Source: a virus. From it: a DNA stretch of 64,000 nt. The stretch covers positions 2,242 to 66,241 of the IMG/VR virus record IMGVR_UViG_3300005323_000002, one strand, 5' to 3'. Both the position numbers and the translations under genes were made by a program. The notes below the pieces were generated by a model. The model saw only the letters and a program-made list of their open reading frames with translations, did not search any database and was not told the DNA's origin. Positions 1-64,000 of this stretch are shown here, one piece after another; positions within the stretch are counted from its first letter, which is position 1; every line of letters begins with the position of its first letter.

Positions 1-69
1 TCGGATAGAAGAAGGCCTGGACGTTGAGTGGCTGAGATCACTATCGACCTCTCCCCGGAAAAATGAAAA

Positions 70-468
70 ATGCTCGCCCAATGGCGTGCTGCAAAAACTG
101 CACCGCAGCCAAGTAATACAACGAGTGGGTTCAAGAGATCATCGACAGTGCACCAAATGGGGCCCTGGGAAGAACTATCAGAAAATGGTGGAGCGGCTGA
201 TATGACCAACCGTGACTCCGAGTCCCGGCGCGTCTATCGTGATCTGCTGCCCCTCATTCCTGCCGGTGAGTTCCGATCGGCTGATTTCATCGGCCAGATC
301 GAGAACGCGAGCCAGAGCAGGATCTCTGGCCAACTCATGCACATGGAGCACCGTGGTCTGCTGCTCTCCAGGAGAGTCAAGGAAAAGCGAGCGCGAGGGC
401 ACGGAGAGAAGCACGAGATCAAGATCTACAGGAGATCGGCGAGATTTCCACCAGGGGCAAAGGCATGA
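70..468 (+). CDS. Hypothetical protein, probable C-terminal winged HTH
   Basis: ORF coupled to the next gene (ATGA); segment ...SQSRISGQLMHMEHRGLL...IKIYRR resembles wHTH; start uncertain. Confidence 0.45.
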   Translation: MLAQWRAAKTAPQPSNTTSGFKRSSTVHQMGPWEELSENGGAADMTNRDSESRRVYRDLLPLIPAGEFRSADFIGQIENASQSRISGQLMHMEHRGLLLSRRVKEKRARGHGEKHEIKIYRRSARFPPGAKA

Positions 469-1106
469 GCCGCAAGACCTTCGACAGCTCGGAATACCAC
501 TGGGCGAGGGCCAACTTTGATGGCTATTGCCTCGGATGTGGAAAGAAGATCGGCTTCACCAAGGCACTCATTCTCACCAAGAGCGGATATTTGAGGAACT
601 CCGATCCGCCAAATAGCCTGATGTGTTGCGATCATAAATGTGAGGTGGCTTTCGTCGAGCGCACGGTCCTGGATTGGTCCAAGATCCGGGAACGAGTCAT
701 GGCGCGGGATTCCTACACCTGTCAGGATTGTGGTCGCAGCCGCGGCAGCACCACAACAATATTTCGATTTGTCAGGCGGTCCAATTTCCGACTCTCACAG
801 CCATTCCCAAAAGATCCCAGACGTTGGTGGAAATTCGTGGGACGCTCCGAGGTGGAAGTCCCCCTGGAGCTCGAGGTCCACCACATCATACCAATATCTG
901 AAGGTGGATCGGAGTTCGACCTCAACAACCTCGTTACGCTATGCTTCGATTGCCATCACCTGGGCCGGCACGGCTCTAAGGCCCCAACACCCGAAGAGAT
1001 AGCGGAGAAGAGGGTCGAGGAGCGCAGGAAAGCAGAGCAGGAAAGACTACAGGTCACGAGGGCCCGGCACAAATGCCTGGATAATTTTGCAGAGGTCGTG
1101 CCATGA
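465..1106 (+). CDS. HNH endonuclease
   Basis: IRERVMARDSYTCQDCG ... LEVHHIIPISEGGSEFDLNNLVTLCFDCH motif. Confidence 0.9.
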   Translation: MSRKTFDSSEYHWARANFDGYCLGCGKKIGFTKALILTKSGYLRNSDPPNSLMCCDHKCEVAFVERTVLDWSKIRERVMARDSYTCQDCGRSRGSTTTIFRFVRRSNFRLSQPFPKDPRRWWKFVGRSEVEVPLELEVHHIIPISEGGSEFDLNNLVTLCFDCHHLGRHGSKAPTPEEIAEKRVEERRKAEQERLQVTRARHKCLDNFAEVVP

Positions 1107-1239
1107 TTCGCATCACCCACCAGACGAGAGAGCGCGTCGTCCGGCCTCAGCCCATCCCGCACGTCCGGGCCCCTATCCATCCGCGGGTTTGGCGGGCCGA
1201 TATCGAAGCCGTGCACCGATTACTAAGGAGGTCTGGGAA

Positions 1240-1563
1240 ATGAGTCCAGAAAAATTTGAACTGCTGGTCAAAGACCGCATGGCGAAATGTGCCAAAGTTC
1301 TCGACCTAAAGGCGGGAGAATATGCTACCTCCGACAGGCTGCACAATTTCAAGGTGGCGGCGGCCTTGCAGGACATCGAGCCAGAGACGGCCCTCCTCGG
1401 CATGTGGGCGAAGCATATCGTTTCTGTGGTAGATATCATCTATGGCATCGAGCACCGGGGAGAGATCCCCTCAAAAGAGCTGCTATCTGAAAAGATAACT
1501 GATGTGATTAATTATGCCCACCTCTTAGAGGCTCTAATCGAGGAGCGGAGGGGGCTGGAATGA
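1240..1563 (+). CDS. Small all-alpha protein, nucleotide-modification-associated / MazG-like family
   Basis: K..EYA..DRLHNF...AKH...EKITDVINYAHLL pattern; SD AAGGAGG upstream of ATG 1240. Confidence 0.55.
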   Translation: MSPEKFELLVKDRMAKCAKVLDLKAGEYATSDRLHNFKVAAALQDIEPETALLGMWAKHIVSVVDIIYGIEHRGEIPSKELLSEKITDVINYAHLLEALIEERRGLE

Positions 1564-1898
1564 TCACTCTGAGGGAGGTCCTGATCCATCACCTCCGGGC
1601 AATGGGTGCAGATGGCTTGTGCAATCCCTATGCAGAATGTGGCTGTGGGTTAGACGACCTTGCGCCCCTGTGTGAGTGCCTCAACCTAGATGAGTGCATA
1701 CCTGCCCGGCATGTGGCAACATCTCCGGAATCTCACGCAATGTATGAGGAATTCCCGGAAGGCTATTATGTGCCGTTGCTGCCTGTTGCGTCGTTCGAAT
1801 CTGAGCGGCTATGGGAGGCCTACCAGGCCAACCAGACGTATGAGAACTGCTGCAGGTGGCTGAAGCATCGGGCTTGGATGCATCTGGAGGGCTACTAA
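1560..1898 (+). CDS. Cys-rich hypothetical protein
   Basis: ORF coupled at both ends; DGLCNP..ECGC..DDLAPLC. Confidence 0.6.
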   Translation: MITLREVLIHHLRAMGADGLCNPYAECGCGLDDLAPLCECLNLDECIPARHVATSPESHAMYEEFPEGYYVPLLPVASFESERLWEAYQANQTYENCCRWLKHRAWMHLEGY

Positions 1899-2770
1899 TG
1901 ATCACTCAGACGGCAACTTTCCAGGATGATCGTCACCTCGGCAAGGTGGGCCGCGGCAAGATCGCATTCGGCTGGTATGGTGGGAAGTTCAGCCACTTAT
2001 CATGGCTATTGCCACTGCTCCCAAAATGCCACCACTATATTGAGCCGTTTGGGGGATCCGGTGCAGTGCTCCTCAACCGAGTACCCTCGCCCGTGGAGAC
2101 TTACAACGACCTAAATGGCGATGTCGTAAACTTCTTCAAAGTGCTCAGAAACCAGGGCGAGGACCTCATCAGGATGCTATCATTCACACCTTTCAGTCGG
2201 GCCGAATATCTCGAGTCCCTGGATCCCGCCGAAGGTGCATCGGAGCTCGAGCGGGCTCGCCGATTCTATGTCAGAACGCGGCAGTCATTCTTTGGCCTCT
2301 CCGAAAGTGCGTCTCCTGGTCGTTGGGCCTATTGCAAGAATACATCCAGACAAGGCATGTCGTGCAGTGTTTCCAGATGGATCAATGGGATCCCGGGACT
2401 CGAGGAAATTGCTGGACGGTTGATGAGGGCACAGATCGAATGCCTGCCGGCGCTCGACTTAATCAAGAGGTACGACGATCCGGCAGCGCTCTTCTACGTA
2501 GATCCGCCCTATCACACAGCCGCCAGGAGCTGCAAGAAGGCATACGGCCAATTTGAGTTCACGGATGAGCAGCATGCGGAATTAGCCGAGGTCCTGCTCC
2601 ATTGCAAGGCCCATGTGGCCATATCGGGCTATTCCTGTCCCGATATGGATGATCTATACAGAGATTGGCATAAGTCCGAGGCACCTGCAAAGAGGATCAA
2701 TTCCTCAGTAAAGGGAGGGATCCGGACAGAATGTCTCTGGACTAACTACGAGGTGGTATCCGGATGGTAA
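1898..2770 (+). CDS. DNA adenine methyltransferase (Dam/D12 class)
   Basis: WYGGK, EPFGGSGAV, YNDLNGDVVNFF, FYVDPPY, C-terminal ECLWTNY. Confidence 0.93.
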   Translation: MITQTATFQDDRHLGKVGRGKIAFGWYGGKFSHLSWLLPLLPKCHHYIEPFGGSGAVLLNRVPSPVETYNDLNGDVVNFFKVLRNQGEDLIRMLSFTPFSRAEYLESLDPAEGASELERARRFYVRTRQSFFGLSESASPGRWAYCKNTSRQGMSCSVSRWINGIPGLEEIAGRLMRAQIECLPALDLIKRYDDPAALFYVDPPYHTAARSCKKAYGQFEFTDEQHAELAEVLLHCKAHVAISGYSCPDMDDLYRDWHKSEAPAKRINSSVKGGIRTECLWTNYEVVSGW

Positions 2771-3033
2771 TCTTCCAACTCCGTGAGCAGAAAATAGCCG
2801 CACTGGATTGCGCAACCGTCACTATCGCCCACCAGATCGAGCGGCAGACCGAGAAGGCAATCCTCCTGGCTGTAATCCATCGCTCACCGGCAGGCGAACG
2901 AAAGGTCTGCTATTGGTTTCCCAAAAGTCAGGTTAAGCTCGATGGAGCCCAACCGTTCGGAGAGATCAAGCCACAGGCATTCAAGCGGATCGAGATTCCG
3001 GACTGGCTATGGGACAAGAGGGCCGCAGTATGA
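2764..3033 (+). CDS. Hypothetical protein
   Basis: TEKAILL..WFPKSQV..IPDWL motif common in small viral proteins. Confidence 0.6.
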   Translation: MVIFQLREQKIAALDCATVTIAHQIERQTEKAILLAVIHRSPAGERKVCYWFPKSQVKLDGAQPFGEIKPQAFKRIEIPDWLWDKRAAV

Positions 3034-3270
3034 CTGCACTCGACGCTTTCTCATTATCTCCTGAAGATTGGGAAGATATTGAGGCTAGCTACGAAGCCGC
3101 ATTGTCTGAAGCATCGCCTGCGGCAGGGAAGGACTGGGATAGAGCAGAGCAGATGCTCGTATCCCTGCTGCAGAACACCACGCCCGAACAACAGAAATGG
3201 CTGGCCCTAGGCATCATGGTGGGCCGGGCAAGCGTCGGTACAGGTGGGCGCTAAAATTATGACAAAAAGA

Positions 3271-3325
3271 CCGCGTTCTCCGCATAGTCCGCATAGTCCG
3301 CATAGTCCGCAAGAAACATTTATAT
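3271..3325 (+). promoter_or_regulatory. Promoter with five 9-bp-periodic CCGC boxes followed by TATA (TTTATAT)
   Basis: CCGC at 3271, 3280, 3289, 3298, 3307; TATA 3319-3325; ATG at 3343/3349. Confidence 0.65.
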
Positions 3326-3342
3326 CATAACGGTGCGTACAC

Positions 3343-3492
3343 ATGAGTATGAAATCCGTGCTAGGTATAAGGTATATTACTGTACCTGTGACTGAGGAGG
3401 AGTTCGAAAAATTCAGTGCCGTAAAGGCAAAAGGTCAGACTTGGCGGCAGCTTCTCTTAGCCATTCTAACAGAAAAAGCCGAGGGTAAGTAA
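3343..3492 (+). CDS. Small ribbon-helix-helix-like regulator (49 aa, not in ORF track)
   Basis: MSMKSVLGIRYITVPVTEEEFEKFSAVKAKGQTWRQLLLAIL: strand plus two helices; directly after a TATA box. Confidence 0.55.
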   Translation: MSMKSVLGIRYITVPVTEEEFEKFSAVKAKGQTWRQLLLAILTEKAEGK

Positions 3493-3605
3493 AAGTTGCC
3501 CGCGTCCGGCTGGAACCGTTCGCAGGCAGGTTTGGAGTACAATATGGCTGTATCAATCAATATATTAGAAGATTTCTCCTCCGAGGGGCAATTTCAGGGA
3601 CGGGA

Positions 3606-3803
3606 TTGATGGCCGCAGATCTACCCCTTATCAATCTCAAGCCAGTTGACATTGATCCAGACGAGATTGAGAAATATGCGCTGCTCGATGAAATCGTGAG
3701 GGTCCAAGATGAAATAATCACAACACATCTGGAACTCCGCCGCCTCTCATCAGTTAACGAGAAGCTGAAGAAAAGGGCCAGAGAACTGGGGGCAAAGGTC
3801 TGA
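3606..3803 (+). CDS. Small coiled-coil protein
   Basis: Heptad-like C-terminus; TGATG coupling to the next gene. Confidence 0.55.
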   Translation: MMAADLPLINLKPVDIDPDEIEKYALLDEIVRVQDEIITTHLELRRLSSVNEKLKKRARELGAKV

Positions 3804-4438
3804 TGAGTTCTGGATTTGTCCGGGCTTCGGAATATTCCCCAGAAGATCGCCCGTTGGACGCGAGCATAATTCAATGGCAGGAATCTATAGTTGAGCGGCT
3901 AGACGCATTACAGGAGTCCTCAACCAGCCCCGACACGGAGCGCAGACTCAACGAGCTGGAACGCAGGGTCGCTGGATTGGCTACACTCTCGCCGGATGAG
4001 CGGCAAGGTTTGCGAGAGACGATTAACGATCTCCTAATAGAAACTCAGTCTCTGCGGGCAGACAATAATAAGCGGGCCAGAGAGATTGAGGACCTGAAGA
4101 AAGAAGCTTCTGAAGCAACTGAGGCTATTATAGAAATTCGAGAGCATTTCCCATCATTAATTGCATCGATAAATAAACGGGTATCCAAGCTTGAACATCC
4201 TGACAAAGTACTCAGCCAGGTCTCTCATGATCGTGCCAAAAAGATAGATAGGTACATGGAGGACAGGCCGGACCATAAAGCCAGCTACGAGGCGCTGAAG
4301 GGCTTCTTGGAAATTAATGATGTTTTGCTTAACTATTCTGTCGCAGCCTTGAAAATAGAGTTCCCTGACAAATATATCGTGACCAGGGACAAAGCAGATC
4401 ATCGAAAGAAATGGCTCCGGGAGGTCCCAAAAATATAG
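3803..4438 (+). CDS. Coiled-coil plus C-terminal wHTH-like protein
   Basis: Long heptad region, then a helical domain ending in a wing-like DKADHRKKWL. Confidence 0.6.
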   Translation: MSSGFVRASEYSPEDRPLDASIIQWQESIVERLDALQESSTSPDTERRLNELERRVAGLATLSPDERQGLRETINDLLIETQSLRADNNKRAREIEDLKKEASEATEAIIEIREHFPSLIASINKRVSKLEHPDKVLSQVSHDRAKKIDRYMEDRPDHKASYEALKGFLEINDVLLNYSVAALKIEFPDKYIVTRDKADHRKKWLREVPKI

Positions 4439-4637
4439 TTAAAATTTAACTAAACTATCTATCGTGGTCGGTAGATGGTGCCACTCTGAATAGGGTGAAA
4501 TTGAGCTAAATATCTCAATTTGATGGTCTTGGATTGTTAGTGATTAGATGTGGGTAGGAAAAAATAATAATGAAATAATAGCTTTACGCAGTAAGCTATA
4601 GACTCAAACGAAATAGTTTAGTTAAATTTTAACTATA
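4434..4637. repeat. Perfect 25-bp inverted repeat flanking an AT-rich spacer
   Basis: TATAGTTAAAATTTAACTAAACTAT (4434-4458) and its exact reverse complement (4613-4637). Confidence 0.95.
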
Positions 4638-4657
4638 ATTTGAATGGAGGATTCAAG

Positions 4658-5044
4658 ATGCAAATGCACGTAATTGCCACAACACAGGGGGACGACTGGA
4701 CCGGACCATATACGGATGTCCTCCTGCTAAAGAAGACTCTCGCAATCATCCAGAAGATCGATCCGGAAGCCGAGATCATCAGCCGGGAAACAGATCCTTT
4801 CCAGGTGCAGATCGAGGCTGGCCTGCAGCCCTTCCGGATTCATGTGGAGATCATCGGAGGAGAGCCACAGCTTCCCGCAACGGTGAGCCTCTGCTGGCCG
4901 CCTGCAGAGCAAGAAGGCATCCAGGAAGGGACACCAGAGGGCACGACGTATTTCATTTGGGGGAAGTCAGAAAAAGACGCATTGCTGCGGTTGGCCCGAA
5001 TCAATCGGGCTGCACCGCCAAAGATCATGGAGGCAGAGGCATGA
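4658..5044 (+). CDS. Hypothetical protein
   Basis: SD GGAGG before ATG 4658; ATGA coupling to the next gene. Confidence 0.65.
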   Translation: MQMHVIATTQGDDWTGPYTDVLLLKKTLAIIQKIDPEAEIISRETDPFQVQIEAGLQPFRIHVEIIGGEPQLPATVSLCWPPAEQEGIQEGTPEGTTYFIWGKSEKDALLRLARINRAAPPKIMEAEA

Positions 5045-5292
5045 CTAAACCGATACTTCTCTTAGAATTCGAGCTGTGCATTTACTCGGCCCGAAGTATT
5101 CAGCCAGGGGGCATTGAAGCCATGAAAGCATGGCTTATTCAGCATGGCTTTCCGATTCATCTCCTCTCCTTTCCAACCGAAAAACCGCCCGCGTTCCTGA
5201 CGATAGACGATCGTTGTGTGTGTTTCGAGGGAGAGTTCCCTCGGCCAGAGGCACTATTGAAGTTTCGGGCCTGGAACAAGCGAGGTGTCTAA
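5041..5292 (+). pseudogene. Internally deleted HAD-like phosphatase remnant
   Basis: Retains IYSAR, WL..HGF, EKPPA..TIDDR (HAD motifs II-IV) but lacks the DxD motif I. Confidence 0.45.
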
Positions 5293-5851
5293 GTTGAATC
5301 CCCCCCAAGTCGCCAAGGACTACGCCGCCGAGGAGGGCTTCGATTGCGCCATAACAGAAGACGGCATAGCCCACGTTTTCCATCCGCGCGGTGCAGCAAT
5401 GATCCTGCCGGATGGCCGGGTAGAATCAGAATCTAATCCTCGCCTGAAAGCAGTGCTGGAAAAGAAGATCGCCCAGGCCAGGGCCAAAGACGCCCAGCTC
5501 CAGGAGGACCCGTCAGGCCGGTGCACAGTCACATTCTCCGAAGAATACCTCAAGATGCCATTCGACGCCCCTGAGATGATGAATCCCGATAGGCCAACTA
5601 CTCTACTGGCAGTCTTCAAGGTCAAGCGGGCCCAGCTCTCGGCAGAATTCCTGGAATGGGATACCAAGTACCGGAACAAGCCCGGCAACTTCCCTCTACC
5701 GGCTGGCCAGGAGTTCCTCATCCTTATGCTCCTCACATCTGGCCAGCTCTGGACTACCATACGAGCAGCCTGGCCACCTGAGAAAGAGGAGTACTACCGC
5801 TCACATATTGGTGAGCCGATCAATATCGAAATCAAAGGGGGCAATGCATGA
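5285..5851 (+). CDS. Hypothetical protein
   Basis: 188-aa ORF in a coupled operon; start may be TTG 5294. Confidence 0.6.
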   Translation: MSKLNPPQVAKDYAAEEGFDCAITEDGIAHVFHPRGAAMILPDGRVESESNPRLKAVLEKKIAQARAKDAQLQEDPSGRCTVTFSEEYLKMPFDAPEMMNPDRPTTLLAVFKVKRAQLSAEFLEWDTKYRNKPGNFPLPAGQEFLILMLLTSGQLWTTIRAAWPPEKEEYYRSHIGEPINIEIKGGNA

Positions 5852-5996
5852 CCTGCCCCCCTTCTCGTTCCTATTCGGATACAACTACTTCCGGATTTCC
5901 CGTGCCGGACAAATGCCAACCACCTAAGCCCGAAGCAAAGCCGAAATCCAAGCTCACTGAAAAGAAGATCCAGAAGCTAATCAACAACAAGAGGTA

Positions 5997-7031
5997 ATGA
6001 TAATGTCCACAACTCCCGATACCCTCCTGAAAGCCATCTTCCCACCAGACGGCCAGACAGTCCCGCTCGATGTAGCTCGCAACTGGCCCGCCGTAGAACT
6101 TGCAGTCAATCAGCTCGCAGCAGCCATGAACGGAGAGCAGAACGACGCGCCTGCAGCGGGAAAAGCGGCCAGAACTCCAGAGTGGTATGCAGCCCGCAAC
6201 GAGCGGATATACAGGATCATGGATGAGAACCCCGAAGCACCAGCAAGAGAACTGGCCCGGCTGGCCGGAGTCTCAGAGGGCGTCATCAAGAATCTCTCCA
6301 GAAAGATACATCCGCGGAACGTCCGCAGGCCAGAAAACGGAAACGGCGATCATATCGTTGAAGCCGACGAGATGATCATGATCGAGCTGAAGCCGATCGA
6401 AAAGGCAGAGCACACCCAGGCCGGCGTTGCAGATGAGGCAACTACTCGGAATTCCCGAATAGTTGAAAAAACTGAAGAAGCGCAAATCCAGCTTAGGCCT
6501 GAAAAGGCCGAGACTCCAGCCGATCAGGGGCCGAAAAATGCTGAAATCCCGCAGGAATCGTCCTCTAACCTGCCCGAAACGCCCGCCCAGGACCAAACTC
6601 CAACTGTCCGGGAATCCCGGAATGTTGAAAAGATTTCAACTGTCTTGGACGTGGCCAATGGCCCCAAAATCCCCCACAGCGAGGACGACTTCATCATATC
6701 GCAGCGGGAATCCGGGAAGAAGTTCGCAGAAATTCTCGCAGCACTGCAGAAGAAAGGAATCGTCTGCAGTCATAAGGACGTAGAGAACCGCTATTATATC
6801 GAAAGAGGAAGACGCAACAAACCAGAGAACGGCAAGCCTCTCCCACGAACGGATAAGCCGCAATCTGATATCGTCGCTCTCTCTCGGCAGGAAATCGACG
6901 AATGGATGTGGAAGCTCTGGAAAGGCGGCATGTCACCTGACAAGATCTCAGAGCAGCTCGTCGGGGAAGGCTACCAGTACAGCGAGGCAGCAGTTCGCCG
7001 CAGGCTCTTGCAGCAGGGGGCCGATCTATGA
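5997..7031 (+). CDS. Multi-HTH protein with low-complexity linker
   Basis: ARELARLAGVSEGVI HTH; two further HTH-like segments at the C-terminus. Confidence 0.6.
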   Translation: MIMSTTPDTLLKAIFPPDGQTVPLDVARNWPAVELAVNQLAAAMNGEQNDAPAAGKAARTPEWYAARNERIYRIMDENPEAPARELARLAGVSEGVIKNLSRKIHPRNVRRPENGNGDHIVEADEMIMIELKPIEKAEHTQAGVADEATTRNSRIVEKTEEAQIQLRPEKAETPADQGPKNAEIPQESSSNLPETPAQDQTPTVRESRNVEKISTVLDVANGPKIPHSEDDFIISQRESGKKFAEILAALQKKGIVCSHKDVENRYYIERGRRNKPENGKPLPRTDKPQSDIVALSRQEIDEWMWKLWKGGMSPDKISEQLVGEGYQYSEAAVRRRLLQQGADL

Positions 7032-7231
7032 AGGGGGGTCGAGAAGTTGAGCGGAAAGAAGCCCTCGCTCATCTAACCTACTTCCAGGAGATGCTTTTCG
7101 CCCAGGAGCAAGCGGCCAGGAGAATGCAGGATAATATCAGGATCTGCAAGAAAAATGTCCAGGTCTGGGAAGGCCGCATAGCTAAGATGGAGCAGTCCGG
7201 CAGGCCGAAAGGCGAGAGGGGCGGCGCATGA
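7028..7231 (+). CDS. Small hypothetical protein
   Basis: ATGA coupling on both sides. Confidence 0.5.
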   Translation: MKGGREVERKEALAHLTYFQEMLFAQEQAARRMQDNIRICKKNVQVWEGRIAKMEQSGRPKGERGGA

Positions 7232-7428
7232 GCACACAAGACATGGTGCTCTGGATCATTGCAGCGTTCGGACCCATCAGGAGCAATGAGCTTTACAGAG
7301 GCACAGGACGCAACGATGCCACGGTATCGAGGGCGATCGCCTGTCTCAAGAAATCTGGTGAGATCGCTCCTCTGCCGATCAAGCACGGCGACGTGGCACG
7401 GGTTGGCCGCTGGTGGGTGACCCCATGA
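7228..7428 (+). CDS. Small winged-HTH protein
   Basis: GPIRSNELYRGTGRNDATVSRAIACLKKSGEI. Confidence 0.65.
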   Translation: MSTQDMVLWIIAAFGPIRSNELYRGTGRNDATVSRAIACLKKSGEIAPLPIKHGDVARVGRWWVTP

Positions 7429-7658
7429 AAGCCGATACACTAAAAGCTCTCCTGGCCGCACTGAGGCCGGGCGAGATTACCACCGTTCGGCAGATCTCTA
7501 CCAAGTGCGACACTGATCTTGAGCGGGCGCGAAAGTGGCTGGACGAGCTGGTCAGGGCCGGGGTGTGCGAAAAGACGATCGTCCGCTACCCTGGGGTGAA
7601 GCGTTACCCTGCGGTGCGGGCGAAAGTGGGCTGCGTCATTCGTTGGAGGCCACTATGA
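7425..7658 (+). CDS. Small winged-HTH protein
   Basis: TVRQISTKCDTDLERARKWLDELVRAGVCEK. Confidence 0.6.
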   Translation: MKADTLKALLAALRPGEITTVRQISTKCDTDLERARKWLDELVRAGVCEKTIVRYPGVKRYPAVRAKVGCVIRWRPL

Positions 7659-7882
7659 TCGTCACCTACGAGCGCCTCAGAGACCGGATCGAGGCCATTT
7701 TGCCGGATAACGAGGAGTTCGCCCGGTCAACGTGGGATCTGGCAATCTGGCTAGGGGCTACGCAAACCCAGATAGAGGATGCTCTGAAGGCACTGCTGAA
7801 GTTCAAGGCAGTCCGTCGCAAGCAAGATACGATCATCACCGAGTCGGGATGCATTCTTCGGTGGATGTGGTGGAGGGCCTGA
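7655..7882 (+). CDS. Small winged-HTH protein
   Basis: STWDLAIWLGATQTQIEDALKALLKFKAVRR. Confidence 0.55.
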   Translation: MIVTYERLRDRIEAILPDNEEFARSTWDLAIWLGATQTQIEDALKALLKFKAVRRKQDTIITESGCILRWMWWRA

Positions 7883-7883
7883 G

Positions 7884-8153
7884 ATGGTCCGATCATCTAC
7901 CATCCTGGCCGTATGGAATGCTCTGCCCGAGCATCCAACCCCCCTGAGAGACCTGGCCGAAGCCGTGAAGATGGAAAAGAATACCGTTCGGGACTGCCTC
8001 AATCTCCTCATTCACCTTGGCCTGGCCAAGAAGATCAATCACGAGGAAGCGAGAGCAAGCGACCACCGCGGCGGCTGGGTGCGGGTCGAATATCAGGCGA
8101 TTGCTGCCAAAACGACAGTAATCGATACGACAGCTATCGAAAGCAAAGAGTAA
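7884..8153 (+). CDS. Small winged-HTH protein
   Basis: PTPLRDLAEAVKMEKNTVRDCLNLLIHLGLA. Confidence 0.65.
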   Translation: MVRSSTILAVWNALPEHPTPLRDLAEAVKMEKNTVRDCLNLLIHLGLAKKINHEEARASDHRGGWVRVEYQAIAAKTTVIDTTAIESKE

Positions 8154-8180
8154 TATTTTTAGGAGGGCCAACTATGTGAT

Positions 8181-8615
8181 ATGCGCCGATCCAGTCGATT
8201 CCAGGGGAGGACAGCACACGCAACCCGATCGGCTCGGCAAGACTGTTTTTGGGATGCTGACATTGCAGCACTACACGACACCTCCGAAGGCATCATGACT
8301 CGCCAGGAGTACCTCATCAGGAAGCAGCGTATTGCTGATCCTAAACAGCAATTCTCCATGTACCTTGGCCCAACCAAGGGTTCTCGATTCGCCAGACGGG
8401 CGTGCTCGTGCGGGGGAAGAATTGCAGTCTGGCCGGATGGACGAGCGGTTTGCGACAATCCAAAATGCAGCACGGTGTTCAATGATGGGGGGAACACCGA
8501 GGGCTTTGTGCAAGTTACTTATCATTATTCGGATGGTAGAAAGGAAGCTGCCCCACCTCCTCGCAAAATGTACGATCGCAGCAACCGGGATTTCTACCGG
8601 GCTGCAAAGGCGTGA
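8181..8615 (+). CDS. Zinc-ribbon protein
   Basis: CSCGG...CDNPKC. Confidence 0.5.
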   Translation: MRRSSRFQGRTAHATRSARQDCFWDADIAALHDTSEGIMTRQEYLIRKQRIADPKQQFSMYLGPTKGSRFARRACSCGGRIAVWPDGRAVCDNPKCSTVFNDGGNTEGFVQVTYHYSDGRKEAAPPPRKMYDRSNRDFYRAAKA

Positions 8616-9168
8616 CCAGCACGGTTAAGCTGTGCATTATGACCACAGTATCTAATTTTCCATGTCCGACAAATCCCGAACCCGCACATTCTGGAGCGGC
8701 ACCAAGGGCCGCAACGCTGCTAGGGTAGCATTCCAGCAGTCTCAGGCACAACTCTCTGCCAGAATGGCCTCAGAGCGCGTGCAGGCGAAATACAAGGAGC
8801 TGAGGGAACGTGCCGACAGATCAGCCACAGGATCCGGAACTCAAGCCGAGCGAGAGGCCGCTGCTGAGGGCGAATCCTCTAAGCCCGCCTGAATACGGCG
8901 AAGGGCACAGGCCTCTGCCGAACCTGGCAGCGATAGTTGAGGCAGACGAGTTAAAAAAAGTCATGATGGCAAAATTTCAGAGTGAACAGGCACTCAAAAG
9001 GCGGGGAGCTATTGCTTCCTCGGTTCCTGCGAGCGTGTCCTGTTCAGACATACATCGCCGCACCCGCTGAGTTTCGGGGCGGCGATTGCGATGATACCCT
9101 ATATGACGGCTGCGCGCTCTGAATTCCGACCGCGGGGTGAGAGTACGCGGGATAAGCGCAGCCCTAGA

Positions 9169-9252
9169 GCAGAAGTGGCAGACCGGAAATGCGCTCGATT
9201 CGAAATCGAGTGCGCTGCAAGGCGCGAGTAGGTTCGATTCCTACCTTCTGCG
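9169..9252 (+). tRNA. tRNA-Ser(CGA)
   Basis: Acceptor GCAGAAG/CTTCTGC, anticodon stem CTCGA/TCGAG with loop TT-CGA-AA, long variable arm, T arm GTAGG-TTCGATT-CCTAC, G73, no encoded CCA. Confidence 0.9.
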
Positions 9253-9253
9253 T

Positions 9254-9377
9254 TGTGGCTAGACTGAGTAAACGGGCACGGATTCAGGCCCCGTGCTTCC
9301 TGAGCCTGTCAGGTAGGACGCAAGTCGAGTCCCACCACCGGGAAAAGCGTACCTAATATGCTGGTGGGGCAGCCACA
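9254..9377 (+). ncRNA. Putative multibranch structured RNA between the tRNAs
   Basis: Closing stem TGTGGCT/AGCCACA; internal hairpins GCACGG/CCGTGC, CCTGA/TCAGG, GAC-GCAA-GTC, CCCACCA/TGGTGGG. Confidence 0.5.
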
Positions 9378-9442
9378 TAACAATCATCCACTGCGGGATG
9401 CCAGACCAATGGGCCGGAGTGACGACCGGCCCCTTTCCTCCT

Positions 9443-9515
9443 GCCACACAAGCACAACCGGAAGTGCGCCCGGCCTGTAACCGGATGGCTGAGAGTTCGA
9501 GTCTCTCGTGTGGCT
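9443..9515 (+). tRNA. tRNA-Thr(TGT), non-canonical
   Basis: Acceptor GCCACAC/GTGTGGC, D stem GCAC/GTGC, anticodon loop CC-TGT-AA, T arm GAGAG-TTCGAGT-CTCTC, U73; A8 and C33 are atypical. Confidence 0.75.
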
Positions 9516-9820
9516 TAGATGTTCCTGATCCGGCCAACCGAGGCCTATATTGAGGTGGATGGGGTCATCAAAATAATTGATCCCAGATCGAGCAAAAGGA
9601 CATTCTATAACCCGAAATGGCAAGAACGCGAGCAAGCCATAAGAGAGGTAATCGCAGAAGTGGGCCTCAAGCACCTCAAATTATCAGACATTGAGAAAAT
9701 ATATTCTAGTCACCCTCAGTGACCAGCCTGGCCGGGACCATGTCCTGAGCCATCGGGATTCGTAATTTCCCTCCTACCTACATCGAAAAGCGAAGCCCGG
9801 CCAGGCCGATTCTAATTCAT

Positions 9821-9879
9821 TGCATCACCGATCTGCATCACCCTGCCCCAGTCTGCATCATTGCATCACCCTGCCCCAG
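9821..9879 (+). repeat. Four TGCATCA direct repeats upstream of terS
   Basis: TGCATCA at 9821, 9834, 9854, 9862; TGCATCACCCTGCCCCAG twice. Confidence 0.85.
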
Positions 9880-9887
9880 GTCATAAT

Positions 9888-10424
9888 ATGGCATACGAAG
9901 TTTTGGCCCCTTACATCGATATAATCGAGCAGGGGTTTACCGATAAGAAAAGCCCGCGCACCATCGCTAAAGAAATAGGCCAGCCCGGCCTGTATTCCAC
10001 AATCGGGCGCTATAAGACTGCCGTCTGGAATCTAAAAGACATGGTAGTCGAAGCGAAACAGAAGCGAGCAAAGAAGTTCGAAGAACGTCGAGACAAAGCC
10101 GTCGATGAGATCGTCAACACCCTGGAGCTCATCAACCTGGCCAAACTTCGCTCAAAGCAGCTGATGTCTACCGACCTAGGTGAAGAGTTTGAAATCTCTG
10201 ATGGCGAGAAGCACAAGCTCACCCTGGGGTCCGCTTCGATCTATTGGTCCGCAGGATCTAAGATAATGACTGATGCCGTCAAGCTCGAGTTGGAGCTATC
10301 TGGGGACGACCCAGAGAGCCGCAAGGCTACGGCAATAGAATCACTGTCAGAGGCCGAACTAGATGCCCGGCTCAAAGAACTCATCGAGACGATCGATAAT
10401 GCTGGAAGCTATCCAGATGGCTGA
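9888..10424 (+). CDS. Terminase small subunit (putative)
   Basis: N-terminal HTH, helical body, C-terminal LSEAELDARL; directly upstream of terL. Confidence 0.7.
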   Translation: MAYEVLAPYIDIIEQGFTDKKSPRTIAKEIGQPGLYSTIGRYKTAVWNLKDMVVEAKQKRAKKFEERRDKAVDEIVNTLELINLAKLRSKQLMSTDLGEEFEISDGEKHKLTLGSASIYWSAGSKIMTDAVKLELELSGDDPESRKATAIESLSEAELDARLKELIETIDNAGSYPDG

Positions 10425-11664
10425 AGACCTTCTCCGGGAAAAGGCCCGGAAAGATCCGGTCACTTTCGCTCTGCATTACCTCAAGTTCGCCCCGGACCCA
10501 TGGCAGGCTAAATTCCTGAGATCAAGGGCCCAGAGGATTATACTGAACTGCTCCCGGCAGTCTGGCAAGTCCACAACGACAGCCATCCTGGCCCTCTGGG
10601 AAGCCATCAACAAGCCCAAGAGCGTCATAGTCCTTGACTCACCATCTTTGAGGCAGTCTCAGGAGCTCATGCTCAAGTTCGCTGAATTTCTATCATTAGT
10701 CAACAAAGATGTCAAGCTGGACAGCGACACCAAGCTCTCGGTGCGGTTTGCCAACGGCTCAAGAGTCCTGGCGCTGCCTGGCAGCGAGAAGACCATCCGG
10801 GGCATCAGCGCCGTCACCCTTCTTATCCTCGATGAGGCGTCAGGAATTCCCGACGAGCTTTATGGCGCAGTCAGGCCCATGCTGGCCGTATCCAAGGGTC
10901 GCCTTATCCTGATGTCCACCCCGAGGGGCGAGCAGGGCTTCTTTTTCGATACATGGGCCAAAAGCCAGGGCTGGCAAAAGGTCGAGGTGCCGTGGGACCA
11001 TTGCCCCAGGATCGACCCGGCTTTCATCGAGGAAGAACGCTTAGAGCGAGGCAACGCCTGGGTAGCTCAGGAGTACGAGTGCAAGTTCATAGCCGCCGGC
11101 GCAACCAGGATACAACGGGCCTGGCTGAAGTACGAAGACAAAGCCCCGGCCAACCTGAAGATCTCTCTAGGCATCGACCTGGCCATATCTGAGAAAGAGA
11201 CGGCTGACTATACTGCTGGCACCGTCCTGGGCCGGGATTCTGCAGGAAACCTGCACGTCCTCGATGTCCAAAGAGTCAGAGCATCATTCTCACAGCAAAT
11301 AGAGTTCATCAAGCAGCTTGCGGCCAGGTGGAAGCCTTCCGTGGTGGCAATCGAGGATGTCCAATACCAGAGGGCTCTAATCCAGCAATTAGCTGCTCAG
11401 ACATCGCTAAACGTGCGGGGCATCAAGCCGATAAACGACAAGGTGAGCAGGTTCGCACCTCTGGAGGCCCGGTATGAGCTGGGCCAGGTATATCATGTCC
11501 GAGGATTGCCACAGGAGTTCGAGGCCGAGCTCCTCGGCTTCCCAATCGGCAACCATGACGATCAGGTCGACAGTATGGCGTATGCCTGGCAGGCTTTAGG
11601 ACTGGCACAGGACACCCCCAAGCTCACCTTTGCAGGAGCCACACGAAAAGCACCGTGGAGGTAA
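10399..11664 (+). CDS. terL: Terminase large subunit
   Basis: PDPWQ, Walker A RQSGKS, Walker B LLILDE, STP motif, nuclease GIDLA and HDDQVDS. Confidence 0.96.
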   Translation: MLEAIQMAEDLLREKARKDPVTFALHYLKFAPDPWQAKFLRSRAQRIILNCSRQSGKSTTTAILALWEAINKPKSVIVLDSPSLRQSQELMLKFAEFLSLVNKDVKLDSDTKLSVRFANGSRVLALPGSEKTIRGISAVTLLILDEASGIPDELYGAVRPMLAVSKGRLILMSTPRGEQGFFFDTWAKSQGWQKVEVPWDHCPRIDPAFIEEERLERGNAWVAQEYECKFIAAGATRIQRAWLKYEDKAPANLKISLGIDLAISEKETADYTAGTVLGRDSAGNLHVLDVQRVRASFSQQIEFIKQLAARWKPSVVAIEDVQYQRALIQQLAAQTSLNVRGIKPINDKVSRFAPLEARYELGQVYHVRGLPQEFEAELLGFPIGNHDDQVDSMAYAWQALGLAQDTPKLTFAGATRKAPWR

Positions 11665-11669
11665 AAACA

Positions 11670-11915
11670 ATGGGAAAATTGGACAGTTGGGAAATGCCGC
11701 GTGCTCATCCTGAAGATGTGATCAGTCCCGGAGATCACGATGCGTTAGTACTCATGGACGTGGATTATGAGATTAAACTGAGAAGTCTGCGGAATGTATT
11801 CGGGGGCTTCTTAGAAGCGATCAGTCACACCCCTGAATTCAAGGGAGATATCCACGGAGCATTCTCATGGCACGCTCCTGGGTGGGATTTAGATCCCGAT
11901 GTAGGCTCCGATTGA
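11670..11915 (+). CDS. Hypothetical protein
   Basis: SD GGAGGT before ATG 11670. Confidence 0.5.
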   Translation: MGKLDSWEMPRAHPEDVISPGDHDALVLMDVDYEIKLRSLRNVFGGFLEAISHTPEFKGDIHGAFSWHAPGWDLDPDVGSD

Positions 11916-11924
11916 AAAGCGTGC

Positions 11925-12218
11925 ATGGTAACGACTATGATCATGAACATACCGGCGCTCAAAGCAATCCTGAAGCGGATCGAAAAAGAAGCAGCCCGCG
12001 ACTATAAGCAGGAATACCGAGAATATCATGGTCAGCCAAAGCACATCAGGGAGCGCGCCGAGCGAAACGCCGCCAGGGCGAAGCTGGGACTCAAGCGCGG
12101 CGACCCAAGAGAGGCCGACCACAAGCACGCACTCTCGGATGGCGGAAGCAACAGCAAGCGCAATCTGCGAGCGGTTAGTAGAAGCACTAACAGGACGAAG
12201 GGGGCGAAGAAGGAATGA
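11925..12218 (+). CDS. Small HNH endonuclease
   Basis: RDYKQEY..YHG...EADHKHALSDGGSNSKRNLRAVSRSTNRTK. Confidence 0.85.
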   Translation: MVTTMIMNIPALKAILKRIEKEAARDYKQEYREYHGQPKHIRERAERNAARAKLGLKRGDPREADHKHALSDGGSNSKRNLRAVSRSTNRTKGAKKE

Positions 12219-12403
12219 ACATAGAAGTGCATGCCAGTATAACAAATTATATGTTCGAGTGCTGTCAGTGTTTTGGAACATTTATAGGAACGCCATATAT
12301 GCCACCGGAAGACTTGAAGCATGAAAAGAATATGCGTGGGACCGTATGCAACAAGTGCGGGGAACGCATAGAAGCGCGGCTGCGTAAAACGAGTGAAAAA
12401 TAA
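12215..12403 (+). CDS. Small zinc-finger protein
   Basis: CCQC...CNKC. Confidence 0.45.
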   Translation: MNIEVHASITNYMFECCQCFGTFIGTPYMPPEDLKHEKNMRGTVCNKCGERIEARLRKTSEK

Positions 12404-12821
12404 TCCTCGCCACAGAATACTTCTGCCCACATTTCTATCATAGTCCGCCAATTCCTATTTTCAGAGATCTAAAGCAGAGAGACTAATCGGCGGAAAGCTG
12501 CAAAAAAGTAAAATTCTAAATGGAGAATTAATATGGTAGAAACACGCGCGGACTCTCTCAATGCTATATTAATTGAGATCGAAGAGAAGGAAAAAAAGTC
12601 GCGCGAGTTGTACGAAGCTGCTGAGAGGCAACTAAGTTATGCCACTCGCTTCACGAAAATCTGAGCAGGGGTTGGGCAATGAAGAAAACCGATCGCGTCG
12701 GCAAAGCAGCTTCACCCGTGGCCGGGGGCATCTACCCACAGTTCCACCAGAGCCCCAAAGCCGAAGCAAACCGGCATGAAGCGACACGATAAGTATATAT
12801 GCTATTGAGCCAATCATTATC

Positions 12822-12925
12822 TGCTGGCTAGGGATCGGCTGATCACTGATCCCGAAGGGGCGGTTTCCTGACCGCCAGCCAGCACTTAGAGCTTTTCAGG
12901 GATACATGGCAGGAGATGTAGTTAA
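12822..12925 (+). ncRNA. Conserved structured leader RNA, copy 1
   Basis: Three-way junction (TGCTGGC/GCCAGCA; GGGATC/GATCCC; GGCGGT/ACCGCC), loop TTCCTG, downstream TCAGG, SD hairpin; TATA at 12794. Confidence 0.8.
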
Positions 12926-13714
12926 GTGAGCAAGAGGATAGACATACCATATGATATTCTGTATGATTATTACGTCGTTCAGCGGCTTACTCTCAGACAA
13001 TGCGCAAAGAAGCTAGGAAGAAGCCACATCGAACGGTGCTTGCGCAGGGCAAATATTCCGCTCAGGCCAATGCGGCGAACCCCAAACAGAATCTTAACAA
13101 AAGAATGGCTTCAAGAAAGGTATATCGGACAGGAATTGAGCCTCTCCGAGTGCGGTGAATTGGTTGGCTGCAGCCCCAAAACAATATTGAATGCTCTAAG
13201 AAGACATAACATAGCTACAAGGCCTTTTCAAACTCCACCCACCGGGGCAACAGACAAATGGCTAAAAGAGTACTATGTGTGTCAGCAATTATCTATTTCA
13301 CAATGCGCTAAACTATTAGGATGCAATGATGAATCAATACGAAATGCGCTAAAGAAGTATAACATCACGGCTAGGCCATATGTCCGAGACGGACCTAGAA
13401 ACCACCAATGGCGCGGAGGCCTATCATTCCTGCCCTACTGTCCAAAATGGACAGAAAAACTCCGCGAATCGATACGAGATGAATATGGCCGCAAGTGCTA
13501 CTTATGCCACACAACAGAAGCAGAAAATAAGCGCAAGCTCTCGGTGCATCACGTAAATTTTGATAAGATGGCTGGGTGCTATGGCAAACGGTGGAACTTA
13601 TTGCCATTATGTCAAAAATGTCATAACCAAAGCAGTAATCATAGATTTGAATATTTCAACCTGCTCGTAAATCACTGGGCTTACAAATACATCCAAGACG
13701 GCATAAGCATTTAG
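12926..13714 (+). CDS. HNH endonuclease with three N-terminal HTH repeats
   Basis: Three repeats L...Y....LS...CA..LG.....I..AL; C-terminal WRGG..PYC...KCYLC...SVHHVN...LCQKCH. Confidence 0.85.
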   Translation: MSKRIDIPYDILYDYYVVQRLTLRQCAKKLGRSHIERCLRRANIPLRPMRRTPNRILTKEWLQERYIGQELSLSECGELVGCSPKTILNALRRHNIATRPFQTPPTGATDKWLKEYYVCQQLSISQCAKLLGCNDESIRNALKKYNITARPYVRDGPRNHQWRGGLSFLPYCPKWTEKLRESIRDEYGRKCYLCHTTEAENKRKLSVHHVNFDKMAGCYGKRWNLLPLCQKCHNQSSNHRFEYFNLLVNHWAYKYIQDGISI

Positions 13715-13729
13715 TTACTGGGGGGTTCA

Positions 13730-15217
13730 ATGGCAAAAGACAATCGCAACAAGGTAGCTAAGGCCGCCTATAATCCCTATCCAAAATTCAATTCATCCCC
13801 ACGCGCCTTGAATCGGCAACAGTTTGGCCGATCTGGGCAACAATATTTTTTGCCGGGTTGGATAAAACGCGACTACCTCCCGGAGCTGCAAGGCAGAAAT
13901 CTATTCCTCGCCTATGAGGAGATGGGCACCGACGCCTATTGTGGTGCTGCCCTCAACGCTTACTCTGTCTTCATCAGGCGGGCAAAATGGCATGCAGATC
14001 CAGTAATCGATGAAAACAAGGAAAACGGGTCGTTTGAGTTCCTAGAAAACAATATGAATGATATGCAGCATAGCTGGCAAACTTTCGTGGCCACTGCTGC
14101 AAAACCGACACTTCAATTCGGATTTTCTAGCTTCGAAAAAGTCTATAAGCAGCGAGAAGGTGAGCAGGACGATGATCGCTACTCATCCAATTACGACGAT
14201 GGTGCCATCGGATGGGCAAACTTTGCGTTTAGGTCTCCTGACTCTATTTTACATTGGGATTATGATCCAATAGATGTGACTAGACTGAGGGGCTTTACTC
14301 AGATCGCGGCACCTGACTACAAAACCACATTTATTCCCGTAGAGAAACTTATCCTCATCCGGGCGGAGCCGGGCAAGGACAACCCAGAAGGCCGATCCAT
14401 CTTACGGGGTGCTTGGCGTGCTTGGCGCACCAAAAAGGTAATGGAAGACATCAGAAATGTATCAGCAGATCGAGGTGGTGCAGGAATCCCGTGGGCAGAG
14501 GTCCCGGCAAACATCGCCAATGCGCCTCAGTATGTTGCTGCAGATCCAACAAATCAAGCGGCAATAGATGCAATGGCATCGTATCAAAGCTTAGTGGATA
14601 CGATGACCAATATAAATCAAGACGCACAGAAGTGGGTCATCTCCCCCCAGATCTGGGACGCGAACGGGCAACCTCAGATCAAGTTAGGATTCTTGCAGCC
14701 CGCCCAGGGTGCTGATATTATTGGGCACATCACCGCTGCGATAGATGCAGAGGCAAAGGCAATCCTGATCTCGACGATGAGTGAGTTCATGGCTCTTGGC
14801 ATGGGGGGCACAGGATCGTTGGCATTGAGTCGCGACAAAACCGACAATTTCACGTTAGCTGTTGATGCAACACTCACCGCTTTTATGGAGAGCATCAACC
14901 AGCAAGCCGTTCGCCAACTCTTCCGCCTCAATCCACAATTCGAGTTCGAAAAAGGCAAGCCCAAGCCTCGTATAGTCTACGATCCCATAGTGCCGATCAG
15001 CACACAGGACGTAGTTGCCATCTTGGGCCTCTTCGAGAAGAGTGGCTGGGATCTCAGCAAGCAGGCAGGTATCCGGGACACTATCATCTCCAACTTGGGT
15101 CTGCCTTCGTATGTCGAGCAGGAGGTAGACGAGAAGCTCCAAGAGCACGGTGACGCGCCAATCGAGAGCTTGCTCGACGGCAAGAGTGCGCTGGACGCGA
15201 TACTAGGGGCAGCTTGA
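13730..15217 (+). CDS. Portal protein
   Basis: 495 aa after terL; FGFSSFEKVY, IPVEKLI, NPEGRSILRGAWRAW, GSLALS motifs of Mu gp29/DUF935-like portals. Confidence 0.9.
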   Translation: MAKDNRNKVAKAAYNPYPKFNSSPRALNRQQFGRSGQQYFLPGWIKRDYLPELQGRNLFLAYEEMGTDAYCGAALNAYSVFIRRAKWHADPVIDENKENGSFEFLENNMNDMQHSWQTFVATAAKPTLQFGFSSFEKVYKQREGEQDDDRYSSNYDDGAIGWANFAFRSPDSILHWDYDPIDVTRLRGFTQIAAPDYKTTFIPVEKLILIRAEPGKDNPEGRSILRGAWRAWRTKKVMEDIRNVSADRGGAGIPWAEVPANIANAPQYVAADPTNQAAIDAMASYQSLVDTMTNINQDAQKWVISPQIWDANGQPQIKLGFLQPAQGADIIGHITAAIDAEAKAILISTMSEFMALGMGGTGSLALSRDKTDNFTLAVDATLTAFMESINQQAVRQLFRLNPQFEFEKGKPKPRIVYDPIVPISTQDVVAILGLFEKSGWDLSKQAGIRDTIISNLGLPSYVEQEVDEKLQEHGDAPIESLLDGKSALDAILGAA

Positions 15218-15225
15218 AAAAAAAG

Positions 15226-15426
15226 TCAGACTCCTCGCAAACTCTCACGGGTCATCGGTATCTTACCAGATAGCACCTGGGACCAGAAAGCGACTTCGGT
15301 CGTGATCTGTTTCTGATCCGCTACGGCTTCATTTTCTCGCTCAATAGCATCCAGCATACTACCTGCCTCCAAACGCAGTAGCCTGGATCGGATGTAACGA
15401 CGATCTTCTTCAGTTAGGTCGGTCAT
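15226..15426 (-). CDS. Hypothetical protein (reverse-strand moron)
   Basis: SD AGGTGA on the minus strand. Confidence 0.5.
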   Translation of the reverse strand: MTDLTEEDRRYIRSRLLRLEAGSMLDAIERENEAVADQKQITTEVAFWSQVLSGKIPMTRESLRGV

Positions 15427-15444
15427 GTTTCACCTTTGGCTTCT

Positions 15445-15684
15445 TCAAGGATATATGTTCACGCGTTTTACTCTTGCCAAATGGTCTGCTATGTTCGCTT
15501 TTGGTAACTCGGGCATACCAATTATGACGCCTTGTGATATATAATGATTCATAATATCAATCGCTATCGGGTCGGCATCAATTCCGTTTTCGACATCTGA
15601 TTGAATCAGATCCCAAATAAGGCGAGCTCCGAACAGGTCCAATAACGTTTTTTTGCCTACCCAGTATTCATATTCATTCATCAT
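15445..15684 (-). CDS. Hypothetical protein (reverse-strand moron)
   Basis: 79-aa ORF in the minus-strand cluster. Confidence 0.5.
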   Translation of the reverse strand: MMNEYEYWVGKKTLLDLFGARLIWDLIQSDVENGIDADPIAIDIMNHYISQGVIIGMPELPKANIADHLARVKRVNIYP

Positions 15685-15789
15685 GTCTTAGCCTTCTTGC
15701 TTTCGGCTTCTCTAAGTATCGCTTGCACATCGGGCAGCTCTTTGGCTTCTCTTTGCGTGGCTGCCACTCGTAGCTGCAATGGGGGCAGA

Positions 15790-16077
15790 TCATGCTTTTG
15801 CCAAATCCTCATATGCGCCCGTGCCTAATGTTACTTCGCACCACTCAATATGTCCTGGGAGCATGACGTTCACACAAACAGTGACATGATTGTTTTTCAC
15901 CTCTAGCCACTCGTCATGTTTAGCCTGATGAGTTCGGTCAAGCACATCTCGGATGGCCTGCATTTGGATAATTGCCTTCGCCAATCCATCCGTTGCATTA
16001 TCACAGGGCATTGATATACCCAAAGATGCGAGCCAGGCAAGCGTGCGATCCTGGGTAGCTTTATCATATTCATCCAT
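15790..16077 (-). CDS. Hypothetical protein (reverse-strand moron)
   Basis: Minus-strand TTTATAT box near 16100-16108 and GAGGT before ATG. Confidence 0.55.
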   Translation of the reverse strand: MDEYDKATQDRTLAWLASLGISMPCDNATDGLAKAIIQMQAIRDVLDRTHQAKHDEWLEVKNNHVTVCVNVMLPGHIEWCEVTLGTGAYEDLAKA

Positions 16078-16115
16078 ACCTCTTAATCATCATCCTCATC
16101 ATATAAAGGTGTCTC

Positions 16116-17111
16116 ATGAACGCAGAACTCTTTCAGCTCATCCGAGAGACGGGCTACCTGAGCGATGCCAAGCTCTCCGATCAAGCCCGCTATGATTTCC
16201 TCACTAGCGACTTCTGGCAGCAGGCCAAGGCACTGGGTTACAACGTCGTCGAGCTGAAGCGCCTGCTCTGGAAGATGTCGGGCAGGCCGATGGAAGCACT
16301 CATCGCAGCTCTGCCGGATGCTCCAATCCAGAAGGCCGTCCGCGGCACCGAGAAGGAGAAGGACCCCCGGAAGCGGATCAAGGAGACCGCCGCCGCTATC
16401 GCCATGCTCTATAAGAAGGCTGAGAAGGACATCCGGGAAGCGATCAGCCGCAACATGGAGCAGCCCGACAGGATGCGGGCTGAGACTGGCCGCATAAGGC
16501 GCACTCTCTTAGCACAAGCGGCCTCCTGGCTACAAGTGAGCGTTCCGGGTTTGTATGTCACTGGTGCGAAAGCTCCTTTTCTCCAAGGAGCGCATGCAAA
16601 AGCAGCTCAATCAATGGCCACACAAGAATTTAACAGATTTAAAGAAATAGACTCACAAATATCAAGACATATAGAGGAAATTATAGGCGAGTCAGAAAGA
16701 CGTAGGGCAAAGGCAACTTTATCACAAGTCAAACCCGACTATACTGGTTTGCGTGGTGACATCGTGGGTCACAAAACGATAGACGGGAAAGAATTAGGAT
16801 TAAGCAGCTACATTGAGATGCTGGCTATCAATGTGGCAAGAAACGTCTTTAACGAAGCGGTTGAGAATGCTGCCCGAGAAAATCAAGAAGACCTCATGAG
16901 GATTTCACGCGAAGTCAGATCTAATAGTTGTCAATCGTGTCGCGATTGGGCGGGTCGTGTAATTAGCATCACAGGCCGAACTCCTGGGTATCCAACTAAA
17001 TCAGAAGCGGAAGACGCCGGAATCTGGCACCCACACTGCATACATTTCTTAGAGAGGTTGGATGAAGATAGATATGCGGGCACCGGGCATTACATCGGCG
17101 GTGCGATATAA
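16116..17111 (+). CDS. Minor capsid / head morphogenesis protein
   Basis: After the portal; C-terminal SCQSCRDWAGRVIS..G..PGYPT...GIWHPHCIH. Confidence 0.85.
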   Translation: MNAELFQLIRETGYLSDAKLSDQARYDFLTSDFWQQAKALGYNVVELKRLLWKMSGRPMEALIAALPDAPIQKAVRGTEKEKDPRKRIKETAAAIAMLYKKAEKDIREAISRNMEQPDRMRAETGRIRRTLLAQAASWLQVSVPGLYVTGAKAPFLQGAHAKAAQSMATQEFNRFKEIDSQISRHIEEIIGESERRRAKATLSQVKPDYTGLRGDIVGHKTIDGKELGLSSYIEMLAINVARNVFNEAVENAARENQEDLMRISREVRSNSCQSCRDWAGRVISITGRTPGYPTKSEAEDAGIWHPHCIHFLERLDEDRYAGTGHYIGGAI

Positions 17112-17165
17112 GATCAGTAACAGCAGAAGCAATACTTATATATGGCATTACGCTAAATATTGATC

Positions 17166-17252
17166 GTTGGCTAGGGTAGCTCCCGAAAAGTGGTTTTCCT
17201 AGACCACCTGCCAACATAAAAACTTCTAGGAACGCTATAGGAGGCGTCAAGT
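17166..17252 (+). ncRNA. Conserved structured leader RNA, copy 2
   Basis: GTTGGC/GCCAAC; GGG/CCC-GAAAA; GTGGT/ACCAC, loop TTTCCTAG, downstream CTAGGAA, SD hairpin ACGC/GCGT; TATA at 17136. Confidence 0.8.
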
Positions 17253-18074
17253 TTGATTCAGTCATGCTTAAATTGTAATAAAGAATTTCACGCTTATCCG
17301 TCTGCGATAAAGCGTGGCCATGCGTTGTTTTGCTCACGAAAATGCCGTGGTGAATATTATCAGGGCGCGCGAAATCCAAACCACAAAGGCGGGAAATACC
17401 TCATATGCGCCCGGTGTGGAAAGAAGTTTTGGGCGCGCCCATGGGAACAAAAGAAAGGTGTAAAATATTGCACACAGGCTTGTTATGACGAAGCGCGTCG
17501 TCCTGGGGGCGCGTGGGCAGAACATAGTGTAAAATGTATCTGCCACCAATGTGGAATCGAGTTTTATGCATTTAGATCAGAGGTCGATAATAAGGGCAGG
17601 AAATATTGCTCGCTCAATTGTTACCATCTCTCACAGGATAAACGCGTAGAGTGCACATGCACATCATGTGGTAAGTCGTTCCGAGTTACAAAAAGTGCAC
17701 TCAAATACGGTCGCGGCAAATTCTGCTCACCGTCTTGTGCGAATGCGCTTGAGAATAACCCCGGCTGGTTAGGTGGAAAAAGTTTCGAACCATATTGTCA
17801 TAAATTCAATCATGCACTAAAAGAATATGTAAGAGACAAATTTGGTAGGCGTTGTTTTGTGTGCGAGTCGCCCGAAATCAGACGATGCCATTCTATACAC
17901 CACATTGATTATAATAAGTTGCAGGGGTGTAAAGGAATGACGTGGGCGTTAGTCCCGCTCTGCGATAGTTGTCATATGAAAACAAATCGCAACCGTTGGC
18001 ACTGGTTCAATCTACTAATTCATTATTGGGCGATGAATCCTGATATCAATTTCAATTTGGACTGTTCTACATGA
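17253..18074 (+). CDS. HNH endonuclease with four zinc-finger repeats
   Basis: Four CxxC.K.F...(F/Y)C..xC repeats; C-terminal WLGG..PYC...CFVC..HHIDYNK..GC.G..W.L.PLCDSCH. Confidence 0.85.
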   Translation: MIQSCLNCNKEFHAYPSAIKRGHALFCSRKCRGEYYQGARNPNHKGGKYLICARCGKKFWARPWEQKKGVKYCTQACYDEARRPGGAWAEHSVKCICHQCGIEFYAFRSEVDNKGRKYCSLNCYHLSQDKRVECTCTSCGKSFRVTKSALKYGRGKFCSPSCANALENNPGWLGGKSFEPYCHKFNHALKEYVRDKFGRRCFVCESPEIRRCHSIHHIDYNKLQGCKGMTWALVPLCDSCHMKTNRNRWHWFNLLIHYWAMNPDINFNLDCST

Positions 18075-18336
18075 CTTCTGAAGAATACGAGGCCTATCGA
18101 GCAATGGTCGCCCGAAGTAAGGCGCTCGTCGATGAATGGGCCGAGCTACAGGCGCTTGGCCCGGACGCAGAGAAATACTGCTGAAGCGTGGTCTGCTGTC
18201 CGGTCAGGTGAGGCCGGAAAGCTTTGAAGTGCTGATTTTGCATATTACTAATTATCGATTATTGTCTATAAATAATTTACTGATGGTGATTTCTCATGCT
18301 CACAAAATCTGCTTTGAATTATAATGGTGCTAAAAT

Positions 18337-19281
18337 ATGCTTGACTATTCGCAAATCCACACCCCTAAATTAGGAGGTTCAAAAATGCCAGATGATGAAG
18401 AAATACAAGACGACGATGAAGGGATGGAGAAAGGAGCCTCCGATCTCGATTTCGTCAAGGAACGGTTAGCGGACGAGTCCGGGGGCGTGGAGGCACTGAG
18501 CCAGGCCCTTGAGAGCATCCAGGACCCGAAGCTCAAGGAGATCATTGCCGCAATTCACGAAGACGAGGCGAAGCATCAGGCCGCGCTGCAACAGTGGATG
18601 CAGGAGAACGGTGGCGGTGAGGGCGAGGAAGAAGCCCCGGCAGAAGAGGAAGCCGACACCACCGAGAAGGATGAGGGTGGCGACGTTCCTGCGCCAGACG
18701 AGGAAGATCTCGACGAGGACGACGGCGGCAAAGGCGAGCTGATCGATCAGATCCGGGCCATATTGGAAGAGCACGATCCTGAGATGGAAAAGGCCGATGA
18801 CGAGGAAGCACCGCCTGACGAAGAGGACACCGAGAAATCGGACGACGGCGATGAGGACGATAAGCCGGACTTCCTGAAAGAGGATGACGATGAAGAGGAA
18901 GCCGAGAAAGGCTGCAAGAAGTCCTTCCGGGTGCCTATTATAAAGGGCGATCAGCAAATTTGCTATGGAATTGTGTCTGAGCCTGATGTAGTAGATTTAC
19001 AGGGCGATAGGCTCAGTAAATCTGAGATCCGTGTTGCATGCCATAAGTTCATGATGAAATCGCAGCGGATTAATAAGGAGCACAACGGGCCTGCTAAAGC
19101 TGATATCATCGAGTCATATATCGCCCCAACAGACTTCACATGTAATGGGCAAAAGGTCCGTAAAGGATCATGGATCATGGGCGTAAAAGTGCACGATCCT
19201 GAGATATGGCAGGCCATCAAGAAAGGCGAGATTACAGGCTTTTCTATTGCGGGAAATGGCACACGAACCGAGATCGGCTAA
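18337..19281 (+). CDS. XkdF-like prohead protease with N-terminal ferritin-like helices and acidic linker
   Basis: YGIVSEPDVVDLQGD, KEH, ESYIAP, KGSW, IKKGEITGFSIAG; N-terminal EDEAKH; alternative start ATG 18385 with SD AGGAGG. Confidence 0.85.
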   Translation: MLDYSQIHTPKLGGSKMPDDEEIQDDDEGMEKGASDLDFVKERLADESGGVEALSQALESIQDPKLKEIIAAIHEDEAKHQAALQQWMQENGGGEGEEEAPAEEEADTTEKDEGGDVPAPDEEDLDEDDGGKGELIDQIRAILEEHDPEMEKADDEEAPPDEEDTEKSDDGDEDDKPDFLKEDDDEEEAEKGCKKSFRVPIIKGDQQICYGIVSEPDVVDLQGDRLSKSEIRVACHKFMMKSQRINKEHNGPAKADIIESYIAPTDFTCNGQKVRKGSWIMGVKVHDPEIWQAIKKGEITGFSIAGNGTRTEIG

Positions 19282-19321
19282 CGCAATAACCTATATATAG
19301 ATACATCTCCATTAACATCAG

Positions 19322-19411
19322 GCTGGATAGGTCGGCCAACCGAAAAGGAGTTTCCTGACTCCCTGCCAGCACTTAGATCTTTTCAGGAATACATGACAGG
19401 AGATGTAATTT
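19322..19411 (+). ncRNA. Conserved structured leader RNA, copy 3
   Basis: GCTGG/CCAGC; GGT/ACC-GAAAA; GGAGT/ACTCC, loop TTCCTG, downstream TCAGGAA, SD hairpin TACAT/ATGTA; TATA at 19292. Confidence 0.8.
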
Positions 19412-20143
19412 ATGCGGTTCCGGGAAGATATCCCCATTAAAGAAGTTACTCGATTGTATGTTGAAGAAGAAAAATCGGTTGTTCACATCGCGAGATTGTT
19501 TCATACCAGTCCGTCTATAATATGCGATCGGATGGACTTGGCTGGTGCAGCAAGACGACCACTCGTCAGGCATGATGTTTCTGACATCGATATAAAAGAA
19601 ATGTATGTGGGCAGCCAATTATCGATTAGGGCGATATCTGAACGTGTCCAATGCAGTAGGGAGACTGTGCGGTGCCGATTAAAGTCGATGGGAGTAGTGC
19701 TTCGACCAAACACAAAAGAGCACATGTCCGATGAAGTCAAAAAAAGAATCTCGGAGGCAAAAAAAGGTTATTGTCCCTCAGAGTATGCGAGACGAAAGGT
19801 TTCAGAGGCAAACACCGGTCCGGGCAATGGTAACTGGAGAGGTGGAAAATCATATGAACCGTATTGCCCGGCGTTTACTGAGAAACTGAAAGAAGAAGTT
19901 CGGGCGGCATTTCAAAGAAAATGTTATGTTTGCCACACACCTGAGGTGGTAAATGCCAGAAAACTCTCGGTCCATCATGTCGATTATCAAAAATCACAAG
20001 GCTGTAGGGGCCAACGGTGGAGCTTAATACCGCTTTGTAACAGTTGCCACAGCAAAACCAATCGAGATAGATGGTATTGGTTCGCACTATTAAGGGATTA
20101 TTGGATCTATGAACACATAGACTTCAACTCCAACCCCTTTTAA
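19412..20143 (+). CDS. HNH endonuclease with HTH repeats and NUMOD3-like motifs
   Basis: Two HTH repeats, MSDEVKKRISEAKKG, C-terminal WRGG..PYC...KCYVC...SVHHVDY...LCNSCH. Confidence 0.87.
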   Translation: MRFREDIPIKEVTRLYVEEEKSVVHIARLFHTSPSIICDRMDLAGAARRPLVRHDVSDIDIKEMYVGSQLSIRAISERVQCSRETVRCRLKSMGVVLRPNTKEHMSDEVKKRISEAKKGYCPSEYARRKVSEANTGPGNGNWRGGKSYEPYCPAFTEKLKEEVRAAFQRKCYVCHTPEVVNARKLSVHHVDYQKSQGCRGQRWSLIPLCNSCHSKTNRDRWYWFALLRDYWIYEHIDFNSNPF

Positions 20144-20187
20144 CTCGTTTTTATTAAGTTGTTTCAGTTTTTTGATAAGGTGATGTT

Positions 20188-20844
20188 ATGCCGTATGAAT
20201 TGAAAGATTTAGACCTAGACGAAGTCTCGTTAGTCGGTTCTCCGGCTAACAACCGCAAATTCTTGATTTTTAAGTCAATGCAAAAATCCAAGGAAGGTAT
20301 CAATGTGATAAAGACCAAGCCCGCTGGGGCAAGGGCCGGAGCCAGGGCTTCGGTCTCAAAGGCGGATATCCTGGATATAGTCCAGAAGGCCGTCGAGCCA
20401 ATCCGCAAGGAGAACGCAAAGCTGCGTGAGACCCTGCTGAAGAAGGACTACGAGGAGATTGCCAAGTCCCACTTGGGGGCTCTGGGAACTCCTCAGGAAG
20501 GTGCAGAGATTCTAAAGTCTCTGGAAAGCCTGCCTAATGAAGCCAGGGACACGATTCTGAAGGGGCTCAAGCAGGCCAACGCTGCCAAGAAAGAAGCTAT
20601 GGCCGTTCTGGGTACTCAGATGGGCTCTAGCAGGCCCGCACCGGGCAGCGCCACAGCTCAGTTCGAGGCAATCGTTGCCAAGCACGATAACCTCATCCAG
20701 AAGTCTGGCAACGGCCCAATAGACCCCAAGGTCCGCAGGGCAATGGCAGTCTCTGCCGCCACACGGGAGAACGGAAGGCTCGCCAAGGCCGTACTGGCTG
20801 AGGAAAGAGCAGGCGTCGTCCGGGCTCAGATGGGGGTGCAGTAG
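20188..20844 (+). CDS. Scaffold protein with N-terminal protease-type EVSLV..PAN segment
   Basis: MPYELKDLDLDEVSLVGSPAN followed by a helical region; upstream of capsid genes. Confidence 0.7.
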   Translation: MPYELKDLDLDEVSLVGSPANNRKFLIFKSMQKSKEGINVIKTKPAGARAGARASVSKADILDIVQKAVEPIRKENAKLRETLLKKDYEEIAKSHLGALGTPQEGAEILKSLESLPNEARDTILKGLKQANAAKKEAMAVLGTQMGSSRPAPGSATAQFEAIVAKHDNLIQKSGNGPIDPKVRRAMAVSAATRENGRLAKAVLAEERAGVVRAQMGVQ

Positions 20845-21276
20845 ATGTCTACATCTCGGATTACCGCACCGTTCCGCGAGGCGATGCCGGGGGACATCAG
20901 CTCATATGATGTCGAGGGCGACCTGACGGCGTTGGAGTACACATTCGTCGAGCTGGACACTGTCAGAAACAGGTGCGTCAAAGCATGGACCTCCGGCCTG
21001 CCGGTGGGATTGCTCTGCAACCGTCCAATTGAGGACGCTACCAGCACGGCATTCTCCACAGTGGCTCAGGTACAGCTCCGGGGCAAAGGACTCTGCAAGG
21101 CTGGATCAGGTGGCCTCGCTGCAGGGGATTGGGTCAAAGTAACTACGGGCGGTGTAGGTGTCAAGGCAACACCGACTGCCGGAGATGTCATAGTCGGCCA
21201 ATGCGAGGTCGCGGCTGCTGAAGGCCTACCAGCAACAGTCCGACTTATTGGGCCGTTCTACTACGCGGTCAGCTAA
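20845..21276 (+). CDS. Capsid cement / decoration protein
   Basis: 143 aa, Gly/Ala-rich beta protein (AGSGGLAAGDWV) immediately before the capsid gene. Confidence 0.7.
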   Translation: MSTSRITAPFREAMPGDISSYDVEGDLTALEYTFVELDTVRNRCVKAWTSGLPVGLLCNRPIEDATSTAFSTVAQVQLRGKGLCKAGSGGLAAGDWVKVTTGGVGVKATPTAGDVIVGQCEVAAAEGLPATVRLIGPFYYAVS

Positions 21277-21287
21277 ACTCTTTTGAG

Positions 21288-22355
21288 GTGATTATTACGG
21301 ATATTGCATACAAAGAAGCCTTAGCCATAGCGGCCCAGGATGTCGTCTGCAAAGGCATGGACTATTCACAGATCCATGTAGCCCGACTTGAGTCTCAGTG
21401 GTCACTGGCTTACAGGCAGGAGCCATCCAACTTCGTAGCGGACCAGTGGTTCCCGATGATCTCGGTCAACCAGATTGCCGGACTGTATCCTAAGTGGGCC
21501 AAAGAGAATGCATTCACAAACAAGGCAGGTACCTGGAGGCCGGGAACCGTGCCTCCACAGGGCGAGCTGAAGGTGGACACTCCAGGTAGCTACGTTTGCC
21601 AGAGGTATGCCTTCGAGATGCCTCTGCTGGCGGATCTGCCCTTCGTAGCTGATGATGGCTACCCAATCGAGCAGGCCACGACCAACATGGTTACTGATGT
21701 CCTGCAGCTCAACAAAGAGTTGATCATCGCCAACAACTACTTCAAGACGGGCGTCTGGGGAATCGATATCACTGGAGTTAATAGCGGTGAGACCTGGGTT
21801 CCTGGTGAAGTCACAACGGGCGAGACGTTCAGGCGGTTCAACGACGCGGATTCGGACCCGCTCGGCCTGTTCAAGGACTCCAAGCTGGCGGTTAAGCAGA
21901 AAGCAGGAGTCAAGCCCAATACACTCATATTGGGTGAGCAGGTCTACGAGTCTCTGAGAATTAACCCGCAGCTCATATCCCTGTACAGGAATCCACAGGG
22001 ATCCGAGAAGGTGCCTACAAAGCTCAATGAGCAGATGATTGCCCAGGCGCTTGATGTCGAGAAGATCATCGTTGCTGGTGCGATGTACAACACCGCCGCG
22101 CCCGGTGATACTGTAACGCTCGACTGGATCTTCGGAAAGAGCATGTGGCTTGGATTCGTGGACAAGCCCGGGCCGCTCAAGACCATCGCCGCCATGAACC
22201 TATCATTCAACGAGCCGCTCGGTGGCTTCGACACAGCCCTGTCCCAGGTACCCGACATGCACGTCCACACCACATTCTACCAAGGCTTCCAGTGCTGGGC
22301 CCCATGTGTTGTGGCGGCAGACGCTGGTATGTTCATGTACCAAGCCATCGCTTGA
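21288..22355 (+). CDS. Major capsid protein (HK97 fold)
   Basis: 355 aa in the canonical position; AYRQ..FVADQWFP, DSDPL, GVKPNTLILG; start codon uncertain. Confidence 0.88.
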   Translation: MIITDIAYKEALAIAAQDVVCKGMDYSQIHVARLESQWSLAYRQEPSNFVADQWFPMISVNQIAGLYPKWAKENAFTNKAGTWRPGTVPPQGELKVDTPGSYVCQRYAFEMPLLADLPFVADDGYPIEQATTNMVTDVLQLNKELIIANNYFKTGVWGIDITGVNSGETWVPGEVTTGETFRRFNDADSDPLGLFKDSKLAVKQKAGVKPNTLILGEQVYESLRINPQLISLYRNPQGSEKVPTKLNEQMIAQALDVEKIIVAGAMYNTAAPGDTVTLDWIFGKSMWLGFVDKPGPLKTIAAMNLSFNEPLGGFDTALSQVPDMHVHTTFYQGFQCWAPCVVAADAGMFMYQAIA

Positions 22356-22366
22356 GGAAGAATCTC

Positions 22367-22633
22367 ATGCCCGATAGCTTTAAAGTAGTGCGAGCCTTCG
22401 AGCGGCATGATGGCAAGGCCCTGCAAAAATATGCGCGGGGCCGGGTCATCACCGCCGAAGAGGCCGCCAAAATCCCAGAGATTACTTGGGACAAATTGAT
22501 CAGGAGTGGCTGCATCAATCGTGTGGTCGAGGATACTATTGTGCGAGCAAGATCGGGAGATCTCCAGATAGGGGAGGTCCGGGATCACAGTAAACTCGAT
22601 CTCGTGATATCCGGTGCAGGGGAAGTGAGATAG
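22367..22633 (+). CDS. Small virion-associated protein
   Basis: SD GAGG before ATG 22367, directly after the capsid gene. Confidence 0.55.
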   Translation: MPDSFKVVRAFERHDGKALQKYARGRVITAEEAAKIPEITWDKLIRSGCINRVVEDTIVRARSGDLQIGEVRDHSKLDLVISGAGEVR

Positions 22634-23467
22634 ATGGTACGATTCCTTGAGAAATTCTGGGGAGGCATACTTCTCGACATCGTCCGATCCAAGCGTGCTG
22701 AAATCGCGGAGTTGTGGCTACCTGATGATGATGGTGACATGGCCAAAGTCACCTCCACCGCAGACGACCTGAACAACTTGAACCTCACAACCCGCAAGTT
22801 CACAGTCTACAGTGCCGTTGCCCTGGTAAAGGGGGATCTCCTGCACATCACTGGCTACAACGTAGCCAACGATGTCTTCGCCGTCGAAAAGGCCGATGCA
22901 GACACCTCAGGCAAGCCTGCTCAGCTCATAGCTTCTGAGGTTAACGGCGGCTCAGAGACCTCCCTGGCATCGGACATCGAGGAGCTAACCGGCCTGAACA
23001 CCAACGCCGGTGAGGTGGGAGATCCGGTCTATCTGGATGCTACAACGCCCGGAAGCTGGACGCTCACGGGCCCCACCGGAGCTGATCAGCTCAAACAGAT
23101 CGTAGGCCGGGTCAAGGTCAAGAGCGCCACGGTCGGCAAGATTGTCTTCAACACCGTGAAGGGCGAGGTTGTGGCCCAGGGCAGCTCCGCATTGCAGCCC
23201 GCCTCTGTCCTGAAGACTAAGCTGGCTGGCGGATTCACAAAGAGAACCCTGGCAAACGGCACTGCTTCCGCCACAGATGTGACTGTGAGCGGCATGGCAG
23301 TCGGTGATGAGCTAGTATCGGTGATTAGCTACACCACGAAGGCGGCCATCGCAAGCATGGTCGACCGCACCTCTGAGTACACGGTGGGGGCAGGCAAGCT
23401 CGTCAAGGCAGCAGGCACGAACGAGACGGATAACCAGCTCGACATAATATGGAACGACCTGACATAG
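22634..23467 (+). CDS. Structural protein (head fibre / decoration-like)
   Basis: Thr/Gly/Ala-rich; KADAD, GDPVYL..TPGSW, QIVGRV. Confidence 0.6.
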   Translation: MVRFLEKFWGGILLDIVRSKRAEIAELWLPDDDGDMAKVTSTADDLNNLNLTTRKFTVYSAVALVKGDLLHITGYNVANDVFAVEKADADTSGKPAQLIASEVNGGSETSLASDIEELTGLNTNAGEVGDPVYLDATTPGSWTLTGPTGADQLKQIVGRVKVKSATVGKIVFNTVKGEVVAQGSSALQPASVLKTKLAGGFTKRTLANGTASATDVTVSGMAVGDELVSVISYTTKAAIASMVDRTSEYTVGAGKLVKAAGTNETDNQLDIIWNDLT

Positions 23468-23517
23468 GTCGTCCACTATCATTTTTTGAGATAATAAGCT
23501 AAAAGGAGAATAATAGC

Positions 23518-23937
23518 ATGGCCGATCCCGAACCAGAACTCGAATCCACTTACACAGGCAACCCCGCCACCGTGCCGATAGACGCCGTCCGGCTGGAGCT
23601 GGGCAAGGATGTCAGCCTTACACTTCTGACAGACTCGGAGATTGAATATAACCTGACCAGAGCCAACGGCAACACTCTCCTGGCCGCCGCGTACTGTGCC
23701 GAGACCATAGCTGGCATGTATGCGGGACTGGCTGACAAGAGTATGGGGGGCTCTTCCGTATCCCTTTCGCAGAAGGCCGAGGGTTGGCGAAAGAAGGCAG
23801 CCGCGCTACTCACCAGAGTCACAAGTCCAACACTTACTCCTAGAGCATCATCCTCCACACCAAGGGCCCTCAAGTTCGGGATCGGGCAGCATGACAATCC
23901 ATCATCGGGCGGATACAGTGTAACGGGATACTTATGA
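23518..23937 (+). CDS. Head-tail adaptor
   Basis: DAVRLELG...LLTDSEIEY...AAAYCAETIA..A...SVSLSQ. Confidence 0.75.
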   Translation: MADPEPELESTYTGNPATVPIDAVRLELGKDVSLTLLTDSEIEYNLTRANGNTLLAAAYCAETIAGMYAGLADKSMGGSSVSLSQKAEGWRKKAAALLTRVTSPTLTPRASSSTPRALKFGIGQHDNPSSGGYSVTGYL

Positions 23938-24096
23938 CGAAGAAAGTTCTTACGCCACAGCAAAAGGCAGATCTGGAGCGCGCATTCTACTCGGAATTCA
24001 AGCGCCGCGCCAAGGCCGGAGAGCCTGCACCATTCGCTGGCATGATGGCAGCCAGACAGCAGTTGATTGATCGGAACCGACTCATCGAGGGCACTA

Positions 24097-24678
24097 ATGG
24101 ATGACGGATTTTTCGATGAGTTTGTCCCGGCTGCAGCTAATCAGATTGTTCAAGGTCCCTGGGTGCTGTACGACGGCCTGGCCTCGGCAATCGACATGGA
24201 TGACGACATCCCGGATATCTTCCGGGTAGCAGTCACAGTCGCACCCGTCACGGATCATACAGTGATCGAGGGAACTGTTCACATCGACGAGGAAGAGCTG
24301 GAGTTCACCGAGGCAACCCGGCTGACCAGTTCAGAGGACCTGACGGAGCTGCCTGAGATCTCTGTTGAAGGTCTGGATTGCAACATTTTGGTTGAGTGCA
24401 TATCTACTGCAGGGGAGCCGCTCTATCATGAGACGCTGGTGCCGATCAAAGTGGTAGTGTTCCCAAAAACGCGGGTGGTACCGAGTCCGCATGGCAGCTC
24501 AGGATACCAAGAGACCAATTATAACGTCTTCAGCAAGGCGGCACTGAAGATCGGCGACCAGATCCGATACACCGATCCGCACCAGGGAACGTCGATCGAC
24601 ATCTATGTAAAAGACGTATCGAGTGCCGTAGACCTGGAAGACAACACGCAGCCTTTCCGAGTTTTTTACTGCGCTTAG
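24097..24678 (+). CDS. Putative head closure protein
   Basis: Position after the adaptor; C-terminal LKIGDQI...YVKDV beta fold. Confidence 0.5.
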   Translation: MDDGFFDEFVPAAANQIVQGPWVLYDGLASAIDMDDDIPDIFRVAVTVAPVTDHTVIEGTVHIDEEELEFTEATRLTSSEDLTELPEISVEGLDCNILVECISTAGEPLYHETLVPIKVVVFPKTRVVPSPHGSSGYQETNYNVFSKAALKIGDQIRYTDPHQGTSIDIYVKDVSSAVDLEDNTQPFRVFYCA

Positions 24679-24701
24679 CTTATTAATTTAGGGGGCAGAT
24701 T

Positions 24702-25202
24702 ATGCCGACATTCACGTATGAAGTTGCTATCAACCTTTCGGGCGGGCCTAAGTTATCTTTTTCGGACCACTTTCACACCGAGGCGTATACAAAAATTAGT
24801 GCGTTAGTGCCGGCTGGCATCGTACTATCTGATCTCGTCCCCGAATACACCGAGTGGGTGGAGCCGGAACCGGATTTAGAAGATTCTGTGGATGAGATTG
24901 CCGCATGGGAAGATGTGCCAATCCTGCTGAACGAATTTAATAACACCCCCACCACAGTCAATGTTCAACCGAGCGACGTCGAGAATGTCAACGCCCTGGT
25001 AGTCGATTCAGACAATTACGATGATATCTATTATACAGTCGATGATGGCTCGGACGTATTCGAACTAACTGCGCCGATGCTGCTCATCGGATCGGGGTGC
25101 GTAGGGCTGCTTGGAAACTCTTCAAAGAATTTTACACTTTACAACTTAGGGTCTGCAGATGCAAATCTAACCTTCTTAGTAGCACGAAATGCGCTTCAGT
25201 GA
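24702..25202 (+). CDS. Acidic structural protein, paralog of 52478-52870
   Basis: Shared VNVQPS, LIG.G, LVAR motifs. Confidence 0.65.
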   Translation: MPTFTYEVAINLSGGPKLSFSDHFHTEAYTKISALVPAGIVLSDLVPEYTEWVEPEPDLEDSVDEIAAWEDVPILLNEFNNTPTTVNVQPSDVENVNALVVDSDNYDDIYYTVDDGSDVFELTAPMLLIGSGCVGLLGNSSKNFTLYNLGSADANLTFLVARNALQ

Positions 25203-25263
25203 ATTGTTTTTCTAAACTTCACAGGGAACGTCGGAAGGACGATTAAGATCTAGGAGATTTTTC

Positions 25264-25944
25264 ATGGCTCAACTATATATAAAGAAGACCACCGACGGCA
25301 AACCAAAAGCGCTGGAAGGCAGCGATGACGGTGCGCTGAAGTACATCACAGAGATTAAGACTGCCGTAGAGGCTCTTTCCGCCTGTATATCTGCAGGGAA
25401 ATTGCAGGTAGACACAGAGATGCCTGCTCCAACCGGAATGGCGTCAGAGGAGACGGCTGCAGCGATCCTGGCTAAGCTCATCACCGCACCGTCAACTGAG
25501 GCCAAGCAGGACACCATCAAGACGGCGATCGATGCCATCACGACCAAGCTCTCGGCAGATCCAGCTACCCAGACCACATTAGCGGCCATCCTGGCTAAGC
25601 TCATAGCCGCCCCTGCGACAGAGGCAGGACAACAACCTCCAGCGACCACAGTCACGCATGACAGCATTGCGCTTACTGCCGCTAATACAGAGTACAGTCT
25701 GGTAATTCCTACAGGCTGCAAAAAATTGACATTCCGGACGGTGCGGGCGGATGGCAAGACCCCTGGGGACGATTTGCTGTATGCGTTCGTCACTGGAAAG
25801 GTGGATCACCCGACGCTATGTGAGCATATGCTACTCGATGGCGGAGCAGTCTACTCCGAGAGCAACCTAAATCTGTCCAGCAAAACGCTATACGTAGCTG
25901 GCATAACCGCTGGCGATATTGTACTTCTGGAGATGTGGTCATAA
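25264..25944 (+). CDS. Fibre-like protein with internal repeat
   Basis: AAILAKLI(T/A)AP(S/A)TEA twice; beta-rich C-terminus; SD AGGAG. Confidence 0.65.
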   Translation: MAQLYIKKTTDGKPKALEGSDDGALKYITEIKTAVEALSACISAGKLQVDTEMPAPTGMASEETAAAILAKLITAPSTEAKQDTIKTAIDAITTKLSADPATQTTLAAILAKLIAAPATEAGQQPPATTVTHDSIALTAANTEYSLVIPTGCKKLTFRTVRADGKTPGDDLLYAFVTGKVDHPTLCEHMLLDGGAVYSESNLNLSSKTLYVAGITAGDIVLLEMWS

Positions 25945-27741
25945 ATGCCTCCTGGAATAAGCCCTCGGATGTTCATTCGGAAAGGCCGGATAATCAAGAC
26001 TGTAAATGCTGATGGGTCGGGCGACTATACTCAATTATCTTCAGCTTTGTCCGCAATAACCGATGCCAGTGCGGATAAGTTGTATGCTATCATAGTGTTT
26101 GGAAAAATTTCTGACACTGCACAAATAGTGGCAAAAGCGTATGTAGATGTCATGGGGATAGGCGCGGACATCACATCAACGCTTGTAAATGATCCTGCTG
26201 TCTTATTCAATGTCGGCAATTTGTCCTGGCGAAACATAACGATTCGCCGCACAGGAACACCGACGACGGGAAATTATCATCCGGTTGCACTATTTACGAA
26301 TTCTGCATGTAACAATTCGTGCGTGGTTTCCAATTGCAATTTTCTTAATGAAGTTACAAACTCGACTCTATACGGAATGTCCGGGGCCGATATCACTTCG
26401 TATGCTTCTCCGACTATAGACAGATGCACTTTTCAGGGCGGTGTATCAAGTTACGTGAATGGCCACAACACGGGACTGAACATCCAAGATATTTACACTT
26501 CTCCAAAAGTGACAAATTGCACATGCATCGGAGGCACTTCCGCCGGCGCCGATTACGGCTGTGAGGTGATGCTGCTCGCTTCTCCAATCATGACAGGCAA
26601 TAGGTATGTTGGAGGATCGGGTGCATCCGGACAGAATCGCGGGCTAGTTATCGCACATGGAACGTCTCATTCCAATGAGCCTCAAATTATAGGCGGTGTT
26701 GCCGTTGGCGGAGCGGGCGCGGGTTGCGACGGTCTCATAGTGCGTGATGATTCTGCTCCCGTGATATCCGGCCTGTTCTCTTCTCCTGGCACTGGTGCTA
26801 CTACAAACTGCTGCGGGGCGACTATCAGCCATGGTGCATACCCCACTATTATAGGGGGGCGATTTTTTGGCGGCGATGGGGCATTTTCTCAGAATCATGG
26901 AATACAGATTCTTACCGGTGCGGCCCCCACTCTCAGGGGATCAATCATAAAGTCCGGCATCAATGGGGGTGCTTTGTTTGTCAATGCCACTGGCACAATT
27001 TCCAAGTTTTTAGGCTGTAATATTTCCACATACGGGACGACCGCAACTCGTCATGCTGTGAATCTGTATGCAGGTGGCGCCATCATCGATGGATGCTGGA
27101 TAGGCCCCTCCATGCAGCAGGCCGTTATCACCACTCCCTATGACAGTCAAATGTGGTTGAATGCCAATAGCGGGAGATTCCAGGCACTTTCTGGATACCC
27201 GTATCAACTCGCTTCGATGTCAATTGGAATAATTCAAGCGCAGTCTGGACAGACTTTTGATATTGGCACTACAGTGGGCGGTGATGATATTGCGGCTGAT
27301 ATAAGCCTTGAGAATATTGGAGATTTTGAAATCGCCATCGACAAGGCGGTTGCCCAAATAGCGGCTGATGGGTATATGTACGGAACACCGTCAGGATCTG
27401 TTGCCGATAACAAAATCGGCTTCAGATATACATATTGCAGAAATCCTGCAAACAACAACGGGATAAATCTCAATACCACCGGGTTCGTTCGGATCGCAAA
27501 TTCGACTATCATAGCCGCTGGCGCTTCCGATGCACTGTATATTGGAAATGCGGCCATTGCTGCTGCTAACTATGTGATCGAGAAGTGCCGCATAGAGAAC
27601 ATAAATCCTGCGGCGAACGCCATAAATGCCGAGTCTGAAATTGCGAATGCTCCAATATATTTCTCAGTTTTCAAGGGGCTGCAAACCAACATTGTAAGTT
27701 GTGCGGCGGGGACGTCGGTGGGGACCAACCTATCAATATAA
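25945..27741 (+). CDS. Parallel beta-helix (pectin-lyase-like) adhesin
   Basis: TVNADGSGDYTQLSSALSAI start; repeated G..I...ASP.I..C...GG coils. Confidence 0.8.
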   Translation: MPPGISPRMFIRKGRIIKTVNADGSGDYTQLSSALSAITDASADKLYAIIVFGKISDTAQIVAKAYVDVMGIGADITSTLVNDPAVLFNVGNLSWRNITIRRTGTPTTGNYHPVALFTNSACNNSCVVSNCNFLNEVTNSTLYGMSGADITSYASPTIDRCTFQGGVSSYVNGHNTGLNIQDIYTSPKVTNCTCIGGTSAGADYGCEVMLLASPIMTGNRYVGGSGASGQNRGLVIAHGTSHSNEPQIIGGVAVGGAGAGCDGLIVRDDSAPVISGLFSSPGTGATTNCCGATISHGAYPTIIGGRFFGGDGAFSQNHGIQILTGAAPTLRGSIIKSGINGGALFVNATGTISKFLGCNISTYGTTATRHAVNLYAGGAIIDGCWIGPSMQQAVITTPYDSQMWLNANSGRFQALSGYPYQLASMSIGIIQAQSGQTFDIGTTVGGDDIAADISLENIGDFEIAIDKAVAQIAADGYMYGTPSGSVADNKIGFRYTYCRNPANNNGINLNTTGFVRIANSTIIAAGASDALYIGNAAIAAANYVIEKCRIENINPAANAINAESEIANAPIYFSVFKGLQTNIVSCAAGTSVGTNLSI

Positions 27742-27872
27742 TTATTTTTCTCCACACAATCTTCGACAGCTATATCGAAACCGACGTCGAGCTGAAAACC
27801 CTCATATGAATATCATTGCCCCACGAAAGCCGGAAGGAACGCCGGTTCGAGGGCCACGAATAGGTGAGTACA

Positions 27873-28106
27873 ATGTCAGATACCGCTTTTTCCGATAGCT
27901 ACATAGAGACTGATGCCGAGCTGGAAACCCTGATCGGCGCCGACAAGCGAGCGTCAGCCGTGGCCCTGAAGGCGGCAATAGCGGCGGACCAGCCGTGGTA
28001 CTGTGCTGAAGCTACCGGGCACATAGATACATTGCCTCTCCGGGTCCAACGCTATGAGCTGCCATATACTGCCAGATACATGGCTACCAATAAATATTAT
28101 TGTTAA
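27873..28106 (+). pseudogene. Truncated second head-tail adaptor-like fragment
   Basis: DSYIETDAE...EATGHIDTLPL..QRY resembles the N-terminal half of DnaT-like adaptor proteins, then ends. Confidence 0.4.
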
Positions 28107-28109
28107 GAG

Positions 28110-28523
28110 GTGAATATGTTAAATACAAATCCCACAACGAACTCAGGCAACGGTTGGCTTGAATGCCTTGAATACGCCGGAAGGGGTGCGAAAGATCCAG
28201 CAGGTTACTCCATGCCACAAGGCTGGTCCATCCGAGATCTAGTTGCCTCGGTGATCGTCTTTCGTAGTAAGAAGATTGTCGAAGTGGATCCGGATAAGGA
28301 TCTTCGGAAGACTGATCGTGTAATCAAAGCAGTCCTCAATGAAAATCTCATTGAAATGCTGTATGGAGAAGACGACAGAGCTATTCTCATCGCTCCCTCA
28401 AACGCGGCACCTAACCTCACCAGGATTGAGTGGTATCAGAAATATGGCCGAGATGGATTGCGAACGCTCGCCACTTCGGCCATGAAAGGCAACATCGGCA
28501 GAGATCCGTTCAGGATCCCATAG
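28110..28523 (+). CDS. Hypothetical protein
   Basis: SD GAGGTGA; 137-aa ORF. Confidence 0.65.
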   Translation: MNMLNTNPTTNSGNGWLECLEYAGRGAKDPAGYSMPQGWSIRDLVASVIVFRSKKIVEVDPDKDLRKTDRVIKAVLNENLIEMLYGEDDRAILIAPSNAAPNLTRIEWYQKYGRDGLRTLATSAMKGNIGRDPFRIP

Positions 28524-28533
28524 GTGGTTTTCG

Positions 28534-28860
28534 ATGGATATCGATATTGAACAGCTTATATCACTTCTGGTCGCTATATCTGGCATAGCAGCCGCGATTT
28601 TTACCGGCAAGCGATACCTGACGATCAAGGCGCAGCTTCTTGAGACCATCGGGGATATCGCAGACTTCCTGGCTCTGGTCTATGCAGCCTCGAAAAACGG
28701 CACATGCAACGATCCAGAGACTCTGAAGATGATTATCTCCAAGACGGAAGAGATCTGGACTGATTTACAGGCACTGGGACCTGCGGTAGAGGCCATACTG
28801 GCCCAGAAATCCAGCCTCGCTGATGCAATCGGGCAGGCAACGAAGAAGGAGGGGAGTTAA
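28534..28860 (+). CDS. Membrane protein, holin-like
   Basis: N-terminal TM (LISLLVAISGIAAAIF) followed by basic residues. Confidence 0.55.
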   Translation: MDIDIEQLISLLVAISGIAAAIFTGKRYLTIKAQLLETIGDIADFLALVYAASKNGTCNDPETLKMIISKTEEIWTDLQALGPAVEAILAQKSSLADAIGQATKKEGS

Positions 28861-29154
28861 TTGAATCTCGATTATCTGTTCTTCTGCGTCGCCTTGAGCA
28901 TCATATCCCTGGTCGCGTGGGTCGGGTGGCGGAACTCGCTGCACTACGGCCAAGAAGCCGCCGAGATTGGCGGGATGCTCATGAACGTAAAATGCGACAT
29001 CGAGGGCGATGATGAAGCATATGCACGGATCTTAAAGCTTTCAGTCGAAGAGTACAAAACTGAACGCGCAAAAGGGCGTGTGCTATACCTCGCTGGCATG
29101 AGGGTTCAAGGGATCTCAGAAGGTTTACGATCACCGTTCCGTTTCTGGAGGTGA
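28861..29154 (+). CDS. Membrane protein
   Basis: N-terminal TM helix. Confidence 0.6.
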   Translation: MNLDYLFFCVALSIISLVAWVGWRNSLHYGQEAAEIGGMLMNVKCDIEGDDEAYARILKLSVEEYKTERAKGRVLYLAGMRVQGISEGLRSPFRFWR

Positions 29155-29158
29155 AGGC

Positions 29159-29902
29159 TTGACCGCCTCGCCGGTAAACATATTTAGATTCTGCTTCTTT
29201 CTTTCTCTTTCGCTTGCTGCTGTTTATCTTGCGTTGTTCATCCTCTCTTTAGGCGGGACGCCTGGCGAGGCCAATTCCCTTGATACCTCTCTCTCAGGAA
29301 CCGGGACGGCAGATCTCCGGCACGACACTGAACGCAGCTCCGACCGGGCAATGGCTGAGGGGGCCGCTATCATGTACGACTATTCCCGAAAATGGGGCGT
29401 CGAAGCAGAAACCGCAACTAGCAGCTTTATAGTGTCTGGTGGCACGGGCGGCTACAAGACTCAGTATGCTGTGAAGGGATCGGGGGCTGGTCATAAGGTC
29501 GATTACCGGGCCACCAAGATCTCAGGAGATGCCTCCTTTGCCTCAGAGATCACCCTCACAGGAAACGAGGCGGGTGGAGAGAACTTTGACTCCGTGATAG
29601 AATTCGATACCCTCTCAGGAAATGCGACCATCCGGGGCCGAGTCTATAACCAAACGGCAGGAAGGCCCGCAACTGTTGAGGAGCTGGACGCTGTCGGAAA
29701 GTATCTGCTGCAGACTCACTTAAACGTCAGTTCTACGCCCATCACGCCTGACAACTGGTTAGGGTTCTGCGGGGAGCTGGATCGAGACATGATCCTCGAC
29801 GCCAGCACCAAAGGCATCTACGTAGCTCCCACGAACGACAGCACGTACAACTATGTCTGGACTGGGGAGAAGGTAGCTCGGCAGCTCAACACCACGAGGT
29901 GA
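29159..29902 (+). CDS. Membrane-anchored or secreted beta-rich protein
   Basis: Hydrophobic N-terminus, Ser/Thr/Gly-rich body. Confidence 0.65.
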   Translation: MTASPVNIFRFCFFLSLSLAAVYLALFILSLGGTPGEANSLDTSLSGTGTADLRHDTERSSDRAMAEGAAIMYDYSRKWGVEAETATSSFIVSGGTGGYKTQYAVKGSGAGHKVDYRATKISGDASFASEITLTGNEAGGENFDSVIEFDTLSGNATIRGRVYNQTAGRPATVEELDAVGKYLLQTHLNVSSTPITPDNWLGFCGELDRDMILDASTKGIYVAPTNDSTYNYVWTGEKVARQLNTTR

Positions 29903-30165
29903 CAATGACCAAAACCGAACTTCTGGGGGTTGTCGGGCTGCTGGTGACCATCATTGCAGGGTCACTGGCAATTTATGATCATTTTTCTGAGGATGACAAC
30001 ACCCAGATAGTTGCACCAGCCCCGATGCCACCCAACGAAACTAAAATTGTGATCTTGGCCCGGACGACTTTCAATGATAGCGGCCAGATGTATCTCGTAG
30101 ATTTTGATGGAAATGTTCTCAAAATGAACAGCTCGATGGTTGTGGCCTTGGACACCACGGGGTGA
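29899..30165 (+). CDS. Small membrane protein
   Basis: N-terminal TM helix. Confidence 0.55.
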   Translation: MTMTKTELLGVVGLLVTIIAGSLAIYDHFSEDDNTQIVAPAPMPPNETKIVILARTTFNDSGQMYLVDFDGNVLKMNSSMVVALDTTG

Positions 30166-30444
30166 GAATGACGGGGCGATTCCGGCGCGAGATCAGCGAA
30201 AAACGCATGGAGCGCATAGCACGGGAGGTCGAAGCATACCCTGCCGTGCCCGATTGTCCGCAATCAAGCATCTGGTTGTGGCTCATCCAGAAGATCACGA
30301 GCCGGCTCTATTGGCCGAGGTAATCATGGATTCTTGGACATTCACTGCAAACGGGTGGGTGCGTCCCACTTCAGAGAGGGACTCTTCCAACGAGTCCCCT
30401 CAGAAAGCAAGGAAAAAATCACGCAGAAAGAAGCGGAGTGAAGC

Positions 30445-31977
30445 ATGAGCGATGTTGATTTTCTGTCGCCGCGTCAGAATCAATGCATCCTGGTCACGCA
30501 CATAGAAGCAATTTCCAGGGCAAGCAAAGAGACTGGCATCATCGACGGCAACCGCGTTATCCCCTCAGATCCGGCCAGTATGACTGTGGTGGTGCAGGAA
30601 GGCCGGATAAAAATCGCAGGTGCCCCAATAGACGCAGCCGAGAACTCTGTTGAGCTAAATTCTGCCCACGCTACGCTGCCGAGGATTGACATCGTCTACA
30701 GAGACGTGGCAGGCGATGTAGCCGTATTGGCTGGAACCCCTGCCGCCGTCGAGGACCCCAAAGGACTTGCGGACTGGAAAAGCTACACCTCGCCCGTGCC
30801 ACCTGCAGACGTTCCGGCAGGCGCTATCATCGGGGCGATCTATGTCCCTGCCGCTTGCTCAGCCATCACAGCTTCTTATATCTGGATGTTTGCCGGAGGT
30901 GTCGGAGATATTGCCACGGTGGTTGCCGATCCGGGCGTTGACTCTCGGCCCGCAACTGAAAAGGCCGTCAGAGACGCGATCGACACCTGCGCACCTGCTG
31001 CGCAGGGCGTCACCAATGGCAATACACATGATCATTATGGTGGTGATGGCGGCCAGATCAGCCATATTCGCCTGAGCAACATCGGCACAAACAGCCATAC
31101 GGCAATCGATTCGCATATCGCAAGCACCAGCAACCCGCACGGGGCCACGGCTGCCCAGGTAGGAGCAGACATCACCACAGGCACCACCCATGCAGCCGCG
31201 AGCAAGGCCACTCCAGTAGATGCTGACGAGATAGGGATACTCGACAGTGCTGCGTCCAATGTACTGAAAAAGCTCACATGGGCGAACCTGAAAGCAACTC
31301 TTCTCGCCACGCTTCACAGTGCGACCTCCAAGGCGACGCCCGTAGACGCTGATGAGCTTCAGATCCTCGACAGCGCCGCAAGCTACGGCCAAAAGAAACT
31401 CACATGGGCGAACCTAAAGGCCGCAGGCAAGACTTATTACGACACAGTCTACGCAGCCCTCAGTCATGCATCCCGGCACCAGTCAGGCGGGGCAGATGCC
31501 ATCAAGCTAGACGATTTGTCGGCACCTGACGATAACACCGCCCTGGATGCCAGCACCAGCAAACATGGCCTGATGCCAAAGTTTCCAGGAGGGGCAGTAA
31601 GGCTTACAGGAGATAAGACCTGGGATACACCCACGTTCGGTGCAGATCTTCCCTTTGGCGACGGGGTAAGCGTAATCGAGGGTTCTGCTCAGGCGATCAG
31701 AATCCCTATTGCGGCCAATATTGTTGCAGCCAGAATACGTAGCTTTGATGCCACCGGCGCAAAAGTGTCTGGTTCAATCACATGCGCCCTGTACATGCAT
31801 TATCTTGGCAGTGTTCTGGGGAGTGTGGTCGATACATTTGTACTGTCCAGTGCGGAATACTATGAAGAAACAGGCCTCAACGTAGCCGTTCCCGCGGGGC
31901 GGTGGTTGACAATTGTAGTTTCTGGCATAACATCTTGCAAGCAGATTGTCTGTAGTCTGGAGCTCGAAGGCACATGA
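30445..31977 (+). CDS. Tail fibre protein
   Basis: PRIDIV baseplate-anchor-like N-terminus; His-containing shaft motifs (HIASTSNPH); SKATPVDADE..LDSAAS..KKLTWANLKA twice. Confidence 0.75.
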   Translation: MSDVDFLSPRQNQCILVTHIEAISRASKETGIIDGNRVIPSDPASMTVVVQEGRIKIAGAPIDAAENSVELNSAHATLPRIDIVYRDVAGDVAVLAGTPAAVEDPKGLADWKSYTSPVPPADVPAGAIIGAIYVPAACSAITASYIWMFAGGVGDIATVVADPGVDSRPATEKAVRDAIDTCAPAAQGVTNGNTHDHYGGDGGQISHIRLSNIGTNSHTAIDSHIASTSNPHGATAAQVGADITTGTTHAAASKATPVDADEIGILDSAASNVLKKLTWANLKATLLATLHSATSKATPVDADELQILDSAASYGQKKLTWANLKAAGKTYYDTVYAALSHASRHQSGGADAIKLDDLSAPDDNTALDASTSKHGLMPKFPGGAVRLTGDKTWDTPTFGADLPFGDGVSVIEGSAQAIRIPIAANIVAARIRSFDATGAKVSGSITCALYMHYLGSVLGSVVDTFVLSSAEYYEETGLNVAVPAGRWLTIVVSGITSCKQIVCSLELEGT

Positions 31978-32519
31978 GTAAGACTGTAATCCTGCGTCCC
32001 ACTGGCCAGGGGGCCATAAACAACGTCCAGTATGGCACAACCTATTGTGCCAACTGGGCCACCGCCTGGGAGCAGATCTGTGAGGAGGTCTGCGACGACG
32101 ATACTTATTTCAGTGTCGGCCCACAGGGCGGAACCGCTCAGTGGGGTGAGAAGTCATTCATCCTTTCAAATCCCTCGTTGCGAGGGGCGATACAGAACGT
32201 CTCGGTACTGGCTAGGTGTGCCGGTCATGCCTCTTACGCGAACACCGCAAAGACGTTGATTTACATTGGCGGAACCAAGTATTATGGTGATCTAGTCTAC
32301 TTGAATTCAGATTCAAGTTTCCATGATCTGATCACATCATACGGTCTCAATCCGGCTACAGGATTACCCTGGACGTGGGACGACGTGAGATCTCTGGAAG
32401 CAGGGGCGTACATGACCAGCACAAATACCACTGACGCGAAGTGCTCATGGGGGTATGCAGTAGTGACCTTTGTGCCAGCGTCGCCTGCTCGTCCTCAGAT
32501 CATTGGCCTGCCGTGGTGA
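31974..32519 (+). CDS. Fibre-associated / receptor-binding protein
   Basis: ILRPTG start and NPATGLPWTWDDV..LEAG motif; coupled to the fibre gene. Confidence 0.55.
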   Translation: MSKTVILRPTGQGAINNVQYGTTYCANWATAWEQICEEVCDDDTYFSVGPQGGTAQWGEKSFILSNPSLRGAIQNVSVLARCAGHASYANTAKTLIYIGGTKYYGDLVYLNSDSSFHDLITSYGLNPATGLPWTWDDVRSLEAGAYMTSTNTTDAKCSWGYAVVTFVPASPARPQIIGLPW

Positions 32520-32525
32520 TCTCGC

Positions 32526-32888
32526 ATGATTGATTTTACGCCCGAGCTGGAAACAGCCGGGCAGAAGTTTAAGACGGCCATCGAGGCCCGCATAGACTCC
32601 GGTGTACCTCCTCCGAATGCCCCGGCAACTATCATGAAAAAGGGTCATGATCTCACTCTAAGAGATACATGGGCCTATCGAGAGAGCATCGAGGTCCGTG
32701 CATCTCCGGACGGAGCTGAGATTGGCGTTTTCGACCCCAAAATCGGGGAATATGTCCATTGGAATGAGCACGGCACCAAGAGGATTCCGCCGCGGCCTGT
32801 TTTCGGTCCTGTCGCAGACGGGCCGGGTGAGCAGATTTTAGACGAACTTGAAGAAGCGATAGCAGACAAGATTATCGATAATTTTTGA
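32526..32888 (+). CDS. Tail completion / neck protein (HK97 gp10, Mu gpG-like)
   Basis: PPNAPATI.KKG..LRDT...NEHGTKRIPPRPVF. Confidence 0.8.
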   Translation: MIDFTPELETAGQKFKTAIEARIDSGVPPPNAPATIMKKGHDLTLRDTWAYRESIEVRASPDGAEIGVFDPKIGEYVHWNEHGTKRIPPRPVFGPVADGPGEQILDELEEAIADKIIDNF

Positions 32889-32898
32889 GGTGACTTTT

Positions 32899-33495
32899 AT
32901 GGCAGCAATTGTTCAGATCATAGGATACTATGGGCCAGCTCCGGGCACCAAGACCGCCCTGACGACCCAGCGGTACAATACCGTAATCCCTAGCCAGAGG
33001 GATCCCGGATTAGCGTATCCCAATAACGTCCCTCCGGACGGGGAGACATACAGATCGTGCTGGATGTACACTGGCGCAGAGATCACGGGCGGCTCGTACA
33101 GCCAGCTCTCAAACTGGCGGTGGGGCACACCCGGCACAATCAAATCTGATTGGGGGCTTGGCTCCGGCAGAGTACAGGTGGCCCTCAAGGACACTGGAGA
33201 CCATGGATGCCCTGTGGCAAACTACGAAGCGCCAACAGGCGTGGCAGGCAGCTACGGATATGACATTAAGGATGCCACTTATGGTCTGAGCTACTACAAA
33301 GGAGAGACTGTGGCCTGTGCGGATGCTGACCTATACACAACAACCAACCCGCTTGTATTCGACACCACAGTCTACACTCCCAAGAGTGCCCTGCTCGTGA
33401 CAAAGCTGGTAACATCTCAGCTCGTGCTGGAGGATGATACTGAATTTGGAGAAAAGGCTGAGCTCTCCAACTTCATTCGTTGGCAGGAGATCTGA
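32899..33495 (+). CDS. Structural protein, unknown function
   Basis: SD GAGGTGA; within the tail operon. Confidence 0.6.
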   Translation: MAAIVQIIGYYGPAPGTKTALTTQRYNTVIPSQRDPGLAYPNNVPPDGETYRSCWMYTGAEITGGSYSQLSNWRWGTPGTIKSDWGLGSGRVQVALKDTGDHGCPVANYEAPTGVAGSYGYDIKDATYGLSYYKGETVACADADLYTTTNPLVFDTTVYTPKSALLVTKLVTSQLVLEDDTEFGEKAELSNFIRWQEI

Positions 33496-34067
33496 TGCCA
33501 CAGATAGGCCCGGATCTCTGGAAGTCTGCCAACTCTTTTTTCTGGTATCGAGAATACCGGGATGGCAGGATTGAGCGAGAGTTCGACCTGCTCACCGGTC
33601 GGATCAATCTTTGGGGTAGCAAGACACCGGAAGGCCTGAAGGCGGTCGGATGGCTACCCGTGAGCCTCGACCTCGCGCAGAAGATGAGGGCTCATGGAGA
33701 GTTTGGCATTCCAACGGCGAGCCCAGCAATCTTTACTCGCGTAAAACAAGGCGAGGTGCCTATCATTCACAAGGAGGTCACGGTATATCAGGGTCAGAGG
33801 GTGCACTGCAAGGCATGTGATGCAGTCTTCCGGTCCGAGTCACACCCGACAACCTGTCCGGTTTGTGGCGCGGCTGTATCATGGAAGTGCCCCAAGTGCG
33901 GAAAGCTGCTTGAAACAGACACATGCGCCGATTGCAATCGGCCAGGCAGACCAATAGATCCTTTCGAGACGACTCCGGACAAATGGGATGAAGTCGAGTA
34001 CTTCGTAGGCATCCAAGGCAAGTTCGTCAACAGGTTCACGGTCAGCAGATTGATTACAGAGCATTAG
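33495..34067 (+). CDS. Double zinc-ribbon protein
   Basis: CKAC, CPVC, CPKC, CADC. Confidence 0.65.
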   Translation: MPQIGPDLWKSANSFFWYREYRDGRIEREFDLLTGRINLWGSKTPEGLKAVGWLPVSLDLAQKMRAHGEFGIPTASPAIFTRVKQGEVPIIHKEVTVYQGQRVHCKACDAVFRSESHPTTCPVCGAAVSWKCPKCGKLLETDTCADCNRPGRPIDPFETTPDKWDEVEYFVGIQGKFVNRFTVSRLITEH

Positions 34068-34078
34068 GACATTTTCCC

Positions 34079-35155
34079 ATGACAGGCTACGGCAGTTCTC
34101 TTTATGGCTCTGACTGGTATCTGGCATCACCATACAGAGTTAAAACAGAGCTATCGGTGGGCATCACGGCCAGGATCGTCAAGCCCATAACGTCAATCCC
34201 GCCCGTCATGGACACAATATCCTACGGGCTCGCTCAGAGGTTCGACTACCTGCAGCAAGGTCTCCAGGCATTCTCGCTGTTCAACAAAATCGAGTACGCG
34301 AGCGGCGAAAGTGACGGATTCCTACCTTCGCTAGATGACGTGTGGGGCAAGATCTACGATTTGCCGAGGCTAACAGGAGAAAGCGACGACGATTACAAGA
34401 TCCGGCTGCAGACCTACGTGAAAGTCCTGACAGGATCGGGCACAGTGCCCAACTGCCAGGAAGTCCTGGACTTCGTGATAGATTCTCCGGGCGGCACAAG
34501 AATATCATCTCTGTGGCCTGCCAGAGTACTCATTGACTTTACGTCAGTCGATGCCATGCGGCTTGCACGGTCCCGGCAGTCTCTATTGAATTCGATGCTA
34601 CCGGGAATGTTTGCTGCAGGGGTTGATTATGAACTTGTCATCCCGTTCCTGGATTGCTACATCAGAGCAGCCATTCTGGGAGATGCTACATTAGATTATG
34701 ATATCCGGGCGGCTGTGGCCACTGAAAAATATCTTTCGTATGGTATCGACGCATTGGTAGCATATGGTCGAGAATTGGTCACCAGCATCTATGCGGCGGT
34801 GGCGACGGACCGGACACTATACAATCCGATCCGGGCAGCGATCTTAGGCGAGAGGGTTCTGGAGCCCGCTATTATGGCAGCAATCCGAGGAGATGTGGAG
34901 CTTCCCGCAACCATCCGGGCGGCTATCATGTTTGAGCGGAGTGCGCCGCATATTTGCCTAGCAGCCATTCAGGGAGAGCCGGAGTTACCATGTGTCTGCC
35001 TGGCGGCGGTTGCTCGGACGTTTGATCTGCAGTGCGGGATACTGGCCAGGATCGTACATATGTACGAAATGTCCTGCAAGATTGTGGCTGCGGTGAGGAC
35101 TAAGAGAGAGTTGTCTGTGGGCATCAAGGCCAGGATTGCCAGGAGGCTGGAATGA
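34079..35155 (+). CDS. Baseplate wedge subunit (P2 gpI-like N-terminus) with C-terminal repeats
   Basis: LDDVWGKIYDLPRLTGESDDDYKIRL...GT; C-terminal 14-aa I.AA(I/V) repeats. Confidence 0.7.
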   Translation: MTGYGSSLYGSDWYLASPYRVKTELSVGITARIVKPITSIPPVMDTISYGLAQRFDYLQQGLQAFSLFNKIEYASGESDGFLPSLDDVWGKIYDLPRLTGESDDDYKIRLQTYVKVLTGSGTVPNCQEVLDFVIDSPGGTRISSLWPARVLIDFTSVDAMRLARSRQSLLNSMLPGMFAAGVDYELVIPFLDCYIRAAILGDATLDYDIRAAVATEKYLSYGIDALVAYGRELVTSIYAAVATDRTLYNPIRAAILGERVLEPAIMAAIRGDVELPATIRAAIMFERSAPHICLAAIQGEPELPCVCLAAVARTFDLQCGILARIVHMYEMSCKIVAAVRTKRELSVGIKARIARRLE

Positions 35156-36222
35156 GCACAGAACTGCCCACAGTAACCATTGCATCGAGCGACAAGCTCC
35201 TGCAAAAGTTCGTTGAAAGCGACCCAGAATCGCCCTACTATGAGTCCGACCAATGGACGGTTTCGGATCCGGTGCCAGGCGTGCGAATAATCAACACCTG
35301 GCAGATCTACCCCAACATTTGGCTCACCCTCACGGCGACCGAGGATGGACAATATAATATCTATCGGTCGATGGGCATCCAATCACCAGTGCTCGTCCAT
35401 GCACATGATTGCGAGATCTACAATATTTTTTATGTGGACGACGGAGTTGCACTGTTCTCAGCCGAGGACGGCTGGTGGGCGTCGGTGAATACCGGCGCTG
35501 AATGGGTCGCACTATGGCATGGGATGAGCTTTCCCAAGGCCAATGCACTTGCCAAGGTGGACTTGGGTGGTATAGGCACCTGGGCTCTTCTGGCCTATGC
35601 AGAAGATCATAAAATTTACTACTGCGAATACAGTGCAGCAGGATTTCCAACTGGCACAGTTCCTGAATTCGATTCCTGGGGAGATGTCCCGATAACATCA
35701 GCGGAACCGGACTCTGACATCGTGGTGCCAGAATACGAGTATTGGGCAGATGTGCCCGCGTTCGCAGATATCTCTACTGGAATCGAGTGGCTGGAGGTGT
35801 ATTCTTGCGATGATGGGGGCGCACCACCAACGGAGAAGTGGTATCCTGCGATTGCAGGTGGCCCGGCTGGCGTCCTGGCCGGAGCGGGCGGAAAATTGCT
35901 CAGAACTACTGATTTGGGTAGCTCTTGGCAAGTTGTTCAGGAGATCTCTGGGACCATTAAGAGCATCGTGATCTCAAACCAATCTCGCCTGCCAACATTC
36001 CTTATTACGGTCGAATCGCTTACAGGAGAATCTGATAATCTATTCTGGACTTATGACTTAGGGGACTCTCTCGTCCCCGAGCTAAGCCGGGTGGGCTCGA
36101 TCGCCTCGGTGCAGTCAGTTACCCCCACAGGGACGAATGAACAGCAGACCTCCTTCATTGTGCTGGGAAAAAGGACTGCAGACGGGCAGCAGAGCTATAA
36201 GATCATTGGAGGCGGCGCATGA
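35152..36222 (+). CDS. Beta-propeller protein with Asp-box-like repeats
   Basis: SVNTGAEW, RTTDLGSSW, TYDLGDSL. Confidence 0.6.
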   Translation: MSTELPTVTIASSDKLLQKFVESDPESPYYESDQWTVSDPVPGVRIINTWQIYPNIWLTLTATEDGQYNIYRSMGIQSPVLVHAHDCEIYNIFYVDDGVALFSAEDGWWASVNTGAEWVALWHGMSFPKANALAKVDLGGIGTWALLAYAEDHKIYYCEYSAAGFPTGTVPEFDSWGDVPITSAEPDSDIVVPEYEYWADVPAFADISTGIEWLEVYSCDDGGAPPTEKWYPAIAGGPAGVLAGAGGKLLRTTDLGSSWQVVQEISGTIKSIVISNQSRLPTFLITVESLTGESDNLFWTYDLGDSLVPELSRVGSIASVQSVTPTGTNEQQTSFIVLGKRTADGQQSYKIIGGGA

Positions 36223-37070
36223 CGCTATGGTGGCCTAATGCGTTCCCTGCGCAGGCATATAGGTCCTGGTTTTGGGCACTTCGACCAGGGACCAGCGAGA
36301 CAGTCTCGCCCTATACCGAGTGGGCAGCCGGATATTATTGGTTCTACAAAATTCCTGCCGAGAACGGGCACAGAATACAGTTGGCATTCAAGTCTCCTGT
36401 CGATCGCAGGAGCGAAGGATGGGGGCAGAGGCTAGTCAAGGCCAATGTGATCTACATTGTCACATATCCCGGGGATACACCGAATTGGGGCGGCAACAGC
36501 TCTCTGGTCGAGATAGGGCCACCATGTGGGAACTGGTACTCAGACATGTACGAGCTGGTCAGTGCGACCACGCGCGGCCAGACGTTTGGAATCGATGCTG
36601 CCATCCGGGCGAACCGCAGCAAGACTGCCAAGGTAAAAGCCGCCGTCGCAAAGACGGGCAGCCTCAATTACACCGCGAAGGGCGCGATCGCAGGCAATCC
36701 CGAGCTCGAGATCTCCGTTCGATCGGCAATATCGGGAGATGCGGAGAGGACCGTGCCCATGAGGGCTGCCATCCGAGCGGAGAGGGTCTTGGAGCCCGCT
36801 ATCATAGCTGCCGTAGCTCGTGATTTTGATTTGCCAGTAAGAGCAAAGGCGGCGATTAGCGGTGATGCCCAGAAAGAGTGCCGCATCCGGGCAGGCATCA
36901 AAGGCGAGACGCAGAAGACCGTAGGCATAACGGCATTTGTGGTGAAAACCCGTGTGGACAAGATTATGCTCGAAATGGAGAACCTGTGGCCTCAAGAGCT
37001 GGATCTCCGAAGCACTCCGAACTGGGCGTCGAAATTCAAGGACTACCGAAAGAGCGGCCTGGGCGAATGA
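36219..37070 (+). CDS. Tail/baseplate protein with 14-aa repeats
   Basis: Repeated (I/V)(R/K)AA(I/V) units like those in 34079-35155. Confidence 0.65.
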   Translation: MTLWWPNAFPAQAYRSWFWALRPGTSETVSPYTEWAAGYYWFYKIPAENGHRIQLAFKSPVDRRSEGWGQRLVKANVIYIVTYPGDTPNWGGNSSLVEIGPPCGNWYSDMYELVSATTRGQTFGIDAAIRANRSKTAKVKAAVAKTGSLNYTAKGAIAGNPELEISVRSAISGDAERTVPMRAAIRAERVLEPAIIAAVARDFDLPVRAKAAISGDAQKECRIRAGIKGETQKTVGITAFVVKTRVDKIMLEMENLWPQELDLRSTPNWASKFKDYRKSGLGE

Positions 37071-37294
37071 TGTCGCAAAGGCTGTCATTGCAAAACTGAC
37101 GAAAACGTCCTCCGGCCCGGAATATGACGAAGCTGTCCAAGCCGGCACTGCCTATTGGCGGCTGGTCTTATCGGACAAGGACGCCGGAGTGGCCAAGCAA
37201 GCGAATGATGCTGCATTAAGCAGACTGCTAAAATGCTCAGCACGAGTGGATGGCAGAAAATTGACACTGAAAGAACGGATTTTGAAGGCCCTTC

Positions 37295-37906
37295 ATGATT
37301 CCACTACCACCGGCCATTAAGGCTAAGATTCTGGCCTGGCTGCCGCATGTGCTGAATGGCTATGATTATCCTCTGAAGGAAACGGACAATATCGTGCCGG
37401 ATCTCATAGCCCCTGCAATTACTTATTATTTTTCATCAGTCGGCACGCCTTCGCAATTCTCTGCCCAGCCTCTCAGAACCGTCCGGAATATCGTTACCGG
37501 CGAGATGGAGGAGTATTGGGGGCAGTACCACTATGCTACCATGAACGTGGTCCTCCGGGCTAACACAAAAGCCGAGATGGAGGCCATGTGGTATGAGTTC
37601 TATGCCAGGTGTCTCTCCACTCGGAGGGATGCCAAGATCTATCATGATGGCTGGCGGTTCCTGGAGGTTCTCGACTCAAAACCATTAGCTGCTGAGAGGT
37701 TAGACAGTGGAAAGAATCTGTATTGGGCACAGGTGGATCTGCGTTTCGAGTACGAGGTCTCGTCCGTGCCGGATGAGGACTTCATCAAGCGCGTCAATTC
37801 CGAGATGCAGGTCGGAGAATCCGACGAGCACCTCACCTGGATTGCCGAGGTACGAGAGGTCGAACTCGCGGTTGGAATTGTAGCATACATCGCACCCGCA
37901 GCATAA
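37295..37906 (+). CDS. Putative tail terminator
   Basis: PAITY motif; immediately upstream of the sheath region. Confidence 0.55.
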   Translation: MIPLPPAIKAKILAWLPHVLNGYDYPLKETDNIVPDLIAPAITYYFSSVGTPSQFSAQPLRTVRNIVTGEMEEYWGQYHYATMNVVLRANTKAEMEAMWYEFYARCLSTRRDAKIYHDGWRFLEVLDSKPLAAERLDSGKNLYWAQVDLRFEYEVSSVPDEDFIKRVNSEMQVGESDEHLTWIAEVREVELAVGIVAYIAPAA

Positions 37907-37931
37907 CGATTAGTACTATTTTGAGGTGATT

Positions 37932-38084
37932 ATGACAAAGAAGACAATTTTCATGAGGGCAGCGGACGCTCTGCTGCTGCCTAACCCACCCATCACGAAA
38001 GAGCAGTTTCAGAAGTGGGTCAAAGAGTCCGGACTAAAGGAAGCCCGGAACAGGAAAGTTCCAGCCGAGGTCGAGGTGACTTAA
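37932..38084 (+). CDS. Small protein preceding the sheath (50 aa, not in ORF track)
   Basis: SD GAGGTGA, ATG 37932, TAATG coupling to the sheath gene. Confidence 0.5.
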   Translation: MTKKTIFMRAADALLLPNPPITKEQFQKWVKESGLKEARNRKVPAEVEVT

Positions 38085-39748
38085 TGGCCGAAATTACAAT
38101 GGGAAATCAGTATAATTTCCTGCGGCATGTCGTTACGCTGGAGTCTATCGGCCAGGTAGCGGTTACCGTAGGCCGTGGGGTCGTGGTGGGTATCGGGACC
38201 GCCGATAGAGGCCCGGCTATGGTGCCTTATGGCATCGCCGCATCCAGCGCAAGCAAGATCAAGAAGACCTACTACGCCGGCAAGCTGAAAGAAGGTCTGG
38301 AGGCTGCTGCGGACCAGGGATGCTCGATAGTCTATGGTGTCCGGGTCATGGGATCCGGATATGCTACTGCATCGCTAGATGTCGAGGACTCGCTGGATAA
38401 TGTAGTCGGCACTTTCAGTGCGACCGGCCCCGGGGTGTCTGGAAACATCCCAACGATCACCATCGAACGAGGAGATCTGCACTTCACAACAGTAGAGTCC
38501 TTTGCAGGCAACGGCGGCACCTCCCCATATGCGCTGCTCTACAATGACATCTACGAGAGCACTGTCAACTATGTCGAGGTGGCAGGAGTCCGAAAGACTC
38601 TCGTCTACACCGGAGATCCTGACCCGGGAGAGGCCAAGATTGACAAGGACGCTGCAACGCTGTCATTCTCTGCCCTGGAGTGGCCAACATCCGCTCAGAA
38701 GGTCGAGGTGCGATATAAGGCCTGGAGCCGAAAAGTCACCATCACGGACGTCGACGCCGGGACTCAGCCGATGGTCTATAACAACATCAAGAGCCTGACC
38801 ATGCTGGCCGCCAAGATGAAGAATGATGCTCTGGTCACTTTCGAGGCCGAGACAGGAGCCACCCATCTGCCCGCTGTCCTGGCAGCAACCAACATGGCCG
38901 GTGGCCTGGACGGAGACCCCATAGTAGAGGATGACTGGGAAGCTGCGTTCAATGCAGTGGTCGAGGACCTGCCTGCCAGCATCTATCCATCTGCGGTTTT
39001 CGCTACAGACTACGGTATTGCAGAAGGGCAGATTGAGATTGTGGCACTGATGGATGCTTTCCTGACCAAGATGGCAAACAAGCCAGTCGGAAAGATGTCT
39101 CCCTGTCAGGGGTTCATCACGCTGGATCAGACAGCTGAAGCCGAGGACCTGACAGACCTCGTGGCCGGGTACAACAACCTGTTCATGACTCTGATCAGCA
39201 ACGGATTCGATGACACCGAGGCAGATATCGCGGGAGCCAGAGCAGGCCAAGAGGCATCTTTGGCTCTCGGCACGTCTCCTGCAGTGGACGACAACAGCCT
39301 GAAAGGAATCGAGGGGCTGCTCTTCCAGTGGGACGACTCCGAGAGAGAGATTCTGAACGCTGCCGGCCTGGAAGTGATGATCAAAGAGACTGGTGTACAT
39401 CCCTATGTCGGAGTCACGACCAACCTCGAGGATAGCTTCTACCGGACCGTAAACGTTCGAACGATCTGCGCTGTAATCATCATAGTAGACCAGATCGTCA
39501 AGAAGTTCATGAACGAACGCCGGACAGCTACCAACCTGGCCAGGATGCAGGCTTCTATCGACGTGCTGCTGAACAAGTATCTAGCGGCAGGAGTCCTGGA
39601 CACCTACACCCTAAGCGTCACACCAACCGAGAGCGACCACAACGCCGTTGACATCGCCCTGAAGATCCAGCCAGTAGGACACATCGAGCGCGTCCAGACC
39701 TGGATGGGCGTCGGGTACTATGACACCACAGCCATAGCGGAGGCCTAG
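38084..39748 (+). CDS. Contractile tail sheath protein
   Basis: GIGTADRGP, A..PG..GN, GGLDG, C-terminal VNVRTI...IQPVGHIERV. Confidence 0.92.
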   Translation: MAEITMGNQYNFLRHVVTLESIGQVAVTVGRGVVVGIGTADRGPAMVPYGIAASSASKIKKTYYAGKLKEGLEAAADQGCSIVYGVRVMGSGYATASLDVEDSLDNVVGTFSATGPGVSGNIPTITIERGDLHFTTVESFAGNGGTSPYALLYNDIYESTVNYVEVAGVRKTLVYTGDPDPGEAKIDKDAATLSFSALEWPTSAQKVEVRYKAWSRKVTITDVDAGTQPMVYNNIKSLTMLAAKMKNDALVTFEAETGATHLPAVLAATNMAGGLDGDPIVEDDWEAAFNAVVEDLPASIYPSAVFATDYGIAEGQIEIVALMDAFLTKMANKPVGKMSPCQGFITLDQTAEAEDLTDLVAGYNNLFMTLISNGFDDTEADIAGARAGQEASLALGTSPAVDDNSLKGIEGLLFQWDDSEREILNAAGLEVMIKETGVHPYVGVTTNLEDSFYRTVNVRTICAVIIIVDQIVKKFMNERRTATNLARMQASIDVLLNKYLAAGVLDTYTLSVTPTESDHNAVDIALKIQPVGHIERVQTWMGVGYYDTTAIAEA

Positions 39749-39750
39749 AC

Positions 39751-40314
39751 ATGGCAGATAGTTACAACTCGATCGGGCACCACCCGAAATCAGGCTATAT
39801 GACTTCGGAGGGGTGTGCCCTCCACAATCTTTCCGGCCTGGATTTGGTAATAGACATCGCAGGGGTATATTTCCCTCTGCGGTCGTTACAGTATGCCGCG
39901 AACCACAATATATCGGATGAGCATGGCACAGGCAGTCACGATCCTTATGCCCTGACTAACCAAGAGCATACTTACACAGGGTCGTTCAGCTATGCAAGCT
40001 TCTTAGTGAACGGAGATAACGTCCTCACCCAGAAGGATGTGTTGATGTTATCCCAGCTTCTGCAAGACCAGGCCGATGAGGGTGTGTCCAAGTATTTCGA
40101 TATATACATCATCGAAGTGCAGGGAAAGCGGACACCGGGAAGCGGGCAGACATTCGAGGAACTGGTGGAGACAACACTACAGAACGAGAGCATGGTGGGG
40201 TACATCGAAGCATTAGTGGATGCGAAAGTTACGAAAGTGAATAGAGATATTCCTGAAAAGAACACCGTGATCTCATCGAGAGAGTTCAAGTTCTCATATA
40301 AAATTCCGAGATAA
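39751..40314 (+). CDS. Tail tube protein
   Basis: 187-aa beta-rich protein directly after the sheath. Confidence 0.8.
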   Translation: MADSYNSIGHHPKSGYMTSEGCALHNLSGLDLVIDIAGVYFPLRSLQYAANHNISDEHGTGSHDPYALTNQEHTYTGSFSYASFLVNGDNVLTQKDVLMLSQLLQDQADEGVSKYFDIYIIEVQGKRTPGSGQTFEELVETTLQNESMVGYIEALVDAKVTKVNRDIPEKNTVISSREFKFSYKIPR

Positions 40315-40316
40315 AA

Positions 40317-41096
40317 TTAGCCAGATTGCCCAGTGAGACTTTCCTGGGCACCACAAATTTTATTCAATTTGGCGTTCTTCCCAAAATATTTCAACGCTGC
40401 TTCATTATATGCCATTGCAGCATCTTCTTGTGAGGTGTAAGTTCCGCAATGAATTTTCCGTCCACCGACAGTCACAAAAGCACTCCAATTATAGCTATCT
40501 GACCTATATGATACGCCCCGATAAACCGACGTCGCATTCTTGCGCTTCTTGGGCGTCCTTCTGCTATAATCGTTCAATTCAATGCTAGGCACGTGGTATG
40601 TATTTTCAATGGGCGTTGAATTCGTCCGGGCAAATTCACCGAAATATTCAGCGGCGGCAGCATCATAAGCAGCTTGGGCCTCCTCTAGAGTAGAATAATA
40701 TCCTAGGTGTATCTGCTTATCTACATGGATCTGTGCCCTCCAACAACGGCCTTCAAACCAAGTAACACCCTTCGATGAGCACCCTTCTTGAGGGCGCCTG
40801 TTTCTCGCATTCTCCCTGTCGTTAGCAGGCCTGAGGTTTGTCCATCGATTATCCAAACCATCTCCGTTGATATGGTCCACATGCAGACCACACAAATCAA
40901 TGCCACGATATTCAAATATTTCGCGGTGTATCAGCTTTGGTCTCTGAACAAGTGGGTTTCTACTGACGTAGTAATTCCTCCTTGCATAGAACGTATTCTT
41001 TGTTCTGACTGCATGCCAATTCCACTGGCCCAAGTACTCATAATCGTCATCGTCTACCAAGGCAACTTTGCCCTGGGTCAGCTCAATCTCTTTCAT
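40317..41096 (-). CDS. HNH endonuclease with two AP2 domains
   Basis: IELTQGKVALVDDDD, VDHINGDGLDNRWTNLR, AP2 motifs HLGYY..EEAQAAYDAAA and EDAAMAYNEAALKYFG. Confidence 0.92.
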   Translation of the reverse strand: MKEIELTQGKVALVDDDDYEYLGQWNWHAVRTKNTFYARRNYYVSRNPLVQRPKLIHREIFEYRGIDLCGLHVDHINGDGLDNRWTNLRPANDRENARNRRPQEGCSSKGVTWFEGRCWRAQIHVDKQIHLGYYSTLEEAQAAYDAAAAEYFGEFARTNSTPIENTYHVPSIELNDYSRRTPKKRKNATSVYRGVSYRSDSYNWSAFVTVGGRKIHCGTYTSQEDAAMAYNEAALKYFGKNAKLNKICGAQESLTGQSG

Positions 41097-41317
41097 AGTC
41101 TCCCTTCCCCGTGATTATACACCAATTCGGGCTTACCATCTTCCCCGATCCGGCCTTCGCAAATCGCATATCCTACTACACGGGCTTCATATCGCTTCAT
41201 CAATTGGTCAAGTGATGCCCGAACAAATCCTGATATGTTAATCTCTTCATGTTCATCAAGAAACGCTCTTTGATCTTGTCTGATAACGATTCGCACGGGT
41301 ACTAGCTTTTCTGACAT
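41093..41317 (-). CDS. Ribbon-helix-helix regulator
   Basis: VRIVIRQDQRAFLDEHEEINISGFVRASLD; coupled to the HNH-AP2 gene. Confidence 0.65.
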   Translation of the reverse strand: MSEKLVPVRIVIRQDQRAFLDEHEEINISGFVRASLDQLMKRYEARVVGYAICEGRIGEDGKPELVYNHGEGRL

Positions 41318-41360
41318 GATTAGTAATTCGTAGTTATTTGTATATATAGGTGACGGTAAA

Positions 41361-42020
41361 ATGAATACATATCTCACTAGAAAGAAGACCCTTATGGGTT
41401 TGAAATATGAAATAGAAGTACCTCTAGAACAATATGGAGGGGACGTCTTGCGCATTCACGCTGTGCCGGATCTCGAGCTAGCCAAGATCGAGGACAGAAG
41501 CGGGTACAAGCTGGAGGATGCCCTGGCAACACTGTCGTCTCATGGGCTGTCCGAGGCCGAGATTGCAGCACTGAACGCAGAACCGTTGCCGCCTGAACTC
41601 GCCAGGAAAGCATCTGCGATACTATCAGATGGGGATCTAACTGTAATCCAGTCGGGTGATATCTCCGCTGAGCTGGATGCAAAGCTCGCCAAGTCGTTTT
41701 TGCCGGACGAGATTGCCGCCCTCAAGGTAAAACGAGCCACAAAAGAGCTCACCATGAAAGCTTCACAGGCACTCTCGCCAAAGCTCACTCTCTTCTTAGG
41801 AGAACTATGCAAAGCCGGCATAGTCCCTAACCCGGATTGCGCGTGTAAGGGCAAGGGTTGCGACGAGTGCGATGTGGCTGCGATGGTCGATGAGCTGAGA
41901 AGTTACTCAGTGCTAGCCATTGGCATGGCCGTGATTGGTGCGTCTACTGCCTCGTGGAAGGATATCGAAAGTTTTTTCTTAGCTCAGAAGGCGCAATCTG
42001 GAGCCGTATTGCCTGCATAG
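41361..42020 (+). CDS. Tail assembly chaperone
   Basis: Between tube and TMP; IEVPLEQYGGDVLRI; slippery site near the 3' end. Confidence 0.75.
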   Translation: MNTYLTRKKTLMGLKYEIEVPLEQYGGDVLRIHAVPDLELAKIEDRSGYKLEDALATLSSHGLSEAEIAALNAEPLPPELARKASAILSDGDLTVIQSGDISAELDAKLAKSFLPDEIAALKVKRATKELTMKASQALSPKLTLFLGELCKAGIVPNPDCACKGKGCDECDVAAMVDELRSYSVLAIGMAVIGASTASWKDIESFFLAQKAQSGAVLPA

Positions 42021-42310
42021 GACAGGGTTTCGGGGCCATGCAGGACCTGACATCTGCCCAGATCATGTTTCTTGCATTCGCCGGGATGGAGGATGCACAG
42101 ATCACAGCCGGAAACGGCCTTGTGAAGAGAGAAGTTGCGGAGGTGCAAGCAACGTCAACTGCTGATTATTTCCGAGCAAGAAAAGCAACTCGGCCCGGCA
42201 CGCAGGAGTTTGCCGAGCTGCAGGAGAAGCGCAAGCGGCAGGGCGGCCTCAGAAAGCTCCTGGATAGCAAAGTCAAGGCGCTGATCCAGGAAGATATGCG
42301 ATACAGGTAG
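41972..42310 (+). CDS. -1 frameshift extension of the tail assembly chaperone
   Basis: T-TTT-TTC heptamer at 41972-41978; -1 frame open to 42310. Confidence 0.7.
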   Translation, partial: FFLSSEGAIWSRIACIGQGFGAMQDLTSAQIMFLAFAGMEDAQITAGNGLVKREVAEVQATSTADYFRARKATRPGTQEFAELQEKRKRQGGLRKLLDSKVKALIQEDMRYR

Positions 42311-42374
42311 GGGGACCCACATCACTTTCACCCCGCGCTGCTCGATTTGATATAATAGCAGAGGCTACTTCTGG

Positions 42375-43385
42375 ATGGGCGTTTGTATGCCGTATAAAGA
42401 TCCAGAAGCAGCTAGGGCATATCGCGAAGCTCATAAAGAAGAAGCACGGACATATAGCCAGGCATATAGGGCCACACATAAAGAAGAATTATCTTTAAGT
42501 AAAAAGATATATTATGAAGAACATAAGAATGAAATTCGACTGAAACATAGAACTTATTATGAATCGCATAAAGAGGAAATAGCAGTCAAAAATAAAGCGT
42601 ATGCGGAAGCCCACTCAGACGAGATCACGGAGTACAAAAAAAGGTGGTCCGATGCGCACAAAGAAGAATTACGCGCAAGGCGCAAAGAAAATTATTCATG
42701 TAATAAAGAAGTTATACTGGGTCGTCAAAAAGTGTATCGTGTCAAACATATTGACATGTATCGGGATTATGGTAAAGCGTATTACTCCTCCCACAGAGAA
42801 GAATGTAGTGCGCGCAGCCACTGTTATTATAAACTTCACCAGGACGAGATAAAACGGCATGTGGCTGCATATCGAGACTCCCAAAAGACAGTCGAGATTG
42901 TTTGCATTCAATGTGGAAAGCACACACATGTCTTGCCCAGGCAATCAGGCAAATTCTGTTCAAACAAATGTGCTCGAATGCATATGGCGGGACCTAACCA
43001 CCCAGGTTGGAAAAATGGAGTCTCGTATGAGCCTTACTGCCCCAGGTTTAATAATACTCTTAAAGAAAAAATCAGAGATGCGTTTGATCGGAAGTGCTTC
43101 TTAAGTGGCATTCCAGAAAATGGCACGAAGTTGTGTATACATCACTGCGATTATTTAAAATCACAGGGATGTCAAGGACAACGATGGAGTTTGTTGCCAT
43201 TAAATACCAGATGGCATGTCAAAACCAATTTCAATCGATGGTACTGGTTTGGTCTTCTGCGCGACTATTGGGCTTATAAATATCTAACATTCCACGGCAT
43301 GGACATTTTTCCTGGCCCGGATAGGACCGCATGGTTGTGGGAGATATATAATAACGCAAGCGATGATTATGAGGGTATCCGATGA
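42375..43385 (+). CDS. HNH-family protein with 15-aa helical repeats and degenerate Zn ligands
   Basis: Repeats Y...HKEE; C-terminal WKNG.SYEPYC...IHHCDY.K.QGC.GQRWSLLPL shared with the other three paralogs. Confidence 0.8.
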   Translation: MGVCMPYKDPEAARAYREAHKEEARTYSQAYRATHKEELSLSKKIYYEEHKNEIRLKHRTYYESHKEEIAVKNKAYAEAHSDEITEYKKRWSDAHKEELRARRKENYSCNKEVILGRQKVYRVKHIDMYRDYGKAYYSSHREECSARSHCYYKLHQDEIKRHVAAYRDSQKTVEIVCIQCGKHTHVLPRQSGKFCSNKCARMHMAGPNHPGWKNGVSYEPYCPRFNNTLKEKIRDAFDRKCFLSGIPENGTKLCIHHCDYLKSQGCQGQRWSLLPLNTRWHVKTNFNRWYWFGLLRDYWAYKYLTFHGMDIFPGPDRTAWLWEIYNNASDDYEGIR

Positions 43386-45979
43386 CAGAGAGAACAGTTA
43401 CTATTAAATTGGATTTGCAAGATCCCGGCATAGCGGATCAGCTCATGAAAATTCGCAAGCAGAGGGACGCACTAAACAACTCAAAAATAAAAATCGGCAT
43501 AGACTCGGCAGGACTTGATCAAGTCAGGCGAGCCTCTGCCCAAGCGTCCGCCGCATCTGCCACCGCTATTAAGGATTTTGGCCTTCTCGGATCTGCAATT
43601 ACCTCAAAAGCCATCCAGCCCCTACAACAATACCAAAATCTTTTAGGCAGCGTCGCACACGCGGGCAAAGCCGTAGGTCCGGGCATAGTGTCCGCATTGG
43701 CGCGCGTTTCTTCGGAATTTGAGAGACAACGCACGCTGGCACAGTTTTGGGGCACTAGCGGCTATTTGCACCAGGGCCTGGGGGCGTTCAAGTCTGCGAT
43801 AGGCAACTTTGTGGCCACAGGGGGAGCAGGATTTGGGGGCTGGATACAAAATAGTATATCCTCTATTGCAAGCTACAGGACGGCACTTGTCGGCGCTTCT
43901 GCCGTCCTCGTGGGCTTTGCTGCAGCTGCCGCCTTGAGTTCCAAACACGCGCAGAATTACATTAGCTCGACCCTGGACTCTCGCCTGATGGCCCGGAAGC
44001 TGCCCGACAAGGAGGGTGCCGCCAAGTGGATCGAGTCTGCACAAAGCACAGATTGGTCAAAAGGTGCCGAGAGCAGGATGGGTGTCTTCCAGACGGTGCT
44101 CTCCAAAAACAAGGGCATGGGACAGCAGGCAGCACAAAAGGCAACCGAAGATATTGAGCGATACTTCTTCGCAAATCAGGAGATGTTCCAGAAAAAAGGG
44201 ATAGCTTCTGCGGAAGAGTTTGCATCTCGCGTATCTGCGCCTACGCTATCCGGCGAAGATGCTTCTATATTTGAGGATATCTATGGACTGGGCTTTAGTA
44301 ATCTGTCCTCGACGGCCAGGCTGTCCAGGGTGGGCACAGAGGCCCAAGGCATCGACATTGATAAAGAGGTTGCCAAGCGGCCCGATGTGGTTTTATCCGA
44401 CAACCTCGCCAAAGGCACGCGCGCTGTCGGTGACGCGGCATTGCCCGCCTTAAACGCAGTGCTCGGAACGTTTTTAAAGGTTGTTGATGTTGTCAAAAAG
44501 ATCCCAGGTCTCGGCAAAGCAATGGGCTGGGGGGCCGTGCTACTCGGTGCTGCATCAGCCGGGCTCGTGATGGTCTCGATGGTCGGCTCGCTCATTCCCG
44601 GACTGATAACTGTCGCTGGCGTCCTGAGCAAGCTGGGGATCGTCACAAGACTGGCGGCTGCCGGTCAGTGGGCCCTCAATGCGGCCATGTCCGCCAATCC
44701 CTTGGGGATTGCCATAATAGCCATAGCGGGCCTCGTTGCTGCTCTCTATATCCTGGAAAAGAAGTTCGGCCTGGTCACAAAAGCCTGGCAGGCGTTCTCA
44801 GGATCGAGTATAGGGAAAGGCATCATAGGCTATATCGAGCAGGGCAAGAAAGCCCTTGAGGGTATGCTCGGCAGTCTCGGTAAGGCATATGCAAGCGGAG
44901 GGCTCAAAGGAGAGCTCAAGGTAGGCCTGGAGGCTCTGGTTGCCAATTCACCTATGCTGAAGATGATCGGCTTTGTGGTGGAGTTCCTCCGAAAGATATG
45001 GGCCAACAGCGCCACGCTGAACAAGCTATTTTCGGCAGGCACGGTCATCTGGCAGCGAATAGCAGACCTCTTCACATGGCTGCTGGCGTCCATCGAGAGC
45101 GGCGTGCAATGGATCAAGGACGGACTGGGAATCACGAAAGCCGAGAAAGAAGCCCAGGTAAAGGAGATCGCCGAGAAAGAGGGACTATATCAAACCGATA
45201 GCGGGAAATGGGGTAAGATCCAGAAGGGCGAGACGCAAGAACGGCCATCGGATCTGAGCCAACTATTCCAACCCGCTACACCATCAGCACGATTACAGAA
45301 AGCCATCGATGACGCTAATAACGCCCCTAATAGCGTCTTCTCCGAGATTGGAGAGGTCATATCCGGAGCCATGGCAAATGTCAAGCAACTGTTCGATCCT
45401 GTGTTGAATCCTCTATCAGAAGCAGTCGGGAAGCTGGTCGCGTGGCTAGAAAGCATGTTTGGAAAAGGAGATGAGATCCCGGTTGACGTGATTGATCCAA
45501 CTACGGGGATGGGTAAGCAGGGCGACACAACAACGTCACCGGGGGTCCCCGCAGGAACTGATGGGCTCACCACTCCCCGGCAATTCCAGGCCCCAGAAGC
45601 ACCCGCGGGATTTGAAGCGCCTGCAACACCCGCGGGATTCCCACAGATGGCTCGTGGGGGATCTATCATAGGATCCGGGTCGATCATCGGGCACGGCGGG
45701 GAGCAGGTTACTCCGGCTGCTGAGGTTGCCATCGGCGAGAAAACCACTCTGGCAAAGATCAATGAAATGTTCGCCGGGGCATCCGGGGCGGGGGGGCAGT
45801 CTGTGAGCATCAGTGCACCCGTTACCGTTCATGTGACTGTGGATAAGGTGGCGAGTGACATCGACATAGACCGCCTGGCTGCAAGGATCGGAAGCGAGGG
45901 GGCCGATAAGCTGCTGTTCGCGCTCAGAAACAAAATGGATAATGGGAGCACACGCGGGATTGGATATTTGAGGGGATGA
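43382..45979 (+). CDS. Tail tape measure protein
   Basis: 865 aa, Ala/Gly-rich helical; QWALNAAMSANPLG; MARGG...HGGEQV. Confidence 0.92.
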   Translation: MTERTVTIKLDLQDPGIADQLMKIRKQRDALNNSKIKIGIDSAGLDQVRRASAQASAASATAIKDFGLLGSAITSKAIQPLQQYQNLLGSVAHAGKAVGPGIVSALARVSSEFERQRTLAQFWGTSGYLHQGLGAFKSAIGNFVATGGAGFGGWIQNSISSIASYRTALVGASAVLVGFAAAAALSSKHAQNYISSTLDSRLMARKLPDKEGAAKWIESAQSTDWSKGAESRMGVFQTVLSKNKGMGQQAAQKATEDIERYFFANQEMFQKKGIASAEEFASRVSAPTLSGEDASIFEDIYGLGFSNLSSTARLSRVGTEAQGIDIDKEVAKRPDVVLSDNLAKGTRAVGDAALPALNAVLGTFLKVVDVVKKIPGLGKAMGWGAVLLGAASAGLVMVSMVGSLIPGLITVAGVLSKLGIVTRLAAAGQWALNAAMSANPLGIAIIAIAGLVAALYILEKKFGLVTKAWQAFSGSSIGKGIIGYIEQGKKALEGMLGSLGKAYASGGLKGELKVGLEALVANSPMLKMIGFVVEFLRKIWANSATLNKLFSAGTVIWQRIADLFTWLLASIESGVQWIKDGLGITKAEKEAQVKEIAEKEGLYQTDSGKWGKIQKGETQERPSDLSQLFQPATPSARLQKAIDDANNAPNSVFSEIGEVISGAMANVKQLFDPVLNPLSEAVGKLVAWLESMFGKGDEIPVDVIDPTTGMGKQGDTTTSPGVPAGTDGLTTPRQFQAPEAPAGFEAPATPAGFPQMARGGSIIGSGSIIGHGGEQVTPAAEVAIGEKTTLAKINEMFAGASGAGGQSVSISAPVTVHVTVDKVASDIDIDRLAARIGSEGADKLLFALRNKMDNGSTRGIGYLRG

Positions 45980-45987
45980 TAGCCCCC

Positions 45988-46962
45988 TCAAAATGTGATG
46001 TGGAGTGTCTGGAGTACCAGCGCAATGTCTTTGTCATAGTCGAGGCTATTATCTGTTTTTAAAACAACAAACGTCTTATCGTTGGGGTGATATGCGACGA
46101 TATAGTAGCTGGGGGCAATCACGTCAAAACTATCGCTTGGATAGACCACATTTATATTATGATAAACGCTCCACGTCGTAATTAGCGTTCCTTGTTTTCC
46201 GTCGATCGTTATCGGGTCAGGGCCAGCATACTCACGAGTCATAGTCGGAGTGTCGATCAAGCTTCCGACTTCCCACATACCATTGGGGTCTGGATCAGTT
46301 GGTGGATATGAAGACGGCCCTACATAGTGATAAATAGTAAAACGGAAAGCTGGATAGTATGATCCATTTTCTTGCACTTCCAATCGACCTTCGTCGTAGG
46401 TACATGTTCGATAATCTTTTCCGCTTCCAGCGGTTTTATTATGTCCCAGTGCATCATATTCTCCCCAAAACGTGGCATTTGCCAGCCTGGTCGAAAAGCT
46501 GATAATGTATGGTCCGAGAGGAACGGTCACCTGGGTGGCATCATACTTACCGGGGACTGCGCTAAATCCGGGCGTTGTATCATTGATTAGACTGTATGTA
46601 GTAGCAGGACGTACAACAACATCAGAAACTAGGTTGGCTGCAGTCTTCTCATCGGCGTCATCCGTTTCGTCCTGAGCAATCGCATTACCGATCCTATGGA
46701 AGTACTTGAGAAAGGTTTTGTTGTTTTTCGCCGACTCAAGCGCGGGGTCCGGTTCGAAGGCTTCACTATTATTTTCGGTGGTATTGTCTGGGGCCTCGGT
46801 GGATTTGATATACATATCTATAGAATTGATGTACGCAAGCCCATCGGCAATAATAGCTGTCTCATTTGCATCTTCAGCAAAACCCAAAGAACAAGACATT
46901 ATTATTAAGGCTAGCAACAGAATTTGCGTTCTCATGTTCATATCAATCACCACCCCCTGCAT
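45988..46962 (-). CDS. Secreted or surface protein (reverse-strand moron)
   Basis: Signal peptide (MRTQILLLALIIMSCSLGFA); many N-x-T/S sequons. Confidence 0.65.
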   Translation of the reverse strand: MQGVVIDMNMRTQILLLALIIMSCSLGFAEDANETAIIADGLAYINSIDMYIKSTEAPDNTTENNSEAFEPDPALESAKNNKTFLKYFHRIGNAIAQDETDDADEKTAANLVSDVVVRPATTYSLINDTTPGFSAVPGKYDATQVTVPLGPYIISFSTRLANATFWGEYDALGHNKTAGSGKDYRTCTYDEGRLEVQENGSYYPAFRFTIYHYVGPSSYPPTDPDPNGMWEVGSLIDTPTMTREYAGPDPITIDGKQGTLITTWSVYHNINVVYPSDSFDVIAPSYYIVAYHPNDKTFVVLKTDNSLDYDKDIALVLQTLHITF

Positions 46963-46988
46963 ATAAGATCTTTTCCAGGAGTTCTATC

Positions 46989-47465
46989 ATGTCCATTTCC
47001 GAAATAGCCGCTGCACTCATCGGAGGGCAGCTATCTACAGCCACCGTATCGTTATTTGACTCGGCATTCCATGTGAAGTTGCATGGAATCGAGTTAGGCA
47101 CACGCGAGCAAGGCGATCCCGACACTGGCCAGCCAAACCCACTTGAGATCCGATATAGCCAGGAGTTTGAGATTGTCGTCCACAAAACAGTAGGTCAGAA
47201 GCCGCTCACACAATGCACCATCCCGGACGGTCTCTGGAATATCGTCGTAAAATATAACTCACTCAAAGGAACGGATAGCGACATATCCGAAAAACTGAAG
47301 AGCATCCGAGACCTCACAGCCGGGCCAAAGAAGTTCTATTCGGCCCTTTTTCCAGGAGGTCTCTGCACATATATCCAGAAGAAAGAGATCGTGCAGTCCA
47401 AAGGATCGGATGATTGGTATCATTCAGTCGAGATAAATCTCATCGAAGCTAATGGGGGTGATTAG
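46989..47465 (+). CDS. Tail tube initiator-like baseplate protein
   Basis: After TMP; VHKTVGQKPLTQ...EINLIE pattern of P2 gpU-like proteins. Confidence 0.6.
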   Translation: MSISEIAAALIGGQLSTATVSLFDSAFHVKLHGIELGTREQGDPDTGQPNPLEIRYSQEFEIVVHKTVGQKPLTQCTIPDGLWNIVVKYNSLKGTDSDISEKLKSIRDLTAGPKKFYSALFPGGLCTYIQKKEIVQSKGSDDWYHSVEINLIEANGGD

Positions 47466-48695
47466 GTGCATATCACGCCCGTTTTAATCCTCGATGGACA
47501 GGACGTGAGCCGCTACTTCATCTCATGTCACATGGAGCAGACCGGTAATAGCAGCAAAGATCCGGGTAAGTATGATCTGGTTATTGCCAATCCAGGCGGA
47601 AAATTTACCGGCGCGTTTGCCCCCAAATCAGTCGAGGTCGTGACGGAAGAAGAGCTGGGAAACTTCACAACCGCGCCGAAAAAGAAAGTATCTCTGCAGA
47701 TTATCGTCAGCAAACAAGGCTGCGAAGGCAGTAGCTCAAAAACTATAACAATCTTTTCGGGAGAGATCCAGAAGGCGGAAGCAGATGAGTTATACCTGAA
47801 GATTGAGGGCTCATGCTCCGAGGGAGGCATGACCGCGAGGATTAATCCCAAGATTTGGCCGACAGGGACTCCTATCACGACTATCGTAAATGACCTATTG
47901 GACGATTTCGGCTATATGGGTGTCAGGCATATCATGCCCGCCAAAAACACAACGGACGACGTTAACCCGACGCTCGATAAGGGCATTGATTTTGACACCG
48001 CCCTTTACACAGTCTCCTGCTGGGCCGAGTCCATCTACTTCTTCGACGAAGCAGACGGATTCTGGTTCGTGCCCGCTACGAATCTGCGGGGCTTCTCAAA
48101 CCTGACCGGAAACATCCTGAGGGGCTCCAATGCGACTAACATGGTGGGCTACTGCAATCATGTTGATGTCTATGGTGGCACGCCAGAGGATCTGTGGGAG
48201 GGCAAGACCCATAACCTGATTCATGCTTGGGCCGAGCCTAATAATGATTGGGAGATTCAATCATATGGCCTCATGAAAGCTCCTCCAGTCGTGCTACCAA
48301 ATGCAGACCAAGCCAAATGCCAAGAAGTCGCAGACAAGCTCTTGGAGTGGTATCGGCAGTATAAAGATGTTCCTACTGTTAAGGTTGTAGGTAAAGCTCC
48401 CGGCTTATTGTCCAAGGTGGCCTATCGGCCCTGGAATGGAGATATGCCACCAGTCAAATGTGATGGCGCAGAAGAGGCCGAGATGGGTGCCGTTATGGGC
48501 CTCGTGACTCGCCGGGTAGTGGATATCTCTGCAGAGGCAGGGTTTGTGGCATCGCTGGACGTGACGACCAACTTCCTTGGGGTCAACAAGCCCACGGGCG
48601 ATGAGGAGATCATGAACTTCTATTCTAACTATAGGACGGCAATCGACCAAGACCCCTCGGTTGTGCAGAAATATCCGGGGGTGGTACTCGTATGA
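47466..48695 (+). CDS. Baseplate hub protein
   Basis: LDGQDVS, IFSGEI, YFFDEADG, NHVDVYGG motifs; position before the spike. Confidence 0.75.
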   Translation: MHITPVLILDGQDVSRYFISCHMEQTGNSSKDPGKYDLVIANPGGKFTGAFAPKSVEVVTEEELGNFTTAPKKKVSLQIIVSKQGCEGSSSKTITIFSGEIQKAEADELYLKIEGSCSEGGMTARINPKIWPTGTPITTIVNDLLDDFGYMGVRHIMPAKNTTDDVNPTLDKGIDFDTALYTVSCWAESIYFFDEADGFWFVPATNLRGFSNLTGNILRGSNATNMVGYCNHVDVYGGTPEDLWEGKTHNLIHAWAEPNNDWEIQSYGLMKAPPVVLPNADQAKCQEVADKLLEWYRQYKDVPTVKVVGKAPGLLSKVAYRPWNGDMPPVKCDGAEEAEMGAVMGLVTRRVVDISAEAGFVASLDVTTNFLGVNKPTGDEEIMNFYSNYRTAIDQDPSVVQKYPGVVLV

Positions 48696-48979
48696 TGACG
48701 GCTGCATTGCTGTCAGAAGAGCGATACATCGAGGCCATGCAGTCCGCTGAGGCTAAAGACAGCACTATCAATTACCGCAGGCTGAAGGCTGATCGGTCCA
48801 TTGCACTGCTTTATAACCCTGCGACCAGGGATGGGAAGTTCTCAACAAAATTGAACGCGAGATCGGCACTTGTGGACGGCTATTACGAGGCGTTTCCACA
48901 CATCGATTATGCGGAGACGCTCACCCAGAATAATGCCAACCTGGCAAAGTACGGCTGGCCCGATTATGAGGGTATCTGA
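48692..48979 (+). CDS. Hypothetical baseplate-region protein
   Basis: Coupled on both sides. Confidence 0.55.
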   Translation: MMTAALLSEERYIEAMQSAEAKDSTINYRRLKADRSIALLYNPATRDGKFSTKLNARSALVDGYYEAFPHIDYAETLTQNNANLAKYGWPDYEGI

Positions 48980-50538
48980 TGGTTAGCAATACCCGCGATC
49001 GCAACATAGACAGCTCTCGCCGCGAGGACTCCCGAAAGGGCCAGGTGGATCGATGTGAAGTTATAAACGTCCGGCCTCATGTCCGGCCCTATCCGGAAGA
49101 CAAAGATTTCAACACTGTTGATGTCCAACTTATCGACCGCCCCAGGGTCAACGAAGCTGCCCTAACGATCGAGTACGTCAAGCTCAATAGTCTCCAGCGA
49201 GAACATGGCAAGTTCCAGGGGATACCCTGGAACGCCCGCATAGGAGACATGATCTATGTCTACTGGCTGGCCGAGAGGGAGGCTCTGGTCCTTGGAACCT
49301 GCACGTCAGTCGAGCAGGAGCCCGTCTGTCGATCTCAGGCGGATGATCAGCAGCAGGAGTACGTCTTCAAACTCTGCCCCTGGGAAGAGCCGCAGAAGAA
49401 CGCAGACGGCAATTACATCATATTTCCCAACCCGAAACATCCGCTCTGTTTCAAGTGGTGGCCCAAGACGCTGGATTCGCAGCTAATATTCGATTGCCTG
49501 GAGGGTCACAACAAAGCGACATGCTGCTCCGCTGCGCCGTGCAACAGTCTAGATGATCATCAATCGAGCACTTGCTTCAAGAATTTTTCGTACAAAAGTC
49601 CGACGACGGTCGACAAGGCTTACCGGTTTAAGTTCCTCCATCACTGCGGAAGCTACTGGTTTTTCGACGACGACGGGGTCTGGCGGTTTTGCGGTAAGAA
49701 CCAGAACGGCGAGCTCGGCTTCATCCATCACTACGCGGATGGCAAGATCGAGATTAACAGCCCGGTCGAGGTGCTGATCAAGGCCCCCAAGATCACCTTG
49801 GACGGCCCGGTGGAAATCACCGAGAGCCTGAAGGTTCCCGTCTGCGTCCATCAATCATGCAGTTGCTCCGACTCCGCAACAACCCACGTAGACCTCGACA
49901 CAGGCCGGGTGATGAAGCAGGAAGGCAATAATCAGGTGCCTGTGGGCAGTCAGACAGCCGCAAAGATCGCATGCTGCAACGGTGGTAAGATGGCCTGCTG
50001 CACGGCTGGCAATGATCTCTATGAGCTGATCGATGGAGGATGGGAGTTCTGCCGAGCCGGGTGTTCAGATGTATGCTACTCGCCGGACGAGCTGCTCTAC
50101 ATCATCGACAGCGCCACAACCAAACTAATGAGGCGCGAAGTCAATGGGACTTGGACGGATCTATCGGGATTGTGTCTGAGTCTGGCGGCTGCCAGTGCCA
50201 CCGTAGCCTACGCTATAGGAACTGACGAGTACCTCTGGAAGCGTGATGCTGGATCGTGGACCAATCCAGAACACAGCACTGCAATAATTGACATATCGAT
50301 AGCTAACGATGGCACAGTCTATGCTATCCGAAAAGCAGATAAGGCCTTGATAAAGCTGGTCGGGTCGAGCTATGTTTTGGTAAGTGATACTCTGGCGCTG
50401 AAGGAGATTTCGGCCAGGGATGCCTATCATATTTTGGGTATCGGAGATGCGGACGATATTGTATATCTCTGGAACGATGTCCGCTGGACTTCTCAAGGCG
50501 TGACGGCGGCGAGCATCGGAATATCTTCGGCTGGATAA
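48979..50538 (+). CDS. Baseplate central spike fused to a tectonin-like beta-propeller
   Basis: OB-fold motif GIPWNARIGDMIYV, beta-helix GKIEINSPVEVLIKAPKITLDGPVEIT, C-terminal IS..DG.VYAI..D..W repeats. Confidence 0.75.
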   Translation: MVSNTRDRNIDSSRREDSRKGQVDRCEVINVRPHVRPYPEDKDFNTVDVQLIDRPRVNEAALTIEYVKLNSLQREHGKFQGIPWNARIGDMIYVYWLAEREALVLGTCTSVEQEPVCRSQADDQQQEYVFKLCPWEEPQKNADGNYIIFPNPKHPLCFKWWPKTLDSQLIFDCLEGHNKATCCSAAPCNSLDDHQSSTCFKNFSYKSPTTVDKAYRFKFLHHCGSYWFFDDDGVWRFCGKNQNGELGFIHHYADGKIEINSPVEVLIKAPKITLDGPVEITESLKVPVCVHQSCSCSDSATTHVDLDTGRVMKQEGNNQVPVGSQTAAKIACCNGGKMACCTAGNDLYELIDGGWEFCRAGCSDVCYSPDELLYIIDSATTKLMRREVNGTWTDLSGLCLSLAAASATVAYAIGTDEYLWKRDAGSWTNPEHSTAIIDISIANDGTVYAIRKADKALIKLVGSSYVLVSDTLALKEISARDAYHILGIGDADDIVYLWNDVRWTSQGVTAASIGISSAG

Positions 50539-50546
50539 GAGGGGAT

Positions 50547-51011
50547 TTGATGGCTTTTGGCGACGTGAAAATGAGCGGCGTGTTTGAAAATGGAGAATGC
50601 CGCTGCCACGGTAGGTGGGGCCCAGTTAGGACATCTTCAGGAGATGTGGCCCGCGTTACTAAGGAACAAGAGTGTATCATGCAGCGCATACAAGTATGGC
50701 TTTCAGTAAAAAAGGGTGAGCGTCCTCTTTTTCCGAACTTCGGCTGCTGCATACGATCATACATGAACAAGCCGCTCACAATGAGCGTTCTGAAAGCACT
50801 GAAAGGCGAGATCCAGGCCGAGCTGGAGGAGCTGTTCCCTGAATATACAGTCTCGAACCTCCGCGTAACTGTGCCTGCTAGAAATGAAATCGATATCAAG
50901 GCCAACATCGGAGCATATCCGGTCGAGTTCCTGGGCACCGCAGCGACACTGAACGAGCTGAACAGCAGGCTCAATGAGGCCCTGAAAGATCTGGGAATGG
51001 CATCCTACTGA
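50547..51011 (+). CDS. Baseplate wedge protein (gp25/GPW-like)
   Basis: QRIQVWLSVKKGERPLFPNFGC. Confidence 0.88.
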   Translation: MMAFGDVKMSGVFENGECRCHGRWGPVRTSSGDVARVTKEQECIMQRIQVWLSVKKGERPLFPNFGCCIRSYMNKPLTMSVLKALKGEIQAELEELFPEYTVSNLRVTVPARNEIDIKANIGAYPVEFLGTAATLNELNSRLNEALKDLGMASY

Positions 51012-51018
51012 GGTTTTT

Positions 51019-52455
51019 ATGGTCACAACTTTCACAGAGTTCTTAGACATGACTGCAGAGGAGCTGTATGAAGATTGGCTCACGTACATTACCACAAGAG
51101 ATCCGCTTCTGCAGGACACTTCTCCGGCCACGTTCAACAGCATTTTAGCAGAGGCAGTGGCATCCGAGTTCTGGATTTTTATACAATTGCTAAAACAGAA
51201 AGTCCAGGACTCCAGCGTCCTCACTGCAGAGGGGGATGCCCTCTCGGCTATTGTGCTCTCGATGCTGCCGTCTGGTCGCCAGGCAGGCACCAGAGCAACC
51301 GGCGTGCTGGTATTCAGCAGGCCAACCGCAGCACCAAGCGACATCACCATTCCAGCCGGGACTATATGCGCCGCAGTGAACGATGACGGCACTCTGGAGC
51401 AGTTCCAGACTACAGAAGAGGTAACACTCGGCGCAGGCGACACCCAGGCGTACGCCGACGCAACTGCAATTGTTGCAGGGACGGCGGGCAATGTAAGCAC
51501 TGGGCTGGTCACTATCATCAGGACGCCTATTGTGGGGATCGCTACCTGCACCAATGACGCCGCGTTCGCCGGTGGCACTGACCAGGAGAGTGACACGGAT
51601 CTCCGGGAGAGGGCACTCTACACAATCTGGGTCAATGGCCGGGCAACAGTCCCCTTGATGGAAGAGCACATCGATGGCGTCGAGGGCGTCCGGGAGGCTC
51701 ACGTCGAGACCTTGGGGCAAGGAGACGTGCTGCTCGTGATAGATGCCTCTGAAGGCATCGACACCGACATAGACGACATGATCCTCGATAACCTCGCTGC
51801 CGGCTGCACAGCTCCGGGAGTCCTGGGCGCAAGCCTGCGAGACGACGGCGACAGCTTCGAGATTGGCGACAGCTCCGGCGCGCCCGTGTGGGTCCGAAAC
51901 CTGCAGTTTACTGCTGTAGAGGTTACGGTCCCGTTTACCTACGAGGAGCCGGGAGGGACCAGTAAGTCAGGGACGGCCACAATTCCGGCTGGATCCCCGG
52001 TAGGCTATACGGTCGAAGCAGTGATGGATGACGAGTATCCTAACGCTACCAAAATCCTATCATCGACGTATGCCGGCGCTCTGAGCTTCGACATATTCAT
52101 GGGCAAGGGCGAGTACCCGCGGCTGTGGGTGCTACCGGAGCTGCAGGAAGTAGACATCACACTCGAGCTCGTCCTCACGACCACTCCTGAAGTTGGACTA
52201 CTGGCCAGCATCCAGGCCAGTCTGGAGGCTAAGCTGGCCAGCTACAAGATTGGCGAGGCACTGGAGTTCGCAGACCTCGTGAAGTACATCTACGTCGATT
52301 ACAGCACCGGGCGCGCGTTCTCCGGCATAGACGATGTGTCCAGTTTTTCGGTCACTTGCAAGGGCGCGACCATAACGGGCTTCGGGCAGAAAGTGACGCT
52401 TGACGAGGATGAGCGCATTGAGCCGGGTACAGTAAGCGTAACTGAGGCTGCATAG
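51019..52455 (+). CDS. Baseplate J-like protein
   Basis: ATGVLVFSR, IPAGT, AGTAGNV, GGTDQESDTDLRER. Confidence 0.93.
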   Translation: MVTTFTEFLDMTAEELYEDWLTYITTRDPLLQDTSPATFNSILAEAVASEFWIFIQLLKQKVQDSSVLTAEGDALSAIVLSMLPSGRQAGTRATGVLVFSRPTAAPSDITIPAGTICAAVNDDGTLEQFQTTEEVTLGAGDTQAYADATAIVAGTAGNVSTGLVTIIRTPIVGIATCTNDAAFAGGTDQESDTDLRERALYTIWVNGRATVPLMEEHIDGVEGVREAHVETLGQGDVLLVIDASEGIDTDIDDMILDNLAAGCTAPGVLGASLRDDGDSFEIGDSSGAPVWVRNLQFTAVEVTVPFTYEEPGGTSKSGTATIPAGSPVGYTVEAVMDDEYPNATKILSSTYAGALSFDIFMGKGEYPRLWVLPELQEVDITLELVLTTTPEVGLLASIQASLEAKLASYKIGEALEFADLVKYIYVDYSTGRAFSGIDDVSSFSVTCKGATITGFGQKVTLDEDERIEPGTVSVTEAA

Positions 52456-52477
52456 TAATTATTCAGGAGTTGGTTTT

Positions 52478-52870
52478 ATAACAGATACAGTAACTTACGA
52501 GCTTGGGCTGTCCATAGCGGACGGCCCCACTATTTTGGCGGACAACCACTTCGAAGCGGAGGGATACGAGAAGCTGGAGGCGAGCATTCCGGGCGGCTCC
52601 GTGGCCACGATGGTTAATGTCCAGCCAAGCCTGCTGACACAGCTCAAGGCCATCATGATCATAGCGGAGAGATACGAGGATCTATCATTCACGGTGGATG
52701 AAGAGGTCACGGTCCGGACGCTTGACGGCCCCCTGGTGCTAATCGGTCCGGGAAACATTGCCATGCTGGGTGCGACAGTGAACAACCTGGTCTTCACCAA
52801 TGCAAACGCCACTGCTGCAAACATGATAACGATCCTGGTCGCCCGCACGGCGATCGAGCCAGGGACATAG
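52478..52870 (+). CDS. Structural protein, paralog of 24702-25202; apparent ATA start
   Basis: Homology extends upstream of the ORF-track start to ATA-ACA-GAT at 52478; SD AGGAG. Confidence 0.6.
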   Translation: MTDTVTYELGLSIADGPTILADNHFEAEGYEKLEASIPGGSVATMVNVQPSLLTQLKAIMIIAERYEDLSFTVDEEVTVRTLDGPLVLIGPGNIAMLGATVNNLVFTNANATAANMITILVARTAIEPGT

Positions 52871-53330
52871 ATGGGCGCCAGAAAGGGCAGGCAACCGACT
52901 ATTCCCGAATGCCTGGCTTACGAAAAATGCAAAACCGTTGGGGCAGACTGTGAGATCTGTCTTACACTTTCGGCAGATGCGTGGCGAGAGCATGTCCGGA
53001 AAGTGCTGGTGAGAGGCTAGACGGATTCGATAGTTTCAAGATCGCTTCCGAGACGGCTTTCGTTGTGGGCATTTGTCCCACATCATTGATTGCCCGAAGT
53101 AACCGCTCTCGGACATCGGCAAAAACAATCTCAATCTAGTCCATGAGTTTCGCCGCCATCACGCGCACCTCGATGCAAGCCGTCTCCGCAGCATCTCGTA
53201 GCTGCTGATTGCGTATCTCTTCTGCCGTGCCGATATACGCTATTTCTAGCGAACAATTTTGAAGTGCAATTATCATACTGCCTCTCTCTTCGCTCCTGCT
53301 GCATATTATTCTTTTTGGGCAGGAGATCTT

Positions 53331-54239
53331 CTATACACCAAGCTGCGGCACATGTGCGAGATATGCTTTTCTGACATCGTCAGGATCGATGTGGAAATAC
53401 ACGTCGATCGCCTCCTTCATGACATCGCCCCGCAGCCACTTCACATAGTCTCGATTCATGCCTGCCCTCAGCAGGTGGGTGGCCATCCAGTGACGGCAGC
53501 AGTGCGAAGTGAAATGGTCCTCCATCCGATCTGAGTCGGGATCGTGAAGCCCGCAGAGCACCGCCGCCTTCTCGATGTTATGACGCAAGGCACCGCTACC
53601 GATCCTCTTTCCACAGGTATCGATCCAGAGGGATTGATCGCGTGGTGCACGGCTCTTGCGAATCTCCAGCCAGCGACGAAGTACATAAGCAGTCTCATCA
53701 TCGAAAAATACTATGCGATTGCTTCGTTTCCTTTTTTCTTTTAGCAGAATGCTCTGATTCTGCCAATTGATGTCCCGGACCTCCATTGAGAGCAGCTCCC
53801 CTCTTCTGACGCCGGTTTTTGCCATGACGAGCAACATGGCTTTATTCCGGATGTCGATCATGCCGTTTACCAGCCGGGCCATATCTTCCACAGAAATTAG
53901 TTTGTGTGTATGCTCTTCTGATGACGCTTTATATTGCGTCAGGTATCGTTTCCGGACTTCCTGCACCGGATTGTCCGAGCGGATGCCCTCAAACATCAGG
54001 AATTCGTAGAAGCTAGATAACGCATTCAGTCGGCCCCGTATGGTGCGAGTTGTGGCCTTGTTCTTCCTCTGAAGATCGACATATGCCCTCACATCCATCT
54101 TGCTCGCGCCCTCGATCGGACGGCCCAAAAACTTTGAAAACCCTCGCAGGCCTTTGGCGTAAGTGTAGATTGTCTGGCCACTCAGGCCGCGAGTGCTGGC
54201 GTCCGCAGCCCACTGGTCGATCACTTCTTCCAGCTCCAT
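53331..54239 (-). CDS. int: Tyrosine recombinase / integrase
   Basis: SAM-like N-domain; TGVRRGEL, HCCRH, LRGD, DVYFH catalytic segments. Confidence 0.93.
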   Translation of the reverse strand: MELEEVIDQWAADASTRGLSGQTIYTYAKGLRGFSKFLGRPIEGASKMDVRAYVDLQRKNKATTRTIRGRLNALSSFYEFLMFEGIRSDNPVQEVRKRYLTQYKASSEEHTHKLISVEDMARLVNGMIDIRNKAMLLVMAKTGVRRGELLSMEVRDINWQNQSILLKEKRKRSNRIVFFDDETAYVLRRWLEIRKSRAPRDQSLWIDTCGKRIGSGALRHNIEKAAVLCGLHDPDSDRMEDHFTSHCCRHWMATHLLRAGMNRDYVKWLRGDVMKEAIDVYFHIDPDDVRKAYLAHVPQLGV

Positions 54240-54703
54240 CCATGAGTGCCCCTGGATATGAGGCCTTCCGACTCCAATATCTGGAGCTGGCGGGATATTG
54301 CCCGCATGGCCTCTGGAGTGTCGGCTCCGAGCAGATCTAAGAGCCTGTGATCATGGATAGGACCTGCTCGCAAGGCCTTCAGGATGTCTGGATCGATGTG
54401 TGCGCCCCAGGATGGCCGCACAAATGCAGCGCCTCGAAGTGCCCGCAGCTCAGCATCTCGCTGCCGTAACAGGAGGTCTTTTGCCTCCAGAGTTGTCTGC
54501 AGGCCGTTGAGCTCTGTCCTGAGCTGTTCCAATTCCGGCCCGTTGCTTGGCCGGGGTGGGCGGCTGGCTTCCTCGAAAAGTGACAGAAGATATTTCGAAG
54601 CCGTGCATCCGCGAGCGGTTGCGGCTTCCTTAATTTTTTCCTTGACTTCTGAGGTAGGTAGTGAGATCTCCAGGATTTTTCCCATTCGAGATTTTGGGGG
54701 CAT
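54221..54703 (-). CDS. Integrase-associated regulator (RHH, coiled coil, wHTH)
   Basis: KIKEAATARGCTASKYLL, heptads, ISRQLQILESEGLI..GW. Confidence 0.65.
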   Translation of the reverse strand: MPPKSRMGKILEISLPTSEVKEKIKEAATARGCTASKYLLSLFEEASRPPRPSNGPELEQLRTELNGLQTTLEAKDLLLRQRDAELRALRGAAFVRPSWGAHIDPDILKALRAGPIHDHRLLDLLGADTPEAMRAISRQLQILESEGLISRGTHGWSWKK

Positions 54704-54967
54704 AAAAAAACGAATGAAATCATAGGTATATATAGTTGTCCGTAAATCATTTATGGAAATATATGGTATGTGATATGATTTACGGACAGGCCCTTTAGCC
54801 CCATTCCCAGCCGTTCGCCACCAGGGCACGGGCGAAGGCAAGTGGGTCTTTCTGGCAGCTCAGGATGGCCGGGACAATGTGACACTACCGGGATCAGGCG
54901 CTTCGCAAGGGGGCAATAGGAGATAAAGAAGAATGAGGCACTCGCGCCGGGCGCGAGTCCTTCGGTA

Positions 54968-55591
54968 TCACTGCTCAGCTAGATTTTTCCTTATCGCCTG
55001 ATGGATTGAATAACTATCGGCAACGCTGAATAAATCATTGTAATCTAGCAAAACCATATCAGGGAATTTATCCCAATTAATTTTACTGGCCGTAGATCTT
55101 CTCATATCGACAACAACAGCCTTCTCTACCTTCGGATTTCCATATTGGTCCGTGAATTCTCCCTGTTGAGCGATATAAACGCGTCCGACGTCTGGATATT
55201 TATAAAGCTCTTTTAATATCTCAGTAAAGGTATTGGCGCTATTCTTCACCAATGATTCGCTGCTCCATTCATCTTTGGGCAGCAATATAATGGCAATGTT
55301 ATAGCCCTCTGACTCGCCCATATCATTCATAGAGATTGTGTACTCATGTCCGCCGTTGTGGGATCGTAGTATATTTTTCACAATTTTCTCGGTTATGTTG
55401 CCAGATTCAGCGGCGCCAACGATCGAGTTGTTGCTGGAATCTCCTGGCTTGGTGTCGTGATTTTGTCCTATGAGTAGCCCCAATATGATGAGTAGGATGA
55501 ATATCCCGATTGCACCGTAAATGAGATAGCCGACGATTCTCAACAACTTGCTGCTGCTATTAAGCAAAGGCAGTTTGTCACCTATACTCAA
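54968..55591 (-). CDS. Membrane-anchored protein
   Basis: Single N-terminal TM followed by a soluble domain. Confidence 0.7.
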   Translation of the reverse strand: MSIGDKLPLLNSSSKLLRIVGYLIYGAIGIFILLIILGLLIGQNHDTKPGDSSNNSIVGAAESGNITEKIVKNILRSHNGGHEYTISMNDMGESEGYNIAIILLPKDEWSSESLVKNSANTFTEILKELYKYPDVGRVYIAQQGEFTDQYGNPKVEKAVVVDMRRSTASKINWDKFPDMVLLDYNDLFSVADSYSIHQAIRKNLAEQ

Positions 55592-55648
55592 AATATTTCC
55601 CTCCGAGTTAACGTAGTACTCGTGAGATCCAACGAAAAACCTTTTGGC

Positions 55649-55844
55649 CGATACTTGCAGTCAAGTATCAAGTATTCCGACTATATCTCATAGAATCAAC
55701 TTTGTATAATATATTTTACTATATTTTATCTCTATCTCAAAGTAATCAATATCAATAAAACTCATAAATCTCTTCGAATTCAAGGAAAAATATGGAATCT
55801 CAAAGAGAAATGTGAGGATACTTGATACTTGCAGGCAAGTATCG
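55649..55844. repeat. Near-perfect 27-bp inverted repeat flanking an AT-rich spacer
   Basis: CGATACTTG-cagt-CAAGTAT-CAAGTAT (55649-55675) and ATACTTG-ATACTTG-cagg-CAAGTATCG (55818-55844). Confidence 0.9.
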
Positions 55845-56282
55845 TCAGCCCTTTGCGGCCCGCAAGATTAAGACATGTCTCTTGCGATCTGCATGAAACG
55901 GCCTAATCTCAATTTTATCCTGCATGGTCGCGAGCAATCTTGAGAAAACTGCTTCGCCCAACCCCATCCGTTGCCGTGCATCCTTCGCGAGCATTTTGCC
56001 TTGATTGACTGTCAAAAGAGCAATCAAAACCTCTTTGCGGTCGCGCTGGCTGGGCGTCGGATCAGGCTCTTCCTTGAACCGCAAGTCTGCTATGTATTCG
56101 CTGTGCTTGTCGAGCCTGGCTTCATGCTCTTTTGTGACCTCGGCCAGGCGGCAGACCTCTGTGAGCAGCGCATTGAACATTGTGGCAGGCAGAGCCACAA
56201 GCTCCGCGTTCTCCGCGCTGTCCGCAATGCTTATAGCCGAAGCTATGTTAGTATCAGTAGACATGTTAGTACCACCTATCAT
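55845..56282 (-). CDS. Coiled-coil plus wHTH protein
   Basis: Short coiled coil, then GKMLAKDARQRMGLGEAVFSRLL...DRKRHVL. Confidence 0.7.
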   Translation of the reverse strand: MIGGTNMSTDTNIASAISIADSAENAELVALPATMFNALLTEVCRLAEVTKEHEARLDKHSEYIADLRFKEEPDPTPSQRDRKEVLIALLTVNQGKMLAKDARQRMGLGEAVFSRLLATMQDKIEIRPFHADRKRHVLILRAAKG

Positions 56283-56285
56283 GTC

Positions 56286-56504
56286 TCAAGCGAGAATTGG
56301 AAGAGTGCTAGGTACTGCCTCGCAAGGGTTTGATCCTTCACTCTTCTTTTCCGTCTTCTCTTCTACTAAAATCATAATCGTTACCAAATCACCTGGCGCG
56401 ATCCCATAAGCGTCGCGTATGCTTTTTGGAATCATCACCCGCCCGATCGTATCAACCTTCAGGGTTGTCGGAATTTCTTTCATGCTCTTTACTACATCTT
56501 CCAA
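56286..56504 (-). CDS. AbrB/MazE/SpoVT-family regulator
   Basis: KVDTIGRVMIPKSIRDAYGIAPGDLV; start may be the internal ATG. Confidence 0.88.
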   Translation of the reverse strand: MEDVVKSMKEIPTTLKVDTIGRVMIPKSIRDAYGIAPGDLVTIMILVEEKTEKKSEGSNPCEAVPSTLPILA

Positions 56505-56599
56505 GTATATACGCTTTTCTGAAGGAATAGTTAAAACTTTGAATTATTAGTGAAAAGACTTAAATAGTAGGGAAGAGTAGATATGAATAGTGAATTGCC
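56505..56599. promoter_or_regulatory. Divergent promoter region (probable genetic switch)
   Basis: AT-rich gap between divergent genes, with TATATA and TTAAATA boxes. Confidence 0.55.
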
Positions 56600-56791
56600 A
56601 TGCACTCCAAGAAATTCTCCGCTAATGCGCGTGCCAGCTTTCAGGCATCCGCCGATCCCGCAAGAGTGGCTGCCACCCTGGCTGCTGAGGAAAAGATGAA
56701 GGCCTTCTTCCAGGCCGGCGCACTACAAGGCATCGTGAAGTACGGCAGCCTGCCGCCGCGGGTCCGGCCAGCACCGCAGGGGGCTTTCTGA
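56600..56791 (+). CDS. Hypothetical protein
   Basis: First ORF after the rightward TATA box. Confidence 0.45.
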   Translation: MHSKKFSANARASFQASADPARVAATLAAEEKMKAFFQAGALQGIVKYGSLPPRVRPAPQGAF

Positions 56792-56949
56792 ATGGCATTT
56801 CGATTGCCTCAGAATACAACCGAACTGAAAATCGCATTGTCGGAGGCCCGGCACCGTGGCTGGATGGCGGCATTTGAGACAGCATGCCATCTCCAGGAGG
56901 CCCGGCTGCAGCTCGCCTGGGCCGCAATTAATCAGATGGAGATGATCTG

Positions 56950-57408
56950 ATGGACGCCGAACTAATATTCCCTGCCATGACTCCTATGCAGGAGCTGGCG
57001 AGCATGAAACGCAGATCTGCAGAGATCGAGAAGCAGATCTCTGAGGCCGAAGAGGCCTACGGAATTAAGCTACTTCGCGAGCAAAAGGCAGCGATAGATG
57101 CTGAGTTCGTCGCGAAGCAGGCTGAGATTGCCCCTGGGCTGCCCTACTCTGAAGACAGTTTCCTCAAGGCCATCAAGAGGAAGGGCGACAGCTACCGTGA
57201 GGGCAAACTCAAGATGATCCGGACATCTCGGACCGCCAGGAACGTTCTAACTGAGAAGTTCGCAGCCGCCTTTCCCGATCTGCTGAAAAGCGTCTGCAAG
57301 ATCGAACTGACCAAGGCGGATGCTCTGGTCGGAAAGAAAACTATGGAGCGGTATGTTGAGAAGAAGACGACCTACAGCTATGAGCTGATCGATATGGGGG
57401 ATCTCTGA
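56950..57408 (+). CDS. Hypothetical coiled-coil protein of the recombination module
   Basis: 152-aa ORF directly upstream of ERF. Confidence 0.6.
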   Translation: MDAELIFPAMTPMQELASMKRRSAEIEKQISEAEEAYGIKLLREQKAAIDAEFVAKQAEIAPGLPYSEDSFLKAIKRKGDSYREGKLKMIRTSRTARNVLTEKFAAAFPDLLKSVCKIELTKADALVGKKTMERYVEKKTTYSYELIDMGDL

Positions 57409-57409
57409 G

Positions 57410-58102
57410 ATGTCCGCTTCTCAACAGCTCAGCATCCAGGATCGGGCCAGGAATGCCAGCATAGTCGAGCAGGTCCGGGAAGCTGCCAGAGACATCGAGC
57501 CTCATGTCTGCCGATGCAGCTCCGAGCAATCCCGCGATCCCGGCGACCTGGCCAAGCTGGCCGGGAAGCTCTGCCAGGTCATGAAGGCCTGCGCGGTGGT
57601 ACCGAAGGATAAGCAGAATCCGCAGCAACACTACAAGTACGCAAGCAGCGATGCGATTCTTGAGCGCGTCAATCCCGCTCTCTGTGATGCGGGCCTGGCA
57701 ACGGTCTGCAATCTGGAAATCCTGGACAGGCAACCAAGAACGACCAGCACAGGCGCAATTTGGGAGCTATGCACGGTCAGATGCAGACTGCTAATCATAG
57801 ACTCTGAAACAGGTGCATCAATAGAGTCAGAAGGCATCGGTCAGGGGTATGACGGTTCTGATAAGGCCTTGAGCAAGGCCCAGACACAAAGCCGAAAATA
57901 TGCCTGGCTTCTCGCTCTGAACATCTCGACCGGGGACGATCCAGAAGGCGATGATCGCACGGATAAGGCCCAGGTTCCCGCGGTGCCGTGCAAGAAGTGC
58001 AAGGGCCCAGCAGCTTACATTGACGACGGTGAGTTTGATGGCAAACCGGTCAAGAGATATTACTGTGAAAAATGCAAAACAGAAACCCGGAGGGAGGCAT
58101 GA
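57410..58102 (+). CDS. ERF-family single-strand annealing protein
   Basis: KDKQN..HYKYASSDAIL..P.L..GL; DKALSKAQT..RKY; TGDDPE. Confidence 0.88.
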   Translation: MSASQQLSIQDRARNASIVEQVREAARDIEPHVCRCSSEQSRDPGDLAKLAGKLCQVMKACAVVPKDKQNPQQHYKYASSDAILERVNPALCDAGLATVCNLEILDRQPRTTSTGAIWELCTVRCRLLIIDSETGASIESEGIGQGYDGSDKALSKAQTQSRKYAWLLALNISTGDDPEGDDRTDKAQVPAVPCKKCKGPAAYIDDGEFDGKPVKRYYCEKCKTETRREA

Positions 58103-58260
58103 CCGCCGATCAGCAGCAGCTCAGCCAGCCCGCCGAGCTGCACCGCTACTGTCTGCGGTGCCACAGGAAACTCAAAGCCGAGCGATCCATGAAGGCCGGA
58201 TTCGGTCCGGTATGCCTGCTGAAGGAAGTGCAGGAACGCAAAGAATTTATGCAGTCATGA
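58099..58260 (+). CDS. DUF6011-like zinc-finger protein
   Basis: CLRCHRKL...S.KAGFGPVC. Confidence 0.7.
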   Translation: MTADQQQLSQPAELHRYCLRCHRKLKAERSMKAGFGPVCLLKEVQERKEFMQS

Positions 58261-59036
58261 CAAGATGTGAGAAAATGTCAGACATTAGTAGTATCGTAAG
58301 ATCTCCTGTCCGAATGGATATAATGCGATACCTCCGGAGCGGTCCCATGTCTGCGGCGGGGCTATCCGGCAAACTGGGGTCGTCACAGTCAACAATCTTA
58401 CATGCAATTGATCGAATGGCCGCGGCGCAGATAGTCGAAAAGTGCGCCGAAAGCTACCGGCTCACGGGCGCGGGATTGGTCCAGGATTCTATTCTTCAAC
58501 AGACCGCAAATGGCCTGGCAGTTCTTGAATCAAATATCGATTTTTGGGCACAGCATGACATCAGTGAAATCCCGTCTCACTTGATGGCCCGGCTGAGTGA
58601 TCTAGAAGGCGGGCATGTCATCTCAGGAGATAGCATCTTCCAGGCACAGCAGATCTTTATAAACCAACTCGCGGCTGCTAAAAAGATCTATGGAGTCTCG
58701 CCCATTATATTTCCGGGATACGTCGAATCGACATTAGCTGCCTGCCAAAACGGCGCAGAAGTTCATCTTATAGTAACCTCCCCCATCCTGGAAATAATGC
58801 GTACAAAAACGGCCACTGCGTTCGAAGCCCTGCAGAAGATCGAGAGCTTCCATCTCTATGAAATCGACACCGCGAAGGTAGCTTTCGCGATTATAGACGA
58901 CGTATTATCGTTCGGATTATATAGATTAGATGGAGAATACGACGCCACAACGGATTTGGGCTGCCCCGGCGAACGTGCTCGTGCGTGGGGATTAGATCTT
59001 TTCCATCACTATCTGAAGAAGGCAACCGCTATCTAA
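58257..59036 (+). CDS. Methanogen-type wHTH regulator (DUF1724/FilR1-like)
   Basis: ArsR-like wHTH, FWAQHDISEIP, FGLYRLDGEYD, AWGLDLFHHY. Confidence 0.85.
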   Translation: MTRCEKMSDISSIVRSPVRMDIMRYLRSGPMSAAGLSGKLGSSQSTILHAIDRMAAAQIVEKCAESYRLTGAGLVQDSILQQTANGLAVLESNIDFWAQHDISEIPSHLMARLSDLEGGHVISGDSIFQAQQIFINQLAAAKKIYGVSPIIFPGYVESTLAACQNGAEVHLIVTSPILEIMRTKTATAFEALQKIESFHLYEIDTAKVAFAIIDDVLSFGLYRLDGEYDATTDLGCPGERARAWGLDLFHHYLKKATAI

Positions 59037-59082
59037 GAGTCAGTAGATCCTTTGCGCGGGGATCTACACGATAAAAGAATTC

Positions 59083-59829
59083 TTGGAAAAACTGAGCACC
59101 AGCTCACTCTGGATAGCCGTCTGTTCATTTTTCAGGCTGGCGTGCCTTGCGCTCATTCTCGGTCTGCCGTTTGATTGGCGCTGCGGTCTTGCCGTCTCGC
59201 TCGCTGCCTTTGGCGTTTATCTGGTCGATAAGGTAAGCGACTCCGCCGAGGACTTGTTAAACACGCCTGGCCGTGCGTGGCTTGCAAAGTATCGCAGAGA
59301 GGCCCAAATATTAGCAATTGGATCTTATGCAGCGGCACTGATCCTAACCGGAGCTCTGGTCGATATCTGGAAGGTGCCGTATCTCTTGGTCTTCGGCTCT
59401 GCGGGCTTCATCTACACCAGGAATATCTGCGGCTTCCGGCCAAAGGATCTTCCGGGTGCAAAGACTGTAATAGTGGCCGGGGCCTCTGCGATCTGCTACG
59501 CCGGTATGATTTCCGGGCCAATCGAGGCTTATGTCCTTGCATTTCTGACGATCGCCATAGATACAATAATCTTCGACTTGCGCGATATTGTGGGCGACCG
59601 TGCGGCAGGCGTCCGAACCTTGCCGGTGCTGGTTGGCCGCAATGGTGTTCTACTGTTGCTTATTGTTTTAGACCTGATAACAGTCGTCATGAGTCCCGCG
59701 ATCGCGACTTATGGGGCCTTTTTAATATGGTTCTTCCGAAAAGAGCGCGATAGCCTCTGCTATGACTATCTAGTGGATGCTTGGATGATGTGGGTGTATC
59801 TAGGCCTGAAGCTCTTGCAATGGGCCTAA
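59083..59829 (+). CDS. UbiA-family prenyltransferase
   Basis: Multi-TM; YLVDKVSDSAEDLLN.P.R and FDLRDIVGDRAAGVRTLPV Asp-rich motifs. Confidence 0.88.
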   Translation: MEKLSTSSLWIAVCSFFRLACLALILGLPFDWRCGLAVSLAAFGVYLVDKVSDSAEDLLNTPGRAWLAKYRREAQILAIGSYAAALILTGALVDIWKVPYLLVFGSAGFIYTRNICGFRPKDLPGAKTVIVAGASAICYAGMISGPIEAYVLAFLTIAIDTIIFDLRDIVGDRAAGVRTLPVLVGRNGVLLLLIVLDLITVVMSPAIATYGAFLIWFFRKERDSLCYDYLVDAWMMWVYLGLKLLQWA

Positions 59830-59985
59830 ATCTCCTTTTTTCATTTCAATGAGCAGCAGAATACCGCTTTTGCGAGCATGGTCCGGGCCCGCATAGATGC
59901 GCCCATGCTTATCGACTTCCACCGACTTGATTATCATAACTTCTCGGTCACCACCGAGCTGATTAACCAACTCTGAAAGATTCAT
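59800..59985 (-). CDS. Small AbrB-like (DUF2080-type) protein
   Basis: VEVDKHGRIYAG..HA.K...LLI. Confidence 0.45.
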   Translation of the reverse strand: MNLSELVNQLGGDREVMIIKSVEVDKHGRIYAGPDHARKSGILLLIEMKKGDLGPLQELQA

Positions 59986-60089
59986 TATATCGCTATGAGT
60001 TGTCTAAGTATATTATCCTTACCACTTACAACCAACCACTACCAACCAAAACTTTATATAGTTTCATTGCCTATATGAGTATTGTTTGC

Positions 60090-60377
60090 ATGAAACAAAA
60101 AGGTATAATTATTGCTTTCTGCGAACAAAGTTCGGGAGGTCAAAGGATAAAACGTAAGCGAATGACTATCTATCTCGATGAAGCCACCTTAAACTTATTG
60201 GGAGATCTTGAAAGAGCCAGTGGTAAGAGTGCATCCCAAATAATCAACGAGGCAGTTGATTACATGGCAAGGCGAGATACTATACTTATGACGTATGTAA
60301 ACGGGGCAATATCCCGGCAAACGACGGATATCGGAACAATCGTGAAGAAAATAATATGCGAGGAGCTACATAAGTAA
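60090..60377 (+). CDS. CopG/RHH regulator
   Basis: KRMTIYLDEATLNLL..L..ASGKSASQIINEAV; start uncertain. Confidence 0.75.
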   Translation: MKQKGIIIAFCEQSSGGQRIKRKRMTIYLDEATLNLLGDLERASGKSASQIINEAVDYMARRDTILMTYVNGAISRQTTDIGTIVKKIICEELHK

Positions 60378-60601
60378 TAATAATTATATATGGTACTAAA
60401 GTGCCGTCATGTGGGATTTTATACATGTGATAATAAACATTACACAAAGCAAGAATAAGAGAGCCAGGGCAGACCCCTCGAAGCTTTCCAGGGCACGAGG
60501 ATCAACCCAGGCTGCATAGTTCAACACTTCGCTAGCATAAGAGCTTTGCGACTACGCGGAGAGCGCGGACTACGCGGCCCTTCCTGGCTCGGGAAGGAAA
60601 G

Positions 60602-60877
60602 ATGTCAAAAATTGAGCTAGATGAAATCGACATTGGTCTCCTTGAAGAGATCAATCAGAACCCCGGACAGCCGCTATCAAGCGCAATGGCCGTTGCTCTC
60701 GATTGTCGCGAGCAGCGCACACTATACGACCGCCTAATTGCGCTTGAGGCGCAAAAGTACATTTCTGTAGATCGGGTTGTTGAAAAGGGCCGCTCCCTGG
60801 CAACTATCACGCCGAAGGGAAAGGCTGCCATAAAGGGAAGGGAGGATCTTACCTCCTCGTCGGAGGCGTCCTCATGA
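60602..60877 (+). CDS. Winged-HTH regulator
   Basis: ELDEIDIGLL..PG...LYDRLIALE...ITPKGK. Confidence 0.75.
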   Translation: MSKIELDEIDIGLLEEINQNPGQPLSSAMAVALDCREQRTLYDRLIALEAQKYISVDRVVEKGRSLATITPKGKAAIKGREDLTSSSEASS

Positions 60878-61275
60878 GTGGGTCTCTCGCTGCGCCCTTA
60901 AGTACCTTTTCTGCGGACTCCGCGAACATTGCGGGCCGCGCGGTGCCCATCCTCCCCGATGGCTTCTCACTGGGTGGCTGGCTTGAGCAGCTTGAAGCCG
61001 TGGGCGGTGGCCTGGTCCGGGTGGTAGTCTCCGATAGAGAATATCTCGTAGACGACAGCCTCCAGGAGAAGCTCACTATCTTGGTGGGTCAGCATATGAC
61101 TGTATGCCACTGCCTCGGACAATGGGGCTGCGGGGCGATTTCCAGTTTGAAGCCCGATCTGCTTTTCTACCGGCACCTTCTGTGCGCCGCACTCGGCGGT
61201 CTCGACAATATGGAAGAGCGCCTCATGGTGCGTTTCCTCATACTAAAAATCGATGCCAAGGAGGGGCTGCAATGA
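60874..61275 (+). CDS. Hypothetical protein
   Basis: ATGA coupling on both sides. Confidence 0.5.
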   Translation: MSGSLAAPLSTFSADSANIAGRAVPILPDGFSLGGWLEQLEAVGGGLVRVVVSDREYLVDDSLQEKLTILVGQHMTVCHCLGQWGCGAISSLKPDLLFYRHLLCAALGGLDNMEERLMVRFLILKIDAKEGLQ

Positions 61276-61724
61276 GGCAGAACGATACCGTCATTGTCGG
61301 AGATCGGCGCATTTCCACAATCGGGAACATCGTTGTGCGCGTCTCTCCGGCAGAAGAAAGCGCGGCCCAAATCGTCGAGAAAGTCGCGAACATTGAGGCG
61401 ATGGACGAAGAAGGCTTCGTGTTGGGGATCGTCGATTTCGAGATCCTGATGGATGCCATCAGGGACCTCGACCAGACGACACCTCTGGAGATCGGCCTCT
61501 CGCGGGGGAAGAACGCTGCGGGTGCCAGGCTGCTCCGGATACGGCACGGCCAGACCAAGATATACATCGCCGGAATGACTCGACTTCCGCCTGAATGCGA
61601 TCGCGAGCCAGACGCCCTCGATGCCATCTTGGCAGAGAACGAGGCCCTAAAAAGGCGGATTGTCGAGCTGGAATCTAAGTGCGATCCGGTTGCTGTTTTC
61701 GTTGGTATGGGGGATGATCCATGA
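61272..61724 (+). CDS. Hypothetical protein
   Basis: SD GGAGG; coupled operon. Confidence 0.55.
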   Translation: MRQNDTVIVGDRRISTIGNIVVRVSPAEESAAQIVEKVANIEAMDEEGFVLGIVDFEILMDAIRDLDQTTPLEIGLSRGKNAAGARLLRIRHGQTKIYIAGMTRLPPECDREPDALDAILAENEALKRRIVELESKCDPVAVFVGMGDDP

Positions 61725-61788
61725 ATTCTCATTGCATCAATTCCCGCTGCTGCGATCGCCAGGAATGCGACCCACAGGCCTGCTATGA

Positions 61789-62124
61789 TTGCGTCCCGCC
61801 GCTTCCGGAGGCCGACCCATGCCAGTAGCAGATGAGTCCAACCGGGAACTGCAGCTCCTTGAGCCTGACGACTTCGACGAAGCTGAGCTAACTCCTGCAC
61901 AGAGCCGGGCCGCATTGCTGACATGGTACATCCTCTTGCTAATCGGTGCCATCATCATAGCAGCCGTGCTCGCTCTGACGATGACCATGCAGGCCGGAGC
62001 TGTGGAGCTATCCATTTCAGGCAGCTCCAGTGGGAGTGGGAACCAGTCACTGTTTTTCGTAGGCGACAATCTCACGGCCTTCTGGAATGGGACTGCATGG
62101 ACCATCACGGCGGTGACACCATGA
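61789..62124 (+). CDS. Membrane protein
   Basis: Central TM helix; start uncertain. Confidence 0.5.
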   Translation: MRPAASGGRPMPVADESNRELQLLEPDDFDEAELTPAQSRAALLTWYILLLIGAIIIAAVLALTMTMQAGAVELSISGSSSGSGNQSLFFVGDNLTAFWNGTAWTITAVTP

Positions 62125-62511
62125 AAGAGATCTGTGTCAGTCAGGTCGTCATGGCTCGCTACGATCTTCTTTTGCAGCAGGCCGAATCCCTGTGGCAGAA
62201 AGAAACAGCCCGGAAGGTGCCGGTACAGGAGGCCGCACAATGAGGACCAAACTCAAGGAGCTCCATATGAAGACGCGCATCTTCCGAGCACGGTTTGTAT
62301 TGAAATCCGTGGGTGGGGATGTTTTACTGCGCCACGTACTCGGTCCTGAAAGCCAATATGTCACTCAGCACCTATGGGTCCGGGCAGGTCATTGGCACGC
62401 AACCCACCACGAGCCAGGGGACACCGTAGCCATTCGGGCCCGGTCGGAGCCCTACACCAGGGACGATGGATCGAAGGACTGGAGCCTGTTTCACTGCAGG
62501 GAGTGGTGGCC

Positions 62512-63243
62512 ATGATCGACCAGATTATTTGTGGGGATTGCTTAGAGGGGATGAAAGAAATTCCTACTGGCACCGTTGACGCAATCATCACAGATCCCCC
62601 ATTCGCATTTGCCGGAGGAATCAGCAACGGCACATCTAGTCAAGTATCTTCACAATTTTTCGACCATTGGTGGAAAGATGTGTGCAAGGAGATTTTGCGG
62701 GTCTTGAGGCCATCTGGAGAAGGGTTCATTTGGTGCGATTGGAAAACCGCGCCCTCCATTGCACTCGGATTCAAGCCAACTCAGCAGACTTACAACTTCT
62801 GGAGAGTCTCTCAGATGCTATACCATTATCGAGAGATGCCTGGGCAGGGGAAACCATTCAGATCAAGTGTTGATATGATCGCATATGTCCGGGGTCCAGA
62901 AAGTACCGGCCACCGGATCCCCAACACAACTCATAATCACATCTCAAAATACTGGTATTATGGGAAGCATGAATTTCACCCAGCGGAAAAAGATCCCGAA
63001 CTTTGTGAAATGCTCATTGGATGGTGCTCGGATCCAGGTGCTACGATCTTAGACCCATTTTCCGGATCTGGAACAACGGCAATAGCCTGCAGGCGGTCTG
63101 GCAGACACTATATCGCATTTGAGATATCAGAAGAATATTGCCAGATTGCCCAGAAGCGGGTAGCAGACACGCCCGTAAATTTAGAGACATTCCAAAAAGA
63201 TCCTGTTATTAAGCTCGATCGATGGGCGGAGGGCAGCGTATGA
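62512..63243 (+). CDS. DNA methyltransferase, N6-adenine/N4-cytosine beta class
   Basis: GDCLEGM, IITDPPF, HPAEK, ILDPFSGSGTT, FEISEEY. Confidence 0.92.
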   Translation: MIDQIICGDCLEGMKEIPTGTVDAIITDPPFAFAGGISNGTSSQVSSQFFDHWWKDVCKEILRVLRPSGEGFIWCDWKTAPSIALGFKPTQQTYNFWRVSQMLYHYREMPGQGKPFRSSVDMIAYVRGPESTGHRIPNTTHNHISKYWYYGKHEFHPAEKDPELCEMLIGWCSDPGATILDPFSGSGTTAIACRRSGRHYIAFEISEEYCQIAQKRVADTPVNLETFQKDPVIKLDRWAEGSV

Positions 63244-63554
63244 TCGGACGCTCAGCCTGCCAGATGGCCCAGGACGCCGTAGATATCCGTGGCATCCTGG
63301 ATCTGCTCGGCAGAGAAGTCGAGCCCGTATCGAGCACCCTAGTGCAGATGACGCAGCACATGGGTCCGGATCAGGCCAGCCGTATGCTGAAGCTCCTACA
63401 GAAGGCCGGTGTAGTGGAGCATCCGCTCGCCACCAGGGATGTTCTCGGTGTGGATCAGAAAGTACCGTGCCTGCAGCTCTGGCAGCTCACGGCGGCAGCC
63501 AGGCGCGGCGAGATTCCGGAAGCAGAGGAGATCATCAGGAGGGCGACGGCATGA
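63240..63554 (+). CDS. Winged-HTH protein
   Basis: DQASRMLKLLQKAGVVE...WQLT. Confidence 0.5.
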   Translation: MIGRSACQMAQDAVDIRGILDLLGREVEPVSSTLVQMTQHMGPDQASRMLKLLQKAGVVEHPLATRDVLGVDQKVPCLQLWQLTAAARRGEIPEAEEIIRRATA

Positions 63555-63874
63555 GCGCTCCCAAACTCACCGAGCAGGAAGCCAAGGCTTTCTTCTCAGA
63601 TTTTTACCGGGGCGAGCATCATTTCCCTGGAAAACTGAAGCCCTACGGCCTCGGATGGGCCATGAGTCACTTCGGATGCCTGAGTACATTCGACTCGGAC
63701 GACCTGACCCGACTGGTATTGCTGGCTCATAATAGATGCATCCGTGTGCAGGTTGAGCAGGGTGGGCCAAATCGCTTGAGGATCGCCGTCTGGAAACGTG
63801 GGCGAGAGGGCCAGTTTTGCGAGAGACATCCGACGATTGAGCAGGCGATTGCTGCATTTTCAGGAGAGATCTGA
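63551..63874 (+). CDS. Hypothetical protein
   Basis: Coupled ORF; LSTFD.D.LTRLV.LAH..CIRV...HPTIE.AI. Confidence 0.6.
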   Translation: MSAPKLTEQEAKAFFSDFYRGEHHFPGKLKPYGLGWAMSHFGCLSTFDSDDLTRLVLLAHNRCIRVQVEQGGPNRLRIAVWKRGREGQFCERHPTIEQAIAAFSGEI

Positions 63875-64000
63875 TGGCATTCGATCTGAAGGCGGCCCGC
63901 GCAAGATGTGAAAAGGCCACTCCTGGGCCTTGGATTGATTCCGATGGATATATAATTTGTCCAGGGATGGAAATTCGGAATTGTAAAGCGCATGACCTCA
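63874..64000 (+). CDS. Ead/Ea22-like protein, truncated by the window end
   Basis: MAFDLKAARARCEKATPGPW. Confidence 0.55.
   Translation, partial: MAFDLKAARARCEKATPGPWIDSDGYIICPGMEIRNCKAHDL

Follow-up and report, generated by a model that had tools for sequence, protein, structure and literature searches.

In the SAM-II and preQ1-II riboswitch classes, the expression platforms hide the Shine-Dalgarno (SD) sequence in a pseudoknot, and anti-SD, SD and anti-anti-SD form the layout of riboswitch expression platforms. For the Rfam RNA int-alpA (RF02996), the name implies a location by the integrase and alpA genes of prophages and satellites, which we take to be its documented range. Weinberg et al. 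2017 reportedly introduced the motif in their survey, whose main text does not contain the name. In T4-type homing endonuclease genes (I-TevI, Aeh1 mobE and T4 segB), RBS-sequestering hairpins keep translation low, and I-TevI is controlled by way of a late promoter that lies within the structured region (PMC3014915). Such hairpins are simple and local, and are not known to share a family or to form a three-way junction.

Here we consider a 64,000-nt stretch of viral DNA (IMG/VR record IMGVR_UViG_3300005323_000002, positions 2,242 to 66,241), called the window below, in which three HNH-type nuclease genes are preceded by structured leader RNAs. As in the T4-type genes, an RNA structure at the translation start of a selfish nuclease would lower translation, the low level being in the present case our proposal. 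In contrast to those hairpins, the window leaders belong to a family with a three-way junction, the promoter precedes the entire fold instead of lying inside it as for I-TevI, and the SD is placed in a hairpin loop, with a distant loop that competes between a decoy and this SD. An RBS-sequestering hairpin of the T4 type was considered and rejected, as the SD lies in the loop and not in the stem of a 4–5 bp hairpin, and no conserved helix over the start codon was found in the leaders. With the SAM-II and preQ1-II platforms, the leaders have in common a structured domain, a loop or strand that pairs with the SD, and an alternative partner; they differ in that no ligand is suggested, that the genes are those of mobile elements, and that the cassette is portable with its own promoter. 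A guide RNA of the HEARO or IscB type was also rejected: nothing in the window matches HEARO or other nuclease-associated RNA families at Rfam gathering thresholds, and no RuvC-type family is among the Pfam matches of the three HNH-type proteins.

Results and Discussion

Scanned exhaustively with the covariance model and with filters off, the window gives exactly three leader copies at 98, 79 and 61 bits (with model R2, 98.1 for copy 2, 79.1 for copy 3 and 61.5 for copy 1), the next match being at 11 bits. An earlier, sequence-only reading had reported three leaders, each ending at an HNH start codon, and all of them are found where it placed them, with the folds it described (Table 1). The three-way junction is the minimum-energy fold in all three copies, with single-sequence fold z-scores that are modest or weak (−2.7, −1.8 and −1.4). 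Counting flanking nucleotides, the P3 loop of copy 1 can form a 7-bp helix with the decoy or one of 8 bp with the SD loop; the corresponding numbers are 8 and 7 bp for copy 2, and 7 and 7 bp for copy 3. Copy 1 carries GAAGG and CA at two of its junctions. On reading the sequence of the three window copies, no terminator-like feature is seen that would separate the leader from its ORF.

Table 1. Positions in the window of the promoter-like boxes, leader elements and nuclease genes of the three cassettes.
Feature	Position	Strand	Remarks
TATA-like box, cassette 1 (TATATATG)	12794-12801	+	starts 27 nt before model position 1
Leader RNA copy 1	12821-12925	+	three-way junction, long P2 insertion, linker with decoy, SD-displaying hairpin
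Copy 1 P1	12823-12828 / 12878-12883	+	
Copy 1 P2	12831-12836 / 12848-12853	+	
Copy 1 P3	12860-12864 / 12871-12875	+	
Copy 1 P3 loop	12865-12870	+	UUCCUG
Copy 1 decoy	12896-12902	+	UCAGGGA
Copy 1 SD hairpin	12903-12920	+	stem UACAU/AUGUA; loop holds CAGGAG 12910-12915
Copy 1 start codon	12926	+	GTG; SD 10 nt upstream
HNH-type nuclease gene 1	12926-13714	+	262 aa; HTH repeats, C-terminal HNH-like domain
TATA-like box, cassette 2 (CTTATATA)	17135-17142	+	starts 29 nt before model position 1
Leader RNA copy 2	17164-17252	+	
Copy 2 P1	17166-17171 / 17210-17215	+	
Copy 2 P3	17190-17194 / 17203-17207	+	loop 17195-17202
Copy 2 decoy	17225-17232	+	
Copy 2 SD hairpin	17232-17247	+	SD 17238-17244
Copy 2 start codon	17253	+	TTG
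HNH-type nuclease gene 2	17253-18074	+	273 aa; zinc-ribbon repeats, C-terminal HNH-like domain
TATA-like box, cassette 3 (TATATATA)	19292-19299	+	starts 28 nt before model position 1
Leader RNA copy 3	19320-19411	+	
Copy 3 P1	19322-19326 / 19366-19370	+	
Copy 3 P3	19347-19351 / 19358-19362	+	loop 19352-19357
Copy 3 decoy	19383-19389	+	
Copy 3 SD hairpin	19390-19407	+	SD 19397-19402
Copy 3 start codon	19412	+	ATG
HNH-type nuclease gene 3	19412-20143	+	243 aa; NUMOD3, HNH below/near Pfam cut-offs

The leaders and HNH genes 1–3 are placed within the structural-gene block of the window. The gene 2 protein has no Pfam match at E ≤ 0.01, and its C-terminal domain can be aligned with those of genes 1 and 3. 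A fourth HNH paralogue (42375-43385) has no leader according to the covariance-model scan.

The sequence-only reading had proposed a covariance model, an Rfam search and a covariation analysis. We collected 59 distinct relatives, comprising 17 and 42 further ones, and aligned them by fitting to our own covariance model. For the 17, 96.4% of the cells are paired, compared to 34–50% in slid controls, and compensatory changes, with both sides changed, are present at 15 of 18 pairs; for the 42, 95.5% are paired. None of 500 shuffles reaches the observed paired percentage or covariation score in the first set, and none of 500 does so in the second, counts that are not probabilities because the sequences are interrelated. 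All stems covary, including the SD hairpin (helix 4, 97% paired). Both the three-way junction and the SD-displaying hairpin described earlier are real. The junction CUAG / CGAAAAG / CCUG is almost invariant, which is partly by construction because the pattern used for scanning prescribed both the junction and the first nucleotides of the loop; it placed no restriction on the variable loop positions. Large P2 insertions occur in copy 1, L071, L083 and L126.

It is important to consider the pairing options of the P3 loop, for which we used the 57 distinct leaders whose sequence extends for 34 nt or more past P1. At least 5 bp can be formed with site 1, the decoy, in 56 of the 57, and likewise with site 2, the loop of the SD hairpin, in 56 of the 57, with 26 distinct P3 loop strings among the leaders. 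The mean pairing is 7.1 bp at either site, compared to 5.1 (site 1) and 5.8 bp (site 2) for permuted partners; when only Watson–Crick pairs are counted, the means are 6.5 and 5.0 bp, compared to 3.9 and 3.7 bp (0/2000 permutations in each comparison, again a count for interrelated sequences and not a probability). The concerted change of loop, decoy and SD, which had been noticed in two variants, extends therefore far beyond these. The position of the decoy past P1 is the same as in copy 1 in 56 of 57 relatives, and the leaders adjoin start codons. Where sister copies occur in one genome, they match their own sites, as seen for copy 2 versus copies 1 and 3 of the window and for L092, L094, L122 and L079; with G-U pairs allowed, loops of one class can also pair with sites of another, in cross-class helices of up to 9 bp. 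Some leaders deviate from the scheme: the second site is absent in L127:2302 and L134, only one site, seemingly the SD itself, is present in L076 and in the divergent L047, and in L130 and L139 the loop change is tracked by the decoy only.

The two sites differ in sequence. Opposite the loop UU, site 2 reads AG (GGAG) in 50 of the 57 leaders, while site 1 reads AA in 21 and AG in 11, the remaining 25 having other dinucleotides; site 2 is the genuine SD, and site 1 is under no SD-type constraint. Since the same loop nucleotides serve both sites, the two pairings are mutually exclusive. The mean duplex energies over the 57 leaders are −9.6 kcal mol−1 for site 1 and −8.6 kcal mol−1 for site 2, the two being within 1 kcal mol−1 in 18 leaders; site 1 has the stronger duplex in 26 and site 2 in another 13. 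As the decoy duplex is the stronger one on average, the default state may be ON, and the leader could then be neutral or activating instead of repressing.

The sequence-only reading could not assign the leaders to a named RNA family, and held that a match to an existing one would remove their novelty. The core is in fact int-alpA: copy 2 scores 39.5 bits, above the Rfam gathering score of 35.8, so that novelty at the family level is gone. Copy 3 reaches 31.2 bits, below this score, and for copy 1 the Rfam model gives no match even at E ≤ 10. Among 16 related loci, int-alpA matches are found at E ≤ 1 in 8 and above the gathering score in 2; among 17 further loci, 7 are above it, with a top value of 62.4 bits. 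Most leaders of what we call class A below are near or under the gathering score. The alignments to the consensus span model positions 1–71 and contain the junction nucleotides expected of int-alpA (UA/UAG, GAAAA and CU). The three-way junction is also alike, and the CCU in the P3 loop, complementary to an AGG ca 10 nt past P1, is seen in the consensus lines, along with at least 5 bp to site 1 in 56/57 leaders. Our own model, built from archaeal-virus leaders only, finds a canonical integrase-RNA-alpA locus with 52.8 bits (Rfam 37.3). The leaders are a divergent variant of this RNA family, which is catalogued but unexplained. The differences are that the Rfam model ends at the decoy, leaving the SD hairpin outside, and that the window elements, which are from an archaeal virus, follow a BRE/TATA promoter and lie outside the integrase/alpA setting, with HNH genes downstream and the structural-gene block around them. 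The named setting is represented by L075, with integrase, RNA, AlpA (PF05930) and a tRNA-Sec fragment. At this locus a CAGGAG hairpin has no usable ORF behind it; the element there may have a different function or be a relic.

We now come to the promoters. A TATA box had been claimed ahead of each copy, and in all three cases a TATA-like octamer starts 27–29 nt before model position 1; in cassette 1 a conserved GCGACACGATA-like stretch is located just upstream. A TTTAWATA-like box precedes the 27 class A leaders, most of which are from relatives of this virus, and begins at −30 to −24, mostly −29 to −26. For 27 other leaders, in unrelated phages, there is a bacterial −10-like hexamer with its start mostly at −13 to −10, and several of these also have TTGACA upstream. 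Promoter-like boxes thus stand at domain-specific distances. The TATA-like boxes are putative promoters, and with either spacing the RNA would begin at the foot of P1.

The interpretation of the TATA box as archaeal is borne out by a FilR1_middle (PF08350) protein encoded in the window (88 bits), by a syntenic archaeal provirus and by the class A spacing. The synteny runs from TerL through the integrase, with 70% for the portal and 79% for a 355-aa structural gene. The provirus is in a 148.5-kb contig that bears cellular genes, for example AMP phosphorylase (722 bits, cut-off 535), and its genome falls in the phylum of a Methanothrix-labelled MAG. We read the window as that of a methanogen-type archaeal virus, with a related provirus in an archaeal chromosome.

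The claim that the leader travels with a mobile nuclease gains support from presence/absence polymorphism and from varied neighbours in relatives, and promoter, leader and HNH gene do form one unit in three copies. Cassette 1 is absent in relatives, since contigs from three other runs join 12758 to 13841 by 40 other letters. The region 19269-20203 (ca 935 nt, cassette 3) corresponds to ca 90 nt in the related archaeal provirus, in which all four HNH paralogues of the window are missing and no leader is found. In the relatives, the genes of this virus lineage that adjoin class A cassettes differ. Within a few nucleotides downstream of 51 of the 59 leaders there is an ORF of 100 aa or more; the downstream proteins comprise several HNH types, T5orf172/MUG113, DUF559, GIY-YIG proteins and integrases. 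The orientation of leader to gene is constant, and the leader ends at the SD and start codon. A nuclease-binding scaffold, suggested earlier, is unlikely, since the leader precedes unrelated proteins and its variable loop matches its own mRNA; this suggests a leader that is independent of the encoded protein and acts in cis.

We consider it likely, although far from certain, that the leader is a cis-acting translational throttle or two-state switch riding with mobile nuclease cassettes, and it would probably limit the amount of nuclease made. The cassette would be self-contained, consisting of an archaeal BRE/TATA promoter, the leader of ca 90–105 nt and a homing-type nuclease gene. Transcription would probably start at the first paired nucleotide of P1, and the mRNA would therefore begin with an int-alpA-family three-way junction. 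The P3 hairpin loop would act as an internal anti-SD, forming either a pseudoknot with the decoy 8–14 nt past P1 or a kissing interaction with the SD in the loop of the short hairpin just upstream of the start codon. With the loop on the decoy, the SD would be free and translation possible, while with the loop on the SD the 30S subunit would be blocked. This partition would keep nuclease translation low independently of where the cassette lands, and it may in addition be modulated by a signal at the invariant junction. Of the two-state switch proposed earlier, the two exclusive, covarying partners of the loop hold up; signal-driven switching and net repression, as well as the transcription start, the direction of the translational effect and any switching signal, we infer from the sequences.

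A different role for the fold would be that of a structural 5′ cap or insulator, which guards the mRNA 5′ end from 5′-to-3′ exonucleases or shields the start from read-through, the loop pairings merely compacting the leader with a neutral or positive net effect on translation. The mRNA 5′ end is predicted to be base-paired, because the predicted start is at the foot of P1, the cassettes lie within highly expressed late operons, and the on average stronger decoy duplex leaves the SD displayed in its hairpin loop. However, a stability element could do without a further complement that is SD-specific and follows the loop across 26 variants, and without a G-U-tolerant match to GGAG (50/57 leaders), and we regard this explanation as unlikely. 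A pairing kept via G-U pairs, which is strand-specific, also speaks against an element that acts as DNA, that is, a homing, recombination or packaging site. Such a site would travel with mobile nuclease cassettes and mark their 5′ boundary, as the leaders do, but with the constant orientation to the gene and the end at the SD and start codon, we give it hardly any credence.

A ligand- or condition-gated riboswitch, in which a small molecule, an ion or a universal macromolecule on the invariant junction picks decoy or SD, seems to us slightly less probable still than the cap. It would account for near-invariant junction nucleotides among stems that all covary, for the anti-SD/SD/anti-anti-SD layout of an expression platform and for two duplexes of similar energy; since the family sits behind both bacterial and archaeal promoters, any signal would have to be universal. 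However, the gene context, with selfish nucleases and integrases and no metabolic genes downstream, names no ligand, the junction is small and P2 takes large insertions. Finally, the leader could be released to target other mRNAs as a trans-acting small RNA, or to guide or assemble with the nuclease. Although Rfam types int-alpA as 'Gene; sRNA' and the L075 element lacks an ORF directly behind it, this is very improbable, given that 51 of the 59 leaders adjoin an ORF, that each copy fits its own SD though sister copies in the genome differ, that the downstream proteins are mutually unrelated, that the three window copies show no terminator-like feature before the ORF, and that HEARO and similar families are unmatched in the window at Rfam thresholds.

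Conclusion

To our knowledge, no structured cis-regulatory leader class has been described earlier for archaeal viruses. The new aspect would be the host domain, that of an archaeal virus. More tentatively, and with doubt outweighing confidence, we propose that the leader is a portable translation governor that works in both bacteria and archaea, with only the promoter exchanged. If this is true, one RNA family would accompany selfish nuclease cassettes in phages, behind sigma-70-type −35/−10 promoters, and in archaeal tailed viruses, behind BRE/TATA. For its function the governor would need only the anti-SD of the ribosome, possibly together with a universal signal that the invariant junction senses, and the cassette or the RNA module would have moved between viruses of the two domains.

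Results and Discussion

The IMG/VR record behind the window has 66,241 bases and direct terminal repeats, and the window makes up nearly all of it. Three HNH paralogues, which have a C-terminal domain in common and differ in their N-terminal modules, are interspersed with the terminase, portal, minor-capsid and prohead-protease genes (see the table). It had been claimed from the sequence alone that the same element stands ahead of each of the three, and we find it in all three copies. It consists of a TATA-like octamer, ca 20 non-conserved bases, a three-way junction (stems P1, P2 and P3), a linker, and a hairpin with a 4–5 bp stem that holds the Shine–Dalgarno sequence (SD) in its loop, 8–10 nt upstream of the start codon. 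A full covariance-model scan with the filters off returned exactly these three copies in the window and nothing else above 11 bits. The junction is recovered in the minimum-energy folds of all three, with modest z-scores (−2.7, −1.8 and −1.4).

In the fourth HNH paralogue, perhaps a decaying copy, the second Cys pair has been substituted: LPLNTRWH stands in place of the PLCxxCH of the others.

Features of the window and of two related loci (L047, L075); R1 and R2 are covariance models of our own
Feature	Position	Strand	Remarks
Leader 1	12821-12925		ends at HNH1 start codon
HNH1	12926-13714		
Leader 2	17164-17252		ends at HNH2 start codon
HNH2	17253-18074		
Leader 3	19320-19411		ends at HNH3 start codon
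HNH3	19412-20143		
Fourth HNH paralogue	42375-43385	+	336 aa; without leader RNA; without Pfam match
Fifth HNH gene, unrelated to the others	465-1106	+	Pfam HNH, E 1.7e-10; near left end; without int-alpA-type leader
Four small ORFs (66, 79, 43, 95 aa)	15226-16077	−	between portal and minor-capsid genes; no Pfam matches
Regulator with HVO_A0261_N and FilR1_middle, then UbiA-family prenyltransferase	57951-59829	+	host-like archaeal genes on the virus
Divergent leader ahead of an HNH gene	L047 1118-1210	+	R1 25.8 bits; missed by R2
Leader and following gap	L075 1306-1598	−	decoy and CAGGAG hairpin kept, then an AT-rich 196-nt gap with no usable ORF

Family assignment and relatives

The sequence-only reading assigned the element to no named RNA family. 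The Rfam search, however, identifies its core as int-alpA (RF02996, typed 'Gene; sRNA'), with 39.5 bits for copy 2 (gathering score 35.8) and 31.2 bits for copy 3, while copy 1, with its long insertion in P2, goes unreported. The match spans all 71 model positions and takes in the conserved nucleotides of the junction, CCU in the P3 loop, and an AGG that belongs to the decoy, the first of two downstream sites complementary to that loop. The Rfam model stops at this AGG, and the SD hairpin lies outside it. The leader fold is a member of int-alpA, borderline to clear, and since the family is already catalogued, novelty at the family level is gone.

The P2 insertion of copy 1 (12837-12847) and those of two relatives, L071 and L083, have a common GGCUGAUC/GUCUGAUC-like core, which suggests that the long P2 insertions are a recurrent extra module and not a random expansion.

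Aligning the three copies with MAFFT put P1, P2 and the junctions in the wrong places, and these alignments gave way to a covariance model that had copy 2 as its only seed and was then rebuilt from 14 matches. Two further candidates were rejected. Copies 1 and 3 have an AUG after the decoy that could start a leader peptide, but the corresponding triplet of copy 2 is AUA, and an AUG is lacking in most relatives. A possible fourth helix would join the linker to the region around the start codon; it has 6 bp in copies 1 and 2, but 3–5 bp in most of 15 others, where its position is not consistent.

An HNH alignment search led to 45 viral and 12 genome loci, which were fetched. The copy-2-seeded model has 15 matches with E <0.01, namely the three window copies and one each in 12 viral loci out of the 45, L047 included; among the genome loci it finds a leader in one of the 12 (L048, a 2.7-kb contig of a Methanothrix-labelled MAG). 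Run over the whole records behind the loci, R2 matches in 10 of 41, with four new places. A DNA pattern made up only of the junction nucleotides and the first loop bases yielded 66 viral stretches; 62 were given to R2, the other four being on contigs already in the set, and 48 matches at E ≤0.001 were obtained. The total is 59 distinct leaders.

It is important to point out that the alignments were fitted to the model and that their rows are related, so that the following statistics are strong indications and not probabilities: in the first set (17 distinct rows) 96.4% of the cells are paired, 15 of 18 pairs have changed on both sides, none of 500 shuffles reaches the observed values and slid controls give 34–50%; in the second set (42 distinct rows) 95.5% are paired, again 15 of 18 pairs have changed on both sides, slid controls give 35–52%, and shuffles reach the percentage paired and the covariation score in 0 of 500 cases and two counting measures in 10 and 68 of 500.

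A nucleotide search of window 12700-19500 against GenBank phages gave no match, and tblastn of TerL and HNH3 against phages gave distant matches only, with no usable host signal. When 105 genomes from the same order as the Methanothrix-labelled MAG were searched, with 40 candidates scored per genome, the leader turned up only on the 2.7-kb contig of the MAG itself.

Promoters and host

The 58 leaders that could be classified divide into 27 with a TATA-type promoter (class A), 27 with a −10-type promoter (class B) and four with neither. In class A, where two cases are doubtful, a TTTAWATA-like box begins at −30 to −24, mostly −29 to −26. In class B a −10-like hexamer begins mostly at −13 to −10; ten match TATAAT at 5–6 of the six positions, and several have TTGACA 17–18 nt upstream. 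L072 is without a TATA box. Textbook spacing places the RNA start downstream of the TATA or −10 box. Since two independent promoter geometries agree, we infer for both types an RNA start at model positions 1–3, at the foot of P1. The predicted start position is a G after a pyrimidine in most leaders.

In class A, a conserved GCGACACGATA/CGCAATAAC-like stretch often stands upstream of the box (window 12783-12801 and 19281-19299, and relatives); it may combine a BRE with another conserved promoter element, one that moves together with the cassette of promoter, leader and HNH gene. We have also compared contigs of sequencing runs, among them four wastewater runs guessed to be RNA. One contig of 287 nt spans 12822-13087 with ca 86% identity and has its first base precisely at 12822; the run to which it belongs is guessed to be a metatranscriptome. 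Contig ends prove no start, and this end is no more than a hint for the predicted 5' end of leader 1.

The class A loci, most of them ca 3 kb long, are relatives of the window virus, and 14 of 23 carry non-HNH window genes at 26–99% identity. For the other 27 loci, such matches occur in 5 of 22 of class B, all weak (24–42%), and in none of the four unclassed loci and L061.

The claim that the octamer is an archaeal TATA box requires an archaeal host, and four lines of evidence favour one. The window regulator has a FilR1_middle domain (PF08350, 88 bits), from a family that we take to be essentially archaeal. Genome matches to the HNH domain carry archaeal labels in 9 of 12 cases. The phylum of the Methanothrix-labelled MAG was sampled with 401 genomes, three of which have portal homologues, and two of these homologues reach 71–73% identity. 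Finally, one of these two close portals lies on a 148.5-kb contig, L145, where synteny with the window extends from terminase to integrase over ca 10.1–44.1 kb (protein identity 26–79%) and the remainder has cellular genes (CobN, chorismate synthase, MoeA, VorB, GatA, carbamoyl-phosphate synthase). Its AMP phosphorylase, presumably an enzyme of an archaeal pathway, scores 722 bits at a cut-off of 535. A syntenic provirus amid cellular genes means that the virus lineage integrates into archaeal chromosomes. The Methanobacterium MAG label of locus L075 was rejected as evidence, because the locus has a P4-like bacterial-type integrase, AlpA and a tRNA-Sec fragment; for the same reason, the label of L048 (2.7 kb) is not taken by itself as a basis for the host reading.

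Mobility of the cassettes

The L145 provirus has none of the four HNH genes and no leader. Around cassette 3, the one place where the base-level alignment of window and provirus is not noisy, ca 935 nt of the window stand against ca 90 nt in the provirus. In contigs of three other runs, 12758 is joined to 13841 via 40 unrelated letters, and the promoter, leader and HNH1 are gone together. Class A cassettes in the relatives adjoin different genes, such as the terminase, the protease and the capsid region. The minus-strand block of four ORFs is another insertion, since the portal and minor-capsid genes are adjacent in the provirus (L145 13076, 13111).

We have also considered whether the HNH3 cassette splits the prohead protease (window 18337-20844, L145 16246-17341). 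It probably does not: the provirus protease and the next gene are separate too, in different frames and ca 73 nt apart, and cassette 3 therefore looks intergenic. Contig joints such as 17248 to 20017 and 19406 to 13644 were set aside, having short sides and probably coming from paralogous leaders or HNH tails in other viruses.

A loop with two partners

The P3 loop can pair with the decoy, 8–14 nt after P1, and with the SD, 20–29 nt after P1 in its hairpin loop. Among the 57 leaders with enough downstream sequence, there are at least five contiguous loop:decoy pairs in 56, and at least five loop:SD pairs likewise in 56. The joint change of loop, decoy and SD claimed for the three copies holds in the wider leader set, where the variable bases covary at all three places over 26 loop strings (for example CCUAG/CUAGG/UAGGAG, CCGAG/CUCGG/UCGGAG, CUGAG/CUCAG/UCAGAG, CUUGG/CCAAG/CAAGAG, CCGCA/UGCGG/GCGGAG, CGCGG/CCGCG/CGCGAG and CCCAG/CUGGG/UGGGAG). 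With partners swapped among the leaders, the observed means were reached in 0 of 2000 cases, whichever site was considered and whether or not G-U pairs were allowed.

Opposite the UU of the loop, the SD site has AG (i.e. GGAG) in 50 of the 57 leaders, whereas the decoy has AA in 21, AG in 11 and a different dinucleotide in the remaining 25. This difference indicates that the SD site must also suit the ribosome, and the decoy only the loop. The mean duplex energies are −9.6 kcal/mol for the decoy and −8.6 kcal/mol for the SD, and the two are at most 1 kcal/mol apart in 18 of 57 leaders.

There are exceptions. The second site is absent in L127:2302 and L134, the decoy tracks the loop and the SD flank does not in L130 and L139, and L076 and L047 have one site, which resembles the SD itself. 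The P3 loop of L047, CCAACU, pairs directly with AGUUGG at the SD, and there is no decoy; possibly this leader represents a simpler version of the device with one site. When G-U pairs are allowed, some loops could pair with sites from another class of loop, in helices of up to 9 bp.

Mode of action

An ORF of at least 100 aa lies within a few bases downstream in 51 of the 59 leaders, and where one genome has sister copies with different loops, each matches its own sites. Both observations favour action in cis over action in trans. In the archaeal-type group (n=23) the window-type HNH motif is found downstream in 16, with Pfam matches to NUMOD3 (9), HNH (4), MUG113/T5orf172 (2) and DUF559 (2). 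In the other group (n=27) they are to HNH_3 (4), HNH, integrase, DUF4379, NUMOD3 and AP2 (2 each), and GIY-YIG, His-Me finger and DUF559 (1 each). L075 is a canonical locus (integrase, RNA, AlpA (PF05930) and DUF3854, with the tRNA-Sec fragment beside the integrase); its leader either was left behind when a gene was lost or points to a second function.

We hold with moderate confidence that the leader is a cis-acting control of translation initiation. The P3 loop would act as an internal anti-SD for which the decoy and the SD would compete, and the partition of the two states would set the nuclease output. The hairpins that hide the ribosome-binding sites of T4-type homing endonuclease genes (PMC3014915) are functional analogues, although their architecture differs from that of the leader. 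Instead of being fixed, the partition could be gated by a signal at the invariant junction, which we think quite unlikely. The leader could also serve mainly in mRNA stability or insulation; this fits the data less well than translation control and is on the whole unlikely.

The sequence-only reading had offered a nuclease-binding scaffold as an alternative. The leaders precede unrelated proteins, however, which makes binding of a leader by its own product unlikely. A trans-acting or protein-scaffold RNA of any kind is a poorer fit than translation control and very improbable, and a DNA-level site, which also accounts less well for the data, has a likelihood that we regard as close to negligible.

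Conclusion

The int-alpA motif is said to originate from the work of Weinberg et al. in 2017. The body text of that paper does not use the name, and its supplements may bear on novelty. In the literature searched, the RNA appears as a table entry only, the other use of the string, likewise in a table, refers to gene order (int-alpA-pri) in phage satellites, and no mention of RF02996 was found. Nor was a published account of the loop/decoy/SD mechanism found in this search, which for Weinberg et al. covered the body text. The window contributes an archaeal setting, a promoter exchange between domains and clean empty-site comparisons.

Translation control by an anti-SD loop divided between decoy and SD would give int-alpA, a catalogued RNA without an assigned function, a testable mechanism. 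The range of the family is extended to archaeal viruses, for which, to our knowledge, very few cis-regulatory RNAs are known. The two promoter classes amount to a natural experiment on the 5' end, with bacterial −10 and archaeal TATA spacings indicating the same first nucleotide. In view of the 26 natural variants, the triplets of loop, decoy and SD flank look freely re-programmable, and if the module needs the ribosome alone as partner, it would be a compact part with which to set translation levels. For the viruses themselves, the leader may account for how homing-type nucleases stay tolerable at any landing site.
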